The translations under genes and the position numbers were made by a program. The notes under the pieces were generated by a model, which was not told the DNA's origin, did no database searches, and saw only the letters and a list, made by a program, of their open reading frames with translations. This document shows, one piece after another, positions 1 through 64,000 of a stretch of DNA of 64,000 nucleotides. This DNA is from an uncultured Acidobacteriota bacterium (GTDB taxonomy: Bacteria > Acidobacteriota > UBA6911): the NCBI GenBank assembly GCA_963809485.1, contig CAWEJX010000020.1, positions 736,001 through 800,000 on the forward strand, written 5' to 3'. Within the stretch, counting starts at the first letter, position 1. Each line of letters begins with the position of its first letter.

Positions 1-179
1 TGCATGTCGATAAATCCGGGAAATACCAGAAGCCCGCGCGCGTCGATTTCCTTGCGGCCCTTTTTCCGGATCCTCGATGCAATTTCCGCGACATGGCCGT
101 CTTCGACGCCGAGATCAACGACCTTATCCAGTTTTTGGGATGGATCGACAACCCTTCCGTGACGCAGTATTAGTTGCAT
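1..179 (-). CDS. pyrC: dihydroorotase, N-terminal part (runs off window)
   Basis: Manual translation MQLILRHGRVVDPSQKLDKVVDLGVEDGHVAEIASRIRKKGRKEIDARGLLVFPGFIDMH contains the amidohydrolase PGFIDxH motif; directly downstream of pyrB. Confidence 0.9.
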   Translation of the reverse strand, partial: MQLILRHGRVVDPSQKLDKVVDLGVEDGHVAEIASRIRKKGRKEIDARGLLVFPGFIDM

Positions 180-185
180 AGGCGC

Positions 186-1136
186 TCAATGAGAATGTCT
201 TTTCAGCCTTAATCCGGCATTGCCGGAAAGCAGGTAGAGCACGGCCATTCGCGTTGCGACTCCATTGGCAACCTGGTTCAGGATGACCGAATAGTCCGCA
301 TCCGCAACATCCGAATCGATTTCAACTCCGCGGTTCATGGGTCCCGGGTGCATGACGATAGTGTCCTTTTTGGCAAGGCGCATCCGCTCCCGGGTAAGGC
401 CGTAGAAATTATAATATTCCCTCGTGGACGGGATGAAAGCTTCGTTCTGCCTCTCGTGCTGCAGCCGGAGCATCATGATCACATCCGCACCCTCGATGGC
501 TTCTTCCATCCGTCCGTTGATCTTCGCACCCAACATGTCGAAATCCCAGGGAATCAGGGTTGGAGGGCCGCATACCCAGACTTCCGATCCCATCTTGTGG
601 AAAAGCATGGTGTCGGATCGCGCAACACGGCTGTGGGAGATGTCTCCGACAATCGCGATTTTAAGCCTGTCCAGGCGCCCTTTCATGGTGCGTATGGTCA
701 GAGCATCCAGGAGAGCCTGGGTCGGGTGCTCGTGCATGCCATCCCCGGCGTTGACAATCGAGGAACGGCATTCCCTTGCCAGGAGGTGCGGCGCTCCGGC
801 GGATTCATGGCGAATCACAATAATATCCGGCGCCATGGCTTCAAGGTTGTGCGCCGTATCCAGAAGAGTCTCGCCCTTGGAGACGCTGCTGGTGGATGGC
901 GAAAAATTCAGGATATCGGCGCTCAGCCGTTTTTCGGCCAGCTCGAAAGACGAACGGGTCCGCGTGGAAGGTTCAAAAAACAGGTTGATGACCGTTTTGC
1001 CGCGAAGGGTGGGAACTTTCTTCACCGGTCGGGCCGCGACCTCCTTCAAGGCTTCGGCCGTATCCAGTACCAGGGTTATATCGTCGACGGAAAGCTGTTG
1101 AATGCTCAGCAGGTCTTTGTGGCTGAAGGTTGCCAT
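186..1136 (-). CDS. pyrB: aspartate carbamoyltransferase catalytic subunit
   Basis: [22 protein letters not shown] and HPGPMNRG motifs; start trimmed to [10 protein letters not shown]. Confidence 0.97.
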
Positions 1137-1261
1137 AGCGCTCGCCTGCCGCGGCCCGGTCACTCTCGGGACTCTGCCGCGGAGAAAATTCAAAATCCCC
1201 AAAACCGCCCCACGGCCCGGAACCGGCGTTCCCGGTCTGCCGCGCCCGGGCGGTTGATTCC

Positions 1262-1876
1262 TCACGGTCCTTCCTGGACCTGGTCCGCAGCCTGCGGCGG
1301 CTGAGGCCTCTTAAAAAGGACCACGCGCTCTTCCCGGTCCTCCTCGTTCAGGCGGACTTCCACCGTTTCATCTTCCGAAGTCTGGACGTGTTTCCCCACG
1401 TAGTCCGCCTGGATCGGAAGCTCGCGCAGGCCGCGGTCGATCAGGACAGCCAGCTGAACCTTATTGGGCCTCCCAAGGTCCATGATTCCATCCAGGGCTG
1501 CGCGGATCGTCCTGCCGGTATAAAGAACATCATCCACAAGCACGACGGCGAGATTGTTGATGTCAAAATTTATCAGCGTCTCCCGCAGCATCGGCCGGTT
1601 GCTGACGGTCGTCAGGTCATCCCGGTAGAGCGTAATATCAAGGATGCCCATGGGAACGGGCCGTTTAAGGGTTGCCTCCAATTTTCGGCACAAACGTTCG
1701 GCCAGATGAACCCCGCGACGCCTGATTCCTATGATCGCAAATTCTTCCTGGCGGCTCATCCGTTCCGCAATTTCGGCCGAAATCCTTGCCAGCGCGAGAT
1801 CGATTTCGCTGGCTGTCATCAGGAGCTTGCCTTTGGTTTTTTTCATTTCAAAATGCTTTTGGAAATAGGTTGCCAT
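1262..1876 (-). CDS. pyrR: PyrR bifunctional regulator / uracil phosphoribosyltransferase
   Basis: [26 protein letters not shown] and [12 protein letters not shown] motifs; start could be 1846. Confidence 0.95.
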
Positions 1877-1889
1877 TCAGTGCGCGGCG

Positions 1890-1940
1890 ATAATATCACA
1901 CGGAAAAATGCGTTGCAAACGGCTAGTTACAACCTATACT
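1890..1940. promoter_or_regulatory. back-to-back sigma70-type promoters sharing a palindromic -35 (TTGCAA 1913-1918)
   Basis: Minus strand TTGCAA-N17-TATTAT (with TG extension); plus strand TTGCAA-N16-TATACT. Confidence 0.5.
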
Positions 1941-1949
1941 GAAATTAGA

Positions 1950-2789
1950 ATGTTGGACAAAAAGGTAAAGGTAAAAGATGTCCGGGACCTCGGAGCCGGG
2001 AACTACCTCCTGACGCTGAATACGCAGGAACAGGCGCGGCTGGTCCGCCCGGGGCAGTTTGTAATGATCAAGTGCGTCGAGGATGCGCACGAGAATCCGC
2101 TCCTGCGCCGCCCTTTTACCATATTCAACATCCACCGCCAGGCACGCAGCGGAAAACCGGCAGGGATCGAGCTGCTCGTCAAGGATGTCGGGGCCGGGAC
2201 CCATAGGCTGGCTCAGGCGCACACGGGGCAGGCGCTGGACTGCCTGGGCCCCCAGGGCCGCGGATTCCAGTTGCCTGCCGAGATGCGCAACCGCCTGGGA
2301 ATGGCCTGTCTGGTGGCCGGAGGAGTCGGCATCGCCCCTTTATATCTGCTGGCCCAGAGCCTGATGGCGCAAAACGTCAAACCGGTTTTGTTCTACGGCG
2401 GCGCAGGCATTGCCGATCTCGTGCTGCGCGAATATTTCGAACGGCTGGGCATGGAGATTTTCTGCGCTACGGAGGACGGATCCTTTGGGGAACGAGGCCT
2501 GGTGACCCAGCCGCTTGAGCAATTCCTGCAAAGCCACCCCCGCAAAGACATTCGCCTGTACGCCTGCGGGCCATGGAACATGATGAAAGCGGTTCACGCG
2601 CTATCGGTTCCGATCGGCCTGCAGTGCGAGGTCAGCCTGGAGGCACGCATGGGGTGCGGGCTCGGCGCCTGCCTGGGATGCGTGGTCCGCAGCCGGGACT
2701 CTCAGGGGGAAGAACGGTTTCTCCGCGTCTGCCAGGACGGCCCTGTGATGAACAGCCGGCTGATCGATTGGGACACTGCGCCGCTATGA
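1950..2789 (+). CDS. pyrK: dihydroorotate dehydrogenase electron transfer subunit
   Basis: LRRPF, AGGVGIAP, ACGP and the EARMGCGLGACLGC..RVCQDGPV 2Fe-2S motif. Confidence 0.95.
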   Translation: MLDKKVKVKDVRDLGAGNYLLTLNTQEQARLVRPGQFVMIKCVEDAHENPLLRRPFTIFNIHRQARSGKPAGIELLVKDVGAGTHRLAQAHTGQALDCLGPQGRGFQLPAEMRNRLGMACLVAGGVGIAPLYLLAQSLMAQNVKPVLFYGGAGIADLVLREYFERLGMEIFCATEDGSFGERGLVTQPLEQFLQSHPRKDIRLYACGPWNMMKAVHALSVPIGLQCEVSLEARMGCGLGACLGCVVRSRDSQGEERFLRVCQDGPVMNSRLIDWDTAPL

Positions 2790-2891
2790 GGATTGTCCTC
2801 ATGGGAAAGATACCGGGATTGCTAAGGATGCCGGCCTTTTGAACCCGATCCCGGTCGCAACGGCAACTCTCTATCTGTTTTTCCGCGATTT

Positions 2892-3848
2892 ATGAAAAGT
2901 ACAGCTGCTGAGAAGGAACTGCACAAAACGCCTCACATGGCGGTGGATATCGCCGGAGTGCGTTTCAAGAATCCCGTCCTTACCGCAAGCGGCACTTTCG
3001 GCTACGGGCTGGAATTCGCGAACCTCATGGACCTGAACTCGATCGGCGGCATCGTGGTCAAAGGCCTGTCGATGACGCCCATCAAGGGAAACGCGCCGCC
3101 TCGCGTGTACGAGACATCCTCCGGGATGCTGAATGCCATTGGCTGGCAGAACATAGGCGCCACAGAATTCGTGACAACGAAACTGCCGGCGCTGAGGAAT
3201 TACGACACCCACATAATCGTCAACATCGTGGGTTTTGAATTGAACGATTATCTCGAGGTCACGCGGTTCCTCAATGACTGTCCCGGCATCAAAGCCCTGG
3301 AGCTCAATATCTCGTGCCCGAACGTAAAAAAGGGAGGATTCCACTACAACAAGGATCCCCGCGACGCTTACGCCATCACTGCGGAAACCAAAAAGGCCTC
3401 GCGGCAGCTTCCCCTGTGGGTCAAACTCTCCCCCAATGTTACGGACATTCGCGATTTCGCCCGGGCCTGCCAGGAAGCGGGCGCCGACGCTCTTTCAGTG
3501 GTAAATACGTTTGTGGGAATGGCTATTGATATAGAGAAAAGGCGGCCCAGACTGCGATTCCTTACCGGAGGGCTTTCCGGGCCCGCAATCAAGCCCATCG
3601 CGCTGCGCATGGTATGGGAAACCTGCCAGGCGGTTAAAATTCCCGTTATTGGAATCGGGGGAATCGCTACGGCGGAGGATGCGCTCGAGTTTTTGATAGC
3701 CGGCGCCCGTGCCGTGCAGGTCGGAACCGTCAATTTCTATCAGCCCGATGCATCCCAACGCATCGCGCTGGGGCTGCAGGAATATTGCCGGACGCATTAT
3801 GTCGAAGACATTAACGAACTGATTGGGAGCCTTCGCGCCTATGAATGA
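2892..3848 (+). CDS. pyrD: dihydroorotate dehydrogenase (family 1B)
   Basis: [31 protein letters not shown] and [10 protein letters not shown] motifs. Confidence 0.96.
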
Positions 3849-4554
3849 CCCGCGATCAAGACTCATCGTTGCGCTGGATGTTCCGGATCGGGCGGCCGCG
3901 CTCGCTTCGGTGGAGCGGCTTTCCGGTCACGCAGGATACTTTAAACTCGGCCTGGAAATTTTCACCCGCGAGGGGCCGCGCCTGGTTGAGGAAATCCGGG
4001 GGCGCGGGGAAAAAATATTTCTGGACCTGAAGCTGCACGACATCCCCAACACCGTCCGCGGAGCGGTCCGGTCGGCCTGCCGGCTGGGGGTCGACATGCT
4101 GACGCTTCATGCTTCCGGCGGTTTCGAAATGCTCGCGGCCGCGGCCCTGGAAGCCCGATCTTCGGAATCTCCACCGCTTCTTCTGGCCGTGACGGCCCTG
4201 ACCAGCCTTTCCCGGGAGGACGTGCAGAAGCTGGGAGTGTCCGGAACCGTCGAGCAGTGGGTGGAGAGGCTGGCCGGCCTGGCCTGCGACTCGGGGATAC
4301 GCGGGATCGTGGCTTCCGCCCGTGAGCTGCCGATGCTCCATAGGCTATTTGAAAATAGGCTGCAGTTCGTGATTCCCGGCATACGACCTGCCGGATCTTC
4401 CGCTCAGGACCAGAGCCGCACGGCGACGCCGGCGGAAGCCATCCGGGCGGGCGCGGATTTGATAGTCGTGGGCCGCCCGATCCTCCAGGCTCCCGATCCC
4501 GCGGCCGCCGCCGATGCCATCGTGGAAGAGATGCGCCTGGCCCTTCCTGTTTAA
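3841..4554 (+). CDS. pyrF: orotidine-5'-phosphate decarboxylase
   Basis: [23 protein letters not shown] and VVGRPI motifs; ATG overlaps the pyrD stop. Confidence 0.96.
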
Positions 4555-4583
4555 AAGCATTTTGATAAAGCGATGGGACCGGG

Positions 4584-5279
4584 CTATTGAAGCTTCTCCC
4601 GGGCACGCCGGAAGATGCCGTCAAACATCGCATGGGTCAGTTTCCCGGTCTGCGTATTCTGCCGGCTTGGATGGAAGGAAGAGATCAGCGTCAATCGCCC
4701 AAGCTCCCATTCCCCACCGTGCCGGAATTCCAGTTTGCCGGCGGCCGGAGACTCGCACTGCTCCCGCCAGATCCTGACGAAAGCCTGGAACGCGATCCGG
4801 CCGAGAGCGACCACGACCCGCTTGTTCCCGGCCAGCCGAAGCTCCCGGCGCAGGTATTCCCGGCAGTTGCCTATCTCATCGATCGTGGGCTTATTGTCCG
4901 GCGGAGCGCAGCGCAGAACCGCCGTAATCAGACAGTCGTGCAGCGCCAGGCCGTCGTTTCTGCCGGCGGATTCGGGTTGACTGGCGTAGCCGAACCGGTA
5001 GAGCGCATCGAAGAGCCAATCCCCGCTTCGGTCGCCGGTGAACATCCGTCCCGTGCGGTTGCCGCCGTGCGCCGCGGGAGCCAATCCTATGATTACCAGC
5101 CCGGCGTCGGGCGCGCCGAAAGCCGGCACCGGACGCCCCCAGTATTCCTGATCGCTGAACCGGCGGACTTTTTCGCGGGCAACGCGTTCCCGCCAGGCGA
5201 CCAGGCGCGGGCAACGCCGGCACTTCATGACCTGCCGCTCCAAACGGAGAAAGTCCTCCTTGAATTTCATGACGTCCAT
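4584..5279 (-). CDS. uracil-DNA glycosylase, family 5 (UdgB-like, Fe-S)
   Basis: CRRCPRL, GLAPAAHGGNRTGRMFTGDRSG, RCAPPDNKP and HPS motifs; start approximate. Confidence 0.92.
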   Translation of the reverse strand: MDVMKFKEDFLRLERQVMKCRRCPRLVAWRERVAREKVRRFSDQEYWGRPVPAFGAPDAGLVIIGLAPAAHGGNRTGRMFTGDRSGDWLFDALYRFGYASQPESAGRNDGLALHDCLITAVLRCAPPDNKPTIDEIGNCREYLRRELRLAGNKRVVVALGRIAFQAFVRIWREQCESPAAGKLEFRHGGEWELGRLTLISSFHPSRQNTQTGKLTHAMFDGIFRRAREKLQ

Positions 5280-5400
5280 ATTAGCATGAACCGACGCACG
5301 CGCCGGGGCGGCACGAAAAACGAGGCGGCGGGCTTTGCGTCTTCGGTGCCTGCGGATATATAGAAGATGCATATCGATTTATGCATGATCTTTCGATAGT

Positions 5401-6801
5401 ATGGACAGCCCGATGGACAACAACAGCGATTTGACGATCCTCAGCCTGGCTCCCCTGATACGGCGGAGAAAAATTTCTCCGGTGGAACTCACCGCTTTTT
5501 GCCTCGACCGCATCTCAAAGCTCCAGCCTGCCATCAACGCCTTTATCACCGTCCGGGAAGATATCGCGCGGGAACAGGCAAAGCGCGCGGAGAGGGATAT
5601 TTCCAGAGGAAGGTACAAAGGCGTTCTCCACGGCATCCCGATCAGTGTCAAGGATCTATTCTACACCCGCGGCATACGAACAACTGCCGGCTCAAAAATC
5701 CTGCGCCGCTTCGTTCCCGATCGCAATGCGGAGGTCGTCGAGCGGCTATCGGCCTCCGGATGCATCCTCCTGGGCAAAACCAACATGCATGAGTTTGCCT
5801 ACGGAGCAACGAACATCAATCCCCATTATGGCCCGGTCCGCAACCCGTGGGACACTGGCCGCATATCCGGAGGGTCCAGCGGAGGCAGCGCGGCATCGGT
5901 TGTCACAGCCCAGGCCGTAGCATCGATCGGGACCGACACCGGAGGATCCATCCGCATACCGTCGGCAGCCTGCGGATGCGTGGGGCTGAAGCCGACCTAC
6001 GGCCGGGTGTCGCTGGAGGGCGTGATTCCGCTTTCCGGCACGCTGGATCACGCGGGCCCTATCTGCAGATGCGTGGCCGATGCAGCTCTGATGTTCGATG
6101 CCATGGCCCTAAGGAGTGTCCGCGCTCCGGGGATGCCAGGAACAACCGCCTCCGCTCTTCGAGGCGGAGTGAAATCGATTCGTCTCGGAGTGCCCCGGCA
6201 GTATTTTTTCGATCACCTGCAGCTGGCAGTCCGGCGAAGTGTGCTGGCTGCTATGAAAATCCTGAAAGAGCTTGGCGCCAGTCTTCGCGAGGTGAATCTG
6301 AAAGGTATGGAAGAGACCGCCCGGCTCGCCGCGGATATCACCGCCGGAGAAGCCCTCGCCTATCACGAAGTATGGCTGAATAAACGCCCGGAAGAATACG
6401 GCAAGGACGTTGGCGCACGTCTGGAACAAAGCAGAGGATTGACGGCCGCAGCCTATATTCAGGCGCTGCAGAAAAGGCTGGCCTACACGGAGGAATTCGA
6501 ACGCGTGCTGGATTCGGTGGATCTTATCCTGGCGCCGGCCCTTCCCGTTGTGGCGCCCGGCCTTGATCAGGAACAGGTCCGGACAGGGCGCTCGCTAAAC
6601 GACGTGCGCCTGGCGCTGCTGAGCCTGACAAGGCCTGCCAATCTCACGGGACTTCCAGCTCTCTCGGTGCCGTGCGGCTTTTCGCCGGACAATCTTCCCA
6701 TAGGATTGCAGCTGATCGGCCGCCGGTTCGGCGAGGCCACGCTCTTGCGGACCGCCTGGGCCTATGAGCAGGCCACAACCTGGCATCGCCAGTTTCCTTA
6801 A
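5401..6801 (+). CDS. amidase signature family protein
   Basis: GKTNMHEFAYG, GGSSGGS and IGTDTGGSIRIP motifs; lacks the GatA-specific SSNLARYDG segment; start may be 5413. Confidence 0.92.
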   Translation: MDSPMDNNSDLTILSLAPLIRRRKISPVELTAFCLDRISKLQPAINAFITVREDIAREQAKRAERDISRGRYKGVLHGIPISVKDLFYTRGIRTTAGSKILRRFVPDRNAEVVERLSASGCILLGKTNMHEFAYGATNINPHYGPVRNPWDTGRISGGSSGGSAASVVTAQAVASIGTDTGGSIRIPSAACGCVGLKPTYGRVSLEGVIPLSGTLDHAGPICRCVADAALMFDAMALRSVRAPGMPGTTASALRGGVKSIRLGVPRQYFFDHLQLAVRRSVLAAMKILKELGASLREVNLKGMEETARLAADITAGEALAYHEVWLNKRPEEYGKDVGARLEQSRGLTAAAYIQALQKRLAYTEEFERVLDSVDLILAPALPVVAPGLDQEQVRTGRSLNDVRLALLSLTRPANLTGLPALSVPCGFSPDNLPIGLQLIGRRFGEATLLRTAWAYEQATTWHRQFP

Positions 6802-6920
6802 AATATCGCCGTCGGAGACCGGGACCGGACTTGATCCGCAGGGTTGCTGTAAAGCTTCAGACGCCAAAATCACAGGTTTTGGCAGGCTGAAGACATCTTG
6901 ATTCATGTGCGGGGTTTCCG

Positions 6921-7967
6921 ATGGGATTTGGCCGATTCGAAAATCCGCTGGTCAGCGTTATCGTGGTGAATTGGAACGGCGCGAAGTTTCTCGAAGACTG
7001 CCTCTCCTCGCTCGAAAGACAGACCTGGCAGAACCGGGAGTTCATTATCGTGGATAACGGTTCGACAGACGGCAGCGCCGAGTGCATACGCGCCTGGACC
7101 GGGCGGATCCCTGGAGCGCGAGCGGTTTTTCTGGCCAGGAACAGCGGATTCTGTGAAGCCAACAATATTGCGTTTGCACGGGCGCAGGGCGAGTGGATCG
7201 CGCTGCTCAATAACGACGCCGTTGCGGAAGCGGACTGGATTGAGAAGATGGTCCTGCGCGGCGACCCGGCCCGCAGAATCGGCATGATAGGCTGCAAGAT
7301 TCTGTTCGCCGCGCCGGAGGGAGTTCTGGACAAGGCGGGACACCTCATCTACTGGGACGGCCAGAACCGCGGACGCGGCACCATGGAGAGGGATGCGGGC
7401 CAGTACGATAAGGAAGAAGAGATACTCTGGCCGGATGCCTGCGCTGCCCTGTACCATCGCCGGCTGTTCGTGGAAACGGGCGGCTTCGACGAGACCTTCT
7501 TCGCTTTTGGTGACGACGCGGACCTTGGGATGCGGGCAAGGCTTTTGGGCTGGAATGCGTGGTATGTGCCTTCGGCCAGGGTCTATCACCGTCACTCGGC
7601 GACGGCCGGTGCATATTCCTCCCTGAAAATCATGCTGGTGGAACGGAACAGGCTGCTGCTGGCCGTTAAAAATTTTCCTCTTCCACTGCTGCTCGCAAAT
7701 CCATATTGGTCGGCCCGGAGGTTTATGTGGCACGCCTACGCCGCTTTGAAACGGCAGGGGGCGGCCGGCCAATTCGTCTCGGCCCAGGGTTGGCTCCGCC
7801 TTCCGTTTATCCTCCTGTGGGCCCATGTCAGCACCTTGCGCCTGCTGCCGGCGGCATTGCGCAAAAGATGGAAGATCCAGAAAACCAGAAAGCTTACCCG
7901 TCGGGAGGTTATGGCTCTGCTTCGCAGGTTTCAGATCGATCTCCGGCAATTGACGCTTAGGGATTGA
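6921..7967 (+). CDS. glycosyltransferase family 2
   Basis: VSVIVVNWNG, IVDNGSTDGS, LLNND and GFDETFF..DD.DLG motifs. Confidence 0.92.
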   Translation: MGFGRFENPLVSVIVVNWNGAKFLEDCLSSLERQTWQNREFIIVDNGSTDGSAECIRAWTGRIPGARAVFLARNSGFCEANNIAFARAQGEWIALLNNDAVAEADWIEKMVLRGDPARRIGMIGCKILFAAPEGVLDKAGHLIYWDGQNRGRGTMERDAGQYDKEEEILWPDACAALYHRRLFVETGGFDETFFAFGDDADLGMRARLLGWNAWYVPSARVYHRHSATAGAYSSLKIMLVERNRLLLAVKNFPLPLLLANPYWSARRFMWHAYAALKRQGAAGQFVSAQGWLRLPFILLWAHVSTLRLLPAALRKRWKIQKTRKLTRREVMALLRRFQIDLRQLTLRD

Positions 7968-8207
7968 TGGGAGGGGGCAGAGGATCAAAGGATCAAAGGA
8001 GCTGGGGGACAGTGCGGGAAAAGATGGTTTGTTCCTGATTTCCACGGGGATAGGTTTCTATCTATTTAGTCTTGATGCTTTGCCGCCATGTCCCTTTACG
8101 TTCTGCCCTTTTTCAGCATATCCCATTCATCCTTTGCCCCTTTGCTTCTTTGCTCCTATACTTTGCGCCATAGGCCGCAGGACAGGCTTTAACCGGATGG
8201 GAGAAAA

Positions 8208-9842
8208 ATGAAGATTGCGCTGGCACAGATCAATACGGTTGTCGGGGATATAGGCCGTAATCGTGACCGGGTACTGCGTACCATGGAAAAAACGCGGGAA
8301 TCGGGCGCCGATCTTGTAATTTTCCCCGAACTCGCCCTGACCGGCTATCCCCCGCGCGACCTGTTGGGACTTCACGGTTTCGTTGAGTCCAATCTCCGGG
8401 CTTTGGATGAAATTGCCGCCCGCACAGACCGGATGGGCGCGATCGTGGGCTTTGTGGATCGCAATACGAGCCATGCGGGCCGGGATTTTTATAATGCGGC
8501 CGCCCTTCTTTCGGAGGGGAAAATACAGGCGGTCATCCACAAGACGCTTTTGCCCACCTATGATGTTTTTGACGAGGACCGCTATTTCGAGAAATCAGGC
8601 AGCGTGCATCCGGTGCGTTTTGGCGGCCGCTCGCTGGGCATTTCAATCTGCGAGGATGCCTGGAATTCCGAAGATTTCTGGCCCAAGCCCCTCTATCGCA
8701 CGGATCCTATTCGCAACCTGATCGATAAAGGGGCGGATCTCCTTATCAATATTTCGGCATCGCCATACGAAATGGGCAAACCGAAATTCCGCTATCAGAT
8801 GCTGCTGGATCACGTCCGAAAGTACCACGTGCCCATGGCGTATGTGAATCTGGTCGGAGGGAACGACGACCTTCTTTTCGACGGCGGCAGCCTGGTTTTG
8901 GGGGCGAGAGGCAACATGGTTGCTCAGGGGAATGTTTTTGCGGAAGACCTGCTGATTGCGGATCCCGATTCGACAGAAGATTGCGGATATCAGGAAGCGG
9001 AAAAAATGGAGAGCCTTTTCCGGGCTCTCGTGATGGGCACGCGCGACTATGCGCACAAGTGCGGCTTCAAATCAGCGGTTCTGGGCCTTAGCGGCGGGAT
9101 TGATTCGGCAGTTGTGGCCTGCATCGCGGTCGAGGCGCTGGGCGCATCCAATGTGCTCGGCGTTTCGATGCCCTCGGTCTATTCCGCGCCGGAGAGCTAC
9201 GAAGACGCCCGCATGCTGTCGCGGAACCTGGGCATTCCGTTCGATGGGATCCCGATTCAGCCCGTTTTTCAGGCTTTCCGCGAGTCCCTCGCCGGCGCCT
9301 TCGCCGGGCTGCCGGAAGACATAACGGAGGAGAACCTGCAGGCCCGCATAAGGGGGGCTCTCCTGATGGCTTTATCCAACAAGTTCGGGCATCTGGTTCT
9401 AAGTACCGGCAACAAGTCGGAATTGGGTGCGGGCTATTGCACACTTTACGGAGATATGGTCGGCGGGCTGGCCGTGATATCGGACGTACCGAAAACACTG
9501 ATCTACGAACTGGCCGCCCACATAAACCGGGAGAGGGACATTATCCCCCCAAACACCATCGCCCGGGCCCCCTCGGCGGAATTGCGGCCCAACCAGACAG
9601 ACCAGGACACTCTGCCGGAATATGACATCCTGGACGGCATTCTGCGGTTGCGCGTCGAGGAACAGATGAGTGCCGGGGAAATCGCGGCTCAGGGATATGA
9701 ACGGGAAACGGTTGAAAGAGTTGTGCGCATGATACACGCGAATGAATACAAGCGGCGGCAGGCGGCGCCTGGGCTGAAGGTAACCACCCGGGCCTTCGGC
9801 ACCGGACGCCGCATGCCGATCGCAATGAGAATCAGTGATTAG
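8208..9842 (+). CDS. nadE: glutamine-dependent NAD+ synthetase
   Basis: Nitrilase domain (FPEL, K, ICED) plus LGLSGGIDS, ENLQARIRG and TGNKSE. Confidence 0.96.
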   Translation: MKIALAQINTVVGDIGRNRDRVLRTMEKTRESGADLVIFPELALTGYPPRDLLGLHGFVESNLRALDEIAARTDRMGAIVGFVDRNTSHAGRDFYNAAALLSEGKIQAVIHKTLLPTYDVFDEDRYFEKSGSVHPVRFGGRSLGISICEDAWNSEDFWPKPLYRTDPIRNLIDKGADLLINISASPYEMGKPKFRYQMLLDHVRKYHVPMAYVNLVGGNDDLLFDGGSLVLGARGNMVAQGNVFAEDLLIADPDSTEDCGYQEAEKMESLFRALVMGTRDYAHKCGFKSAVLGLSGGIDSAVVACIAVEALGASNVLGVSMPSVYSAPESYEDARMLSRNLGIPFDGIPIQPVFQAFRESLAGAFAGLPEDITEENLQARIRGALLMALSNKFGHLVLSTGNKSELGAGYCTLYGDMVGGLAVISDVPKTLIYELAAHINRERDIIPPNTIARAPSAELRPNQTDQDTLPEYDILDGILRLRVEEQMSAGEIAAQGYERETVERVVRMIHANEYKRRQAAPGLKVTTRAFGTGRRMPIAMRISD

Positions 9843-9974
9843 GGATCAGGGATTAGGGATTAGGTGCATCTTTGATTCACAGCAAATCTTGCATATACGG
9901 AAATTCATCCTTAATCCGCATAGTATCAATCCCCATTCCACTCTAATCCCTAATCGCTAATCCCTAATCGCTAA
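9837..9974. repeat. inverted pair of heptamer tandem arrays (GATTAGG)x4 / (CTAATCS)x4
   Basis: 9837-9864 gattagg gatcagg gattagg gattagg; 9943-9974 ctaatcc ctaatcg ctaatcc ctaatcg ctaa. Confidence 0.85.
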
Positions 9975-9987
9975 AAGAGGGGCGAAG

Positions 9988-11424
9988 ATGGTTACTCGGG
10001 CGCTTCTGACGGATCTGTATGAATTGACGATGGCAGCCGGTTATCTGGAGCAGGGGAAGGCATCGGACACGGCGACCTTTGACCTCTATTACCGGCACAA
10101 TCCCTTTAAAGGAGGCTTTGGCATCGCTGCGGGTCTGGAGGATGCGGTCCGGGCCGTCGTGGATGCGAGGTTCGGCGAGGAAGATATCCGTTTTCTGCGC
10201 TCGCTCAAGTCTGCGTCCGGCTCGCCCACGTTTCCGGAAAAATTTCTGAACTATCTTTCCCTTTACGCGTTCAGCGGCACTATAAGGGCGATCCCTGAAG
10301 GGACGGTGGTTTTTCCCAACGAACCCCTATTGCAGGTCAGCGGAAACCTCATCGATTGCCAGCTGGTAGAAACAATCCTGCTTTGCCACATCAATTTTCA
10401 GACGCTGGTGGCCACCAAAGCCGCCCGCATCTGGGAGGCAGCCAATCACGGCGCCGTCATTGAATTCGGTTTGCGGCGCGCCCAGGGGCCCGATGGAGCC
10501 TTAAGCGCCTGCAGGGCTGCGTTTATCGGGGGAGCCGACGGCACATCGAACGTGCTGGGGGCTGCAATGCTGAAAATGCCGGCCAGGGGCACTCATGCAC
10601 ATAGCTGGATCCAGTCCTACGGTTCGGAGATTGAATCTTTTCGCGCTTACGCACGATCGTTTCCGGACGAGTGCATTCTCCTCGTGGACACCTATGACAC
10701 ACTCAAAAGCGGAGTCCCCAACGCCATAAGGATCGGCAAAGAACTCGAGCAGCAGGGGCACCGGCTGGTCGGCATACGCATCGACAGCGGGGATCTGGCT
10801 TTCCTGAGCCAGAAGGCCCGGGAGATGCTCGACCGGGAAGGTCTGCATTACGTCAATATCGTGGCCTCGAACGAACTCGATGAATACATCATTGCCGACA
10901 TCCTCTCACAGGGCGGCAAAGTCGACATCTGGGGAGTCGGGACAAACCTGGTAACGGGATCGGGCGCCGGCGGCGGAGCTCTTGGCGGAATATATAAAAT
11001 GGTGCAGCACAATGGGCGGCCTAAAATCAAACTGAGCGCCAACCCTGAGAAAATGACCAACCCCGGCAACAAGAAAATCATCCGGTTTTACAACGGCGAC
11101 GGATTGATGGACGCGGATGCTCTGGCCGATGAATCCGAAGATCTGAATGTCCACGAGATTCTCATCGTCGATCCCAACAATCCCTTGCGCCGCAAGAGGC
11201 TCAATTCGGGAACCCGGGTTGAACTGCTGAGGACCGTTGTGGAACGCGGACAAATCGTCTATGAATTCCCGCCGCTTGAGCAGATCCGCAGCTATCGCAA
11301 AGAACAGCTTGCACAGCTCCACGAAAGCTACAAAAGGCTGCACAATCCCCACGAATACAAGGTAGGCTTGTCTCACAAACTGTGGCAGATGAAGGAGCAG
11401 ATGCTGAACCAGGAAACCGTTTAA
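9988..11424 (+). CDS. pncB: nicotinate phosphoribosyltransferase
   Basis: LLTDLYELTM, EFGLRRAQG, GTHAHSW, LVDTYD and IRIDSGDL motifs. Confidence 0.96.
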   Translation: MVTRALLTDLYELTMAAGYLEQGKASDTATFDLYYRHNPFKGGFGIAAGLEDAVRAVVDARFGEEDIRFLRSLKSASGSPTFPEKFLNYLSLYAFSGTIRAIPEGTVVFPNEPLLQVSGNLIDCQLVETILLCHINFQTLVATKAARIWEAANHGAVIEFGLRRAQGPDGALSACRAAFIGGADGTSNVLGAAMLKMPARGTHAHSWIQSYGSEIESFRAYARSFPDECILLVDTYDTLKSGVPNAIRIGKELEQQGHRLVGIRIDSGDLAFLSQKAREMLDREGLHYVNIVASNELDEYIIADILSQGGKVDIWGVGTNLVTGSGAGGGALGGIYKMVQHNGRPKIKLSANPEKMTNPGNKKIIRFYNGDGLMDADALADESEDLNVHEILIVDPNNPLRRKRLNSGTRVELLRTVVERGQIVYEFPPLEQIRSYRKEQLAQLHESYKRLHNPHEYKVGLSHKLWQMKEQMLNQETV

Positions 11425-11545
11425 TTGAAGCAGAGTGAGTTGGAAGGAGTCCGGAGTTTCCCTGCTTCTTCTCGAATCCGGTTTCCGACCCGAAAGATTC
11501 AGGGCGGTTTCATAAGCTCCCGCGGAGGAATTGTCGGCGGGGAAA

Positions 11546-12328
11546 CTATCGATCGGGAGTTTTGTCCAGGATTTTGCCGGTCATGGGAACGAATCGGACG
11601 GGAATAGTGGAACGGCTGGTAACCCCGGATTTTTGCTTTTCGAAAATCACCAATTCCTGCTCCAAAACACCGACGGGAACGATCATGCGGCCTCCCACCT
11701 TGAGCTGATCTATCAAGGGCTGGGGGACTGCTTCGGGCGCTGCCGTCACAATAATCCGGTCAAACGGGGCTTGCTCGGGCCATCCCATATACCCGTCGCC
11801 CGTCCGGATATGAATATTCCGGTAGCCCAGCCTGGTCAGAATCGTCTCCGCATATTCGCTGAGTTCGGGAAGGATTTCGACGGAATAGACTTCGGGAGCT
11901 ATTTCCGCAAGGACAGCCGCCTGGTATCCCGAGCCGGTGCCTATTTCCAGGACGCGCTCCGTCCCGCTCAGTTCGAGCGCCTGGGTCATATACGCGACGA
12001 TATAAGGCTGCGAGATGGTTTGTCCCAGCTTTAGCGGGAGTGCGTTGTCGCTATAGGAGGATTCCCTGAATTCAGAGGGAACGAATTCATGCCGAAGCAC
12101 CTTGAGCATGGCTGCAAGTACGCGGGCGTCCCTGATATCGCGTCCCTGAAGCTGCTCGCGGACCATACGTTCCCGGAGGCGGCCGAAATCAGTAGCCTGG
12201 GAAACGGAGGTTTCGGGCGGCCCTTTTTGTGCTACCGGGTGCCAGTTCGTGGTGCATCCTCCCAGAATCATTGGAAAAATTGGATGAATCAGGAGAACAG
12301 TTGCCAATTTTCCAAGGCTCAGCCACAT
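11546..12328 (-). CDS. pcm: protein-L-isoaspartate O-methyltransferase with an N-terminal hydrophobic/lipoprotein-like leader
   Basis: QTISQPYIVA, VLEIGTGSGYQAA, GWPEQAPFDRIIVTAA and VRFVPM motifs. Confidence 0.94.
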   Translation of the reverse strand: MWLSLGKLATVLLIHPIFPMILGGCTTNWHPVAQKGPPETSVSQATDFGRLRERMVREQLQGRDIRDARVLAAMLKVLRHEFVPSEFRESSYSDNALPLKLGQTISQPYIVAYMTQALELSGTERVLEIGTGSGYQAAVLAEIAPEVYSVEILPELSEYAETILTRLGYRNIHIRTGDGYMGWPEQAPFDRIIVTAAPEAVPQPLIDQLKVGGRMIVPVGVLEQELVIFEKQKSGVTSRSTIPVRFVPMTGKILDKTPDR

Positions 12329-12622
12329 GTCGCACCTTGACCTTTCATTAGTTTAACGCTCCGCCCATCACGATTTCAACTCAACCCCGACGCGCAAATT
12401 CCCGCGTTGGATGGAATCCGCACCCGGAAACCGGCGATCCTCGAAACCCGCGCGCATGCTGGGTGCATACGCGGAACCGCCTTCCCGCGGATTGATAGAA
12501 TTATATCACCTGGCAGATTCGGGCTAACACCCTGTCAAGGCCCGAGCGCGGGAGCCGCCCCGCTGCCGGTTTCACACAGATATTCCATGGTGGTACACTA
12601 AAATGGACGGGCGGAGGAGCCC

Positions 12623-12919
12623 ATGATTTTTTCAATGGATATCTGGCTGCTGCCGGCCATTGCGGCAGCTTCCTCGTCCTATCTTGTCTGCCTGGGCTGG
12701 GAGCGCATCAAAAGCAACAGCGCGCCGGACGGATTGCTGGCCGCTTTTCTCGCAGCCCTGAGTTTCCTCATGGGCGCCATCTGTGCCTATTACCGCTATC
12801 ACCTGTATGCGCCGACACTCGAGGGCAATGTGATCGTGATGTTTGTGGCCGGCGCCACTGCAACCTATTTCTGGCTGCTTTTGCGAAGGTATTTACCCGG
12901 TTACAGGGGCCGGGAATGA
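12623..12919 (+). CDS. small membrane protein (about 3 TM helices)
   Basis: GGAG RBS; three hydrophobic segments. Confidence 0.6.
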   Translation: MIFSMDIWLLPAIAAASSSYLVCLGWERIKSNSAPDGLLAAFLAALSFLMGAICAYYRYHLYAPTLEGNVIVMFVAGATATYFWLLLRRYLPGYRGRE

Positions 12920-13244
12920 TCCTGTTTTCCAGGGTTTGAGTGTGGCGCGCGGGGCGCTGCCGGTTCAGGCGGTCCCCTCACCCGTGTTTATCCAACCGAG
13001 CGCTTCTCCGCCTGGCCTTGACGTCCCGCGCATAAAGAAAGGAGAGGAAGACTGATTTCCCCTCCATGAGCATATCTATACGATGCTGAACTACATATCG
13101 GCCGGCGTCCGGGAACATTTAGCGGCTTTTTGTCCGAAGTATTTTGCGGTTTGCATACTATAATGCAGGGGTGAATTGTTTTCATGCTGCATATAAAGTG
13201 CTTCTGCGGGATGATGCCCTATACAGAGGAAAGGATATATTTCA

Positions 13245-13514
13245 ATGCCCAGTGATCGTTATAGAATATTGGAATTAGCCCTGGAATCCCTGGAGATCAA
13301 GAAAAAACAGATCGACGCGGAGATTACCGAAATAAACCGTGAGCTTCGCGGGAAACCCGCCAGGAAAGCGCCGCTCACGGTTCAGGCCGCGGGCAATCAG
13401 GCGCCGGCCGCAAGAAAACAGGCGCGCTTTTCGAAGGAAGAACGGATGCGGCGATCGCAGAGGATGAAAGCCTATTGGGACAGCTGGCGCAAGAAAAAAT
13501 CACACGCAAAATAA
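13245..13514 (+). CDS. small basic coiled-coil protein, hypothetical
   Basis: AAGGA RBS; N-terminal heptad pattern and basic C-terminal helix (SKEERMRRSQRMKAYW). Confidence 0.7.
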   Translation: MPSDRYRILELALESLEIKKKQIDAEITEINRELRGKPARKAPLTVQAAGNQAPAARKQARFSKEERMRRSQRMKAYWDSWRKKKSHAK

Positions 13515-13614
13515 CTCACGGAAGATCCGGAGGCGGGGCGAGGTTATACTGCTTCCGGATCTTCATTCCTATAAGTTCCCGTACCGGAATGAAACACCCG
13601 ACCGAGGTTTATAC

Positions 13615-14211
13615 ATGTCCTTCACAAAAAAACAGCTGCTGCCGGGAGAAAAGCTTGTAGTCCTTGCGCACCAGCATGTCCTGGTGTTGTTTTGGCCTGT
13701 TTTTCTGAACCTTATGGCGCTGGCGATTCTCCTCGCGCTGGCGATTATGTTCCAGCCATGGTGGATAGCCCTTTATGTTGCGCCCTTGGCATATCTCCTT
13801 TGGGCATGGATGACCTGGCGCCGGAGGGAGTACATCCTGACGAGCCGGCGCGTGGTAAAACAGGAGGGTGTGTTCGCCGTTTCCTCTTTTGACGCGACCC
13901 TGGACAAGATAAACAACGTGTTCCATCAGCAAAGCCTCATGGGCAGGCTGCTGAAGTACGGGAATGTCGGGCTGGAAACAGCGAGCGAAAAAGGCACGAC
14001 GATATTCAATTTCCTCTCCCGGCCCATCGAATTCAAAAACAGTATTGTGCGCCAGAGAGAATTGTATAAAACCGAGGCCGCCTCCGCGTATGCATCTCCC
14101 CCGACCAATATTCCCCAGCTTTTGGAGGATCTGGCCGCACTGAGGGACCGAAACATCATCACCTCCGCCGAATTCGAGGAGAAGAAAAAAGCTCTTCTCG
14201 AAAAGCTCTGA
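13615..14211 (+). CDS. membrane protein with bacterial PH (bPH_2) and SHOCT domains
   Basis: Two TM helices, Y.LT.RR, QS..GRLL.YG.V, and C-terminal L..LRDRNIITSAEFEEKK..LL. Confidence 0.85.
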   Translation: MSFTKKQLLPGEKLVVLAHQHVLVLFWPVFLNLMALAILLALAIMFQPWWIALYVAPLAYLLWAWMTWRRREYILTSRRVVKQEGVFAVSSFDATLDKINNVFHQQSLMGRLLKYGNVGLETASEKGTTIFNFLSRPIEFKNSIVRQRELYKTEAASAYASPPTNIPQLLEDLAALRDRNIITSAEFEEKKKALLEKL

Positions 14212-14495
14212 ACCCGCATACAGCTCCGGGCCGCCCGTACGAATGTTAAAGGCGCCGCCTCGGGCTTATCCATGGGGAGGTCTGCCGGCATTGCCGGTGA
14301 GGCCGCATCCGTCGGTCGAAAATCCCAGCCTGCCCTTTCCACGGGATTCTGACCGCAACCAGGAAGTGGGGCGCCGCGAAACATTGAATATCGATTGGGG
14401 AACCGCAAAAGACAGGGCAAAGCCGCAGAATATCCTGAACATTTGTCGCGCGCTGCATGTTTACTTGAACCCATCAGGCTGGTACTCTGATTGGC

Positions 14496-15080
14496 ATGCT
14501 CCGATGGCGAGGATGGAGAACGCGCTCAACGGTTGCCGCACTGGGCATCATCTTTCTTACCGCGGCGGCAGGAATGGTCTGGATCGAGCACCACACCTCC
14601 CGTTATGACGCCCTTATCCGGAAGGCGGCCACGCGCAATGGAGTGGATTTCTACCTGGTAAAGGCGCTGATTTTCGAGGAGAGCTGGTTCCGACCCGATA
14701 TTCGGGGATCGGCAGGGGAGCAGGGGCTCATGCAGATAACGGCGGCCGCTGCGGCCGATTATTCCGCCACGAAAGGCTTTCCCGCTTACGAGCAGGTGCG
14801 CCTCCTGGAACCCGAACTGAATGTCGAGATCGGCTGCTGGTATCTCCGGCAATCCCTGAATCACTATCGAGACTCGCCGCAACCCGTGCTTTTCGCGCTG
14901 TTACGCTACAACGCCGGCGAATCACGGGCAGACAACTGGCTGCGAAAGGCGCTCTCCGCATCACGGCCCGAGGGAGTGCCCGCGGAACATCACTACCTCT
15001 CTTTCGTGGACTTCCCGAAAACCCGCGCCTACGCCCGCCGGATTCTCAATCGGTCTCAGACGCGCAATTTCTGGTATTGA
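14496..15080 (+). CDS. lytic transglycosylase (SLT domain)
   Basis: A.I..ES.F, GLMQI, N...G..YL and YNAG motifs; N-terminal membrane anchor. Confidence 0.9.
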   Translation: MLRWRGWRTRSTVAALGIIFLTAAAGMVWIEHHTSRYDALIRKAATRNGVDFYLVKALIFEESWFRPDIRGSAGEQGLMQITAAAAADYSATKGFPAYEQVRLLEPELNVEIGCWYLRQSLNHYRDSPQPVLFALLRYNAGESRADNWLRKALSASRPEGVPAEHHYLSFVDFPKTRAYARRILNRSQTRNFWY

Positions 15081-15171
15081 CAGCAGTTATACTCACGCTT
15101 AGTATAAGATCGTTGGCCGGCGGAGGCGGGCCAGTTTTTTTAGCGCCTCCATATACTCATTATGAGTATAA
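15077..15171 (+). promoter_or_regulatory. nadA promoter with two 21-bp palindromic NadQ/NrtR-type operators
   Basis: TTGACA(15077)-N17-TAGTAT(15100); TTATACTCACGCTTAGTATAA at 15087-15107 and ATATACTCATTATGAGTATAA at 15151-15171. Confidence 0.8.
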
Positions 15172-15188
15172 TAGCGGAGGGTACCTGG

Positions 15189-16235
15189 GTGGCGGATATT
15201 TCGAAAGGCTCCGGGGAGGCGGTTGCCGGCGCTCCGGAAACAGTTGAAGCAATAGGGCTTATTTACAGGCGCTTAGGCAATGTCATGCCGGAAAGCGAGT
15301 GGGCGGCCCATGCGCCCTATGTGGCTGCCATACGCGAACTCAAGGCCGCGCGCAGGGCCGTAATACTGGCCCACACCTACCAGACGCCGGAAATTTTCTA
15401 CGGGGTCGCGGACCTGACCGGCGACTCTCTCGCCCTGGCGCGTGAGGCGGCGAAAACCGATGCGGATGTGATCCTGATGTGCGGCGTGCACTTCATGGCG
15501 GAGACCGCCAAACTGCTGAATCCGACCAAAACAGTGCTGATCCCCGACCTGGAAGCCGGATGCTCCCTGGCATCCTCCATCACGGCCGAGGATGTCCGCC
15601 TGCTTCGCCGTCAATATCCCGGAGTCCCTGTCGTGACCTATGTCAACACGTCCGCGGCAGTCAAGGCCGAATCCGACATCTGCTGCACGTCTGCAAACGC
15701 CGTCGAGGTGGTCGAATCGCTGGGCGCGGACCGGGTCCTTTTCCTGCCCGACGAGTACCTGGGGCGGTATGTCGCGGGGAAAACCCGCGTGGAGGTCATC
15801 CCCTGGAAGGGCCACTGCGAGGTCCATGAAAAGTTCACGGCGGCGGAGCTCAGGGCATATCGGGAAAAATTCAGCGGCATAGTAATTTTCGCGCATCCCG
15901 AGTGCCCTCCGGATGTGCTGGCGGAAGCCGATTTCGTGGGATCCACGGCCGGCATGAGCCGTGAAATTGCGCGCAGCAAACCGCAGCGGGTTTTGATAGT
16001 CACCGAGTGCTCCATGAGCGATAATGTTGCCGTGGAATTTCCTGAAATTGAATTTGTCCGTCCCTGCAACCATTGCCCGCACATGAAGCGGATCACGTTG
16101 CCCAAAATCCTCGATTCCCTGCAGAACCTGAAATATGTCGTGGATGTGGATCCTCGTGTTGCCCAACGTGCGCAGCTTGCCGTGCGGCGAATGCTGGATC
16201 CGGCGCCGCAACCTCTTCGAAAAAATGCCCAATAA
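15189..16235 (+). CDS. nadA: quinolinate synthase
   Basis: [37 protein letters not shown] and C.HMK motifs; GTG start after GGAGG. Confidence 0.96.
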
Positions 16236-17112
16236 CAGCAAAAATCACAAAATCGAACCGCTTCTGCAGCTCTACCCCCTGCTCTACGACGAATCCGTGC
16301 GCCGAGCCCTTTTGGAGGACCTGGGCGGGGCCGGGGACGCGACCACGGACGCAATCGTCTCTCCCGAAGATACCGCCACCGCGATGATCGTGGCGCGCGC
16401 GCCCGGCCGGATTGCCGGCGTGGAGGTAGCCGGCCACGCCTTTCGGTGCCTCGGGCCGGCCTTGAGCTTCGAAATATGCCTCGCCGACGGGAAGGATGCA
16501 GGATCGGGGGACATCATTGCCGTCGTTCAGGGCGCAGCGCGTCCCATTCTTTCGGCCGAAAGAACCGCCCTGAATTTTCTCATGCATCTTTCGGGCATTG
16601 CCACTGCGACGCGCGACATTGTCGCCCTGGCATCCCCCTACCCTGCCCGCGTGGTTTGTACCCGGAAAACGACTCCGGGACTCCGTTCCCTCGAGAAATA
16701 TGCCGTGCGGGCCGGCGGCGGCTCGAATCACCGTTTCGGGCTGGACGATGCCATACTGATCAAGGACAATCATCTGCTGGCCGCAGGCGGAGTGGTGGAA
16801 TCCATACAAAGGGTTCGCCGGCGCGCCGGGCACATGGTGAAGGTCGAAGTGGAAGTCGACACTCTGGAACAGCTCGATGCAGCTCTGAAGGAGGGAGTCG
16901 ACGCGGTGCTTCTCGACAACATGCCGATTGACATGATGGCCAAGGCGGTGCGGTTGACCCGGAAAAGAGCCCTCACGGAAGCCTCCGGGGGCGTTACGGC
17001 TGAGACCGTAACCGCCATCGCCGCCACGGGAGTCGACCTGATTTCCATCGGGTGGATCACACACAGTGCGCCCGTGATGGATATCTCCCTGGATTTTGCC
17101 CTTAAAATTTGA
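16225..17112 (+). CDS. nadC: nicotinate-nucleotide pyrophosphorylase (carboxylating)
   Basis: [37 protein letters not shown] and EASGG motifs. Confidence 0.96.
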
Positions 17113-17411
17113 CCGGATATCACGGTTTCCGTCATAGCGGCGCATCCGGGCATGTTTCTTTGAGACCTGAAATCTGCATCCCTTAACGTGCCGTCACCAG
17201 GGAGTTTTCTCCGGCTACCGGCGAGGGAGACACGCCGCAGGGCCCTCCCTGCGGCTACGGAAGCAACGGATCCCCTCCGCTCACACCAGACCCATCCCGA
17301 CCGGCACGTTCCTGCAAACGAATTTCGATTTTGCAGATGTACGCCCCGGAATGATATAAATTAGGATTGAAATTTGTTTTATAGGGAGCATCTTTAAACC
17401 AGGTAGAATCC

Positions 17412-19088
17412 ATGGGGCGAGCGTTTTCAGGAATTGAACGGAGGACTCAGTACCGGCGACCCGAGGAAAGGCCGTTTACGGCCGAAGAGCGCCAGAATGT
17501 TACAATACTTGTTGGCGGCCTCACCCGGAAGCACGAAGAGTTCATCCGGGCTGTTTTCCAGGGAAGCGGATACCGCTGCGAGCTTCTTCCCGTACCCGAT
17601 CAGACGGCATTTCATCTCGGCAAGGAATTCGGCAACAACGGCCAATGCAGTCCGGCCTACTTCACATCGGGCGCCTTGATTCAGTATCTCAGAGAGCTGG
17701 AAGCCGAGGGGCTTTCCCGGCAGGAAATAGTCGACAACTATCTTTACTTCACGGCAGGCTCCTGCGGTCCCTGCCGGTTCGGCATGTACGCCGCCGAATA
17801 CCGGCTGGCCCTGCAGAACGCCGGCTTCGACGGCTTTCGTGTTCTCAGGTTTCAACAGGACGAGGGCATCCGGCAGAAGACGGAAGCGCCGGGTTTGAAG
17901 TACACCATCGATTTCGGGCTGGGAATGCTCAAGGTTCTTTTCCTGGGAGATGTGCTGAACGATTTGACCTGCGGGATACGGGCCTATGAGGTTAATCCCG
18001 GCGAAACCGACCGGGTTATGGATCTCTGCGTTCAGGACCTCTGCGACCACCTGCGCGAATACAAAGCTCCCGAACTGTCTGCCGTAACACCCGGCTGGGT
18101 TACGGCGCAGCTGGCCGAGAGAAATTTTCTCCGGGGTTTGCTCAGCTTCCTGTACAAAATGAGGCTGCATTTGCGCGGCAAGGAGTTTCAGGAAGTGCTG
18201 GAAAGGTGCCGCAAGCGCATCGACGGGATTGCGGTGGATCGCCTGAAACTGAAGCCATCCGTAAAAATCATCGGCGAATTCTGGGCTCAGACTACGGAAA
18301 GCGGCGGGAACTACCGCATGTTCGATTTCCTGGAGCGCGAAGGTGCGCAGGTCCAGCCTGAAGCCATAGGAACCTGGATCGCCTATCTTCTGGCGCATGC
18401 GCGGATGCAGGCATACCCGCGCCGCGGAATGGATTCGCAATGCCGGGAACCTGCGCGCTGGGATGTGCGCCAGCGATGGCGCAATGAGCTGGGCTTCCAG
18501 AAAAAGCGCGCCCTGCTTATTCTCGGCGAACGCCTGTATTCCGGCTTGTACCATCAGGTCATAAAATCGCTGGGGGAAACCGCACACAATCTGGTGCCTC
18601 AGGACAAGCTCGCGCAGCTGGCGAATCCCTTCTACAAACCGCTGGCACGCGGCGGCGAAGGATACCTCGAGGTCGGCAAGAACATCTACTATCACACCAA
18701 CAAGCTTTGCCATATGGTTTTGAGCCTGAAGCCCTTCGGATGCCTTCCCTCCTCGCAGTCCGACGGGATCCAGTCTGCCGTTATCAGTAAGTTCAAAGAT
18801 ATGATCTATCTCCCGATCGAGACTTCCGGTGAGGGCGAGATCAATGCCCTGAGCCGGGTTCAAATGGCGCTGGGAGAAGCCAAAGCGAAGGCAAAATCGG
18901 AGTTCCAGGAAGCCTTGGCAAGCACGGGAAGGTCCCTGGGGGACATTCGAGCTTTCGCCGCCCGTAATTCTGACCTGAGCAGACCGCTGTATCGGGTCCC
19001 GCATCGCCCGGGGGTAGCCGGAGTCGCGGCAAACTTCGTCCTTCATGTGAACGACCTGATGGCCGGGCGCAGAGTTTTCGAGTCATAG
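17412..19088 (+). CDS. 2-hydroxyacyl-CoA dehydratase-like / activase partner protein
   Basis: GNNGQCSPAYF, GSCGPCRFGMY, IIGEF and LKPFGCLPS motifs; upstream of the activase. Confidence 0.8.
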   Translation: MGRAFSGIERRTQYRRPEERPFTAEERQNVTILVGGLTRKHEEFIRAVFQGSGYRCELLPVPDQTAFHLGKEFGNNGQCSPAYFTSGALIQYLRELEAEGLSRQEIVDNYLYFTAGSCGPCRFGMYAAEYRLALQNAGFDGFRVLRFQQDEGIRQKTEAPGLKYTIDFGLGMLKVLFLGDVLNDLTCGIRAYEVNPGETDRVMDLCVQDLCDHLREYKAPELSAVTPGWVTAQLAERNFLRGLLSFLYKMRLHLRGKEFQEVLERCRKRIDGIAVDRLKLKPSVKIIGEFWAQTTESGGNYRMFDFLEREGAQVQPEAIGTWIAYLLAHARMQAYPRRGMDSQCREPARWDVRQRWRNELGFQKKRALLILGERLYSGLYHQVIKSLGETAHNLVPQDKLAQLANPFYKPLARGGEGYLEVGKNIYYHTNKLCHMVLSLKPFGCLPSSQSDGIQSAVISKFKDMIYLPIETSGEGEINALSRVQMALGEAKAKAKSEFQEALASTGRSLGDIRAFAARNSDLSRPLYRVPHRPGVAGVAANFVLHVNDLMAGRRVFES

Positions 19089-19198
19089 TTTTTGATTCGA
19101 GATTCGAGATTCGAAATTAGCGAACCAATCCTCCAATTGCCAAACTCCAATTTCGGATCTCCCGTCTCGAACCTCGAATCCAAGGATCGGTGAATTGA

Positions 19199-22100
19199 GT
19201 GACTGCACCCAAATTTCGTGTAGGAATTGATGTAGGTTCCACAACCGTCAAAGCCATCATCGCGGATGCGGAGACAGACGCCGTGCTGTGGAAGGATTAC
19301 CGCCGGCATGACACGCGTCAGATCGAGGTGTTGCTTGATTTCCTGGGGCGAATGGAGCGCGAAACCGGAATGGCGCCGGACAATTGCCGGGTATTCATGA
19401 CCGGTTCCGGCGGCATCTCGCTTGCGGAACTGATCGGGGCGAAGTATGTCCAGGAAGTGCTCGCAGCATCTCTCATGGTGGAAAGACGCTGCCCGGAGGC
19501 CGCTTCCTTCGTCGAAATCGGCGGGCAGGATGCCAAGATCGTTGTCCTGCAGAAGGATCCCGAAACCGGCCGCATCAAGAAATTCCCTTCAATGAACGAC
19601 AAGTGCGCCGGCGGCACGGGCGCGGTGATTGACAAGATCAGCAAGAAGCTCGGCATCCCCCTCGAGGAAATTTGCCGGCTTCGCTATGACGGCATCCGCA
19701 TGCATTCGGTGGCGGGCAAGTGTGGAGTGTTCGCCGAAACCGACATCAACAGCCTGCAGAAACAGGGCATTCCTGCGGATGAATGCATGGCTTCCCTGTT
19801 CGAGGCTTTCGTCCTTCAGAACCTCAAGGTTCTGGCCCGCGGCCATACACTGCTTGCGCACGTTCTGCTTTTGGGCGGTCCGAATGCCTTCATCCCCGGA
19901 ATGCGCGAAGCCTGGCAGCGCAATATAGCGCTGACGTGGTCCGAGCGAGGCGTGCCGGTTCCTGAAGGCAAAACGCTGGCGGATCTGATCTACGCGCCGC
20001 CGGATGCCGAGTACTTCAGTGCGATGGGCGCTGCCGAGTTCGGCAAGGATGAAGAAACCGCTGTCGGCGCCTACTGCGGGATTTCGCAGCTTGAAAATTT
20101 GCACCTGGGCCGTGCGGAAGGCCGCGGCAAAGGCGGACAAGGCGTACCCGCACTCGTGGGGTCCCCGGAAGAGGTGGAAGTGTTCCTCAAGAATTATGCC
20201 CCGCCGCCTTTTGAGCCGCCCCTATTCAATCCGGGAGACACGGCACGGGGCTTCATCGGAGTGGATGGCGGATCCACGTCCACCAAAGCCGTCCTGCTGT
20301 CCCTGGAAGGCGAGGTCCTGGCCAGAGCCTATCAGCTGTCCAAGGGGAATCCGATCGAGGACACCATCGAAATTCTCGAGAAGCTGCGCAAACAGGTCGA
20401 AGCCCAGGGCGCCCGGATCGAGGTGCTGGGCGCGGCGACCACCGGCTATGCCAAGGATACGCTGCGGGACGTTATTTGCGCCGATGTCGCCCTGGTGGAA
20501 ACGGTAGCCCATACAAAATCCGCATTGCATTATTACGACACCCCCGACGCTATCGTTGACGTGGGAGGGCAGGACATCAAGCTGATGATCCTGAAGGACG
20601 GCCGTGTCAAGGACTTCAAGCTCAATACGCAGTGTTCGGCAGGAAACGGCTATTTCCTGCAGGCGATCTCCGAAGGATTCGGGTTCAAGGTGGAGCAGTT
20701 CGCCGACGTCGCTTTCACCGCCCGCGAGATGCCCGTTTTCCCTTACGGATGCGCAGTCTTTCTTCAGGCCGACATCGCCAGCTTCCAGGGCCAGGGGTGG
20801 AAACCGAATGAGATCCTGGCCGGCCTTGCGGCCGTGCTGCCCAAAAATGTCTGGCTCTATATCGCCAAGATCCCCAACCTGCCTGAACTGGGGACGCGAT
20901 TCATCCTGCAGGGAGGCACGCAAAACAACCTTGCAGCGGTCAAAGCACAGGTGGACTTTATCCGGCAGCGTTTTGCCGCTTCGGACAAGACGCCCGAGAT
21001 CATCGTCCACAAGCATGCCGGGGAAGCCGGCGCCATCGGTGCGGCCTTTGAAGCCATGACGCTGTGGCAGCAGGGAAGGAAAACCACTTTCATAGGTCTG
21101 GACGCGGTCCGGAACATCCAATACAAGACGACCGTCGGCGAGGAGACCCGCTGCCGCTTCTGCAAGAACCATTGCCTCCGCACGTTCATCGATATCGATA
21201 CGGGAAGCGACGGAAGCGGCGTCGAAGCCCACTCCGACAACGGGCACAGGCGCCTCATCATCGCCACCTGCGAAAAGGGCGCCGTGGAGGACCTGGGAGC
21301 CATGAAGGCTATTCAGTCCGGCCTGGATGCCGCAAGGGAGGCGAATCCGAACCTTTTGGAATATGCGGGGCGGGAAGTCTGGAAAGTGCACGCTCCGCAG
21401 AAATCGCCAGGCGCCGGCAATTGGGGATTGCGAAAGCGGCGGCTGATGGAAAAGCGCCAGCGGTTTCGCATCGGCATCCCGCGAGTTCTTGGAATGTACT
21501 CCTTTGCGCCGCTGTTCAACGGCTATTTCGAAACCCTCGGCGTCCAGCCGGCGAATATCGTGTACTCGGATTTCACCAGCGAAGAAATGTTCCGGGTCGG
21601 ATCCAAGCGCGGCTCGATCGATCCCTGCTATCCTTCAAAACTTGCCCTGGCGCACATACACAATCTTCTTTTCGAAAAGCACAAGCGCAAACCCATCGAC
21701 TGCATTTTCTTCCCGATGTTCGATGTCCTGCGCTCCTCTCTGGTCAATATCCGGGCCAGCAACGCGTGTCCCACGACAGCGCTGACTCCGGAAGTCGTTC
21801 GCGCCGCCTTCACCAAGGAGACGGACCTTTTCGCGAACAACGGCGTCCTTTATCTGGACACGCTGCTGGATCTTTCAAAGCCCGACCTGCTCGCCCGGCA
21901 GATGTTCACCGAATGGGCGTCCATCCTGGGACTGTCCAAGTCGGAGAATGCCGGCGCCGTCCGCGCCGGCTACGAGGCTCTCGACCGCTACGAATCGGAA
22001 ATACGGCGAAAGGCGCGCGAAATCATCGATCGCCTGGAGAAAGAGGGGGGAGTGGGAATCGTCCTTCTGGGGCGCCCCTACCACCATGACCCCGGAGTCA

Positions 22101-22567
22101 ACCAGGGCATACCGGGAGAGCTTCAGAAACGCGGCTATCCGGTCTTTTCCCAGGCGACCCTCCCGCTGGACCAGGATCTGCTCGAACGCCTCTTCGGAGA
22201 GGAGGTCCGGGAGGGGATCATCGCCCATGCGCTGGATGTGAGCGATGTATGGAAACACACCTTCTCGGCCAACAGTGCCAACAAGCTTTGGGCGGCGAAA
22301 TTTACGGCACGCCACCCCAACCTCATAGCCGTCGAGCTTTCCAATTTCAAATGCGGGCACGACGCTCCCATCTATTCCACAATCGAGAAGATCATTGAAA
22401 CATCCGGCACTCCTTATTTCGCTTTCAAGGACATCGACGAAAATAAGCCGACCGGCTCCATCAAGCTTCGTGTCGAGACGATCGACTATTTCCTGAAAAG
22501 ATACCGGAAGGAGTTGGAGGAAGCCAATCAGGCAGCCCTGTCAGAAAGCCGGAAGAAAGAAGCCTGA
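19199..22567 (+). CDS. multidomain CoA-substrate-specific enzyme activase (two BcrAD/BadFG ASKHA domains plus a C-terminal DUF2229-like region)
   Basis: GIDVGSTT, IGGQDAK, MNDKCAGGTG; second DGGSTSTK, VGGQDIK, NTQCSAGNG; CRFCKNHC; FKCGHD. Confidence 0.88.
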   Translation: MTAPKFRVGIDVGSTTVKAIIADAETDAVLWKDYRRHDTRQIEVLLDFLGRMERETGMAPDNCRVFMTGSGGISLAELIGAKYVQEVLAASLMVERRCPEAASFVEIGGQDAKIVVLQKDPETGRIKKFPSMNDKCAGGTGAVIDKISKKLGIPLEEICRLRYDGIRMHSVAGKCGVFAETDINSLQKQGIPADECMASLFEAFVLQNLKVLARGHTLLAHVLLLGGPNAFIPGMREAWQRNIALTWSERGVPVPEGKTLADLIYAPPDAEYFSAMGAAEFGKDEETAVGAYCGISQLENLHLGRAEGRGKGGQGVPALVGSPEEVEVFLKNYAPPPFEPPLFNPGDTARGFIGVDGGSTSTKAVLLSLEGEVLARAYQLSKGNPIEDTIEILEKLRKQVEAQGARIEVLGAATTGYAKDTLRDVICADVALVETVAHTKSALHYYDTPDAIVDVGGQDIKLMILKDGRVKDFKLNTQCSAGNGYFLQAISEGFGFKVEQFADVAFTAREMPVFPYGCAVFLQADIASFQGQGWKPNEILAGLAAVLPKNVWLYIAKIPNLPELGTRFILQGGTQNNLAAVKAQVDFIRQRFAASDKTPEIIVHKHAGEAGAIGAAFEAMTLWQQGRKTTFIGLDAVRNIQYKTTVGEETRCRFCKNHCLRTFIDIDTGSDGSGVEAHSDNGHRRLIIATCEKGAVEDLGAMKAIQSGLDAAREANPNLLEYAGREVWKVHAPQKSPGAGNWGLRKRRLMEKRQRFRIGIPRVLGMYSFAPLFNGYFETLGVQPANIVYSDFTSEEMFRVGSKRGSIDPCYPSKLALAHIHNLLFEKHKRKPIDCIFFPMFDVLRSSLVNIRASNACPTTALTPEVVRAAFTKETDLFANNGVLYLDTLLDLSKPDLLARQMFTEWASILGLSKSENAGAVRAGYEALDRYESEIRRKAREIIDRLEKEGGVGIVLLGRPYHHDPGVNQGIPGELQKRGYPVFSQATLPLDQDLLERLFGEEVREGIIAHALDVSDVWKHTFSANSANKLWAAKFTARHPNLIAVELSNFKCGHDAPIYSTIEKIIETSGTPYFAFKDIDENKPTGSIKLRVETIDYFLKRYRKELEEANQAALSESRKKEA

Positions 22568-22621
22568 AGCCTTTCAGGCAGGATCCGGCATTCTCGCTTT
22601 GAGTCCTATGGACGAATTCCG

Positions 22622-22692
22622 CTCCCGGCTTCTGGCTCGTGGTTCCTGGCTTCTTACTTCTTATTTCTTATTTCTTACTTCTGGCTTCCTGG
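22622..22692. repeat. degenerate heptamer tandem array (CTTCTGG/YTTCTTA)
   Basis: ctcccgg cttctgg ctcgtgg ttcctgg cttctta cttctta tttctta tttctta cttctgg. Confidence 0.7.
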
Positions 22693-22740
22693 ATTGATAC
22701 ATAGTAGACTCAGGCCGATTTTTCAGACAAGGAGGGCACA

Positions 22741-23169
22741 ATGTTCAAGGAATTTAAAGAGTTCGCAATGAAGGGAAATGTACTTGACATGGCGATCGGC
22801 ATCATCATCGGTGCCGCCTTTGGCAAAATCATCACTTCTTTTGTTTCCGACATACTGATGCCGCCCTTGGGGCTCTTGCTTGGGAAAATGGACTTTAGCA
22901 ACCTGTTCATCAACCTGTCGGGCGGAGACTTTCCCACCATAGCGGCTGCGAAAGCCGCGGGCGCCGCCACCATGAACTATGGCGTTTTTCTCAATACGAT
23001 CATCGACTTTATCATCGTGGCCTTCGCAATCTTCCTGCTGATCCGGCAGGTGAATAAGTTCAAGCGCCAGCCGCCGGCGGCACCGCCCAACACCAAGGAC
23101 TGCCCGTTTTGTGCTTCGGCGATACCCATTCCGGCAAAGCGCTGCCCGCACTGCACGTCGCAGCTGTAA
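22741..23169 (+). CDS. mscL: large-conductance mechanosensitive channel with C-terminal Zn ribbon
   Basis: [25 protein letters not shown] and NYGVF motifs; CPFC...CPHC tail. Confidence 0.96.
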
Positions 23170-23280
23170 GCAAACCGGGATCCGGCCATTCGAGCTATCG
23201 GGTCTTCGAGCCTGTGTGGCATAGCTATGCTCAGAAGCTCAAAGATTCGCCCATTTTTGCCGTCCGGTCGGGGATGCCTG

Positions 23281-23694
23281 CTATTTCTTGAAGAGGTCTA
23301 GAAAGGCTTGACGATGGCTATCCACAACTTTGGGAGGCGCGGCTCCGCTCCCCTGCTTTTCCACCAGGACCTTCGGTTCAAAAAAAGGACATAAATTGTT
23401 CGCGCTTTTGTTGATCACGCGCATCTCAACGGGCTTGGTGCATTCATTGCGGGCTGAAGGATCAAAATTGAGACAGTTCCTGCATGTGTGCAGATCCGTG
23501 TCGCAGTTCTTGCACTTGTCCGTGACGCGAATCTGATCCATGACCTGGATCTCTGAAGCACAGTTATTGCAGCGCGTTATCAGGTGGAATTTCGTTTCAA
23601 CCCTTCCTCCGGGCCCTTTCGGGCGCGGAGGAGGTTTTGGCTTCCTCTCGCGGTCGGCATCCATATAGCCGGATTGACGATATTTTCTCGACAT
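23281..23694 (-). CDS. Cys-rich hypothetical protein (putative metal binding)
   Basis: GGAGG RBS; CNNC, CKNC, CRNC..F, C and CPFF. Confidence 0.75.
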   Translation of the reverse strand: MSRKYRQSGYMDADRERKPKPPPRPKGPGGRVETKFHLITRCNNCASEIQVMDQIRVTDKCKNCDTDLHTCRNCLNFDPSARNECTKPVEMRVINKSANNLCPFFEPKVLVEKQGSGAAPPKVVDSHRQAFLDLFKK

Positions 23695-24240
23695 TTGCCT
23701 CCTCGATGCTTTCAGCAGCCTGCTGCGAATAGAGAGAATCTGAAATTACCCGGCGCAGAAATCATACTGTATCAGTCCCTGCGTTTCCGGGCACTGGATC
23801 TTTGCAGATCCATTCATCCGGCAAGAATGCGAACGTCCGGGACTTTTGAATTCTAAATTGGGCTCATTCCGAAAGGTTTATATCCCGGAAATGGAGTTCC
23901 GCTGCCCTTCTCGATGAGTTGCACGACGATTGGTTGTGGACTACCCAAGGCCGGTGAAATTATAGAATACCACATATTTGGTCCCGGGTCGAATACTTCC
24001 GTTATCCCCAGCGATAGTCGCGATGCCCCTTCAGAACACACCCTCGGAAGCGTCTCATCGGTTCTTGCACGCCGACCTTCGCCCTATTGATCAGCGTTCG
24101 TCAGCGTTTTGTCGGTGTATGTCGGCGTTCAACAATCCCGGAACTGGCAAACTCCGGGAGTCCCCCCAGCAGAGCGGGATTGCCGATTGATTGACTACCG
24201 AACCCGTGCAGTCGGATGCCATTTTCACGAATGATACATT

Positions 24241-26184
24241 TCAGCTTTGCAGGGCTTCCATTTCGGAATGCAGCGTTTCCCACTGCTCCATATAATGATT
24301 GAGTTCGGCCTGCAGGCGATCATGTTCTTCCATTGTGGTGCGGAATAACTGGTGGTCCCGATAGAGTTCTTCGGTTGACAGCAATTGCGTCAAAACGGCG
24401 ATTCTTGTTTCGTGGGACTGGATCTGTCCCTCCAGCCGCTCAATCTGCTCCTGTTTTTGCCGGATTTTGAATGGATTGACTCTCTTTTTCTTTGCTTCAG
24501 GCTGGGCTCCCGCACCGTTATCTCCGGATTGAGCCGCTTCCTGTTCGACGGCCTGTTCTCTGGCCGCCCGCTCCTTTTCCAGTTCCGCTTTCTTGAAGAG
24601 ATAGTCCTCATAATTGCCCAGATAAGGAATGGCCTTCTGATCGCCGATTTCCAGGACTTTGGTTGCCAACCCATCAAGGAAATACCTGTCATGGCTTACG
24701 AAGACCATGGTGCCCTCGTAGTCTCGCAACGAATCCATCAGGATATCTTTGGACCGGATATCCAGATGGTTGGTCGGCTCGTCCAAAAGCAGGCAATTGG
24801 CTGGCGACAGCAGAAGCTTGCATAGCACCAGCCGGCTTCGCTCTCCCCCGCTCAGCACGGAAACCGGCTTTTCAACAGCATCCCCCGAAAACAGAAAGCA
24901 GCCGAGCAATGTGCGCAGCTGCGGCACGATGTGGTTCGGTGCGACAGCATAGACTTCGTCCCAAACCGTCCTGTTCGAGGCGAGCAGATCATCCTGGTCC
25001 TGGGAAAAATACGAGACCACGACATTGTGACCCTCTTTGCGCTCACCTTCGAATAGAGGCAGGCGACCGGCCAGGATTTTCATCATGGTCGATTTGCCTA
25101 CCCCATTGGGTCCCACCAGGGCGATCCGCTCGCCTTTTTCGAGAATATAGTTGAGATCACGAAAAACAACGGTATTGCCGTAGCCCGCGGAGACATTGGA
25201 CAACTCGAGGACGATGCGCCCGGTCCGCGGGCCCTCGGGGAAGCGCAGACGGATCGGCTTGGCCTCGGGCGGGATTTCGATCCGCTCCATGCGTTCGAGG
25301 TCCTTGAGGCGGCTCTGGACCTGAGCAGCCTTTGTGGCTTTGTAGCGGAACTTGTCGGCAAAAGCCTTGATGCGGGCGATTTCCCTCTGCTGCGCCTCAT
25401 ATTCCGCCATCAGCTGAGCCAAACGCTCCTCGCGCTGCCGGAGAAACTCGGCGTAATTCCCCTTGTAAAAGTGGACCGCCCGGTTTCGGATTTCGAGGAT
25501 CCGCTGAACGGCAGAGTCCAGAAAGTACCGGTCATGGGAAACCAGCACCAGGGCGTGAGGGTAGGTCTGCAGATAGTTTTCAAGCCAGTTCCGCGCTTCG
25601 AGGTCCAGATGGTTTGTCGGTTCGTCCAGCAGCAGAAGGCTCGGCTGCTGCAAAAGGAGTTTGGCGAGGGCGATGCGCATCTGCCACCCGCCGCTGAAAT
25701 CTTCACAGGGACGATTGAGATCCTCCTGCGTGAAACCCAGGCCGAGCAGGACCGAGCCGGCCTTCGCCTTAATCGAGTAGCCTTCCCTCAATCGGAACTG
25801 CTGCGAGATGACGGAATACCGCTCCAGTCTTTGTTCATATTCAGGACCCGAGTGCTCCATCTCGGCCATTTCATGTTCCAGTTGCCGGATCTCCAGCTCC
25901 AACTCCGTCAAAGACTCAAAGACTGACAGCGCCTCCTCCAGGAGCGTGCGCCCGTGCAGAAAAAGGCCATCCTGCGGAAGGTACCCGAAAGTCAGGTCCC
26001 GGGCGCCGATTATTTCTCCTTCGTCCGACGGCGCAAGGCCCGCAATCATTTTCATGAGAGTGGACTTGCCGGTGCCGTTGTCTCCGACGAGGCCGATCCG
26101 GTCGCGCTCGTTGATCTGAAAATCCAGCGAGCGGAACAGCCATTCGCCGCGAAACGCTTTCCCGAGCCCCTTGATTTGAAGCAT
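24241..26184 (-). CDS. ABC-F family ATPase
   Basis: Two ABC domains (GDNGTGKST/FSGGW/LDEPTNHLD and GPNGVGKST/LSGGE), no TM helices, C-terminal coiled coil. Confidence 0.95.
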   Translation of the reverse strand: MLQIKGLGKAFRGEWLFRSLDFQINERDRIGLVGDNGTGKSTLMKMIAGLAPSDEGEIIGARDLTFGYLPQDGLFLHGRTLLEEALSVFESLTELELEIRQLEHEMAEMEHSGPEYEQRLERYSVISQQFRLREGYSIKAKAGSVLLGLGFTQEDLNRPCEDFSGGWQMRIALAKLLLQQPSLLLLDEPTNHLDLEARNWLENYLQTYPHALVLVSHDRYFLDSAVQRILEIRNRAVHFYKGNYAEFLRQREERLAQLMAEYEAQQREIARIKAFADKFRYKATKAAQVQSRLKDLERMERIEIPPEAKPIRLRFPEGPRTGRIVLELSNVSAGYGNTVVFRDLNYILEKGERIALVGPNGVGKSTMMKILAGRLPLFEGERKEGHNVVVSYFSQDQDDLLASNRTVWDEVYAVAPNHIVPQLRTLLGCFLFSGDAVEKPVSVLSGGERSRLVLCKLLLSPANCLLLDEPTNHLDIRSKDILMDSLRDYEGTMVFVSHDRYFLDGLATKVLEIGDQKAIPYLGNYEDYLFKKAELEKERAAREQAVEQEAAQSGDNGAGAQPEAKKKRVNPFKIRQKQEQIERLEGQIQSHETRIAVLTQLLSTEELYRDHQLFRTTMEEHDRLQAELNHYMEQWETLHSEMEALQS

Positions 26185-26373
26185 CTTTTCTCCAAAAATG
26201 AATTATTCTATCAGACGGAAGCCCAAAATGTGAAAATGGCTCTCCCGAAGTAGTCTGAGAACTCGTAGCCGTCGTATAGGGCAGATCGATCGCCGCCTGA
26301 TGGTGAAAATTTGGGTTGTTCGCAGACGGTTTTCCGGCTCCCCTGCAGGGGAGCCGAGTCGGAGACAGGGAAT

Positions 26374-27060
26374 ATGAAACGAGCGGTTGCACTTGCCAGC
26401 GGCGGACTGGATTCCAGCACCGCAATGGCCATCGGCGCGGAGCAAGGCTTCGATATTTATGCCCTGACCTTTGACTACGGCCAGCGTCATCGATGCGAAC
26501 TCGAAGCCGCCCGGCGTGTCGTGAAATCGCTCGGCATCGCCCACCACACGGTCGCCACCATCGATCTCAGGACGTTTGGAGGCTCGGCTTTGACCTCCGA
26601 TATCGAGGTACCGAAAAACAGGCAGGCGATCCGGAATTGCGCCCAGATTCCCGTCACCTATGTCCCTGCGCGCAACACAATTTTTCTGAGCTTCGCCCTG
26701 GGCTGGTGCGAAGTCCTCGAAGCACAGGACATTTTTATCGGGGTTAACGCCGTTGATTATTCCGGGTATCCGGATTGCCGCCCTGAATTTCTCGCCGCTT
26801 TTGAAAACCTCGCAAATCTTGCGACCAAGGCCGGAGTCGAGGGTGTTGCCAGGTATCGCATCCATGCCCCGCTGCTGAATATGAGCAAGGCACAAATCAT
26901 CAGAGCGGGATTTGAGGCGGGCGTGGATTTTTCCCTGACGCACAGCTGCTACGATCCTTCTCCGGATGGATTGGCTTGCGGCGCCTGCGACTCGTGTCGC
27001 CTGCGGCGTGCAGGATTCGAGCAGGCAGGCATTCCCGATCCAACACGGTATCAGGGATAG
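26374..27060 (+). CDS. queC: 7-cyano-7-deazaguanine synthase
   Basis: SGGLDS, YGQRH, TYVPARN, GYPDCR and SCY...CG.CDSC.LR motifs. Confidence 0.96.
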
Positions 27061-27066
27061 GCGATC

Positions 27067-27651
27067 ATGGCAGCCATCCGCAAACCGCTTCCAGTTAAAC
27101 TTTTTGTCGGCATCCTCACTTCCCTCCCGGAAATCGTGCCGCAGGCCGAGGACCGTCTCGCTGCGCTATTCGGGCCGGTGGATTCAAGGAGCGAACCGGC
27201 TCTTTTCGATTGGACCCAATACTACAACGAGACCATGGGAAGCCCGATCCACCGGTATTTCCTCAGCTTTTCAAAGCTGATCGAGCCGTCCGCCATCGCG
27301 GAAATAAAGATCCGGACCAATGACCTGGAATCGGTTTTCTCCTCGCAGTACCCGCGCCCGCCGCGACCGATCAACTTGGATCCAGGATACCTGGAGCAGT
27401 CCAAAATCGTTCTTGCATCAACCAAAAACTTCTATCACCGGATCCTGATCTCAGGCGGAATTTATGCCGAGGTTACGATGCATTTCGAAGGAAATGAATG
27501 GAGATCATTCCCCTGGACCTTCCCAGATTATAAAACCGGACGATACCATCCCTACTTTGCTTCGCTCAGGAGACTCTACAGGGAGCAATTGAGCGCAATG
27601 GGAGAAAAGCTCCGGCTCCGGCAAGTCCGGCTCGCCGACACGGGCGAATAA
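27067..27651 (+). CDS. DUF4416-like protein
   Basis: YY...MG, R.INLDPGY, LASTKN..HRI and WT.PDY motifs. Confidence 0.8.
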   Translation: MAAIRKPLPVKLFVGILTSLPEIVPQAEDRLAALFGPVDSRSEPALFDWTQYYNETMGSPIHRYFLSFSKLIEPSAIAEIKIRTNDLESVFSSQYPRPPRPINLDPGYLEQSKIVLASTKNFYHRILISGGIYAEVTMHFEGNEWRSFPWTFPDYKTGRYHPYFASLRRLYREQLSAMGEKLRLRQVRLADTGE

Positions 27652-27689
27652 GCATGCTTCAGCTGAGCCTGGCTGCGGGACACACGCAG

Positions 27690-28092
27690 AGTCAGGCACC
27701 TCCGGCAAAGCCGGAGGCTTGAAAGATTGGAACCGCTCAAAGCGGTTGGACTAGTTACGCTGGTCTTGAACGCTGACTTACGCGGGCAAAAGCCGATGAG
27801 GCGCTTCCGATCCCCACAGGGGCCAGCGCTCCGCGCTGGACAGATTTCTGCGGCGGCACTGTGGCAAACGCCCTGTTTCTCATAACCCCCATCTCGTTGC
27901 CGCACGGCGCCTGCCACAGTGCCGCCGCAGAAAACTCCATCGGAAGCGCCTCATCGGCTTTTGCTCGCCGACCCTCGCCGAACAAATCGGCGTCTGTCAG
28001 CGCTTTTGCCAGCGTATCTCAGCGTTTCAAAATACGGAGCTGTCAAACTCTATGAGTCCCCCGGCAGAGCCGTGGGTTTACCAATGGAATTA
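27690..28092 (-). mobile_element. non-autonomous IS200/IS605-type element (PATE/MITE-like), copy 1
   Basis: Terminal hairpins CCTCCGGCAAAGCCGGAGG and CCCCCGGCAGAGCCG(T/G)GG; AACCGCTCAAAGCGGTT; no tnpA; near-identical to 37477-37876 and 53100-53502. Confidence 0.85.
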
Positions 28093-28215
28093 TAGGAATT
28101 TTCAAATTTCCAAAGCCGGTGGCGCATAGCGGCGAGCAAATAGTATAATCCAATAACAGTTGTCAGCTTTCGTGTCCGGAAATCATCCATCGCCTTTCAG
28201 CCGGGGGATCAATCT

Positions 28216-30345
28216 ATGGCTAACGGTGAAAGAGTGGTTCGCACATCCTGCCGCGGATGCCACGGCATCTGCCAGGTTTTGGTTCACCTGGACCCGCAAG
28301 GGCGCGTCACGGAGATAAAAGGAGATCCCGAAAGCCCGACCAGCCGCGGATACATCTGCTGCAAAGGACGGTATGCTCCTGAGCTGCTCTATCATCCGGA
28401 CCGTCTCCTACGGCCCCTGCGCCGCAGGGGACCGCGCGGATCAGGCCAATGGGAAGCCATCGGCTGGGAAGAGGCTCTCTCGCACATGGCCGGGGTTTTG
28501 GATCGCATAAGACGGGAATCGGGGCCGGAATATATCGCGCTCTGCCAGGGCACAGGGCGTCCCTACACGGAATTCACAAGCCGCTTCATTCACGCGTTGG
28601 GATCTCCCAATTTCGTTTCTCCCGGTCACAACTGTTTTCTCCCGCGCACTATCGCTTCAGGCATCACCGTCGGCTGGCTGCCCCATCCGGACATTTATGG
28701 ATCCGGCGGGCAGATGCCTGCCTGCATCCTGCAGATCGGCCAGAACTCACCGGCGTTCGGCTCCGCCGACGGTATCTGCGGCGGCATGATCCGCCGCGCG
28801 ATGCATTCGGCCCGGGAGGTGATCGTGGTCGATCCGCGGCGCACCCCGACTGCCCGCACAGCGACTCACCACCTGCAGATACGCCCGGGCACCGACTGCT
28901 CCCTGATTCTTGCGATGCTGCATGTGATTCTCGGCGAGGGGCTATACGACCGCGATTTCGTGGAGCGCCACTGCACCGGATTCAGGGAACTGCAGGAGCA
29001 TGTTGCCGGCTTTGCTCCCGAATGGGCTGAGCCGATCGCCCAAATTCCGGCAGAGCAGATACGCGCTGCAGCCCGCGTATTCGCAGGCACCAGGCCCGCC
29101 TGTGTGCTGTGGGGCAATGGTCTCGACATGAGCATCAACGCCTTCCAGGTTGCGCGCTCGATACTGCTCCTCATCGCCGTCACCGGCAATCTCGACGTGC
29201 CCGGCGGCATGGTGCGTTGGGTGCCGCCCGCCGGCATCCGGCCCAAGTCTCCGCTGGTCGATCCGTCCATTCGAGGGGACCAGTTCCTCACCGGCGAGCA
29301 AAAAGCCCGGATGATCGGGGCCGGACGATTCCCTTTTACCCCGGGTTGCCACCAGCCTACCTTCTGGCAGGCGTGCGTCACGGGAAAACCTTATCGGCCG
29401 CAAGCGGTCTGGCTTGTCGGCACCAATCCCATGCTTACAGGCACGCGCGGCGATCTCATCGAAGAAGCGCTGTTGCGTCACATCGAATTCTCCGTCGTAT
29501 CCGATTTTTTTATGACACCGGAGGCCGAGCTGGCCGATCTTGTACTGCCGGCCGCCCACTGGCTGGAGCAGGAGGATGTGGTGTACCTGCATAAAATTTG
29601 GTGCGTGATGGCGCGGCGCAAGCTGGCCCAGCAGGGCGAAGTTCGCGACGACCGCGATGTCATCCTGGACCTGGCCCACCGGCTTGGACTCGAGAAAGCC
29701 TTTCCCTGGCCCAACCGGCGCGCCTACCTCAACTGGCTGCTGGAACCATCGGGCATTACGTTCGAGGATTTTGCCGCTCTGGGTTTTGTTCGGGGAGAGA
29801 TGCGCTATCGCAAACACGAAAAGAAGGGATTTCCCACGCCAAGCGGACGCGTGGAACTGCTCAGCTCGATTATGACCAGAGCAGGAAGGCCTCCTCTTCC
29901 TGTGTTTGTGGAACCGCCGCTTTCGCCCCAGGAAAGGCCCGACCTTGCAGGAGAGTATCCCCTGACACTGATATCCGGGTGCAAGATTCTTCCCTTCTTC
30001 CACTCCGAGGGAAGACATCTTCCTTCGCTGCGGCGCATGCATCCGAGCCCGCTTGTGGATGTCCACCCCGACACGGCAAAGCGCCTGTCTCTAATAGCGG
30101 GAAAGGAAGCCTGGGTGACTACGCCTCATGGCCGTGCGCAATTCATCGTTCACCTGGATAGCTCCCTGCAACCTTCGGTCGTTCATGCGGAACACGCATG
30201 GTGGTTTCCCGAAGAACCGGGACCGGATCATGGGTGGCGCAGAAGCAACGCCAACCTGCTTTTCGGCCACGATATTTTCGACCCGGACTCAGGCGCGGAG
30301 CTTCTGAAATCCGGCATCTGCCGCCTCGAGCCCGGGACGGCTTGA
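28216..30345 (+). CDS. Mo/W-bisPGD oxidoreductase, acetylene-hydratase-like subfamily
   Basis: CRGCHGIC..CKG [4Fe-4S] motif, HPDRL..P, VVDPRRT, RPGTD, GNLDVPGG and ADLVLPAA.WLE. Confidence 0.88.
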   Translation: MANGERVVRTSCRGCHGICQVLVHLDPQGRVTEIKGDPESPTSRGYICCKGRYAPELLYHPDRLLRPLRRRGPRGSGQWEAIGWEEALSHMAGVLDRIRRESGPEYIALCQGTGRPYTEFTSRFIHALGSPNFVSPGHNCFLPRTIASGITVGWLPHPDIYGSGGQMPACILQIGQNSPAFGSADGICGGMIRRAMHSAREVIVVDPRRTPTARTATHHLQIRPGTDCSLILAMLHVILGEGLYDRDFVERHCTGFRELQEHVAGFAPEWAEPIAQIPAEQIRAAARVFAGTRPACVLWGNGLDMSINAFQVARSILLLIAVTGNLDVPGGMVRWVPPAGIRPKSPLVDPSIRGDQFLTGEQKARMIGAGRFPFTPGCHQPTFWQACVTGKPYRPQAVWLVGTNPMLTGTRGDLIEEALLRHIEFSVVSDFFMTPEAELADLVLPAAHWLEQEDVVYLHKIWCVMARRKLAQQGEVRDDRDVILDLAHRLGLEKAFPWPNRRAYLNWLLEPSGITFEDFAALGFVRGEMRYRKHEKKGFPTPSGRVELLSSIMTRAGRPPLPVFVEPPLSPQERPDLAGEYPLTLISGCKILPFFHSEGRHLPSLRRMHPSPLVDVHPDTAKRLSLIAGKEAWVTTPHGRAQFIVHLDSSLQPSVVHAEHAWWFPEEPGPDHGWRRSNANLLFGHDIFDPDSGAELLKSGICRLEPGTA

Positions 30346-30467
30346 TTAAATGCGCTTCCGGTGCCTCGCACCCTCGGGGGCGTCTCATCGGCTCTTGCAC
30401 GCTGACCGTAACCTTTGGTGTCCGTTTCCGTCGGCGCTTTTATCGGCGCATATCAGCGCACTGAAAC

Positions 30468-30502
30468 CCGGCAAACTCCCGGCTTGGCCGGGAGTTTGCC
30501 GG
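30468..30502. terminator. 16-bp hairpin between convergent genes (likely bidirectional terminator)
   Basis: CCGGCAAACTCCCGGC-TTG-GCCGGGAGTTTGCCGG. Confidence 0.65.
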
Positions 30503-30510
30503 TGAATGGA

Positions 30511-32556
30511 TCAGCCGAGCCTGCCCTTGCTTTGCAGGGCATCCGCGACCTTCCTCAGATTCATTTTTTCAAGAGTCGCCCGCGTCGGATATCCGTTTTG
30601 GGGATTAAGGCCCTCGAACTTGTAGAACCGTGTTTTAAAGTCTTCGACTTTTGCCCGGTCCAGCTTTCGGCCCTTGCCCGTATCGTACTTCCATTTGCCG
30701 TCTGTATACATGGGCATATCGTGACCCATGCTCGGTCTCTCATAAAGGTGATCAGGGAATACTTCCATATCGCGATGCCTGCCTTGCAGCACCCATATCG
30801 ACCGGTCGAGCGTATATATCTTGTGGCCGATCTCCATATAGTCCGCAAAGGTCAGGTTCTTTCCCGTAACGGCATTCCAGAATTTGGGCTCGGCCTTGGG
30901 GGTGGGGCCTCTCCTGTCAGCCGTATTGTTGGTGATGCACATGGGCCAACGCCATCCGCAGAAGCCTCCCGCCCCTATCCAGAATTTTTCATAGTGTTTG
31001 ATCCAGGCAACCTGCTTGACCTTGGAGTCCGAATAAATCCCGGTCGGCCCGTCGCTGTGATCCACCATGAATACATCCCCCTGATAGGGTTCCATGGCAT
31101 CCGTATAAAGCTTGGCAGCCTCTTCGGCCGTCAGGTAAGGATCGCCGGACCATGCCATCCAATGCAAAGGATAATTGGCCATCATGTGCAACATCAAATC
31201 GCGTTCTCCCAGCAGAGAGCCGAAGCCCCATTCCGCTTCGATCGCCGGGTCATAGTGATTGGCCGTTCCCCAATAGACCAAGCCCAGCAGACCGCTGTTG
31301 ACATCCTGCTTGTAGCGCCCGATTTTTTCCGCAAACCTGGCGCAGCCCTCTGCCAGGTCGTTGCCGATCCCCTGCCGCTGGGCAATCTGTCTCATAAGGG
31401 CTTCGGCGTAGGTGAACGTCCCTTCCTGATCCAGCGGCAGATTGGTATCGAGCTGTCGGCCTTTCCCCAGAACTCCCTCTTTGTAGAGAGCCTGGACATA
31501 GCTCATGAGAGGCATCAGTTGCCAGTGACCCAGGCCGAATTTCTGCATCAGGTCATTGCCCTGACGCGTGAACTTCAGGGATCCATTCACGTTGATTACC
31601 AGCGTGCCCGCACAGACCGATTCATTGCTGTCTCCGGTAGCCAAACGCATTCGGCATCCTCTGGGACAGGAAGCGCAGGCAGCCGCGCGCGCCGGCGTGA
31701 GCGGGATGTCGCGATTGAGCACATTGCCCCCACTGGGACGGCCGCTGATCAGACTATAAGGCCCTCCGACGCCGAACCTTTCTGCCTCCCGGGGATTGTC
31801 CACGTCCCACTGGAACTGGCGGAACCAGAGCCGGGCATCCATGAACGCTTTTGGATCGGCAATTGGCACGCTTTTGGAGCCGATGGCGCTGATGGCCTTC
31901 AACTTCTTGGACCCGAAGACGCCTCCAAAACCGCAAAGCGCAGCCTGGGATCCGGGCCCGTGGAGGAGGCAGCCCAGGCGGCTTTTGTTTTCCCCCGCCG
32001 GGCCGCAGCAGACAACCGCCGGTATCTGAGTGGTATGGCAGTTTTCGGCAAATTCCGCCCATTCGCCGTATTTGAGGCTGGGTATGACACGCCTGGAAAT
32101 TTCTTCCTGTGTGTCCCAGGTATCCATGCCCCAGATTCCTTTGGCGCTTTCGATCGTTACCTTGTCGTTGACGACGTTGATCCACACGGGCTCATCGGAT
32201 GCCCCTTCAACCACGATGCCGTCCCATCCGGCGAACTTCAGCTGGGCGGTGAAGCGCCCGCCGAAGTTGCTGTGACCGAACCATTCAATGGGATAAAGCA
32301 TTGGCCCAAGGCCCTGAACCTCGCATCTGCCCGAACCCGGCATGAAAGTGCCGGAAAAAGGGGACGCCATCATGATGATGAGGTTCCTGGGATCGAAAGC
32401 TTCGAACGGCAATTGGTCGCCAACCGAGTCAAAGAAAACCGCGGAGCCGATTCCATGGCCCCCGCCGAACTCCTCATATTTTTCGGTATCGATGGCACCG
32501 ATCGCCTTGGTAGTCAGGTTGACTCTTAATATTTTTCCTGTATATCCGCCTTTCAT
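30511..32556 (-). CDS. aldehyde:ferredoxin oxidoreductase (AOR/WOR) family tungstoenzyme
   Basis: GYTGKILRVNLT, SNFGG.F...LKFAGWDGIVVEG, GPAGEN, G.VFGSKKLKAI, CASCPRGC and G.PT...LE.L motifs. Confidence 0.9.
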   Translation of the reverse strand: MKGGYTGKILRVNLTTKAIGAIDTEKYEEFGGGHGIGSAVFFDSVGDQLPFEAFDPRNLIIMMASPFSGTFMPGSGRCEVQGLGPMLYPIEWFGHSNFGGRFTAQLKFAGWDGIVVEGASDEPVWINVVNDKVTIESAKGIWGMDTWDTQEEISRRVIPSLKYGEWAEFAENCHTTQIPAVVCCGPAGENKSRLGCLLHGPGSQAALCGFGGVFGSKKLKAISAIGSKSVPIADPKAFMDARLWFRQFQWDVDNPREAERFGVGGPYSLISGRPSGGNVLNRDIPLTPARAAACASCPRGCRMRLATGDSNESVCAGTLVINVNGSLKFTRQGNDLMQKFGLGHWQLMPLMSYVQALYKEGVLGKGRQLDTNLPLDQEGTFTYAEALMRQIAQRQGIGNDLAEGCARFAEKIGRYKQDVNSGLLGLVYWGTANHYDPAIEAEWGFGSLLGERDLMLHMMANYPLHWMAWSGDPYLTAEEAAKLYTDAMEPYQGDVFMVDHSDGPTGIYSDSKVKQVAWIKHYEKFWIGAGGFCGWRWPMCITNNTADRRGPTPKAEPKFWNAVTGKNLTFADYMEIGHKIYTLDRSIWVLQGRHRDMEVFPDHLYERPSMGHDMPMYTDGKWKYDTGKGRKLDRAKVEDFKTRFYKFEGLNPQNGYPTRATLEKMNLRKVADALQSKGRLG

Positions 32557-33350
32557 TGTTGCTCCCCTCCCCCCACCTTCCATACGGGATTTCTTTTCGG
32601 TACAACGGTGCCGTTGTCCACTAGTCCCAGATTCAGCCAATGGTCATTCCGGAGGTTCACGTCATAGCCTTCGGTTTCTTTCTGATCCGGCATCTGAGCA
32701 ACAAACTTGATCGCCATCATCGGGCAGGTCTCAACGCAAGCCTGCTTGCCGCCGGGGCCCCCTTTTTCATTCCAGTATGGGGTATCAAGGCACAGATCGC
32801 ATTTGGAGGATTTTCCTTTGCCGTCGATAACAACCCAGACCGGCCTGTGCGGCTGCTGAGGACACATTTTGATGCAGGTTTTGCATCCGATGCATTTCTG
32901 GCTGTCAATCCTCCGGACGTTGCCGTTTGCAGCGTCCACGAAGGCTGCGCCGGTCGGGCAACTCTGAACGCAGACCGGCGCCTTGCACTGCCGGCAGGGA
33001 GCCATCTTGACATCGTTGGGGAACTTGCCGAAAGAGTCCTGCATGATCTGGATGCGCGCTAGCGAAAGATTCTGGACTCCGTAATGGACAAGCGAGCAGC
33101 TGAGCATACACGTCGTGCAGCCTGCGCATTTCTTGCTGTCGTAAACCAGGTAGCCTTCGGATGCGGGATAAGTAGGTCCCGCAGCCTCCGGTGATGGCGC
33201 CACCGCAGTTTCCGCAACCGCCTTTGCAGGCGTTGTTGCGATCAATGCGTCAACGGCGACAACCGTACCCCCCGTGACCAGAAAGTCACGTCTTGACAGC
33301 TGCTTCTTGGCAGCAGCTTCTTTGGCTTCAGCCTTTTTATCTTCAGGCAT
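32553..33350 (-). CDS. Tat-signal 4x[4Fe-4S] ferredoxin subunit (DmsB/NrfC-like)
   Basis: SRRDFL Tat motif; CAGCTTC..C, CRQC...C..CP, CIGCKTC...CP and KCDLC...C..CP; stop overlaps the AOR ATG. Confidence 0.9.
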   Translation of the reverse strand: MPEDKKAEAKEAAAKKQLSRRDFLVTGGTVVAVDALIATTPAKAVAETAVAPSPEAAGPTYPASEGYLVYDSKKCAGCTTCMLSCSLVHYGVQNLSLARIQIMQDSFGKFPNDVKMAPCRQCKAPVCVQSCPTGAAFVDAANGNVRRIDSQKCIGCKTCIKMCPQQPHRPVWVVIDGKGKSSKCDLCLDTPYWNEKGGPGGKQACVETCPMMAIKFVAQMPDQKETEGYDVNLRNDHWLNLGLVDNGTVVPKRNPVWKVGGGEQQ

Positions 33351-33537
33351 GTAAAAACTCCTTTACATAGCAAACATTTTGAAAGCCGTTATGAGAAGGA
33401 TCCGATGACGACCTTCCGTTTAATGCTTTGCGCCCCGGCAGGCAGAAATAATTTGAAACTGCCTCCATTTTTCTCAGTGCATTAATGGAACCATCGCTCT
33501 CACATCTGACACAAAATCCGGGCCTAATGTCAACTAT

Positions 33538-33675
33538 ACGTTCCGATACGCTTTTGGGGATCGTGTCGAAGGTGGCAGTGGTCGTCAGTATCGCCTCATT
33601 ATAGATTTCAGTTATGGCCTCGATGTCTGAGAATCCTGCGTTTCTGAATGTCAGTTGCGAGTCAAACTGTTTCAT
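33538..33675 (-). pseudogene. N-terminal fragment of a GNAT (phosphinothricin acetyltransferase-like)
   Basis: MKQFDSQLTFRNAGFSDIEAITEIYNEAILTTTATFDTIPKSVSER, after which similarity is lost. Confidence 0.65.
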
Positions 33676-34059
33676 AGGACCACCTTCTCTCCCTGCAAAC
33701 CCGCCTTGGGGTTCAATCCTAAATCTCTCCTGCCAATTCACGAAAGGAATATTGGAGATGGAGCTGCGGCTTCGGCATAAGGAATGACTTTTTTCTTGCA
33801 ACGGCAATAATCCCGGTCGATCATTCGTTGAGAATCAGATCAGGTGGCGAGCGAGCGACCATTCCCGGCCCCGGAGGGTAAGATCCCTGGGCACAAGCCA
33901 GGAGCCAGGGGCAGGTGAAGAACGTAGACTGAGGAGAGATAGGTCCGTTTGCCGGATACAGTCACAGCAATATCCGTTCTTCAATCTGCATTTCTAATAG
34001 GTCGATGCGCAGCAAGCATCTCATAGTTTGGGCATTATCCCAATAAAGGAGGAAACCTA

Positions 34060-34701
34060 ATGGAAGTTTCAGAGGCAATTCAAAGGAGGGTGACGGTAAG
34101 GCGGTGGATGCAGAAGCCGGTGGAAAAAGAAAAGATAATGCGCGTGATGGAAGCCGGCAGAAGAGCGCCGTCGTGGGGAAATGTACAGCCCTGGCGATAT
34201 GTGGTCGTCCAGGACAGAGCGAGAATAGAGGAATTGGCAAAAACGGCCGGGGGACAGCCGCAGATCAGCACTGCTCCCGTCATCATCGTTTGCTGCGGCG
34301 TAGCCGAAGCATTCTCCCAAAAGTTGCACCGGGAATCCCTGAAACAACTCATCGAAGCAGGCGTGATGGACTGGCCGGACGAACTGCTGGATAACATGGT
34401 TCTGGGAAGCGATCTGTTTGCGCCCTACCGGCTGGGGGAACAGGCGATGAAAATCAAGGCCGGCGAACAGATCATGATTTCCGTTGCCTATATGACGCTG
34501 GAAGCCTTGAATCAGGGGCTGGGGAGCTGCTGGGCAGGAGCCATTGCCACCAAAGATGCTCATTCGATGCTGAAATTGCCGGAGAGCTGGTTTGTGCATG
34601 ACTTTTTGCTTTTGGGCTATCCCGATGAGGATCCCAAACCGAGACCGCGCAAGCCCATCACGGGAATCGTTTTTTGGGAAAGCGTGGAGCCGCAGGCTTA
34701 G
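34060..34701 (+). CDS. nitroreductase family protein
   Basis: RR.TVR, APSWGNVQPW and GLGSCW motifs, LGYP; GGAGG RBS. Confidence 0.92.
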   Translation: MEVSEAIQRRVTVRRWMQKPVEKEKIMRVMEAGRRAPSWGNVQPWRYVVVQDRARIEELAKTAGGQPQISTAPVIIVCCGVAEAFSQKLHRESLKQLIEAGVMDWPDELLDNMVLGSDLFAPYRLGEQAMKIKAGEQIMISVAYMTLEALNQGLGSCWAGAIATKDAHSMLKLPESWFVHDFLLLGYPDEDPKPRPRKPITGIVFWESVEPQA

Positions 34702-34746
34702 TTGTTTTCGGCTGGTGAGGCACTGGATTCGCCAAAGTCCTGGGCG

Positions 34747-35853
34747 CTAGAAGACGTTCTGCTCCTCCCATTCCTCCGGCGTGCGGCAGAAGGAAAAGGC
34801 AAAATCGTCATCCATGTTGCAGCCATCCAGGTGCCAGAATCCGGGTCCGAACCCGCCATCGGCCATCGCCTGACACAAGGGACAATCGTCATCGATCGGG
34901 ATATCATCTTCGGACGAGACCCACGGCAGCCTTATGCGTTCATACTCGATCAGGCAGGAAGGGCTGTTGCCGCCATGCTCGGGATCCGGGGAATCCATCC
35001 AATCTGCCTTTACCTGATCCAGGCGCGCTATTTCGTCGGGTATCGATACATCCCGTTGCTCCTGCATCCGTTTCCAGCAATTCTCAATCAGCATCCGTAC
35101 CAGATCGTAATAGATCACGATTTCATGCGTGCCAAAACCGGCAAATCGATAGGCATGGGAATCCTTCTTAAGGCACGGAGCCGGTTCCTTGAGCCGGCTC
35201 CACTGCGCCTCCCGGGACTGCAGGTCGAAATCAATATCTTCCTGTTTCATGAGAAGGACTTCTCTCGGCGGCAAGCCGCGCAAATCCTCGCGGGGCGTCA
35301 TCAGCCATTTCACATGAATCTCCCTGACAGGGTCCTCCTTGTTTGATGCACGGGCGGCCCGGCACTCGTTGGCAACAAACTCCGCGAGGGCGCCATAGAG
35401 AACCCCCCGTGAATCGAGCGGTGGAACAGCCGTCCGTTCGGCACGCCGCTGATCGGCGATCGCTCTATATTCAACCACGGAGCTGAGAAAGAGCCAATCA
35501 TGGGGAACTCTGTACGGCAGCCACATTTCGGTGAGTTCCCGGCCATTGTGGTATTGAACTTCTCCCTCCGGCATCAGGACCGAGTATGACGATTCTGCAG
35601 CAAAAACCCGTGCGGCCAGGTCCACGAAGATGATCCCGGCATCCCACGGCTCTGGGTTGACACCGTCCGAGAACCCGTCCAGAAACCTGCTGTCGCCTGC
35701 AGGCTTGGTGAACCGGGTTATGGCGTGCTCAAGTTCCTCGATTGTCTCCGGTTCGGCCGCCAGCCCGGCCAGGATTGAATCGGCAAGAAAACCGTGAAGG
35801 GTGCCGTTGATGGCACGGCTTGCATCCATGATGTTGATTCTGAGTTCGCTCAT
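34747..35853 (-). CDS. hypothetical protein with acidic C-terminal CxxC motif
   Basis: Long ORF with RBS; DDCPLCQ and HLDGCNMDDDFAFSF. Confidence 0.7.
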   Translation of the reverse strand: MSELRINIMDASRAINGTLHGFLADSILAGLAAEPETIEELEHAITRFTKPAGDSRFLDGFSDGVNPEPWDAGIIFVDLAARVFAAESSYSVLMPEGEVQYHNGRELTEMWLPYRVPHDWLFLSSVVEYRAIADQRRAERTAVPPLDSRGVLYGALAEFVANECRAARASNKEDPVREIHVKWLMTPREDLRGLPPREVLLMKQEDIDFDLQSREAQWSRLKEPAPCLKKDSHAYRFAGFGTHEIVIYYDLVRMLIENCWKRMQEQRDVSIPDEIARLDQVKADWMDSPDPEHGGNSPSCLIEYERIRLPWVSSEDDIPIDDDCPLCQAMADGGFGPGFWHLDGCNMDDDFAFSFCRTPEEWEEQNVF

Positions 35854-36106
35854 CGGGAAATCCTCCTCCGGACATGAATGTCCACTCAGGTGACCGTTCA
35901 ACCTCTGTTTCAACGGTTCCACAGAGGCATTCAGACTATCTAATGATCCCCCCCGGATTTGAGCCAGATTATTTTTGCGTCAAAGGTCCATCCAAAGCAT
36001 GCTGAGCCGTAGTGAAAACGTATTGTGCCAACATGCAGCGTTTTTTGCTAAGATAGGCGACGTAATCCATCCCTGCTTTTACGAATTCTTAACAAGGAGA
36101 AACTCT

Positions 36107-36664
36107 ATGAGCCGTGGTCAAATCGAGAAGAGAGGCACGACGCGCCGAGGCTTTGTCAAGAGCGCCGCGGCGGGCGCAGGCGGCATTGCTCTAGCGAGTT
36201 CATTGGGGCCGGTTCTGAGACCCGGCCAGGGCGGCGTGATCGCAGCCCCTGCTGCTGAAAGCAAGTATCAGAAGGAAATACTGGTCGGGGAAGTAAAGAA
36301 GTACGGAGACCTGCGGGTATTCGAGCTCAAAGGTAAGGATGCTCGCGGTTTCGATTGGGCGGTGCAAATGTCGCCGGTTGATGCGATCCCCCTGATGAAA
36401 GAGCCGGAGGTAGTAAATGCCGACCGCGTCAAGGCATACATCGGCGGAGATCCGAAAAACGTGAAGGACATCGGCACGAAAATTGAAGTGTCGATGGGAA
36501 GCGAACCGGAAGTCTACACCATCGACTCAGCAGCGGTGACCTATATCCCGAAGGGGACGCCGCACCGGCAGCGCGTTCTCAATAAAGCCGCGAGAGAATC
36601 GTTTGTTCTGACTCTAACCCTGCCGCCGAAATATGTCGAGCCGGCGAAACCCAAAAAACAATAA
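36107..36664 (+). CDS. Tat-exported cupin-like protein
   Basis: TRRGFVK Tat motif; YIGGDP and YIPKGTPH; AAGGAG RBS. Confidence 0.75.
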   Translation: MSRGQIEKRGTTRRGFVKSAAAGAGGIALASSLGPVLRPGQGGVIAAPAAESKYQKEILVGEVKKYGDLRVFELKGKDARGFDWAVQMSPVDAIPLMKEPEVVNADRVKAYIGGDPKNVKDIGTKIEVSMGSEPEVYTIDSAAVTYIPKGTPHRQRVLNKAARESFVLTLTLPPKYVEPAKPKKQ

Positions 36665-36674
36665 GAAGGCCGCT

Positions 36675-37118
36675 ATGACACAGAAAAAATACGAAAAATA
36701 CATTGTGCGGAACGCTGTGGTCACGATGCCTCCAATGGGAGCGGAGAATCCGCTCAACAGCCCGTTGGTCGCCGGCGGTTCCGAGTTGATGAAGGCCATC
36801 GAGGGGGCGATTCCGAATTTCGCGCTGTACTACGTCATGCGCGCCGGTATGTTCATGGAGCCGCCGCACATGCACCCAAATGACGAATACCTGATGTTTA
36901 TCTCTTCGGATCCGCACGACATGAAGAACCTCGGGGCGGTCGTCGAAGTCGCTTACGGCAACGAGTGGGAAAAGGTCGTGTTCTCGCAGTCGGCGCTGGT
37001 CCATTTCCCGAAAAACCTGCCGCATTGCCCAATACACGTGAAGAAGATGGACCGGCCGTTCCTTTTCGGGCATTTCTGGCCAATGGGGGAAACGTCGAAC
37101 TTTGTGCCGGTACCGTAA
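36675..37118 (+). CDS. cupin domain protein
   Basis: PHMHPNDEYL and FPKNLPHCP metal-binding motifs. Confidence 0.8.
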   Translation: MTQKKYEKYIVRNAVVTMPPMGAENPLNSPLVAGGSELMKAIEGAIPNFALYYVMRAGMFMEPPHMHPNDEYLMFISSDPHDMKNLGAVVEVAYGNEWEKVVFSQSALVHFPKNLPHCPIHVKKMDRPFLFGHFWPMGETSNFVPVP

Positions 37119-37239
37119 AACCGGAGACCGGCGGAAATCCGTTCTGCTCAACCAACGGGGCTGGGAACGATTCGTCAAGGCAGACCGACAAATTCTCCGA
37201 GCAGGCCTTCGAAATCTGCAGGCATGAAAATTCGGGCCA

Positions 37240-37470
37240 ACTGCATCCAAGAAACTATGGCTGGGCAGAGTTGATTAGAAGGGTGGTTGGATTCGATGTT
37301 TCTGGGTGCGATTCCTGCGGGTGCCGGATGAGGATCCTATGCCCCATCAATTCCCCGGAGGCGAAGGCTTGATCCCCGGTCTTGATGTGGACCCAGACGC
37401 CGTCGCGGTCCGCAAATTCGTAAGGCGCGGCATCCTTCGCCCGAAGAGTCCATGCGCACGCGATCCCGAT
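37240..37470 (+). pseudogene. C-terminal remnant of an IS91-like transposase
   Basis: YGWAELIRRVVGFDVSGCDSCGCRMRILCPINSPEA resembles the WA.L.RR.F..D...C..CG..MR.I zinc-ribbon tail. Confidence 0.55.
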
Positions 37471-37476
37471 CCAAAA

Positions 37477-37876
37477 AGTCAGGTGCCTCCGGCAATGCCG
37501 GAGGCTTGAAAGATTTGAGCCCCTCAAAGCGGTTGGAGGAGTTACGCCGGTCTTGAACGCTGACTTACGCGGGCAAAAGCCGATGAGGCGCTTCCGATCC
37601 CCGCAGGGGCCAGCGCTCCGCGCTGGACAGTTATCTGCGGCGGCACTGTGGCAAGCGCCGTGCGGCAAGGAGATGAAGGGTTTGAGAAACCGGGCGTTTG
37701 CCACAGTGCCGCCGCAGATAACTCCATCGGAAGCGCCTCATCGGCTTTTGCTCGCCGATCCTCGCCGAACAAATCGGTGATCAGCGCTTTTATCAGCGTT
37801 TCTCAGCGTTTCAAAATACGGAACTGTCAAACTCTTGGAGTCCCCCGGCAGAGCCGGGGGTTTACCAATGTAATTA
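37477..37876 (-). mobile_element. non-autonomous IS200/IS605-type element, copy 2
   Basis: Same ends and internal inverted repeats as 27690-28092. Confidence 0.85.
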
Positions 37877-38172
37877 CAATGGCAGTGCACGTTCATTTCA
37901 TCACTTTCTCCTTCCATCCAACGGATCCCAAAATCCCATTGGCGCCTCCAAAAACGGACCTGATTTGCGGCACCCGCTTGTCGCTGCAGCATATCTTCCG
38001 GGCCGGCTCCGGCGAAGAGCATCCCGGGGAAGAGGCATCTGTTAGATTTTACAGTACATTATTTCTTCCAATTTCCTTTACAATAAGTCAAACGACTTTT
38101 TCATTGCACCAGCGGTCGACGAATACGAGTGATGTGAGGAACACCGGCTGGGAAAAAAGGAGATACTTCGCT

Positions 38173-38643
38173 ATGAACCGGAAGCAATTCATGGAATATG
38201 TCGATCATTTCAACAACAAGAGGTTTGATAAGGTTGCCAGCTATTTCTGTCCGGATGTGACGCTCGCGTATCCCGACAACTTCATGGGTCCGCAGATCCC
38301 CGGCCGCACCGGAAACACCCTGCACGGCCCCAAGGAATTCATTGCCAACTACCTGGCCATCACCGCCAACATTCGTGAAGTCCTGAATGTCGGCGCCTTT
38401 CTTTCCAGGGGGAACCAGTTCTGCGTCGAACTGATCACCGAGTTCCACGTGTTGAAGACTCCCCCGTCCAGCGCCCCGGGAGCCCAATGGAAAGAAGGGG
38501 ACGTCATCGTCATGAATCAGATTGTGCTGTACGATCTGGACGAGAAAGGCAAGTTCAAACGGATCCGGATTTTTCACCATCGCTATCTTGACGCGAAGGA
38601 AGTGCTGCAGAAAAAGGCCGCTCACGCAAAGGTCCTGGCATAA
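38173..38643 (+). CDS. SnoaL/NTF2-like protein
   Basis: Y...FN...FD.V..YF.PDV.L and C-terminal LYDLDEKGKFKRIRI. Confidence 0.75.
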   Translation: MNRKQFMEYVDHFNNKRFDKVASYFCPDVTLAYPDNFMGPQIPGRTGNTLHGPKEFIANYLAITANIREVLNVGAFLSRGNQFCVELITEFHVLKTPPSSAPGAQWKEGDVIVMNQIVLYDLDEKGKFKRIRIFHHRYLDAKEVLQKKAAHAKVLA

Positions 38644-38661
38644 TTTGCGCTGGATAACCGG

Positions 38662-38706
38662 GGACAGGTGTTGAAATTTCAAAATTTGAAATTTCAACAC
38701 CTGTCC
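38662..38706. repeat. perfect 22-bp inverted repeat (REP-like palindrome)
   Basis: GGACAGGTGTTGAAATTTCAAA-A-TTTGAAATTTCAACACCTGTCC. Confidence 0.9.
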
Positions 38707-39285
38707 GGGGTTTCAGTCGCCAGGGATGTGCGTCAGGAACCGTGGGCCGTCCGGGTAGTAAAGCGCGGATGTTTTAGAGGTAGTTCAGCTCAAATTCCTC
38801 GGTTGAGAGCTCGAGAGGATTTTTTTTCGAAGGGGGACTCGACAAGCCCCCTGGGGACCAACGTCCCGTAGACGCAAATTCCGTATTCGCCGAGCCCCCC
38901 AGGGTGGAGGATTTTGAAGTGGCCATCGGGGCCAAAATGGCAAAGCCCCGACAGCATCAAGCTGATTAAAAAACTCTTTATCGGAATACCGGGGAATTTG
39001 TAGAAGGGTGCAAATGCCGGTTTTTTCGGAGCGGCGCGGACGCAAGTTTCCCGCGCACCCTTAGCGAGCATCGTAAATCCGGCGATGTGAATCCCGGGAA
39101 ATCGTCCGCAGAGGATGGGCGCGGTCTGTTGGTCATTTCCAGAGCGGGTATGTCCATTAACGCAAAATCCGGGTGAAGCTCTAGCCGCGGACAATGATTC
39201 CTATCAAACGATTGCATGTGCCTCTTGTTCGCCCGTTCGAAATTCTGCGGCTGCTCATTTTGCAGATTACTGCATGTATGGCGGG

Positions 39286-40236
39286 TCATGATCCGCGCAC
39301 GCTAAAGAAGGTGTCCAGTTCTTCGACGCCTTTCCGGACGGCGTTCGCACTTGCTTCTAACTGATCCGCTTCTTCTTTTTCAAGGTCTAACTCCACAATT
39401 CGTTCGATGCCGTTTTTGCCCAAAAGTGCCGGCACCCCTATAAACAGATCATGAATTCCATACTCGCCGCGCAGATAGCAGGCGCAAGGAGCCAGCGTTT
39501 TGCGGTCGGTGATGATAGCTTCGATCATTTCCGCCACCGAAGCCGCAGGAGCGTAATAAGCGGATCCGGTTTTGAGATGGCCGACGATCTCCGCACCGCC
39601 TTTGCGCGTTCGTTCAACCATCCGGTCGATGACCGACTTGTCCAGCATCTCTGTGATCGGAATTCCCGCAACCGTCGTGAAGCGCGGGAGGGGAACCATC
39701 TGGTCGCCGTGGCCCCCCAGACCCATCGCATGAACATCGGTGAGTGCACACCCCAGTTCCTGAGCAACAAAATAGCGGAAACGCGTGGAATCGAGTATTC
39801 CTGCCATTCCCATGACACGTTGTACGGCAAAACCGGTAGTGCGAAAGGCGACGTGACACATGATATCCAGCGGATTGGACACGACGATGACCGTCGAGTT
39901 CGGCGTGTATTTTGCGATATTCTGCGCGACCGATTTGACGATCCCGGCATTGACCTTCAGCAAGTCCATCCGGTCCATACCCGGTTTGCGCGGAAATCCT
40001 GCGGTGATGACCACAACATCGCTGTCCGCGATTTCGGAAAAGTTCCCCGTCCCCTTGATCGAAACGTCATAGCGTCGCATGGGACCGGCGTGCAGGAAAT
40101 CCAGGGCCTTGGCTTGAGTCACTCCTTCGGCGACATCCACCATGACGATATCCGCAATGACTTTTTCAGCAACGTAATAGGCGGCAGTCGCCCCAACATT
40201 GCCCGCCCCAACAATACTGACCTTCCTCCTAGGCAT
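39286..40236 (-). CDS. mdh: malate dehydrogenase (LDH-like, canonical)
   Basis: GAGNVG, TAGFPRKPGMDR.DL, VSNPLD, LDSTR, GGHGD and GSAYYAP motifs. Confidence 0.95.
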   Translation of the reverse strand: MPRRKVSIVGAGNVGATAAYYVAEKVIADIVMVDVAEGVTQAKALDFLHAGPMRRYDVSIKGTGNFSEIADSDVVVITAGFPRKPGMDRMDLLKVNAGIVKSVAQNIAKYTPNSTVIVVSNPLDIMCHVAFRTTGFAVQRVMGMAGILDSTRFRYFVAQELGCALTDVHAMGLGGHGDQMVPLPRFTTVAGIPITEMLDKSVIDRMVERTRKGGAEIVGHLKTGSAYYAPAASVAEMIEAIITDRKTLAPCACYLRGEYGIHDLFIGVPALLGKNGIERIVELDLEKEEADQLEASANAVRKGVEELDTFFSVRGS

Positions 40237-41185
40237 GTTGTTCTCCTTCCGGTCCAGGCGGCGTAACATTTGCGCGCGCCAGCGAAATGCGAAGCTCCTC
40301 TGCCGCATCCAAAAAATCATTCAGTTCCTTGGAATTCATCCTGACGGAAATGATCGTCTCCGCGCCTCCTTTCCCGATTCGTGCCGGAACGCTGACCGCG
40401 ATGTTGTCCAGACCATATTCGCCCTGCAAGCGGATGGAGACCGGAAGGATCGATTTGGAGTCGCGCGCGATTGCTTCCACCAGCGCGGCCACGGCCGCAC
40501 TCGGAGCATAGTAGGATGTGGAGCTCTGAGCCATCTGAAGAATCGTGTCCCCCGCTCTGCGCACTTCCTCCAGGATTTCATCCAGTTTTTCCGACGGCAG
40601 AAGCTTATCCGCGGGGATTCCGGAGACCCTGATCGTGTCGCGGACCGCAACCATGCTGGGCCGGTGCGGCCCGAGGACCATGCCCGTAACCTCGCGAGAG
40701 GATACTCCGAGGTGGTTGCTGATGAGATATCGCAGCCTGGTAGAACTCAGCAGGCCGCCCACGCCCAGGACTCGCGCGCGATCAAATCCCAGAGTTTTTT
40801 GCGCCAGCAGCGTGATCATGTCCACAGGCTCGGCAACGTTGATGACTACCGCCTGGGGAGCCAGCCGCTTGATATCTCCGCAGACTTGAAGAATCAGCTG
40901 CGAGTTGTCTTTGTAAAGCTCGTCGCGGCTCTGGTTCGGGGCGCGCACACGCCCCGCGGCGATCACGATGATGTCGCTGCCGCGAATTCCTTCGATGCTG
41001 TTTTCACCCCTTATATCCGTGTCATAACGGCGGATAGGGCCGGCTTGCAGTATATCCAGGGCTTTCCCGACGGAGAGACCCTCTTTGATATCCACCAGAG
41101 TGACCGAGGCTGTGCGGTTTTCCGCGATAAAAAATGCGCTGTTCGCCCCGACGTTGCCGCTGCCGATAATCCCGACTCGCTTCAT
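40229..41185 (-). CDS. MDH/LDH-family paralog with degenerate active site
   Basis: GSGNVG, AGRVRAPNQSRDEL, VAEPVD, LLSSTR and GPHRP; overlaps the mdh start. Confidence 0.88.
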   Translation of the reverse strand: MKRVGIIGSGNVGANSAFFIAENRTASVTLVDIKEGLSVGKALDILQAGPIRRYDTDIRGENSIEGIRGSDIIVIAAGRVRAPNQSRDELYKDNSQLILQVCGDIKRLAPQAVVINVAEPVDMITLLAQKTLGFDRARVLGVGGLLSSTRLRYLISNHLGVSSREVTGMVLGPHRPSMVAVRDTIRVSGIPADKLLPSEKLDEILEEVRRAGDTILQMAQSSTSYYAPSAAVAALVEAIARDSKSILPVSIRLQGEYGLDNIAVSVPARIGKGGAETIISVRMNSKELNDFLDAAEELRISLARANVTPPGPEGEQHA

Positions 41186-41603
41186 CTTTTGCCCTCCGCT
41201 GCTTAATGGAAGTTTAGTAAACAATAGAATCGCATACAAGGCAGCCACCGGGAGGACTTCTGATTCCCAATCGCGCGGCGGTTTCTTGAGGAATCCGGTA
41301 TTCATGGACCACGGGCCTGCACAAGGGAAGGGGAATTTTCCGAAGAAAATGCAGGTTCCAATTCCAAGGGTGATTATTCCGGCAAAGGAGAATCCCAATT
41401 TCGCGAACCGGTTGGCGACATCAGGGATATTCGCGCCTGCATTTCCTTTCTTTTGTGGGATTGTCTCCGCATCCGGGCGGTGAGAAATCTATTCCTGAAC
41501 AGCAATAATATGATTTTTAGCAATATGGATTCATCCGCATCACCAAAATTCGTAGCACATGTTATGGGAAGCCTGCATAATTTGAATAAGGAAAGGAGGA
41601 TTC

Positions 41604-43943
41604 ATGTACAGAAGAAACGAGGTCCTTGAATATCATGGCTCCGAGCCGAAAGGCAAGATCGAGATTTCGGCCGCCAAACCGCTTATTACTCCCAGAGACC
41701 TGAGTATGGCCTACTTTCCAGGTGTTGCTGAGATTTCCCACATTGTTGCGGAAAAGCCGGACGCTGTCTACGACTATTCCTCCAAGGAAAACCTGATTGC
41801 CGTTGTCACCAATGGCTCTCGCGTGATCGGCCTCGGGAATATCGGCGCACTCGCCGCCAAGGCAGTGATGGAAGGAAAATCTCTTTTGTTCAAACGCTTC
41901 GCGAATATAAACGCGATTGACCTCGAGGTAAATACTCAGGATCCGCAGGAATTTGTGAACGTTGTTGCCAATCTTGAGCCGACTTTCGGAGGCATCAGCC
42001 TGGAGGCGATCCGCTCGCCCGATTGTTTCTACATCGAGCAGGAACTGGCCAGGCGCATGTCGATACCGGTTTTCCATGATGACCAATATGGAACCGCGGT
42101 CATTGTCTGCGCAGCTTTGATCAATGCCCTCATTCTTCAAAAAAAGGCGATCGAGGACCTCAGAATCGTGATCTCCGGAGCCGGCGCAAGCGGCCTGGCA
42201 ACGGCAAGACTGCTGCTGGCTCTGGGCGCGAGGAGGGAAGAGATCTTGATGGCCGATTCAGCGGGAGTTCTGTATGAGGGCCGTCGCGAGAACATGAATC
42301 CGTACAAGGAGCAGTTCTCAGTCAAAACAGACCGCCGGACGCTCGCCGAGGCGCTGAAGGGAAGCGACTGCTTTATCGGATGCTCTGTGGGAGGGGTCGT
42401 CTCGAGAAACATGCTTATCGACATGCGTGAGAGACCCGTTATTTTTTCTCTGGCAGGGCCCGATCCCGAAATATCCTATTCCCTGGCAAAGGAAGTACGC
42501 CCCGACGCAATTGTCGGAACGCGGCACGCGGAATGGCCGAACGAATTTACCAATGTACTTTGCTCTCCGTACGTTCTTCGGGGCGCGCTGGACACGCGAT
42601 GCAAAGCCATCCACCCGGGGCTTTTGCTTGCCGCTGCCGCGGAACTCGCCGCAATCGCGCGCGAAGGAGGGCCGCCTGACGTTGTACACGGCGCCCTTCG
42701 GGAAAATTACCAGTTTGGGCCTGAATACATCATTCCAAAACCATTTGACACGAGGCTTGCAGAGCGGATTTCAGAGGCTGTGGCGAAAGCCGCTGTGGAA
42801 TCGCAAGTTGCGCGGGTTCGCCTGGATTTCCCGAAATACCGCACCCGATTAGGCAATTTCTTCGGCAAGTCCAACACGGTGATGCAGCAATTTATTACGC
42901 AGGCGCAGAAAAAAGTCATGCGCATTGCATTTCCGGAAGGAGAGACGCAAACGATCCTTCGTGCCTGCCAGGCAATCGTAGACAATGGGATCGCGCAGCC
43001 TGTGTTGCTCGGCTCGCCGCAGAAGATAAGGAATTTGATCAAACAGCACAATCTGGATCTTCTCGAAAAAGTGGAAATCATCGATCCGTCGGATCCGCCC
43101 AGCTTCGAAATCTACTGCCGGGAAATTTACGAGCTGAGAAAGCGTAAGGGGCTGACACTCCAGGATACGCGGGATTTTCTGAGGAATCTCAACTGCCTTG
43201 GGATGGCAATGCTCCGCCATGGCGACGTCGATGGCGTTATATCGGGCCAGACGACGCACTATCCCGAAACCATTCGCCCTGCACTCACTCTTATAGGGAT
43301 TCGGGAAGGCGTAAGGCTGGCGACGAGCATGTATATGGTCATCCTGAAAAACAAGGCGAAGTTTTTCGCGGACACAACTATCAACATCACTCCAGACGCT
43401 GAAGACATCGCTGAGATCGCGATCGTGACCGCGGACGCAGTTCGCAGATTGGGCGTCATCCCCAGAATCGCGCTTCTCAGCTTTTCAAATTTTGGATCCT
43501 CGAAGCATCCGCTTGCCGCAAGGGTGGCCAGGGCAGCCGATATCGTGAAGAAGCGCCGGCCGGATCTTGAAGCAGACGGCGAGATTCAGGCGGACGTGGC
43601 GCTAGATGCGGATCAGATCCGGGAACTTTATCCTTTTTGCCGGCTGACGCGCGAGGCGAATACGCTGATTTTCCCCGATCTCGGCTCAGCCAATATCGCC
43701 TACAAACTCATGGGGCGAATCGGTTCCGCTACCATTGTCGGCCCCATCCTGCTGGGCTTGCGGAAACCGGTCGGCGTTCTGCAACGATCGTGCTCCGTGG
43801 AATCCGTCGTGAACAATACCGCCGTCGTCTGCGTGAAAGCGCAGGGGCTGTTCGAACGGGAGGCGGAACCGGAAAAGGAATTTCACCTGACCGATTCCCC
43901 TGACCGAACCCCCGTGATCCGGAGTCCCGAGCCCGCGCTATGA
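41604..43943 (+). CDS. maeB: MaeB-type malic enzyme / phosphotransacetylase-domain fusion with several active-site substitutions
   Basis: GLGNIG, MEGK..LFK.FA, FHDDQ.GTA and GAGA motifs; PTA domain FPEGE, LSFSNFGS, DGE.QAD and NIAYKL. Confidence 0.9.
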   Translation: MYRRNEVLEYHGSEPKGKIEISAAKPLITPRDLSMAYFPGVAEISHIVAEKPDAVYDYSSKENLIAVVTNGSRVIGLGNIGALAAKAVMEGKSLLFKRFANINAIDLEVNTQDPQEFVNVVANLEPTFGGISLEAIRSPDCFYIEQELARRMSIPVFHDDQYGTAVIVCAALINALILQKKAIEDLRIVISGAGASGLATARLLLALGARREEILMADSAGVLYEGRRENMNPYKEQFSVKTDRRTLAEALKGSDCFIGCSVGGVVSRNMLIDMRERPVIFSLAGPDPEISYSLAKEVRPDAIVGTRHAEWPNEFTNVLCSPYVLRGALDTRCKAIHPGLLLAAAAELAAIAREGGPPDVVHGALRENYQFGPEYIIPKPFDTRLAERISEAVAKAAVESQVARVRLDFPKYRTRLGNFFGKSNTVMQQFITQAQKKVMRIAFPEGETQTILRACQAIVDNGIAQPVLLGSPQKIRNLIKQHNLDLLEKVEIIDPSDPPSFEIYCREIYELRKRKGLTLQDTRDFLRNLNCLGMAMLRHGDVDGVISGQTTHYPETIRPALTLIGIREGVRLATSMYMVILKNKAKFFADTTINITPDAEDIAEIAIVTADAVRRLGVIPRIALLSFSNFGSSKHPLAARVARAADIVKKRRPDLEADGEIQADVALDADQIRELYPFCRLTREANTLIFPDLGSANIAYKLMGRIGSATIVGPILLGLRKPVGVLQRSCSVESVVNNTAVVCVKAQGLFEREAEPEKEFHLTDSPDRTPVIRSPEPAL

Positions 43944-43977
43944 TGTCAAGGCCGGATTTTTGCCATATGAGGTACCT

Positions 43978-44997
43978 ATGAATACAGCTTTAAACGAGGG
44001 CACAAGCCAAAAGCAAAATGCATCCAGGGTTTCGGTCGAGGAGTTCATGAGATCCTTCGAGCTCTATGAATATCCAGTTCTCGATCCCAATAGCAGCTAC
44101 CGTGAAGTGTTCAGACGGCTGTGGGAGACCATCCGCAACATTGGCCAGATCGTGAAGGACCGGAAGCCCGAACAGTTGGTAGCGATCGGGCTCAGGGGCA
44201 GTTACTCGCACGGCCATCCCTATGAAGGCAACGATGTGGACCTGCTCTTTACCGTGGACGGCTACACTGAGGAACTGGAGGACATCCTATTAACTGTTTC
44301 CGCTGAAGAGCTTGCAAAAAACGGTTTCAAGTTGTGCAATGGAAAGGAAGTGGACGGCTCCCATCTCTTCCCGGTGCGCTTCCTCGATCTGCGCAAAATA
44401 GAGGAAATACTTAACTGCTATATGTATGGACTGGACAAACTGCTCTATCAGGATGCTTTCAGCGACGCAACAATGCTGCATATGGGCGGGCAGGATCCGT
44501 TGGTGGAAAAAAAGAAAACTCTCTTGCACAGCGGGATCCTAATCCCATACCTCCTTTGGGCATATGGATTAGAAAATGTCGGGAGGGTTTTTTATCAAAT
44601 CAATCGTCATCTACCGGTTCCGACGCGTCCGACCCGGTATCCGGCTGATACGATCAACGAAACCAAAGAGACGCTTAAACAAACCTATATTGCCAGGACC
44701 TTGACAGGAAGGCCGATTCATCTGGGCATGGCCACGGGATATCCTATCCCCGAGCTGGACGAAAGTGACTTTGGCTCGGAACCGCATAGGGAAGCCGAGG
44801 AATTGTTTTGGGCCCTCATGCCTTTGCGCGAGATTTACCTTGAAGCCATCCGAAAGCATATAATCCAGGCCAAGCTGGAGAACGAAGTCCTGGGCAGAAG
44901 GCTCTCCCCATCCAGGATTTTGACTTTTGCACCGTCTTACGACGGCCTCGTGCGCCGCAGATTGCGAGCTCAGTGGGGCAAGTGGGAAAACTGGTAA
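43978..44997 (+). CDS. nucleotidyltransferase-fold protein (Pol-beta superfamily)
   Basis: IGLRGSYSHGHPYEGNDVDLLF = hGS-x9-DhD motif; GAGG RBS; 34 bp after maeB. Confidence 0.7.
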   Translation: MNTALNEGTSQKQNASRVSVEEFMRSFELYEYPVLDPNSSYREVFRRLWETIRNIGQIVKDRKPEQLVAIGLRGSYSHGHPYEGNDVDLLFTVDGYTEELEDILLTVSAEELAKNGFKLCNGKEVDGSHLFPVRFLDLRKIEEILNCYMYGLDKLLYQDAFSDATMLHMGGQDPLVEKKKTLLHSGILIPYLLWAYGLENVGRVFYQINRHLPVPTRPTRYPADTINETKETLKQTYIARTLTGRPIHLGMATGYPIPELDESDFGSEPHREAEELFWALMPLREIYLEAIRKHIIQAKLENEVLGRRLSPSRILTFAPSYDGLVRRRLRAQWGKWENW

Positions 44998-45094
44998 ACC
45001 TCTCAGATCTGATTGCGCGGAAGATTTTTGGGCATCCTGGGAGCCTGTCCGAGAAGAAAATATCATCCCGACATTGCCAACGGCTCGAGGCGCC

Positions 45095-45239
45095 TGGCCT
45101 CGGCGATCCAGCCACCATACCAGGACGACATCAATCTCACGGCTGCGCGCCTCGGTGAGAAGTTTTTCCCGGCATGCGCGCTGGGAAGAGCCCGAGTCGA
45201 TGAATTTCACCTGGGTAACGACCTGCCAGCCCCGGCGCG
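45095..45239 (-). pseudogene. serine recombinase/resolvase fragment
   Basis: RRGWQVVTQVKFIDSGSSQRACREKLLTEARSREIDVVLVWWLDRRG (decayed LDR.GR motif). Confidence 0.7.
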
Positions 45240-45242
45240 TGG

Positions 45243-45385
45243 GTACGATTCCCGAAGCGAACAGTCCCGTCCGCTCATCGGGGCTCAGCTGCGCGCGGTG
45301 CGCCGCCGCCAGCGCCAGGACCTTCATGCTCGTGTCGTCGTTATAAAAAACCTCTCCCTGTGCCGCCTGGCGGATCAGTTCGTCG
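45243..45385 (-). pseudogene. IS66-family transposase fragment
   Basis: ELIRQAAQGEVFYNDDTSMKVL...ERTGLFASGIV (manual translation). Confidence 0.6.
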
Positions 45386-45535
45386 AAAGCTGGACGTATC
45401 CCCCTGCGGTTTCAGCGACAATCCACCACTGCCACGGGAGTACCTGCATTTGACGTACAACACCGCCGGAAGATCGCGAACAATCGGTTCCCAATTGTCT
45501 TCCTGAAAAGCCGGGGCTGGTTGCGCCTGGTCCTC

Positions 45536-45925
45536 CTAATAGACAGGCATATCCATGCCCTGATGTTCATGAACTCTGCCGGCGATCTGGACTTCAATCT
45601 CCGCCATACCTGGAATCATCATTTTTGACAGGTAATATTGATCTCCGACCTTGCGGAATCCAACAGTGGCATCTTTCAGCCGTGTTTGCGAACTCGCAGC
45701 GGAGCTGATCTGTGCCATCGCTATTGCCGACATTTTATTCATGCCGACCACTGCAATGCTTCTGCCATCGTTTGACCTGATGAAACGGTATTCCCCGGCC
45801 GGCAGCTGTTTGCCGGAAACGGTAAAGGCAAACGGTACGTCTGCCCGTATTCTCTTTTGCGCGAAGGCGGCAGATGCCGACAACAATGTCACAAGGCAAA
45901 GCGACACGAGAACTTTCATTCTCAT
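45536..45925 (-). CDS. small secreted beta-rich protein (Acidobacteria-type)
   Basis: Signal peptide ending AFA; ADVPFAFTVSGKQLPAGEY and F.KVGDQYYLS. Confidence 0.8.
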   Translation of the reverse strand: MRMKVLVSLCLVTLLSASAAFAQKRIRADVPFAFTVSGKQLPAGEYRFIRSNDGRSIAVVGMNKMSAIAMAQISSAASSQTRLKDATVGFRKVGDQYYLSKMMIPGMAEIEVQIAGRVHEHQGMDMPVY

Positions 45926-46385
45926 TTTAGGCCTCCTCTCCTCATCGATTCATATTCCCTTCCGTTTTTCCAAAATCCACACTGGTCACAAATTTAAATA
46001 TAGTATTTTGAAATGAAATTTCAATATTGATCTATACAATTGCTCCCTTAAGAAAATAGACAGGAAAGGTTGGGTTATCAGAATGGAAGGCCGAGGTGCG
46101 GGTCGCCATAAACCCATAACGCCATAGATTCAATTACTTAACGGCTATCATTGGATCCTTGGCTGTGTTGCGGAAACCGTTCGAAGGATTTAAAAGAAGT
46201 GGCGGAGAGGGGGGAGATTCGGCTGGAGCCGATTGGGCGAATCTGTTGGTGGGCATCGACTTATCGATAATATTCATTGTTCGCAATTAGTTGCGCCGTT
46301 TTCCCATAGTTTCCAGGAGTTTCCGCAGTTTCTCCTAAAGCCTCTATTTCCACGAGAAATGGTATCACTGGTATCACCGCTCAGG

Positions 46386-46553
46386 AGCTTATGGGTCGTT
46401 CAAGCGCGTTTTTTGCCTTTTGTCGTCCGGGCCTCTGATAAAGAGTGATATGTAAACTGAATAAAACTCCAGAAACTCAATTTGCATATCAGGCAAAAAT
46501 CATTTTATGCGTGAAAGAGTCGGGAAGGAAACAGAAATAGGAGATTCGCCTTA
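46386..46553 (+). repeat. direct repeat A (about 165 bp)
   Basis: Matches 49816-50076, which has an extra ~90-bp insert. Confidence 0.85.
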
Positions 46554-46555
46554 AG

Positions 46556-46626
46556 AAGACTTCCCCCATGCCCCCCTTGCCCAACCGGTCGGTGACTTCG
46601 TAATGGGCGAGTGTTTTCCCGATCAT
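46556..46626 (-). pseudogene. truncated Ser/Thr protein kinase (N-terminus only)
   Basis: MIGKTLAHYEVTDRLGKGGMGEV with GGAGG RBS, cut at direct repeat A. Confidence 0.8.
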
Positions 46627-47031
46627 GCTCCCACCTCCCTCTCAAGCGCTCGAAATGAGTGTTCGAGGACGCCTTAAGCCCAAGTGATCTAAGCGAAAAA
46701 CCGGACGCTAGGGAGCGGGCGTCCGCTCCCCATCCAAGGCAGGCAACGAATGAGGATAGGCTAATGATCGGCCCGCGATGTGGGGGTTGCAAGCAAAATG
46801 TCGATGCCTTGATATGATCAAAAAAGTTAGGCATCCCAGGAACCAGCTATTGGGGCACACTTCCATCTTCCGGTCCGAAAAGTCCCTGAGTGAGAAATAA
46901 CTTGCTTGCCCATATCCAATGCCGCAAGGTGAAGAGGCGATAGCCCAGGATGGCAGGCCGAGCTACTTTGAGATTCTATTGGCCCCCTTGGCAGATAAAT
47001 GGTCGCAGAAAAGCGCATCCCGCCGATCCGG

Positions 47032-47523
47032 TTATTGGCGTTCAAATACCACGACGTTGTTGATCCGTTGACCTTGAGCGTTCGTACCTTTGCTTGTGAA
47101 CGTCATGGTCTTTCCGTCTTTGGAAATCGTTGCGGTATATGAAATAGCGGTCGCCTTCCCATCTGCCTTCAGAATCACCTCTTCCGTGTATGCATTGACA
47201 AGCCTCACCGAAAGCGATTGTGGTACTTTTGCTCCCAGCACAAAATGTGGGTAATCTTTTCCGTCACGCTTGAACGCATCTTGCTCGAACGTCCGATTCC
47301 CCTGGGCGTCAATCCCCTCGCTAGTCCGAAGTATCACTCCGCCTCCCCGATCTTCGAATGTCCACGTAGAACTCCTCGGCGCCGGACCGGGATCGAACTT
47401 CGACTTGGCCGGGTTTGCCTTCCATGTCCCGAAAAAGGGATCAGCGGTTTGCGACAAGGTGAACAGCGACGTGACGACTACAAAAAGCAAGCTCAACATC
47501 AGGCACCTCACAATCCTTCCCAT
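47032..47523 (-). CDS. secreted lipocalin-like beta-barrel protein
   Basis: Signal peptide; DPFFGTWKANPAKS, DGKDY and S.DGKTMT motifs; AGGAG RBS. Confidence 0.8.
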   Translation of the reverse strand: MGRIVRCLMLSLLFVVVTSLFTLSQTADPFFGTWKANPAKSKFDPGPAPRSSTWTFEDRGGGVILRTSEGIDAQGNRTFEQDAFKRDGKDYPHFVLGAKVPQSLSVRLVNAYTEEVILKADGKATAISYTATISKDGKTMTFTSKGTNAQGQRINNVVVFERQ

Positions 47524-48223
47524 CTTAGTTCTCCTTTCCTAAGCGAAAGTGCTAGGCCGGCCCGCGGTTTGTCGGCCTAGTGACCGGCAATTGATCTTCT
47601 GGCGGTGCCGCTGCTTTCTTGGATCGAGGCTTGGCTAGCCTCCTTAAGCAATAGCCGCGCTTGGTTTGCCTAATGGCGCGGAAAGCGGAACATGGGAAAG
47701 GAACTGGGGCAATATGGAGTCGCTGCTTGTTCTGGTTACTGTATGTGTAATGCAATATTCTTATCGCAAACTCAAGCTACAGTCAACAATTAGCAGGTGT
47801 CAGTCCACATTTTTGAGTGCCGCAATCACCCGACAGCAGTCCTGCAGCAATTTCTGGAGATAACGTCGCTCCTCGAGGGCAACTTTGAATACCTGCCGTG
47901 CTTTGTCACGGCCTTCCGGATCCACCCAATTCCTTCCTGGTTCTTCGGTCCAGTCGAAATGAAATGATAGGCAATTGCTTTTGCACCCAGGTTGACCGAC
48001 TGCTTCTCTCTCTGCGGCCGTAGCGATAGCATTAAATCGGGGTGGCGACACACGATTGCTGCACATTTTCATACTATTATTTCTTAATAGGCCCTGTGAT
48101 CGTTAAATCTATTTTGAACAAGAGGATTTTCTGTTACAAAAATTATGCAAATAATATAAGAGGGATCTGAAATAACCATAGGAGATAGATGGTGTAAATG
48201 GATAAGAAAGCAAGGATTCAGCC

Positions 48224-48520
48224 ATGAGAGAATCGTTCACCAGACGAAATACCTTGGGATTAGGGCTTGGGTCGGCAATTTTGGGAGCATGCAGCCGGGT
48301 AGCGACCAGTGCTGGAACGCCTACGGTAATCTGCAAGCTTGAAGGGAATCGTGTGCCTGCTTTGAAGCAGTTAAATAATTATGGCGATGAAATGGAAAGC
48401 CTGCTCCTTCTGCGTAGCTCCCCGATAGCAGTAAAGATGCTGAAATCGGAAGCAGATATTCCACAGCCAGATTTATATAAAAAGAGGTTCGAAGCCTGGG
48501 GGATGGAACATAGCAAATGA
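48224..48520 (+). pseudogene. internally deleted DUF169-like gene with Tat-like leader
   Basis: TRRNTLG leader; E...LL.LRSSPIAVKML resembles a DUF169 N-terminus, then jumps to a C-terminal-like PDLYKK.FEAWG. Confidence 0.45.
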
Positions 48521-48793
48521 GCCACACGGCTGAGCTCGCTAAGGCCAATCCATTCCACTATTAACCGAGCTGCAGAAGAATGCCGCGGAAGTGAAGTAAG
48601 GAGCCGTTCCATGTGCTCCGCAAAAAATACTGCAGGTGCCAATTGCCGACCCCTGAAGCTTCATGCAGCGGTTTTAACGATTTGATATTCATGATGTAAC
48701 CTGCCCAAGACAGGTTTGGATGCACAAAAAACAATCACGCTGGCCCGGCTTTTACAGATGGACAAGAAATTGCCTGTTCGTTAGGAAAGGATC

Positions 48794-49567
48794 ATGATTA
48801 TGAGATACGAAACAGTTCTTATGGAAAAAATCGATGGCATTGCCGTCATCACCTTAAATCGCCCCGATAAGCTCAACGCTGTCAATAAGCAAATGAGATC
48901 CGAAGTTCTCGGTCTGCTGGACGAGGTGGAATCGGACGATGGGGTGCGTGTGCTGGTTTTCACTGGAAGCGGTCGCGGATTCTGTGCGGGGGCCGATATC
49001 AGTGAATTCGAAGGGGTCGGGAAGGATCCTCAACTCGAAAGCGGGCGCAGCGGAGACCTGCTCCTGATGCCCAAACGCATTTTCGGGTTTGAAAAACCGA
49101 TCATCGGGGCCATCAATGGAGTGGCAGCGGGAGACGGCGCGCAATGGGTATTGGCCTTTGATTTGAATGTGGCTTCGGAAAGAGCGCGGTTTGGCTGGCC
49201 TGCCACAGGTTTGGGAATCCTCTGACCGTATGGGATCATTAGGCTTCCGGTGGAAGTCGGACGTTTTCGGGCTAAAGAAGTCTTAATGACACGTAAGTTC
49301 CTCAGCGCCCGGGAGGCCTTTGACTGGGGGTTCCTGGCCAAAGTGGTCGCTCCCGAAAAGCTAATGGAGGAGACTCTCGCTCTGGCCGAAGAGATCAAGA
49401 AAATGCCTCCCCTGTCGATCAAGGCGGTCAAACAGGCGGTGAACATGGGTATGGGGGGTTACGAGTATGCCCAGCAGGTGATGATCAATTTGCAGAAGAC
49501 CCAAGATGCCAAAGAAGGCGCCAGGGCATTCATGGAGAAGCGGGAGCCACGATTTGAGGGAAGATAG
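48794..49567 (+). CDS. enoyl-CoA hydratase/crotonase-fold protein with in-frame UGA (predicted selenocysteine at 49223-49225)
   Basis: ITLNRPDKLNA, FTGSGRGFCAGAD, KPIIGAING, then GLGIL-TGA-PYGIIRLP continuing in frame to AFMEKREPRFEGR; SECIS-like hairpin at 49242-49258. Confidence 0.8.
49242..49258 (+). promoter_or_regulatory. candidate bacterial SECIS element
   Basis: GGCTTCC-GGT-GGAAGTC stem-loop with a G-first apical loop 23 nt after the UGA. Confidence 0.6.
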
Positions 49568-49815
49568 CCAAAATGGCTGCTGCATAGAAATCCCACCGGA
49601 TCAAACCAGGCAAGGCTTCGCTCTTGATATCCCGCTAAGAAGCAGGGATGGTGAAGCTGGAAGGCAGGGATCCAGGATGGCTCGTGCATAGGCTTCAATA
49701 GCCGGCTCACTTCTTCGGGAAACTCCCAGCCAAAGGGCTCGTCGAGAAAATCCCGAGGTCCCTTCGATATCCTCTCCTCACGCAATCCGGTCAAGAGACC
49801 AAATGCTCGTATTGC

Positions 49816-50076
49816 AGCTTATAGGTCGTTCAAGCGCGTTTTTTGCCTTTTGTCGTCCGAGGCTTTGATAAGGAAAAGGGATCCTTCAGAAGCCGCGCAA
49901 CAAGCGATAACGTTTTACTAACAAAATGCTGTTTGGGCGGTTTCTAAAAGATTTTCTTGAAAAAGTGATATGTAAACTGAAAAAAACTCCAGAAACTCAA
50001 TTTGCAAATCAGGCAAAAATCACTTTATGCGTGAAAGAGTCGGAAAGGAAACAGAAATAGGCCGGGCTTCGCCTTA
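49816..50076 (+). repeat. direct repeat B
   Basis: Matches 46386-46553 with a ~90-bp insertion at about 49872-49963. Confidence 0.85.
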
Positions 50077-50313
50077 GGCCAACCAGCAGAATTTATTAAT
50101 TGATGTAGTGTTCCGTATCGCTTTCCAATACTGCAGATGCTCTGAAGAAGGTAGACGAATTTCATTTTCTTCTCATCTCCATATTTAACGAAGCAGAGGG
50201 GAAATGAGTCAACATTTCCTCGATATGGTAGCTGATGGCAGGAAGTTTTGAATAACCGAGGTTGGAGGGAGTTACAGTCCGCCTTCGCCTTCGCTTCGCT
50301 CGGCTACGGCGGA

Positions 50314-50363
50314 CAGCCTTCGCTAAAGCTCCGGCTTGCCAGCCGAAGCTTTAGCGAAGGCTG
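50314..50363. repeat. tRNA-adjacent palindrome
   Basis: CAGCCTTCGCTAAAGCTCCGGCT...AGCCGAAGCTTTAGCGAAGGCTG. Confidence 0.75.
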
Positions 50364-50454
50364 GCGGAGAGGGGGGGATTCGAACCCCCGACACCGGTTT
50401 TGCCAGTGTAACTGCTTAGCAGGCAGCCCTGTTCGGCCACTCCAGCACCTCTCC
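50362..50454 (-). tRNA. tRNA-Ser(GCT)
   Basis: GGAGAGG acceptor stem, anticodon loop CT-GCT-AA, long variable arm, GGTTCGAATCC T-arm, encoded GCCA end. Confidence 0.96.
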
Positions 50455-50744
50455 GTGGGCATTGGGACGGCAGGCCGCAAAAATGAGAGCCCATAGTAAC
50501 TAATTTGCACCTTAAAATCCACCAACAACTCATACCGCATGCACAAAGCCGGAAATCAGGAGCCCGAAGCCGCTGTCCATTTTATTCTGGAATAACCGGT
50601 TCCGAAGAAAATCGAGTTCGCCTGGCTGGGCCGTTTTAAGATACGACAGTTGCGGCAGGCGACTTCCCGGATTTTCCTATCGCAGCTTGGTCACTTTGCA
50701 GCTTAATGATAAGCTTGGTTTTTTGGCGAGGAATTAATACTGTC

Positions 50745-52199
50745 ATGGATCCGCAGGTTCGCGTCCGCTTTGCCCCAAGCCCTACAGGCTACCTGCACGT
50801 GGGTGGCGCCCGCACGGCACTGTTCAACTGGCTTTTTGCGCGCCATCACGGCGGCAAGTTCATATTGCGCATCGAGGATACCGATTTCGCCCGGTCTTCG
50901 GAGGAAATGGTCGAGGGCATCCTGAAAGGCATGCGATGGCTTGGCCTGACCTGGGACGAGGGCCCCTACTTCCAATCCCAAACGCTGGACCGCTACCGCG
51001 ATTTCGCGGCCCGGCTATTGGAAACCGGAAGCGCCTATCGCTGCTTTTGCCCTGCGGAGGAAAACGCCGCCGACAAAAACGAAAACCGGGAGGCAAACCT
51101 GGTCCAATCGCCCAGTCACGATTGCGCCGGGCTGACCCGCGAAGAATCGGAACGGCGCGCCGCGTCCGGCGAACCGTATGCCCTGCGCTTCAGGATTCCG
51201 CCGGGCAGGACATCCTTTCACGATCAGGTTTTCGGCGATATAGAGGTCGATAACAAAATTCTGGAAGACTTCGTTCTACTTCGCTCCGATGGTATCCCCA
51301 CCTACCACCTGGGTGTGGTCGTGGATGATCTGGACATGGAAATCACTCACGTCATCCGCGGCGCAGACCACATCTCCAACACACCCAAGCAGGTTCTGAT
51401 CTATCGCGCGTCCGGCGAGCCTCTGCCCGCGTTTGCCCACCTTCCGCTGATTCTCGGCCCGGACAAACAGAGGCTTTCCAAGCGCCACGGAGCGACTTCG
51501 GTAATGTCCTACGCGGAAATGGGCTATATCCCCGACGCGTTTTTCAATTTCCTAGCATTGCTGGGATGGTCGCCCGGCGACGACCGCGAGCTGCTTTCGC
51601 GCCGGGAACTGGCGGAACTGTTCACGCTGGAAGGGGTGGGCAAAGCCAACGCCGTTTTCGGGCTGGAGAAACTGGATTGGCTCAACAGCCAATACCTGCG
51701 CAATGTGTCCCTCGAAAGACTCCGTGAAATGGTCCTCGATGAGCTGAAAACTGCCCGAATCCTGGGCGACGAGACTTCTGCGGTCTCTCCCGCAGATTCG
51801 ATGGATGCCGCTCTGGAACTGCTGAGGAACAGGGCGCACAAGTTGAGCGATTACAGCGGTATCTTCAAGTACTTTTTTACGGATGATTACGTCTATGACC
51901 AGACTGCCGCCGATAGATTTCTGGCGGATCCTAAACTCAAGGACCTGGTACCGGCGCTGCTCGATCAATATCGCCTGGACAACGCTTTCACACTCCAGTC
52001 CACGGAAGACATCCTGCGCGGCCTGGCCCAAAAGGAGGGCGTAAAAGCGGGGCTTCTCATCAACGCGCTGCGCGTAGGCCTGACCGGCCAGGGAGTTGCG
52101 CCGGGCCTGTTCGAGGTCATGCGGGCGCTGGGCCGCAAGCGCACCCTGGAACGCATAGAACGCCTGATTACTTATTTACGAATGACGAATTACGGATGA
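50745..52199 (+). CDS. gltX: glutamate--tRNA ligase
   Basis: RFAPSPTGYLHVGGART, LRIEDTD, THVIRG.DH and LSKRHG motifs. Confidence 0.97.
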   Translation: MDPQVRVRFAPSPTGYLHVGGARTALFNWLFARHHGGKFILRIEDTDFARSSEEMVEGILKGMRWLGLTWDEGPYFQSQTLDRYRDFAARLLETGSAYRCFCPAEENAADKNENREANLVQSPSHDCAGLTREESERRAASGEPYALRFRIPPGRTSFHDQVFGDIEVDNKILEDFVLLRSDGIPTYHLGVVVDDLDMEITHVIRGADHISNTPKQVLIYRASGEPLPAFAHLPLILGPDKQRLSKRHGATSVMSYAEMGYIPDAFFNFLALLGWSPGDDRELLSRRELAELFTLEGVGKANAVFGLEKLDWLNSQYLRNVSLERLREMVLDELKTARILGDETSAVSPADSMDAALELLRNRAHKLSDYSGIFKYFFTDDYVYDQTAADRFLADPKLKDLVPALLDQYRLDNAFTLQSTEDILRGLAQKEGVKAGLLINALRVGLTGQGVAPGLFEVMRALGRKRTLERIERLITYLRMTNYG

Positions 52200-52341
52200 C
52201 GAATTTAGACAAACATTATCGGGTATGATCAGACAAGTGCATGTCGGGCATTATCCATCTGATGATTGTCCATGATGCAGAGGCCGCTTCCACCGGCATA
52301 GACCAAATTCGTCATTCGCAATTCGTCATTCGTAATTCGAA
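52176..52341. repeat. inverted heptamer arrays (AATKACG / ATTCGTM)
   Basis: 52176-52205 versus 52306-52341. Confidence 0.8.
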
Positions 52342-52352
52342 AGGGGGATGAC

Positions 52353-53090
52353 ATGACTAAGCTGGGAGTCAACATCGATCACATCGCTACCATCCGCCAG
52401 GCCCGGCAGGCCCTGGAACCAGATCCCGTGGCCGCGGCCATTGTGGCCGAACTGGCAGGAGCCGACGGCATTACGGTCCACTTGCGCAAAGACCGCCGGC
52501 ATATTCAGGACAGCGATGTGCGCCGGTTACGCGAGACGGTGACAACCCGTTTGAATCTTGAAATGGCGGCAACTCCCGAAATGCTTCAGATAGCCCTCCA
52601 GCTTCGCCCGGACCAGGTGACATTGGTCCCGGAAAAAGAGAGCGAGGTCACCACTCAAGGCGGATTGAGCATCGCCGGTTCCGTCAAGCCTATCGCTGCC
52701 GCCGTCCGAAATCTTGCAAAGGGCGGAATACAGGTCAGCCTATTCATCGATCCGGATCCCGAGCAAATTGACGCCTCTGCGGATACCGGGATTTCAATGA
52801 TCGAGCTGAACACGCGCGCATATTCGGAAGCCTCCCCCAAGAGCCCCGATCTGGCCGGGACCGAATTCAAGAGAGAGCTGACAAAGATAGTTCAGGCGGC
52901 CGGGCTGGCCCGTAAAAAAGGGCTGAAGGTCCTTGCAGGTCACGGTCTGACTTACCGCAACGTGGGATTTATCTCGAGCATCCCGGAAATCGAAGAGCTT
53001 AATATCGGGCATAACATCATCGCGCGCGCTGTTCTGGTCGGCCTGGACCGCGCCGTCCGCGAAATGCTGCACGCCATGGAAACAAAATGA
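52353..53090 (+). CDS. pdxJ: pyridoxine 5'-phosphate synthase
   Basis: [37 protein letters not shown] and ELNIGH motifs. Confidence 0.97.
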
Positions 53091-53099
53091 CGAATGACG

Positions 53100-53502
53100 A
53101 GTCAGGTACCTCCGGCAAAGCCGGAGGCTTGAAAGATTTGAACCGCTCAAAGCGGTTGGACTAGTTACGCCGGTCTTGAACGCTGACTTACGCGGGCAAA
53201 AGCCGATGAGGCGCTTCCGATCCCCGCAGGGGCCAGCGCTCCGCGCTGGACAGTTTTCTGCGGCGGCACTGTGGCAAGCGCCGTGAGGCAAGGAGATGAA
53301 GGGTATGAGAAACCGGGCGTTTGCCACAGTGCCGCCGCAGAAAACTTCATCGGAAGCGCCTCATCGGCTTTTGCTCGCCGACCTTCGCCGAACAAATCGG
53401 CGTTTGTCAGCGCTTTTATCAGCGTTTCTCAGCGTTTCAAAACACGGAGCTGTCAAACTCTTTGAGTCCCCCGGCAGAGCCGGGGATTTACTAATGTAAT
53501 TA
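53100..53502 (-). mobile_element. non-autonomous IS200/IS605-type element, copy 3
   Basis: Same ends and internal inverted repeats as copies 1 and 2. Confidence 0.85.
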
Positions 53503-53621
53503 AACATTCGCCGCCTCAATTCATGATTCGTAAAAGTGTCGAGTAACCTTTATACCAATTTAGCCAAAGCTGCTGGTTTCTGGGTTGTTTTTTCAATTCG
53601 TAATTCGTCATTCGTAAGGAT

Positions 53622-54473
53622 ATGGGGACACTCTTTCTTGTAGCAACACCGATCGGGAACCTCGAAGACATCACTTTGCGAGCGCTTCGCATATTGAAAG
53701 AAGTGGATCTGATCGCCTGCGAAGACACGCGGTACACCGCCAGGCTCCTGAATCGATACGCCATCGATACCCCGAGGGAGAGCTATCACCAGTTCAATGA
53801 AGCCAGCCGCGCGCCGCAGCTGATACAAATGCTTCGCGCCGGCAAAAACATCGTTCTGGTAAGTGATTCCGGCACGCCGTTGATTTCCGATCCGGGATAC
53901 GAGCTGGTGGCTTCCTGCCGTAGAGAAGGCATTCCGGTCGTGCCGGTTCCCGGGCCATCTGCCGCTATCGCAGCCCTCACCGGCTCGGGCCTGCCCACCG
54001 ACGCATTTTTCTTCGCCGGCTTTCTTCCTGCGAGAAGCTCGCAGAGAAAACGCAGGCTCCAGGAGCTTTCCGAGATCCCCGCAACTCTGATATTTTACGA
54101 AGCCCCGCACCGTATACTAGCATCCCTCGAAGACATGGCAGCCATCCTGGGCGCCCGCCGGGCATGCATCGCCCGCGAATTAACCAAGATGCACGAAGAG
54201 CTTCTCCACGGCACCCTGCCGGAACTTCTCCAAATCTTTCAAGCGCGCCCCAGGATCCAGGGCGAATTCACGATTGTGATTGAGCAGGGACAGACGGTTC
54301 AGGTTTCCGCCATCTGGCCCGACTCCATCAAACAGCATCTGGAAGAGGAAATGAGGAAGAGCGGGCTCCCGAGAAATGAAGCCCTCAAATCCGTAGCCAG
54401 ACAAAGAGGCATCTCGCGCAAAGAAGCCTATAACAAATTGAATGACGAATTACGAATGACGACTGACGAATGA
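53622..54473 (+). CDS. rsmI: 16S rRNA (cytidine1402-2'-O)-methyltransferase
   Basis: VATPIGNLEDITLRA, CEDTR, SDSGTP.ISDPG, YEAPHR and RELTK.HEE motifs. Confidence 0.96.
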   Translation: MGTLFLVATPIGNLEDITLRALRILKEVDLIACEDTRYTARLLNRYAIDTPRESYHQFNEASRAPQLIQMLRAGKNIVLVSDSGTPLISDPGYELVASCRREGIPVVPVPGPSAAIAALTGSGLPTDAFFFAGFLPARSSQRKRRLQELSEIPATLIFYEAPHRILASLEDMAAILGARRACIARELTKMHEELLHGTLPELLQIFQARPRIQGEFTIVIEQGQTVQVSAIWPDSIKQHLEEEMRKSGLPRNEALKSVARQRGISRKEAYNKLNDELRMTTDE

Positions 54474-54611
54474 AAACATGCATTCCGAGAGTCCACATAC
54501 GTTGCATCTATTCGTCAGCAATTCCTGCCAAATATATCCGTGAAAACCGAAAAACCGGCTTTTTATATTCGTAATTCGAAATTCGTCATTCGTAATTCGT
54601 AATTCGTAATT
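54440..54611. repeat. inverted heptamer arrays (AATKACG / ATTCGTM)
   Basis: 54440-54473 versus 54567-54611. Confidence 0.8.
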
Positions 54612-55161
54612 ATGGAATAAGGCCTTTCCCGTCAAGTTCCCCCGGAAGAAATCCGGCTTTGCGGCCTTGGTCGTAGACTTCGGATCTTTCCTTACGCTGC
54701 TGCTTCAGCCTGAGCTCCAGATCCTCGATTTCTTCCTGCAACCGGCGGAGCGAGTCCGCGTTTCCTGCGGCTCTGGAAATCGGTCCGACTTTCGGAGGGG
54801 CCCATTTTTCAGCCTGAAGGCGTGCCCTGCGCGCCTTGAGGCGTTCCTCGTCTTTCTGTATCGAACGGTCCAGCTTCTGAAGCGCGGTACGGTAACCGCG
54901 AACCGACGGTTGACCTTTGCCGGAAGCCGACTCTTTGATCGATTTTTGGGGCGCCGAGTGATCAGGCGCAAATACGGTCAGGTTTCCGTTTGGGGCCAGA
55001 AGCTCCGGATCACCCTCGATGATTTTTGTTTCGATTCCCTGCTCATCCATCCGCCTCCTCCGCTCAGCTTCCTGACGGGCGACATCAGCCAGGGACTGAA
55101 GCGCGAAAATCAGCAATACGGCAAGGCTGGAGGATCTGAAATTTGCGGCCACCATGTCCAT
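54610..55161 (-). CDS. secreted coiled-coil hypothetical protein
   Basis: Hydrophobic leader, QSLADVARQE, coiled coils and C-terminal RKAG.LPG. Confidence 0.7.
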   Translation of the reverse strand: MDMVAANFRSSSLAVLLIFALQSLADVARQEAERRRRMDEQGIETKIIEGDPELLAPNGNLTVFAPDHSAPQKSIKESASGKGQPSVRGYRTALQKLDRSIQKDEERLKARRARLQAEKWAPPKVGPISRAAGNADSLRRLQEEIEDLELRLKQQRKERSEVYDQGRKAGFLPGELDGKGLIP

Positions 55162-55210
55162 CTAATGACCGGATGCGGTTTTGAGCAAGAAAAAATCGAG
55201 AGGATCGGAA

Positions 55211-56659
55211 CTAAACCTGAAGCGGCGGGGCGGCAAAAGGAAAGGATTGAGCGTACGCTTCGGCAAACCGAAGCAGCACCGACTCCTGGAACTGGTTCGC
55301 GAGGACCTGAAGACCTACAGGCAGGCCGGCACTGGTGAATCCGCAGGGAAGCGAAAGCGCCGGAATTCCGGCGAGGTTCGCCGTGACGGTATATATATCC
55401 GAAAGGTACATGGACAATGGATCCGAAATCTTTTCACCGATCCTAAAGGCGGCTGTCGGGCTGACCGGACTGATCAATGCGTCGACTTTCTCGAACGCCC
55501 GGTCGTAATCGCGCTTGATCAGGGTCCGCACCTTCATGGCCCGGCCATAATAGGCTTCATAGTAGCCTGACGAAAGAGCATAGGTCCCGATCATTATCCG
55601 CCGCTTTACCTCCGCGCCGAATCCGTCGCTTCGGGTACGCTTGTACATGTCCGACAGGTCCTTCGGAGCGGAGACGCGTTCCCCGTACCGAACGCCGTCA
55701 TAGCGGGCAAGGTTGGAGCTGGCCTCTGCGGGAGCGATAATGTAGTAGTCTGCGATGGCATAGCGGGTATTGGGAAGAGAAACGTCCATCAGCTCGCAGC
55801 CGAGCGAATGTGCATTGCGGATAGCTGCTTCGATAGCCAATTTTACTTCGGGATCCAGACCCTCTCCGAAAAACTCCCGGGGTATTCCCAGTCTCAGGCC
55901 TCGTACCGGCTTGTTCAGCTCCGCGGCATAGTCCGGCACCGGCACGGGTGACGACGTGGAATCGCGAGCATCCCGGCCCGCAAGAACACCCAAGAGAAGG
56001 GCAACATCCTTAGGATTATTCCCGATGGGAGCAACGCAGTCCAGGGACGACGCAAAGGCAACCAGGCCATAGCGGGATATGCGGCCATAGGTAGGTTTCA
56101 GCCCCAAAACATTGCAGAAAGAAGCCGGTTGCCGGACGGATCCGCCGGTTTCCGACCCCAGCGCCAGGGTCGCCATCCCGGCGGCCACCGCCACTGCGCT
56201 GCCACCGCTGCTGCCACCGGAAACGCGCTCCGGATCATAGGGATTCCGCGTCACATGGAAGGCGGAGTTTTCGGTGGAAGAACCCATGGCGAATTCGTCA
56301 CAGTTGGCCTTGCCGATGATTAGGGCACCGGCAAGCTCCAGGCGCTCGACAGCGGTAGCGTTGTAGGGCGGAAGATAATTCCGCAGGATTCGGGAGCCGC
56401 AGGTAGTCCGCAGGTTTCGCGTGCAGATATTGTCCTTGACGGCAACGGGAACGCCGGCAAGCGGATAGTCACGCTCCCTTATCGTGCGGTCGATTTCATC
56501 GGCGCGCGCCAGAATCCTTTCCGGTTCGACGGTCAGGAAAGCTCCCAGTTTTGCATCGAGTGTTTCTATGCGCTGCAAGGCGGCGGCAGCCACTTCCCTT
56601 GCCGTAACCTGGCCCGAACGGATCGCACCGCTGATAACCGAAGCATCTCTAATATCCAT
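55211..56659 (-). CDS. gatA: Asp/Glu-tRNA amidotransferase subunit A
   Basis: [47 protein letters not shown] and MYLSDIYT motifs. Confidence 0.97.
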
Positions 56660-56753
56660 CTCTAGTTCCTGACAAAAAAGGCAGCATCAGAAATGCCGTC
56701 TTCCGGCTTCCCGTTTCGACAGATATATCTTTGTATCATTCTCTATTTATCAA

Positions 56754-57050
56754 TCAGATTACCTTGGGGACCCTGAAATGACCGGAACCCGCATCCGGCG
56801 CGTTCGCGAGGCTTTCCTCGACAGGCAGGGACGGTTTGATTTCATCTTCCCTGAAGATATGCCGCTCGAAATCGGCTGTCAGGGAAACATGGCTCGTGGG
56901 CTCCACTTCCTCGACGTCCGCTTCTTTGAGCTGCTCAATATAATCCAGGATGCGCTGAAACTGGACGGTGAAGGCGTCAAGCTCCTCTTCACTGAAATGA
57001 AGCTTTGCCAGATCGGCTATTTTAAGAACTTCGGCTCGGGTTATGGACAC
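56754..57050 (-). CDS. gatC: Asp/Glu-tRNA amidotransferase subunit C
   Basis: IT..EV.KIA.LAKL, VEPT, RED and NAP....F.VPKVI; GTG start. Confidence 0.93.
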   Translation of the reverse strand: MSITRAEVLKIADLAKLHFSEEELDAFTVQFQRILDYIEQLKEADVEEVEPTSHVSLTADFERHIFREDEIKPSLPVEESLANAPDAGSGHFRVPKVI

Positions 57051-57084
57051 GGTTGAGTCTCCGACAAACACGCCTAATCAAAAA

Positions 57085-57247
57085 ACCGGCAAAACCGGAG
57101 TTTTGGTCATACACGGTTCAAAGCGCCCGGATCGGCTCCACCGGCTTCAGCCGCTGACACACTCTGATTTTCATCCTGAAGGTCAGCGTTCGCCATTCCT
57201 GGCACTTTCAAGCTTCATAGGTATCCCAACAAAGTTCTGACCGTCCC
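57085..57247 (-). ncRNA. structured intergenic RNA, 6S (SsrS)-like long irregular hairpin
   Basis: Nested pairings on the minus strand: GGTCAGAAC/GTTTTGCC, TTGG/CCAA, ATAC/GTAT, AAAGTGCC/GGCGCTTT, GGA/TCC, GCTGAC/GTCAGC; about 165 nt. Confidence 0.5.
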
Positions 57248-57271
57248 AATCTATAGAGATTCGCCCTCGCA

Positions 57272-58237
57272 TCAATCCCAGGACCGGCTGGGAACTGCGA
57301 TTTTCAGCCAGGTAAAATAGCGCCGGGCATTGGCGATATCCTTCCGGATCTGCTCGATCAGAGCCTGCCTCCCGGAAAACCGTCTTTCATCGCGCAGGCG
57401 CACAAGAAAATCCAGGGAAACCTGCTTATCGTAAATATCCTGCTCGAAATCAAGTACGTGCGTTTCGATGCTGAGAGTTGCTCCTTCGTCCGTATCGACG
57501 GTGGGACGAAATCCGATATTTGTTACGCCCTTGTATCTGCGGCCTTCCAGGTTGAGCATCGTGACATAAACACCCCGGCGCGGAATCAGCTCATTGGGCG
57601 ACCGGAGGTTTGCCGTGGGGACTCGAAGCCGGGAGCCGAGGCCTATTCCATGGATGATTTCACCCTCCAGCGCAAAGGGACGTCCCAGCAGACGCCGCGC
57701 CAGCCCGACCTGTCCGGAGATCAAAGCCTGGCGTATCCCGGTGCTCGAGACGCGGCTGTCCCGGAATTGCACCTGGTGGATTTTTGCGGCCAAAAAGCCT
57801 TTTTCTTCGCCGATTTCCTTGAGCAGATTGAAGCTTCCCTGCCTGCGGTTTCCGAATGCGAAATTGGGCCCGACATAAATCTCTTTCGGGCGAAGCTTCT
57901 CCCATAGGACCTGCAGCGCAAAACCGCGCGCACTCATCTGCGCAAGCGTCAGGTCAAAGGGAATGATGACAACCAGCGGGATTCCCAGGGTTTCAATGGT
58001 TGCAATTTTCTGATTGAGTGTCTGGATCTGCAGCGGTGCATTGTTTGGCGCCAGAACCTGGAGCGGATGGGGGTGAAAAGTCATCACAACCGGAGTGCCG
58101 TTTATCCTGGCCGCACGGGCCATCAGGTCCCGCATCAGGCCCTGATGGCCGAGGTGAACTCCGTCGAAATTTCCAATGGTGACAACAGGCGCCGGATATT
58201 CCGGAATCAGCTCCTCCAGGCGGTAGATAACTGTCAT
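57272..58237 (-). CDS. ribF: bifunctional riboflavin kinase / FAD synthetase
   Basis: IGNFDGVHLGHQ, TFHPHP, VSSTGIR, PTANL, NIGFRPT, ETH and LRDERRF motifs. Confidence 0.97.
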   Translation of the reverse strand: MTVIYRLEELIPEYPAPVVTIGNFDGVHLGHQGLMRDLMARAARINGTPVVMTFHPHPLQVLAPNNAPLQIQTLNQKIATIETLGIPLVVIIPFDLTLAQMSARGFALQVLWEKLRPKEIYVGPNFAFGNRRQGSFNLLKEIGEEKGFLAAKIHQVQFRDSRVSSTGIRQALISGQVGLARRLLGRPFALEGEIIHGIGLGSRLRVPTANLRSPNELIPRRGVYVTMLNLEGRRYKGVTNIGFRPTVDTDEGATLSIETHVLDFEQDIYDKQVSLDFLVRLRDERRFSGRQALIEQIRKDIANARRYFTWLKIAVPSRSWD

Positions 58238-58245
58238 ATTCCCTG

Positions 58246-58671
58246 CTAGATCTTGATCCGGTTGGTCTTCGCCATGTACTTCATCCGGAGCTCGTAGAGA
58301 ACATTCTCAAGCAGTTGCCGCTCGTCGTTGCTCAGATTGCCTTTGGTCTTCTCCTCGAGCATGTTCAGGATATCGATCGTATGTCGGGCCGCCTCGATGT
58401 CCTCTTCCTTCTTATTGGTATAGGGATTTGGTATTTCGCCCATCAGCACAAGGCCCTGCGTATAGTAAGAAAGCAGATAGGAAGGAAAGTCTATGGCAGG
58501 CCTGGGGGGGATATCCTGCTGCGCAGATTTTGCTTCTTCTTTGGAAGACGGCTCTGTGATTGGTTTTTCCTGTGGTTTTTGGCTGTCTTCCGGAGCCCGC
58601 GCTTCGCCATCTTCGCGGAACCCCCTTTTATCGGTTATCGTAAAACTCTGTTCTTCCTGTTCTTTAGTCAT
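58246..58671 (-). CDS. DUF1844-like protein
   Basis: F.ITDKR and ARHTID.L.ML.EKTKGNL..DE..LL...LYELRM motifs. Confidence 0.85.
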   Translation of the reverse strand: MTKEQEEQSFTITDKRGFREDGEARAPEDSQKPQEKPITEPSSKEEAKSAQQDIPPRPAIDFPSYLLSYYTQGLVLMGEIPNPYTNKKEEDIEAARHTIDILNMLEEKTKGNLSNDERQLLENVLYELRMKYMAKTNRIKI

Positions 58672-59116
58672 AGCGGCACCTATCCGAAGACTGGGTGGGA
58701 ATTGAATTTAAAATGCTATCATCGGCCTTATTGCGGCTCAAGGGAAATTGCCGAAATCACGCCTCTCTAACGCATTGCAGCGCCATCGCGACGGCTGCCC
58801 TTCACCTGCCGTCTCAGAAGACAATATGCGTTGCAGGCGGAACGTCAGGCTGATCCAGTTGGAAATGCTTTTGTGCTGCAGCTCACCGCCCCGTCAGGCT
58901 AACCTCGGTGCATCCTGACTGCATCGGGCGAAAATATATCTCATATGCAAAATGCGGCCCCGAGCGACATGCTGGGGGGCACAGGTCGCCTGCTCCGGCC
59001 GGGCAATACCACGCGCCTGCATCAGCCGAATCCGGAGACCCGTTCCGCCTGTCGTGCAACTCTTATCGATGCCCACCCTGCGCAGTGCTTCGGAGAAACC
59101 TTTTGGGAAATGCAGC

Positions 59117-59674
59117 CTAGGAGACCGGCTTTTTCCCGGCCAGGATCAGCTCGGCGTTGTAAACCTTTTTCTGGACTTCCTTTGCCAAAGCCCTGGCTTT
59201 TATCAGGTCCCCTTCGTTCATCAGCCTATCAATGGAAATGCTTCCCTCTTCCACTTCGGCAGCGATAGGCGCGATCTGTTTTACCACCCTGGGAACCACT
59301 CTGCCGCTATCCATGGCAGTCTTGACTTTGGCGAATCGCTCGCCGATCGTTAACTGCATTTCGGCGATTTCCTTGGCAATACCTTCACCATTTGCCCTGG
59401 CAATAGTGGCTGCCTTCTCAAATCTGGATTTGGCCCTGAGATAGAGGGTTTTTGCAGGCTTTTTTTCCGCAACCGCCGATTGTGCCTGCTCCCAGGTTAG
59501 CATCGCTTCCTTATAATTTGAGGGCGCGAGGTCTTCTGCATGAACACTGTTGGCCTGATCCATTGCCGTCTGGGCTGCCTTGATTTCTGCTTCAGGATTT
59601 TGATAGCCGCAGCCGTAACAGACAAGCAGAACCAGCAGGCCGCAACCAACAAAAAATCGACTCGATTTTCTCAT
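59117..59674 (-). CDS. putative lipoprotein (helical)
   Basis: Lipobox-like YGC after a hydrophobic leader; GGAGG RBS. Confidence 0.75.
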   Translation of the reverse strand: MRKSSRFFVGCGLLVLLVCYGCGYQNPEAEIKAAQTAMDQANSVHAEDLAPSNYKEAMLTWEQAQSAVAEKKPAKTLYLRAKSRFEKAATIARANGEGIAKEIAEMQLTIGERFAKVKTAMDSGRVVPRVVKQIAPIAAEVEEGSISIDRLMNEGDLIKARALAKEVQKKVYNAELILAGKKPVS

Positions 59675-59858
59675 TATTGACCCTCCCTTGATTTTTTCCG
59701 GATTAAGCCTATCTTAACACCAAGATTTCGAGGCGCAAAGCCTCTCGCTGCCTATAAAATAGTTTATCAGGAAGGGCAGAATCCCCAAAACAGGATGATC
59801 CCCTCGAGGGGCGGCTGCATCTTATGCTATGAATATGGAACGGAGCAGATCAATTTCC

Positions 59859-60878
59859 ATGAATATCAAGCTTCCCGTCGCGTTCTTCCTCGGTCTTTCC
59901 CTTCTATGGGGACTCCCGGCAGAAAAGAAATCCGGGAAAAAGCCCGAAGACGACCAGACAATACGCGTGAATGTTGAGATGGTCTCGCTCCCGGTCGTGG
60001 TGACAACCCGGGACGGGAAGCGCATCACCGATCTCCAGCAGCAGGATTTCCAGGTCTTTGAGGATGGCATGCGGCAGGAGATTGCGGGATTTGCCGCAAC
60101 GGATGAGCCTCTGGAAATCGCTCTCCTGCTGGACACCAGCGGAAGCACCGAACTGCAGTTGGCCAGGATACAGAACGCCGCCATCGATTTTGTGAACCAG
60201 CTGCATCCCGACGATGAAGTCGCGGTGATTTCATTTGCCGAGGATATCAAGCTTCAGCAGGATTTCACAATCGATCGGGACAGAAACGAGTACGGCATCA
60301 AAAAGACCAGGCCGGGCGGGTGCACGGTTGAATTCGAAGCCGTCTGGCTGGCCCTGGAGGAAGTGCTCAAGCCTATCAAAGAAAGAAAAGCCCTGGTGCT
60401 TTTCACCGATGGGGTGGATACGTGCAGCCGCAAGGCAAATGAGAGGGAGACCCTCGAGCTGGCAAAAGAAACTCAGGCGACCATCTATTGTGTCTACTAC
60501 AACACAGAATACGACCAGTACCGCACAAGGACCCGAACCACCGGGGGTTATCCGGTGCCTCAATTCCCTCCCGTGATTGTCAATCCCCTTCCCCCCATAT
60601 CGGGGGGGCCGGGCTCCACTACCCCGGAGCACCAGGCGGGGCGGCAATACCTTTCCAAACTGGCGGAATACAGCGGCGGTCTGGTTTTCGACGGCATGGA
60701 GGATCTGAGTTACGCTTTCGCCCAGGTTGCGAAGGAGCTGGCGAGCCAGTACAGCATCGGATACTATTCCACCAACAACAAGCACGACGGGAAGTTCCGC
60801 AAGGTGGAGATAAAAATGAATAAGCCGGATCTCAGGGCGCGAACCAAGAAAGGCTATTTTGCAAAAAAAGACAAGTGA
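59859..60878 (+). CDS. VWA domain protein (Acidobacteria-type)
   Basis: Signal peptide; V.V.V....G..I.DL...DF.VFEDG, LLLDTSGS MIDAS motif, FTDGVD and EL.SQYSIGY. Confidence 0.88.
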   Translation: MNIKLPVAFFLGLSLLWGLPAEKKSGKKPEDDQTIRVNVEMVSLPVVVTTRDGKRITDLQQQDFQVFEDGMRQEIAGFAATDEPLEIALLLDTSGSTELQLARIQNAAIDFVNQLHPDDEVAVISFAEDIKLQQDFTIDRDRNEYGIKKTRPGGCTVEFEAVWLALEEVLKPIKERKALVLFTDGVDTCSRKANERETLELAKETQATIYCVYYNTEYDQYRTRTRTTGGYPVPQFPPVIVNPLPPISGGPGSTTPEHQAGRQYLSKLAEYSGGLVFDGMEDLSYAFAQVAKELASQYSIGYYSTNNKHDGKFRKVEIKMNKPDLRARTKKGYFAKKDK

Positions 60879-61151
60879 TCCGGATCGCCCGTGTTTCGGC
60901 GAACCGGCGCCCAGGAATCCGGCCGTCCATGACGCAACAGAATCCCTCCCAGTTCTTCGAATCCGGGCTTTAAAAGGCCCGGCTGCATTCATCCGGCTGC
61001 GACGCGGCCTGTTCCTGGCATTTCGAACAAAAGGACGCCGACCATTGTTTTGGGGATCAGTGAGTCAGCGTTTTGAGCGCATCTGTTAGAAGTACGCTCA
61101 ATTGGGGGAACGCATTCGGGAGCCAAACGACCGGCTGGAGGGAGGCGTGAG

Positions 61152-62420
61152 GTGAAAAGCAGACCTAATTCTGAACCGAAATCCCGGATTCCACGAAACC
61201 TTCTGGCGGTCAGCCTTGGTTCCTTCTTTACCGACATATCATCCGAGATGATGGTCCATCTGCTCCCTCTCTTTCTGACCAATGTGCTCGGCGCCAAAAC
61301 AGCGGTGGTCGGACTTATCGAGGGCGTTGCGGAAACCACAGCCAGTCTGACGAAGCTGTTTTCCGGCTGGCTGTCCGACAAGCTGGGCAAACGCAAAGGA
61401 TTGACCGTTCTGGGGTATTCGATCTCGGCAGTTGCTAAGCCGCTCTTCCTGCTGGCCACCACCTGGCCGCTGGTGCTGGTCCTTCGCTTTGCCGACCGCC
61501 TGGGGAAAGGGATTCGAACCGCCCCGCGTGACGCGCTGGTAGCGGATTCCGTTCCCATGGAAAACCGCGGCTTCGGATTCGGCCTGCACCGCGCCGCAGA
61601 TACCGCGGGAGCAACCGTTGGGCTGGCGATTGCCGCTGCCGTCGCCTATGCGGCAGGCCCGGCGGCGATCAGCCTGAGGGCCGATACTTTCCGCCATATA
61701 ATCTGGCTGAGCATCCTGCCTGCCGCGCTTGGTGTTGCAAGCCTGATCCTTCTCGCACGCGATGTTCCAGCCGCGCCCAAAGCGAAATCTGCCGCGCAAC
61801 CGGTCTCTCCGGGGCGAATGGCTCCCGGAAAGCGGCTCAGTCCGCGGATCAGAGGATTTTTCGTGGTGGCGGCGCTCTTCACTCTCGGCAACTCATCCGA
61901 TTCCTTCCTGGTCCTTCGTGCACAGGATCGCGGGCTAAGCGTATTCCATGTGATGCTCGCCATTTTTGTTTTCAATTTGGTCTATGCTATTGCGTCCACG
62001 CCGGCAGGACTGCATTCGGACAGGGTCGGGCGCAGCAAAGTACTGGTTTACGGCTGGTTGACTTACGGGCTGGTGTATCTCGGATTCGCCATGGCTTTTG
62101 CCTCCTGGCACATATGGATCCTTTATGCGCTTTACGGGCTGTACTATGCGATGGTTGAGGGGACCGCCCGCGCCTATGTAGCCGATCTCTCCCCGGCGGA
62201 AAGCCGCGGCACAGCCTATGGAATTTACAATGCTTCGGTCGGAATCATGGCGTTTCCGGCTTCCCTCATCGGCGGCATATTGTGGCAGGGAGCTTTCGGC
62301 TGGCCGGGATTGGGCGCGCGCGCTCCTTTCCTGTTCGGTTCGGGGATGGCAATCGTGGCTGTTTTGCTTCTGACCTTCTGGCTGCCTCGATTGCCCGTAG
62401 AGCAGCCCAGGAAGGGATAG
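61152..62420 (+). CDS. MFS transporter
   Basis: About 12 hydrophobic segments; G.LSDK.G.RK, DRLGKGIRTAPRDAL and FGLHRA.DT.GA motifs. Confidence 0.92.
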   Translation: MKSRPNSEPKSRIPRNLLAVSLGSFFTDISSEMMVHLLPLFLTNVLGAKTAVVGLIEGVAETTASLTKLFSGWLSDKLGKRKGLTVLGYSISAVAKPLFLLATTWPLVLVLRFADRLGKGIRTAPRDALVADSVPMENRGFGFGLHRAADTAGATVGLAIAAAVAYAAGPAAISLRADTFRHIIWLSILPAALGVASLILLARDVPAAPKAKSAAQPVSPGRMAPGKRLSPRIRGFFVVAALFTLGNSSDSFLVLRAQDRGLSVFHVMLAIFVFNLVYAIASTPAGLHSDRVGRSKVLVYGWLTYGLVYLGFAMAFASWHIWILYALYGLYYAMVEGTARAYVADLSPAESRGTAYGIYNASVGIMAFPASLIGGILWQGAFGWPGLGARAPFLFGSGMAIVAVLLLTFWLPRLPVEQPRKG

Positions 62421-62523
62421 CCCCGCTCGGTTTTCACTGAGTTTCGGCTTCGGCAGGTGATAAAGCAGTATTGTTTATCGGGCAGGCTGTGAATCCCTTT
62501 GGATATAGTGCTCGGGAGTTACT

Positions 62524-63762
62524 ATGCTACTAATCGACAGTTTCATTCATCGAACCTCCCTGTCTGAATTGATTGCCCGTTGGATGATCGGCAGGATTGC
62601 GCCAGGCGACGTAATGCGGCTGAAAAGCATCATCAATTTTAACGGTTATATCGCGAGGCTCTGGATCGACTGGTTTGCCCGCGACCTGCTGGAGAGATTC
62701 CACGGGGTTGTGCCCGTGCGCCTTCCAGTAAGCACCAAGGGGCAGCTCAAAGATTTTGCGATTTCGCATCCCCGGTACACAACAGCGCGAATCGAGCAGA
62801 TGAGGCTCGCATACGGCCGATTCCCGGAGGATTACTATCGGGACACTCCGATCGATGGTGTGCTCTATGCCGCAGCATTTGGGGACAGGCAGGAGTTCGT
62901 CGGCTCTTCCCGCATAAAGCGGTTCCGCAGGATCGCCGAGAAGGGATCGCGAAGGATCGTCGACTTCATGCTGGACCGCATCCGCGCCAACGCCGATCTC
63001 CTGGCCGATGAGCGCGCGCACAGTCTCGGCATATCCAGGGATCAACTCATTACCTCTCCCGAGATGATGGCCGAGGAGTTCAGTCACGCGGAGAGGCGCA
63101 TTCTGAAAAGCATCAAGAATGGAGCATTCCGGCCCGATCCGCTCTCGCTGTCGATCCCGGATGTGGCAGGCGTAAAAATTATCGTCGAGCCCCCGGAGCA
63201 CGAACGCTTCCGCGAGCTTGTCATCCGGATGCCGGGCATTGCAATCACGGAAGAAGAGCGCCATGCCGGCGACTACAACGCCACCAATTTTAGGCTCATC
63301 TATTCCTTGCCAAAGGAGCGGCTGCTCGCCGAACCGTTGAGTGACGCGTATTTGCGCGTGCTTGCATACCGCGGTTTCGACAAAGCCGAAGTGAGCCATC
63401 AATACCGGGATTTTATCGAAAAGGGCGAGAACGAAGTAGGCTTCGAAATGATTGTCGCAAACTACCAGGAGTTCCTCGAGTCCGAGATCGGACAAAGCAT
63501 GCATGAGGAGCGGATCCAGGCGCAAAGATCCCACCGCGATTACAACGGCCACCTGGCGACCAATATCCGGTTTTTGATGGAATTTATGCTGTCTCTGTGC
63601 CGCTCTCCCTGGTGCACGGACCTGGAGGAGGTACCGGTCAAACTATGGGTGAAATATATGCCCGATTCCATAGAACGCGCCAAGCGCAAACTGTATTTCC
63701 CGGAAGAATACTTTTACGATACGGCGGATTGGGTGTGGGGAACGGAAACCGGAAAAGGGTAA
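62524..63762 (+). CDS. hypothetical protein with RelA/SpoT-like nucleotidyltransferase motifs
   Basis: IPDVAGVKII, DYNATN and FEMIV resemble D..G.R.., GY...H and E.Q.R in order. Confidence 0.6.
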   Translation: MLLIDSFIHRTSLSELIARWMIGRIAPGDVMRLKSIINFNGYIARLWIDWFARDLLERFHGVVPVRLPVSTKGQLKDFAISHPRYTTARIEQMRLAYGRFPEDYYRDTPIDGVLYAAAFGDRQEFVGSSRIKRFRRIAEKGSRRIVDFMLDRIRANADLLADERAHSLGISRDQLITSPEMMAEEFSHAERRILKSIKNGAFRPDPLSLSIPDVAGVKIIVEPPEHERFRELVIRMPGIAITEEERHAGDYNATNFRLIYSLPKERLLAEPLSDAYLRVLAYRGFDKAEVSHQYRDFIEKGENEVGFEMIVANYQEFLESEIGQSMHEERIQAQRSHRDYNGHLATNIRFLMEFMLSLCRSPWCTDLEEVPVKLWVKYMPDSIERAKRKLYFPEEYFYDTADWVWGTETGKG

Positions 63763-63830
63763 AGTACAGAAGCCGGGCTGATTCCTACACGGACATGCAT
63801 TAACTCAAAGCCTCAAAGGCTCAACGGTTT

Positions 63831-64000
63831 TTAGTAGCAGAGGTATTCGTTCGCCTTCATGAGACGGATTCCGGCCTTCCCGATCTCCCGGAGACTCCGA
63901 ATTCTTGTGTTTTTTCGCTGTTCCAGGATCCTGCCTACGGTAATCTCACCCAGGCCGGGAACCCTCAAGAGCTGGTTTTTGGCAGCTTTGTTGATATTGA
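63831..64000 (-). CDS. C-terminal end of a helix-hairpin-helix protein (putative DNA-repair radical SAM type), partial
   Basis: NINKAAKNQLLRVPGLGEITVGRILEQRK...EYLCY* (manual translation). Confidence 0.65.
   Translation of the reverse strand, partial: NINKAAKNQLLRVPGLGEITVGRILEQRKNTRIRSLREIGKAGIRLMKANEYLCY

Follow-up and report, generated by a model that had tools for sequence, protein, structure and literature searches.

A candidate crotonase subfamily with selenocysteine or cysteine in a remodelled active site, encoded by an uncultured Acidobacteriota bacterium

Introduction

The crotonase superfamily is a standard example of divergent enzyme evolution. In a stretch of 64,000 nucleotides from the genome of an uncultured Acidobacteriota bacterium (assembly GCA_963809485.1, contig CAWEJX010000020.1, positions 736,001 to 800,000; the whole of this stretch is referred to here as the window), two neighbouring open reading frames (ORFs), 48794-49225 and 49250-49567, together make up one frame whose sole interruption is the TGA codon at 49223-49225. 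This raises the question whether the TGA ends a truncated protein or is read as selenocysteine (Sec) within a crotonase of full length and, in the latter case, what Sec would do in the active site of such an enzyme. Based upon comparisons with related sequences, it appears highly likely that both parts of one answer hold together, viz. that the product is a real selenoprotein and that Sec is its catalytic residue.

Reading Frame and Fold of the Predicted Protein

The gene and the two codons upon which its reading depends are as follows:

48794-49567, plus strand: gene for a predicted crotonase-superfamily selenoprotein (single frame, ECH_1 match, TGA shared with an orthologue of 98% identity in genome G006)
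48800-48802, plus strand: ATG, the probable true start codon (AAGGA, N-termini of homologues, contigs X1 and X4)
49223-49225, plus strand: UGA predicted to be read as Sec144 (TGA/Cys column in 80 loci; unchanged in contigs from three studies)

The original prediction, made from the nucleotide sequence of the window, held that the two ORFs are one TGA-broken frame and that read-through would give a 257 aa protein of normal crotonase length. Both statements were borne out: no other interruption was found in the frame, which extends from the ATG at 48794 to the stop codon TAG at 49565-49567, and the Pfam family ECH_1 (PF00378) matches the 257 aa product over its full length (residues 14-256, aligned with positions 4-250 of the 251 in the profile; E 6e-50). 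Translation probably begins at the ATG at 48800, giving a protein of 255 aa, because the sequence AAGGA (48787-48791) is located 8 nt upstream of this codon, because homologues open with M-x-Y-x-T, and because a T>G change at position 48795 in the contigs X1 and X4 abolishes the first ATG. Residue numbers are nevertheless counted here from the ATG at 48794, by which Sec is residue 144 (Sec142 if the start is at 48800).

The only Pfam matches of the read-through protein are PF00378 and PF16113, and as its scores lie under every curated NCBIfam cut-off, it is a divergent crotonase. An AlphaFold model based upon 22 sequences (pLDDT 75) has the crotonase fold, with TM scores of 0.82-0.86 against crotonase structures in a Foldseek search that returned generic crotonases only; the pLDDT of this model is lowest at the Sec loop (about 52, residues 141-160). 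The nearest solved structures are those of enoyl-CoA hydratase and 3-hydroxypropionyl-CoA dehydratase (5zai, 2pbp/2qq3, and PaaG 6sl9). The protein shares with them the fold (Foldseek TM about 0.85; phmmer E 3e-46), the FxAGAD and GxG motifs and the C-terminal helices, but it differs from them in that both catalytic Glu residues are replaced, the loop Pro is changed to Sec or Cys, and the loop is shorter by one residue. Both segments of the oxyanion hole are present, as F63-C-A-G-A-D68 matches the canonical FxAGxD and G113-D-G115 the canonical GxG, and their alignment suggests that the two segments would retain their role as donors of backbone NH groups.

Occurrence of TGA or Cys at One Column in Related Sequences

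If the TGA encodes Sec, homologues with Cys or TGA in the same column are to be expected, and this was the first check that the original prediction proposed. A metagenome scan with a C-terminal alignment yielded 80 loci, and in all 80 the codon at the Sec column was either TGA (51 loci) or a codon for Cys (TGC in 20, TGT in 9); no other codon, TAA and TAG included, was observed. The frames in these loci are open upstream where the contig permits and continue for 113-117 codons downstream. The 51 loci with TGA have 58-79% identity, and the conservation of amino acids in them continues downstream of the TGA; outside the genus, the relative that comes closest is on a metagenome contig (L121), with 79% identity in its C-terminal part. 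A protein search likewise recovered the subfamily at 55-69% identity, where Cys occupies the column in 68 of the 69 members that extend across it and Ala in one, together with 35 more gene calls, mostly of 141 aa, that end exactly before the Sec column. The loop motif is G-I-L-U/C-P-Y-G, and in crotonases that are further away the column is mostly occupied by the canonical Pro.

In a tree based upon 62 unique family members, the Sec and Cys forms were interleaved. At least six switches between the two are indicated, four of which are forced by supported branches. The position of the root is uncertain, as it depends upon outgroups with long branches. The subfamily was found mostly in metagenomes from anoxic-type habitats, with close relatives in communities of the bioreactor, wetland, or sediment type, and it is rare among species representatives. 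A search of 400 other genomes sampled from the phylum did not detect it (E 1e-60, best candidates per genome scored), and a scan of the genome collection with a full-length alignment, which used generic crotonase motifs, returned only crotonases of 33-40% identity.

A Remodelled Active Site

Three codons besides the UGA define the changes in the active site:

49133-49135, plus strand: GAC, Asp114, second position of the oxyanion hole (GDG for canonical GGG)
49142-49144, plus strand: CAA, Gln117, at the position of the first catalytic Glu of enoyl-CoA hydratase
49202-49204, plus strand: GCC, Ala137, at the position of the second catalytic Glu of enoyl-CoA hydratase

In an HMMER alignment to PDB 5zai, GGGLE is matched by GDGAQ and PEI by PAT, and the TGA column coincides with the canonical loop Pro, in agreement with earlier statements that the GGGxE and PE motifs of enoyl-CoA hydratase read GDGAQ and PA here and that the UGA sits in an active-site loop. 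Enoyl-CoA hydratase proper (EC 4.2.1.17) is defined by two catalytic Glu residues, and the protein has Gln117 and Ala137 in their place. All 62 unique family sequences have these two residues, as well as Tyr146, Arg150, and Glu154. The position of Asp114 is acidic in 58 of the 62 (37 of 38 Sec forms and 21 of 24 Cys forms) and is otherwise occupied by Gly, Lys, or Ala. Cys64, which adjoins the oxyanion hole, is present in all 38 Sec forms. Gln at the first Glu position combined with Cys at the Sec column is also seen in two more distant crotonase groups (P0093/P0096 and P0116).

It is reasonable to suppose, on these grounds, that the chemistry of the enzyme is other than hydration, and that Sec144 or Cys144 would be the catalytic residue acting on an acyl-CoA. 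In 4-chlorobenzoyl-CoA dehalogenase and dienoyl-CoA isomerase, the catalytic residues Asp145 and Asp204 are located about 31 residues past the oxyanion Gly, in the same loop; the superfamily is thus known to use this loop as an alternative site of catalysis, although the residue is Asp in those two enzymes and Sec or Cys here. The original prediction went further and suggested that Sec, possibly with the Asp of AGDG, takes the place of the acid/base pair. The replacement of the Glu pair stands, but since Asp114 is not invariant, the suggested pairing of Sec with Asp is a weaker part of this view.

Genomic Context and Possible Reactions

Within the window the gene is solitary, surrounded by small ORFs that have no Pfam matches, and it is found beside gltX and two further features:

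50362-50454, minus strand: tRNA-Ser(GCU), conserved, at the border of the variable stretch with the gene
49960-50390, no strand assigned: dispersed repeats, short, that separate the gene from the tRNA, with many partial matches in genome G000 and in genomes of the same genus

The core of the repeats, at about 50314-50364, matches both strands. The adjacency of tRNA-Ser and gltX is found in most of the genus genomes listed, and DNA of the crotonase gene in two of 30 genus genomes (G000 and G006 only), in the latter of which the crotonase gene and gltX are on different contigs. The gene is accessory, and it is part of a variable, repeat-rich region. This much of the earlier description of the gene as possibly mobile cargo on a tRNA-Ser islet was upheld, but the flanking ORFs scanned gave no match to an integrase or transposase, and the small ORFs at 45013-47523 and 49459-49794 were without any Pfam match.

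The neighbours of the gene in other genomes were surveyed in 25 non-redundant loci with 130 flanking ORFs. In L145/L152, L176, L181, and L200 the gene is located directly downstream, on the same strand, of genes for the GTPase MeaB and the large and small subunits of a mutase of the methylmalonyl-CoA mutase type, and in L145 and L200 the gap between it and the mutase/MeaB genes is only 6 nt. With L130, which also has a mutase, a B12-dependent acyl-CoA mutase is nearby in five of the 25 loci and in none of the other 20. Genes for a corrinoid adenosyltransferase, an MmdA-type carboxyltransferase, CoA-transferases, and a PrpD-family protein are found around the mutase-linked copies. Elsewhere the neighbours include acyl-CoA dehydrogenases, NMO-family flavoproteins, and acyl-CoA ligases, and in some loci they are plain housekeeping genes (aspS, tig, clpP).

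The arrangement after mutase and MeaB recalls that in Escherichia coli, where the order scpA-argK-scpB-scpC was confirmed and ScpB (YgfG) is methylmalonyl-CoA decarboxylase. ScpB resembles the present protein in its crotonase fold and in the absence of the second catalytic Glu. Its Tyr140 is located at the Sec column or one residue before it, and Tyr140 and Sec144 are both 30 residues past the oxyanion position (Gly110 and Asp114, respectively). His66, Tyr140, and Gly110 of ScpB, the numbering of which was checked, have functional roles in that enzyme. The two proteins differ in several respects: their identity is 29%; His66 corresponds to Ala67 and Tyr140 to Sec or Cys here; ScpB keeps the first Glu, which is Gln here; and the copy in the window does not adjoin a mutase gene. 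Since Ala67 takes the place of His66 and the Tyr of position 140 is not kept, the protein is not an orthologue of ScpB. By analogy with ScpB, a role as a methylmalonyl-CoA-type decarboxylase or epimerase is favoured over other reactions but is put forward tentatively, as something short of probable, since the mixed context of the neighbours allows it to be held only weakly. No VOC/glyoxalase-type epimerase was detected among the larger ORFs scanned within the loci L145, L181, and L200, and this provides a weak hint bearing on the epimerase idea.

We know of no selenoenzyme that uses Sec purely as an acid/base. A different account of the residue, which we regard as somewhat unlikely but as a serious rival, likewise takes the protein to be a real selenoprotein but sees in Sec144 a nucleophile or redox centre. 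Acyl-CoA or CoA would then be bound covalently through Se-C or Se-S in an intermediate; this might be a Michael adduct, a selenoether, or a selenenyl-sulfide, which a thiol would resolve and a thioredoxin or CoA-disulfide-reductase system would re-reduce. Sec is normally selected for such chemistry, and most families in the 2026 catalogue of selenoproteins are redox proteins (PMC13188914). Thiol-redox genes are as frequent among the neighbours as the mutase, with Pyr_redox_2 matches in five of the 130 flanking ORFs. In particular, a thioredoxin reductase gene (TIGR01292, 367 bits, above the cut-off) is located 44 nt 3' of a Cys-form gene on the same strand in L187/L191, and thioredoxin reductase is also nearby in L181 and L198; thioredoxin reductase is, however, a housekeeping enzyme, and its adjacency may be due to chance. 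Similarly, genes for a Sec-containing protein resembling CoA-disulfide reductase and for a C_GCAxxG_C_C (seleno)protein adjoin the Sec form in L161/L163/L165/L167, but the former gene is convergent with that for the crotonase rather than co-oriented. The constant presence of Cys64 by the oxyanion hole in the Sec forms (38 of 38) could also be taken in favour of redox chemistry, except that FCAGAD with its Cys is frequent in ordinary crotonases too.

A specific scheme in which Sec144 is a covalent catalyst would comprise an enolate stabilised by the oxyanion hole, a Se-C or Se-S bond made by the selenolate, resolution by a thiol, and regeneration by the thioredoxin or CoA-disulfide-reductase system; we consider it distinctly unlikely. 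Examples of such a reaction would be the reductive removal of an alpha or beta substituent, akin to the reaction of glycine reductase, or the handling of CoA persulfides or disulfides. If true, it would constitute a crotonase reaction class not known before and the first selenium-dependent step in acyl-CoA metabolism.

Decoding of the UGA Codon

The reading of the UGA as Sec would depend upon a signal in the mRNA, for which there is one candidate:

49242-49258, plus strand: core of a putative bacterial SECIS element (stem 49242-49248/49252-49258, loop GGU 49249-49251)

This hairpin has a 7-bp stem that includes one G-U pair, a loop of 3 nt, and 23 nt between the UGA and the loop. The consensus for bacterial SECIS elements, as given in section 5 of PMC13188914, calls for a loop of 3-9 nt with a G within its first two positions, a stem of 4-16 bp, a spacing of 16-37 nt, and a minimum free energy of -7.5 kcal/mol or lower. 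The hairpin and its counterparts agree with this consensus, as their stems are of 7-9 bp (9 bp in the relatives), the loop begins with G followed by G or U, and the spacing is 23 nt. The energy of the hairpin in the window is -7.3 kcal/mol when bare and -8.7 kcal/mol with flanking bases, so that with respect to the limit of -7.5 it is borderline. The stem, the G-first loop, and the distance of 23 nt named in the original prediction are thus all present, and its view that they fit the published bacterial model was correct. When folded as a single sequence of 60 nt, this region was not better than its shuffled versions (z +0.63, with 140 of 200 shuffles equally good); the lone sequence therefore proves nothing, and the significance of the hairpin rests on comparative data. 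A search of Rfam with positions 49150-49350 at E-values up to 10 gave no matching family, just two chance matches to microRNA and snoRNA families.

The comparative data were derived from the Sec and Cys forms of the gene. In 41 unique Sec forms, the mean normalised synonymous entropy over 72 conserved degenerate codons was 0.86, with none of these at or below 0.1. The four codons of the stem are the four lowest synonymous sites (Leu CTT and Pro CCG in 41 of 41 sequences each, Glu GAA in 39 and Val GTC in 38), whereas variation is seen at all of them among the 25 unique Cys forms. The Arg six residues after the column is encoded only by CGR or AGR in the Sec forms, so that the third position of its codon pairs with U in GUC, whereas 15 of the 25 Cys forms have CGC. 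At least six of the seven core pairs can be formed in all 43 unique Sec forms as against nine of 23 Cys forms, and the first base of the loop is G in 43 of 43 and one of 23, respectively, the second being G or U. Pro152, whose codon CCG provides the G of the loop, is present in 38 of 38 Sec forms but in only nine of 24 Cys forms, which indicates that the RNA element constrains the protein. The selD gene of the host genome has a hairpin of the same design, with a 7-bp stem and a GGC loop, 21 nt after its own UGA. Conservation at the RNA level that is confined to the forms with TGA supports the view that the hairpin would act as a SECIS element.

The machinery for Sec insertion is complete in the host genome. 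All of the genes that the original prediction proposed to look for (selA, selB, selC, and selD) are present, with scores above the curated cut-offs for selA (565 bits), selB (391), selD (346), and tRNA-Sec (70.6), and selD contains one in-frame TGA at the classic site. The earlier remark that the window contains no sel genes is true, yet selB is located only about 4 kb before its start. Genome G006, the sole further species-level genome found to carry the gene, in which the 98% identical orthologue has the same TGA in a separate assembly, also possesses selB and tRNA-Sec. No RNA run that holds the gene was found among the runs listed.

The alternative that the TGA is a true stop codon, and the gene either a pseudogene or the source of an N-terminal fragment of 143 aa only, we regard as very improbable. 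Gene callers and the NCBI annotation do truncate the relatives at 141 aa, and TGA is the normal stop elsewhere in the window; against this, the TGA is kept at one column in 51 loci with an intact, conserved frame of 113-117 codons downstream, the remaining loci have Cys at the column, and the hairpin is conserved only where TGA is present. There is also very little probability that the UGA is decoded as something other than Sec, whether by an alternative code or by near-cognate insertion of Trp or Cys, or that two polypeptides are made, the second of them a product of the 105 aa ORF that begins with the GTG at 49250. In the window gltX, pdxJ, maeB-pta, and a methylase gene end in TGA and have no internal stops, which excludes an alternative code, and the complete Sec machinery likewise speaks against decoding as another residue. 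The start of the downstream ORF is not conserved (this ORF is 93-105 aa in relatives), and its GTG falls within the hairpin, which in its loop G and its spacing fits elements of the SelB type. An error of sequencing or assembly, a doubt raised in the original prediction, has negligible probability, as the TGA recurs in the separate assembly of G006 and, with the hairpin, is unchanged in contigs from three independent studies that differ at other sites. Five independent lines, viz. the Sec machinery, the TGA/Cys column, the RNA element, the switches on the tree, and the recurrence of the TGA in other assemblies together with its normal use as a stop, thus agree. Insertion of Sec at 49223-49225 is the predicted outcome, and that the gene product is a real selenoprotein is very likely indeed.

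Proposed Mechanism

For a selenoprotein in which Sec144 or Cys144 is the catalytic residue, the following course of events may be proposed. SelB carrying Sec-tRNA-Sec would bind the hairpin at 49242-49258, enabling the ribosome to decode the UGA at 49223-49225 as Sec, and read-through would produce an enzyme of full length, about 255 aa, with the crotonase fold. Its conserved oxyanion hole would hold the acyl-CoA thioester, upon which Sec144 or Cys144 would act. The substrate may be the product of the B12-dependent acyl-CoA mutase, a 2-carboxyacyl-CoA of the methylmalonyl-CoA type, as for ScpB/YgfG, which follows the mutase in E. coli. Sec144 or Cys144 would then donate or abstract the proton at C2 of the enolate, from a position at or beside that of Tyr140 in ScpB.

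Relationship to Known Selenoproteins and Significance

With established bacterial selenoproteins, such as SelD of the same host, the protein shares an in-frame UGA, homologues with Cys, orthologues with UGA, and a G-first hairpin 21-23 nt downstream. It differs from them in its context as an acyl-CoA enzyme and in having neither a thioredoxin-like fold nor a UxxC or CxxU motif, whereas most characterised selenoproteins possess a thioredoxin-like fold and a redox motif (PMC13188914).

No family with PF00378 is included in Table 1 of the 2026 catalogue of 119 selenoprotein families (PMC13188914). A "crotonase" selenoprotein entry is named in the available text of PMC9312934 and PMC13188914, and the sole "crotonase" label in Table 1 of the latter belongs to "DsbA-like protein form 2" (PF01323, motif DxxUP). 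This catalogued family has in common with the present one the annotation words "crotonase/enoyl-CoA hydratase". It is set apart by its description in the catalogue, i.e., PF01323 and DxxUP as against PF00378/PF16113 and G-I-L-U-P here, and by an Asp three residues before Sec where the present family has Gly. In full-text literature searches, and in the available text of the deep-Sep and BSepDB papers, a Sec-crotonase was not found, while the supplementary family tables (PMC5029168, PMC12013277, PMC13326102) may list more families, and an earlier mention is possible. NCBIfam has no model for a Sec/Cys crotonase subfamily. The gene product is very probably a real selenoprotein and, as judged from the catalogue and texts compared, belongs to a Sec/Cys group of crotonases that is new and whose active site is remodelled.

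The public annotation cuts these genes into halves, as seen in about 35 gene-call clusters of 141 aa, some of which carry the NCBI name "enoyl-CoA hydratase/isomerase family protein"; metabolic reconstructions of anaerobic communities therefore miss the whole enzyme. Because natural Cys versions exist, selenium-insertion technology is not needed for a direct test of its chemistry, and the link with B12 mutase operons provides a concrete first set of substrates. The presence of Sec in the loop of an acyl-CoA enzyme, in place of the Glu pair, would add to the selenoproteins a family that is absent from the 2026 catalogue, and it would also give the crotonase superfamily a new catalytic residue.

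Constraint on the hairpin and its coding sequence

The putative SECIS hairpin that follows the in-frame UGA of the Sec-crotonase gene overlaps the coding sequence, and residue 152 of the protein lies within this overlap (window 49250-49258). This residue is proline in all 38 compared subfamily sequences with TGA at the Sec144 column (Sec forms), and it is fixed only in them, because its CCG codon supplies the conserved loop G; among the members with a Cys codon at this column (Cys forms), it is P, A, T or S. Pro152 is a case of protein sequence constrained by RNA structure. One Cys form, from the metagenomic locus L174, retains a complete hairpin with a GGT loop within the 60 nt inspected after its TGC, as is expected after a recent switch from Sec to Cys.

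Selenocysteine machinery of the source genome

The Sec machinery of the source genome includes the following genes:

Contig C20, 730205-732088: selB, the Sec-specific elongation factor (391 bits, above the cut-off), upstream of the window, about 4 kb ahead of its position 1
Contig C8, locus L010, around base 1530: selD, with its own UGA and a downstream hairpin

The selD hairpin, which consists of a 7-bp stem and a GGC loop, lies 21 nt downstream of the selD UGA, and this UGA/hairpin design is common to selD and the Sec-crotonase gene.

Genes neighboring related crotonases

At two metagenomic loci, the Sec-crotonase has neighbors that are selenoproteins or resemble part of one:

L163, 6485-7990, minus strand: CoA-disulfide-reductase-like flavoprotein, beside the Sec-crotonase
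L176, 4875-5423, plus strand: DUF2284-like ORF, directly 5' of the Sec-crotonase

The flavoprotein, which reads ...VSYAA-U-PMPYY..., is a selenoprotein too; a gene of the C_GCAxxG_C_C (seleno)protein family adjoins it. The DUF2284-like ORF resembles a domain present in ArsM/DUF2284 and MbdU, which are known selenoproteins.

Other features of the window

Window 49960-50390 and, in addition, about 46190-46640 and about 47640-47790: dispersed short repeats that occur many times in the source genome and in its genus
Window 41604-43943, plus strand: malic-enzyme/phosphotransacetylase-domain fusion (MaeB type), upstream of the Sec-crotonase gene

The repeat core at about 50314-50364, adjoining tRNA-Ser, has matches on both strands and is therefore palindromic. 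The MaeB-type fusion appears to be unrelated to the Sec-crotonase finding.

More distant crotonases

In the database search with the read-through crotonase, P0093, P0096 and P0116, which represent more distant crotonase groups, were found to contain Gln at the position of the first catalytic Glu together with Cys at the Sec144 loop column (motifs GDGFQ...GALCHV and AAGCQ...GLFCTTP in these groups). This pairing of Gln and Cys hints at a wider clade of Cys-dependent crotonases.
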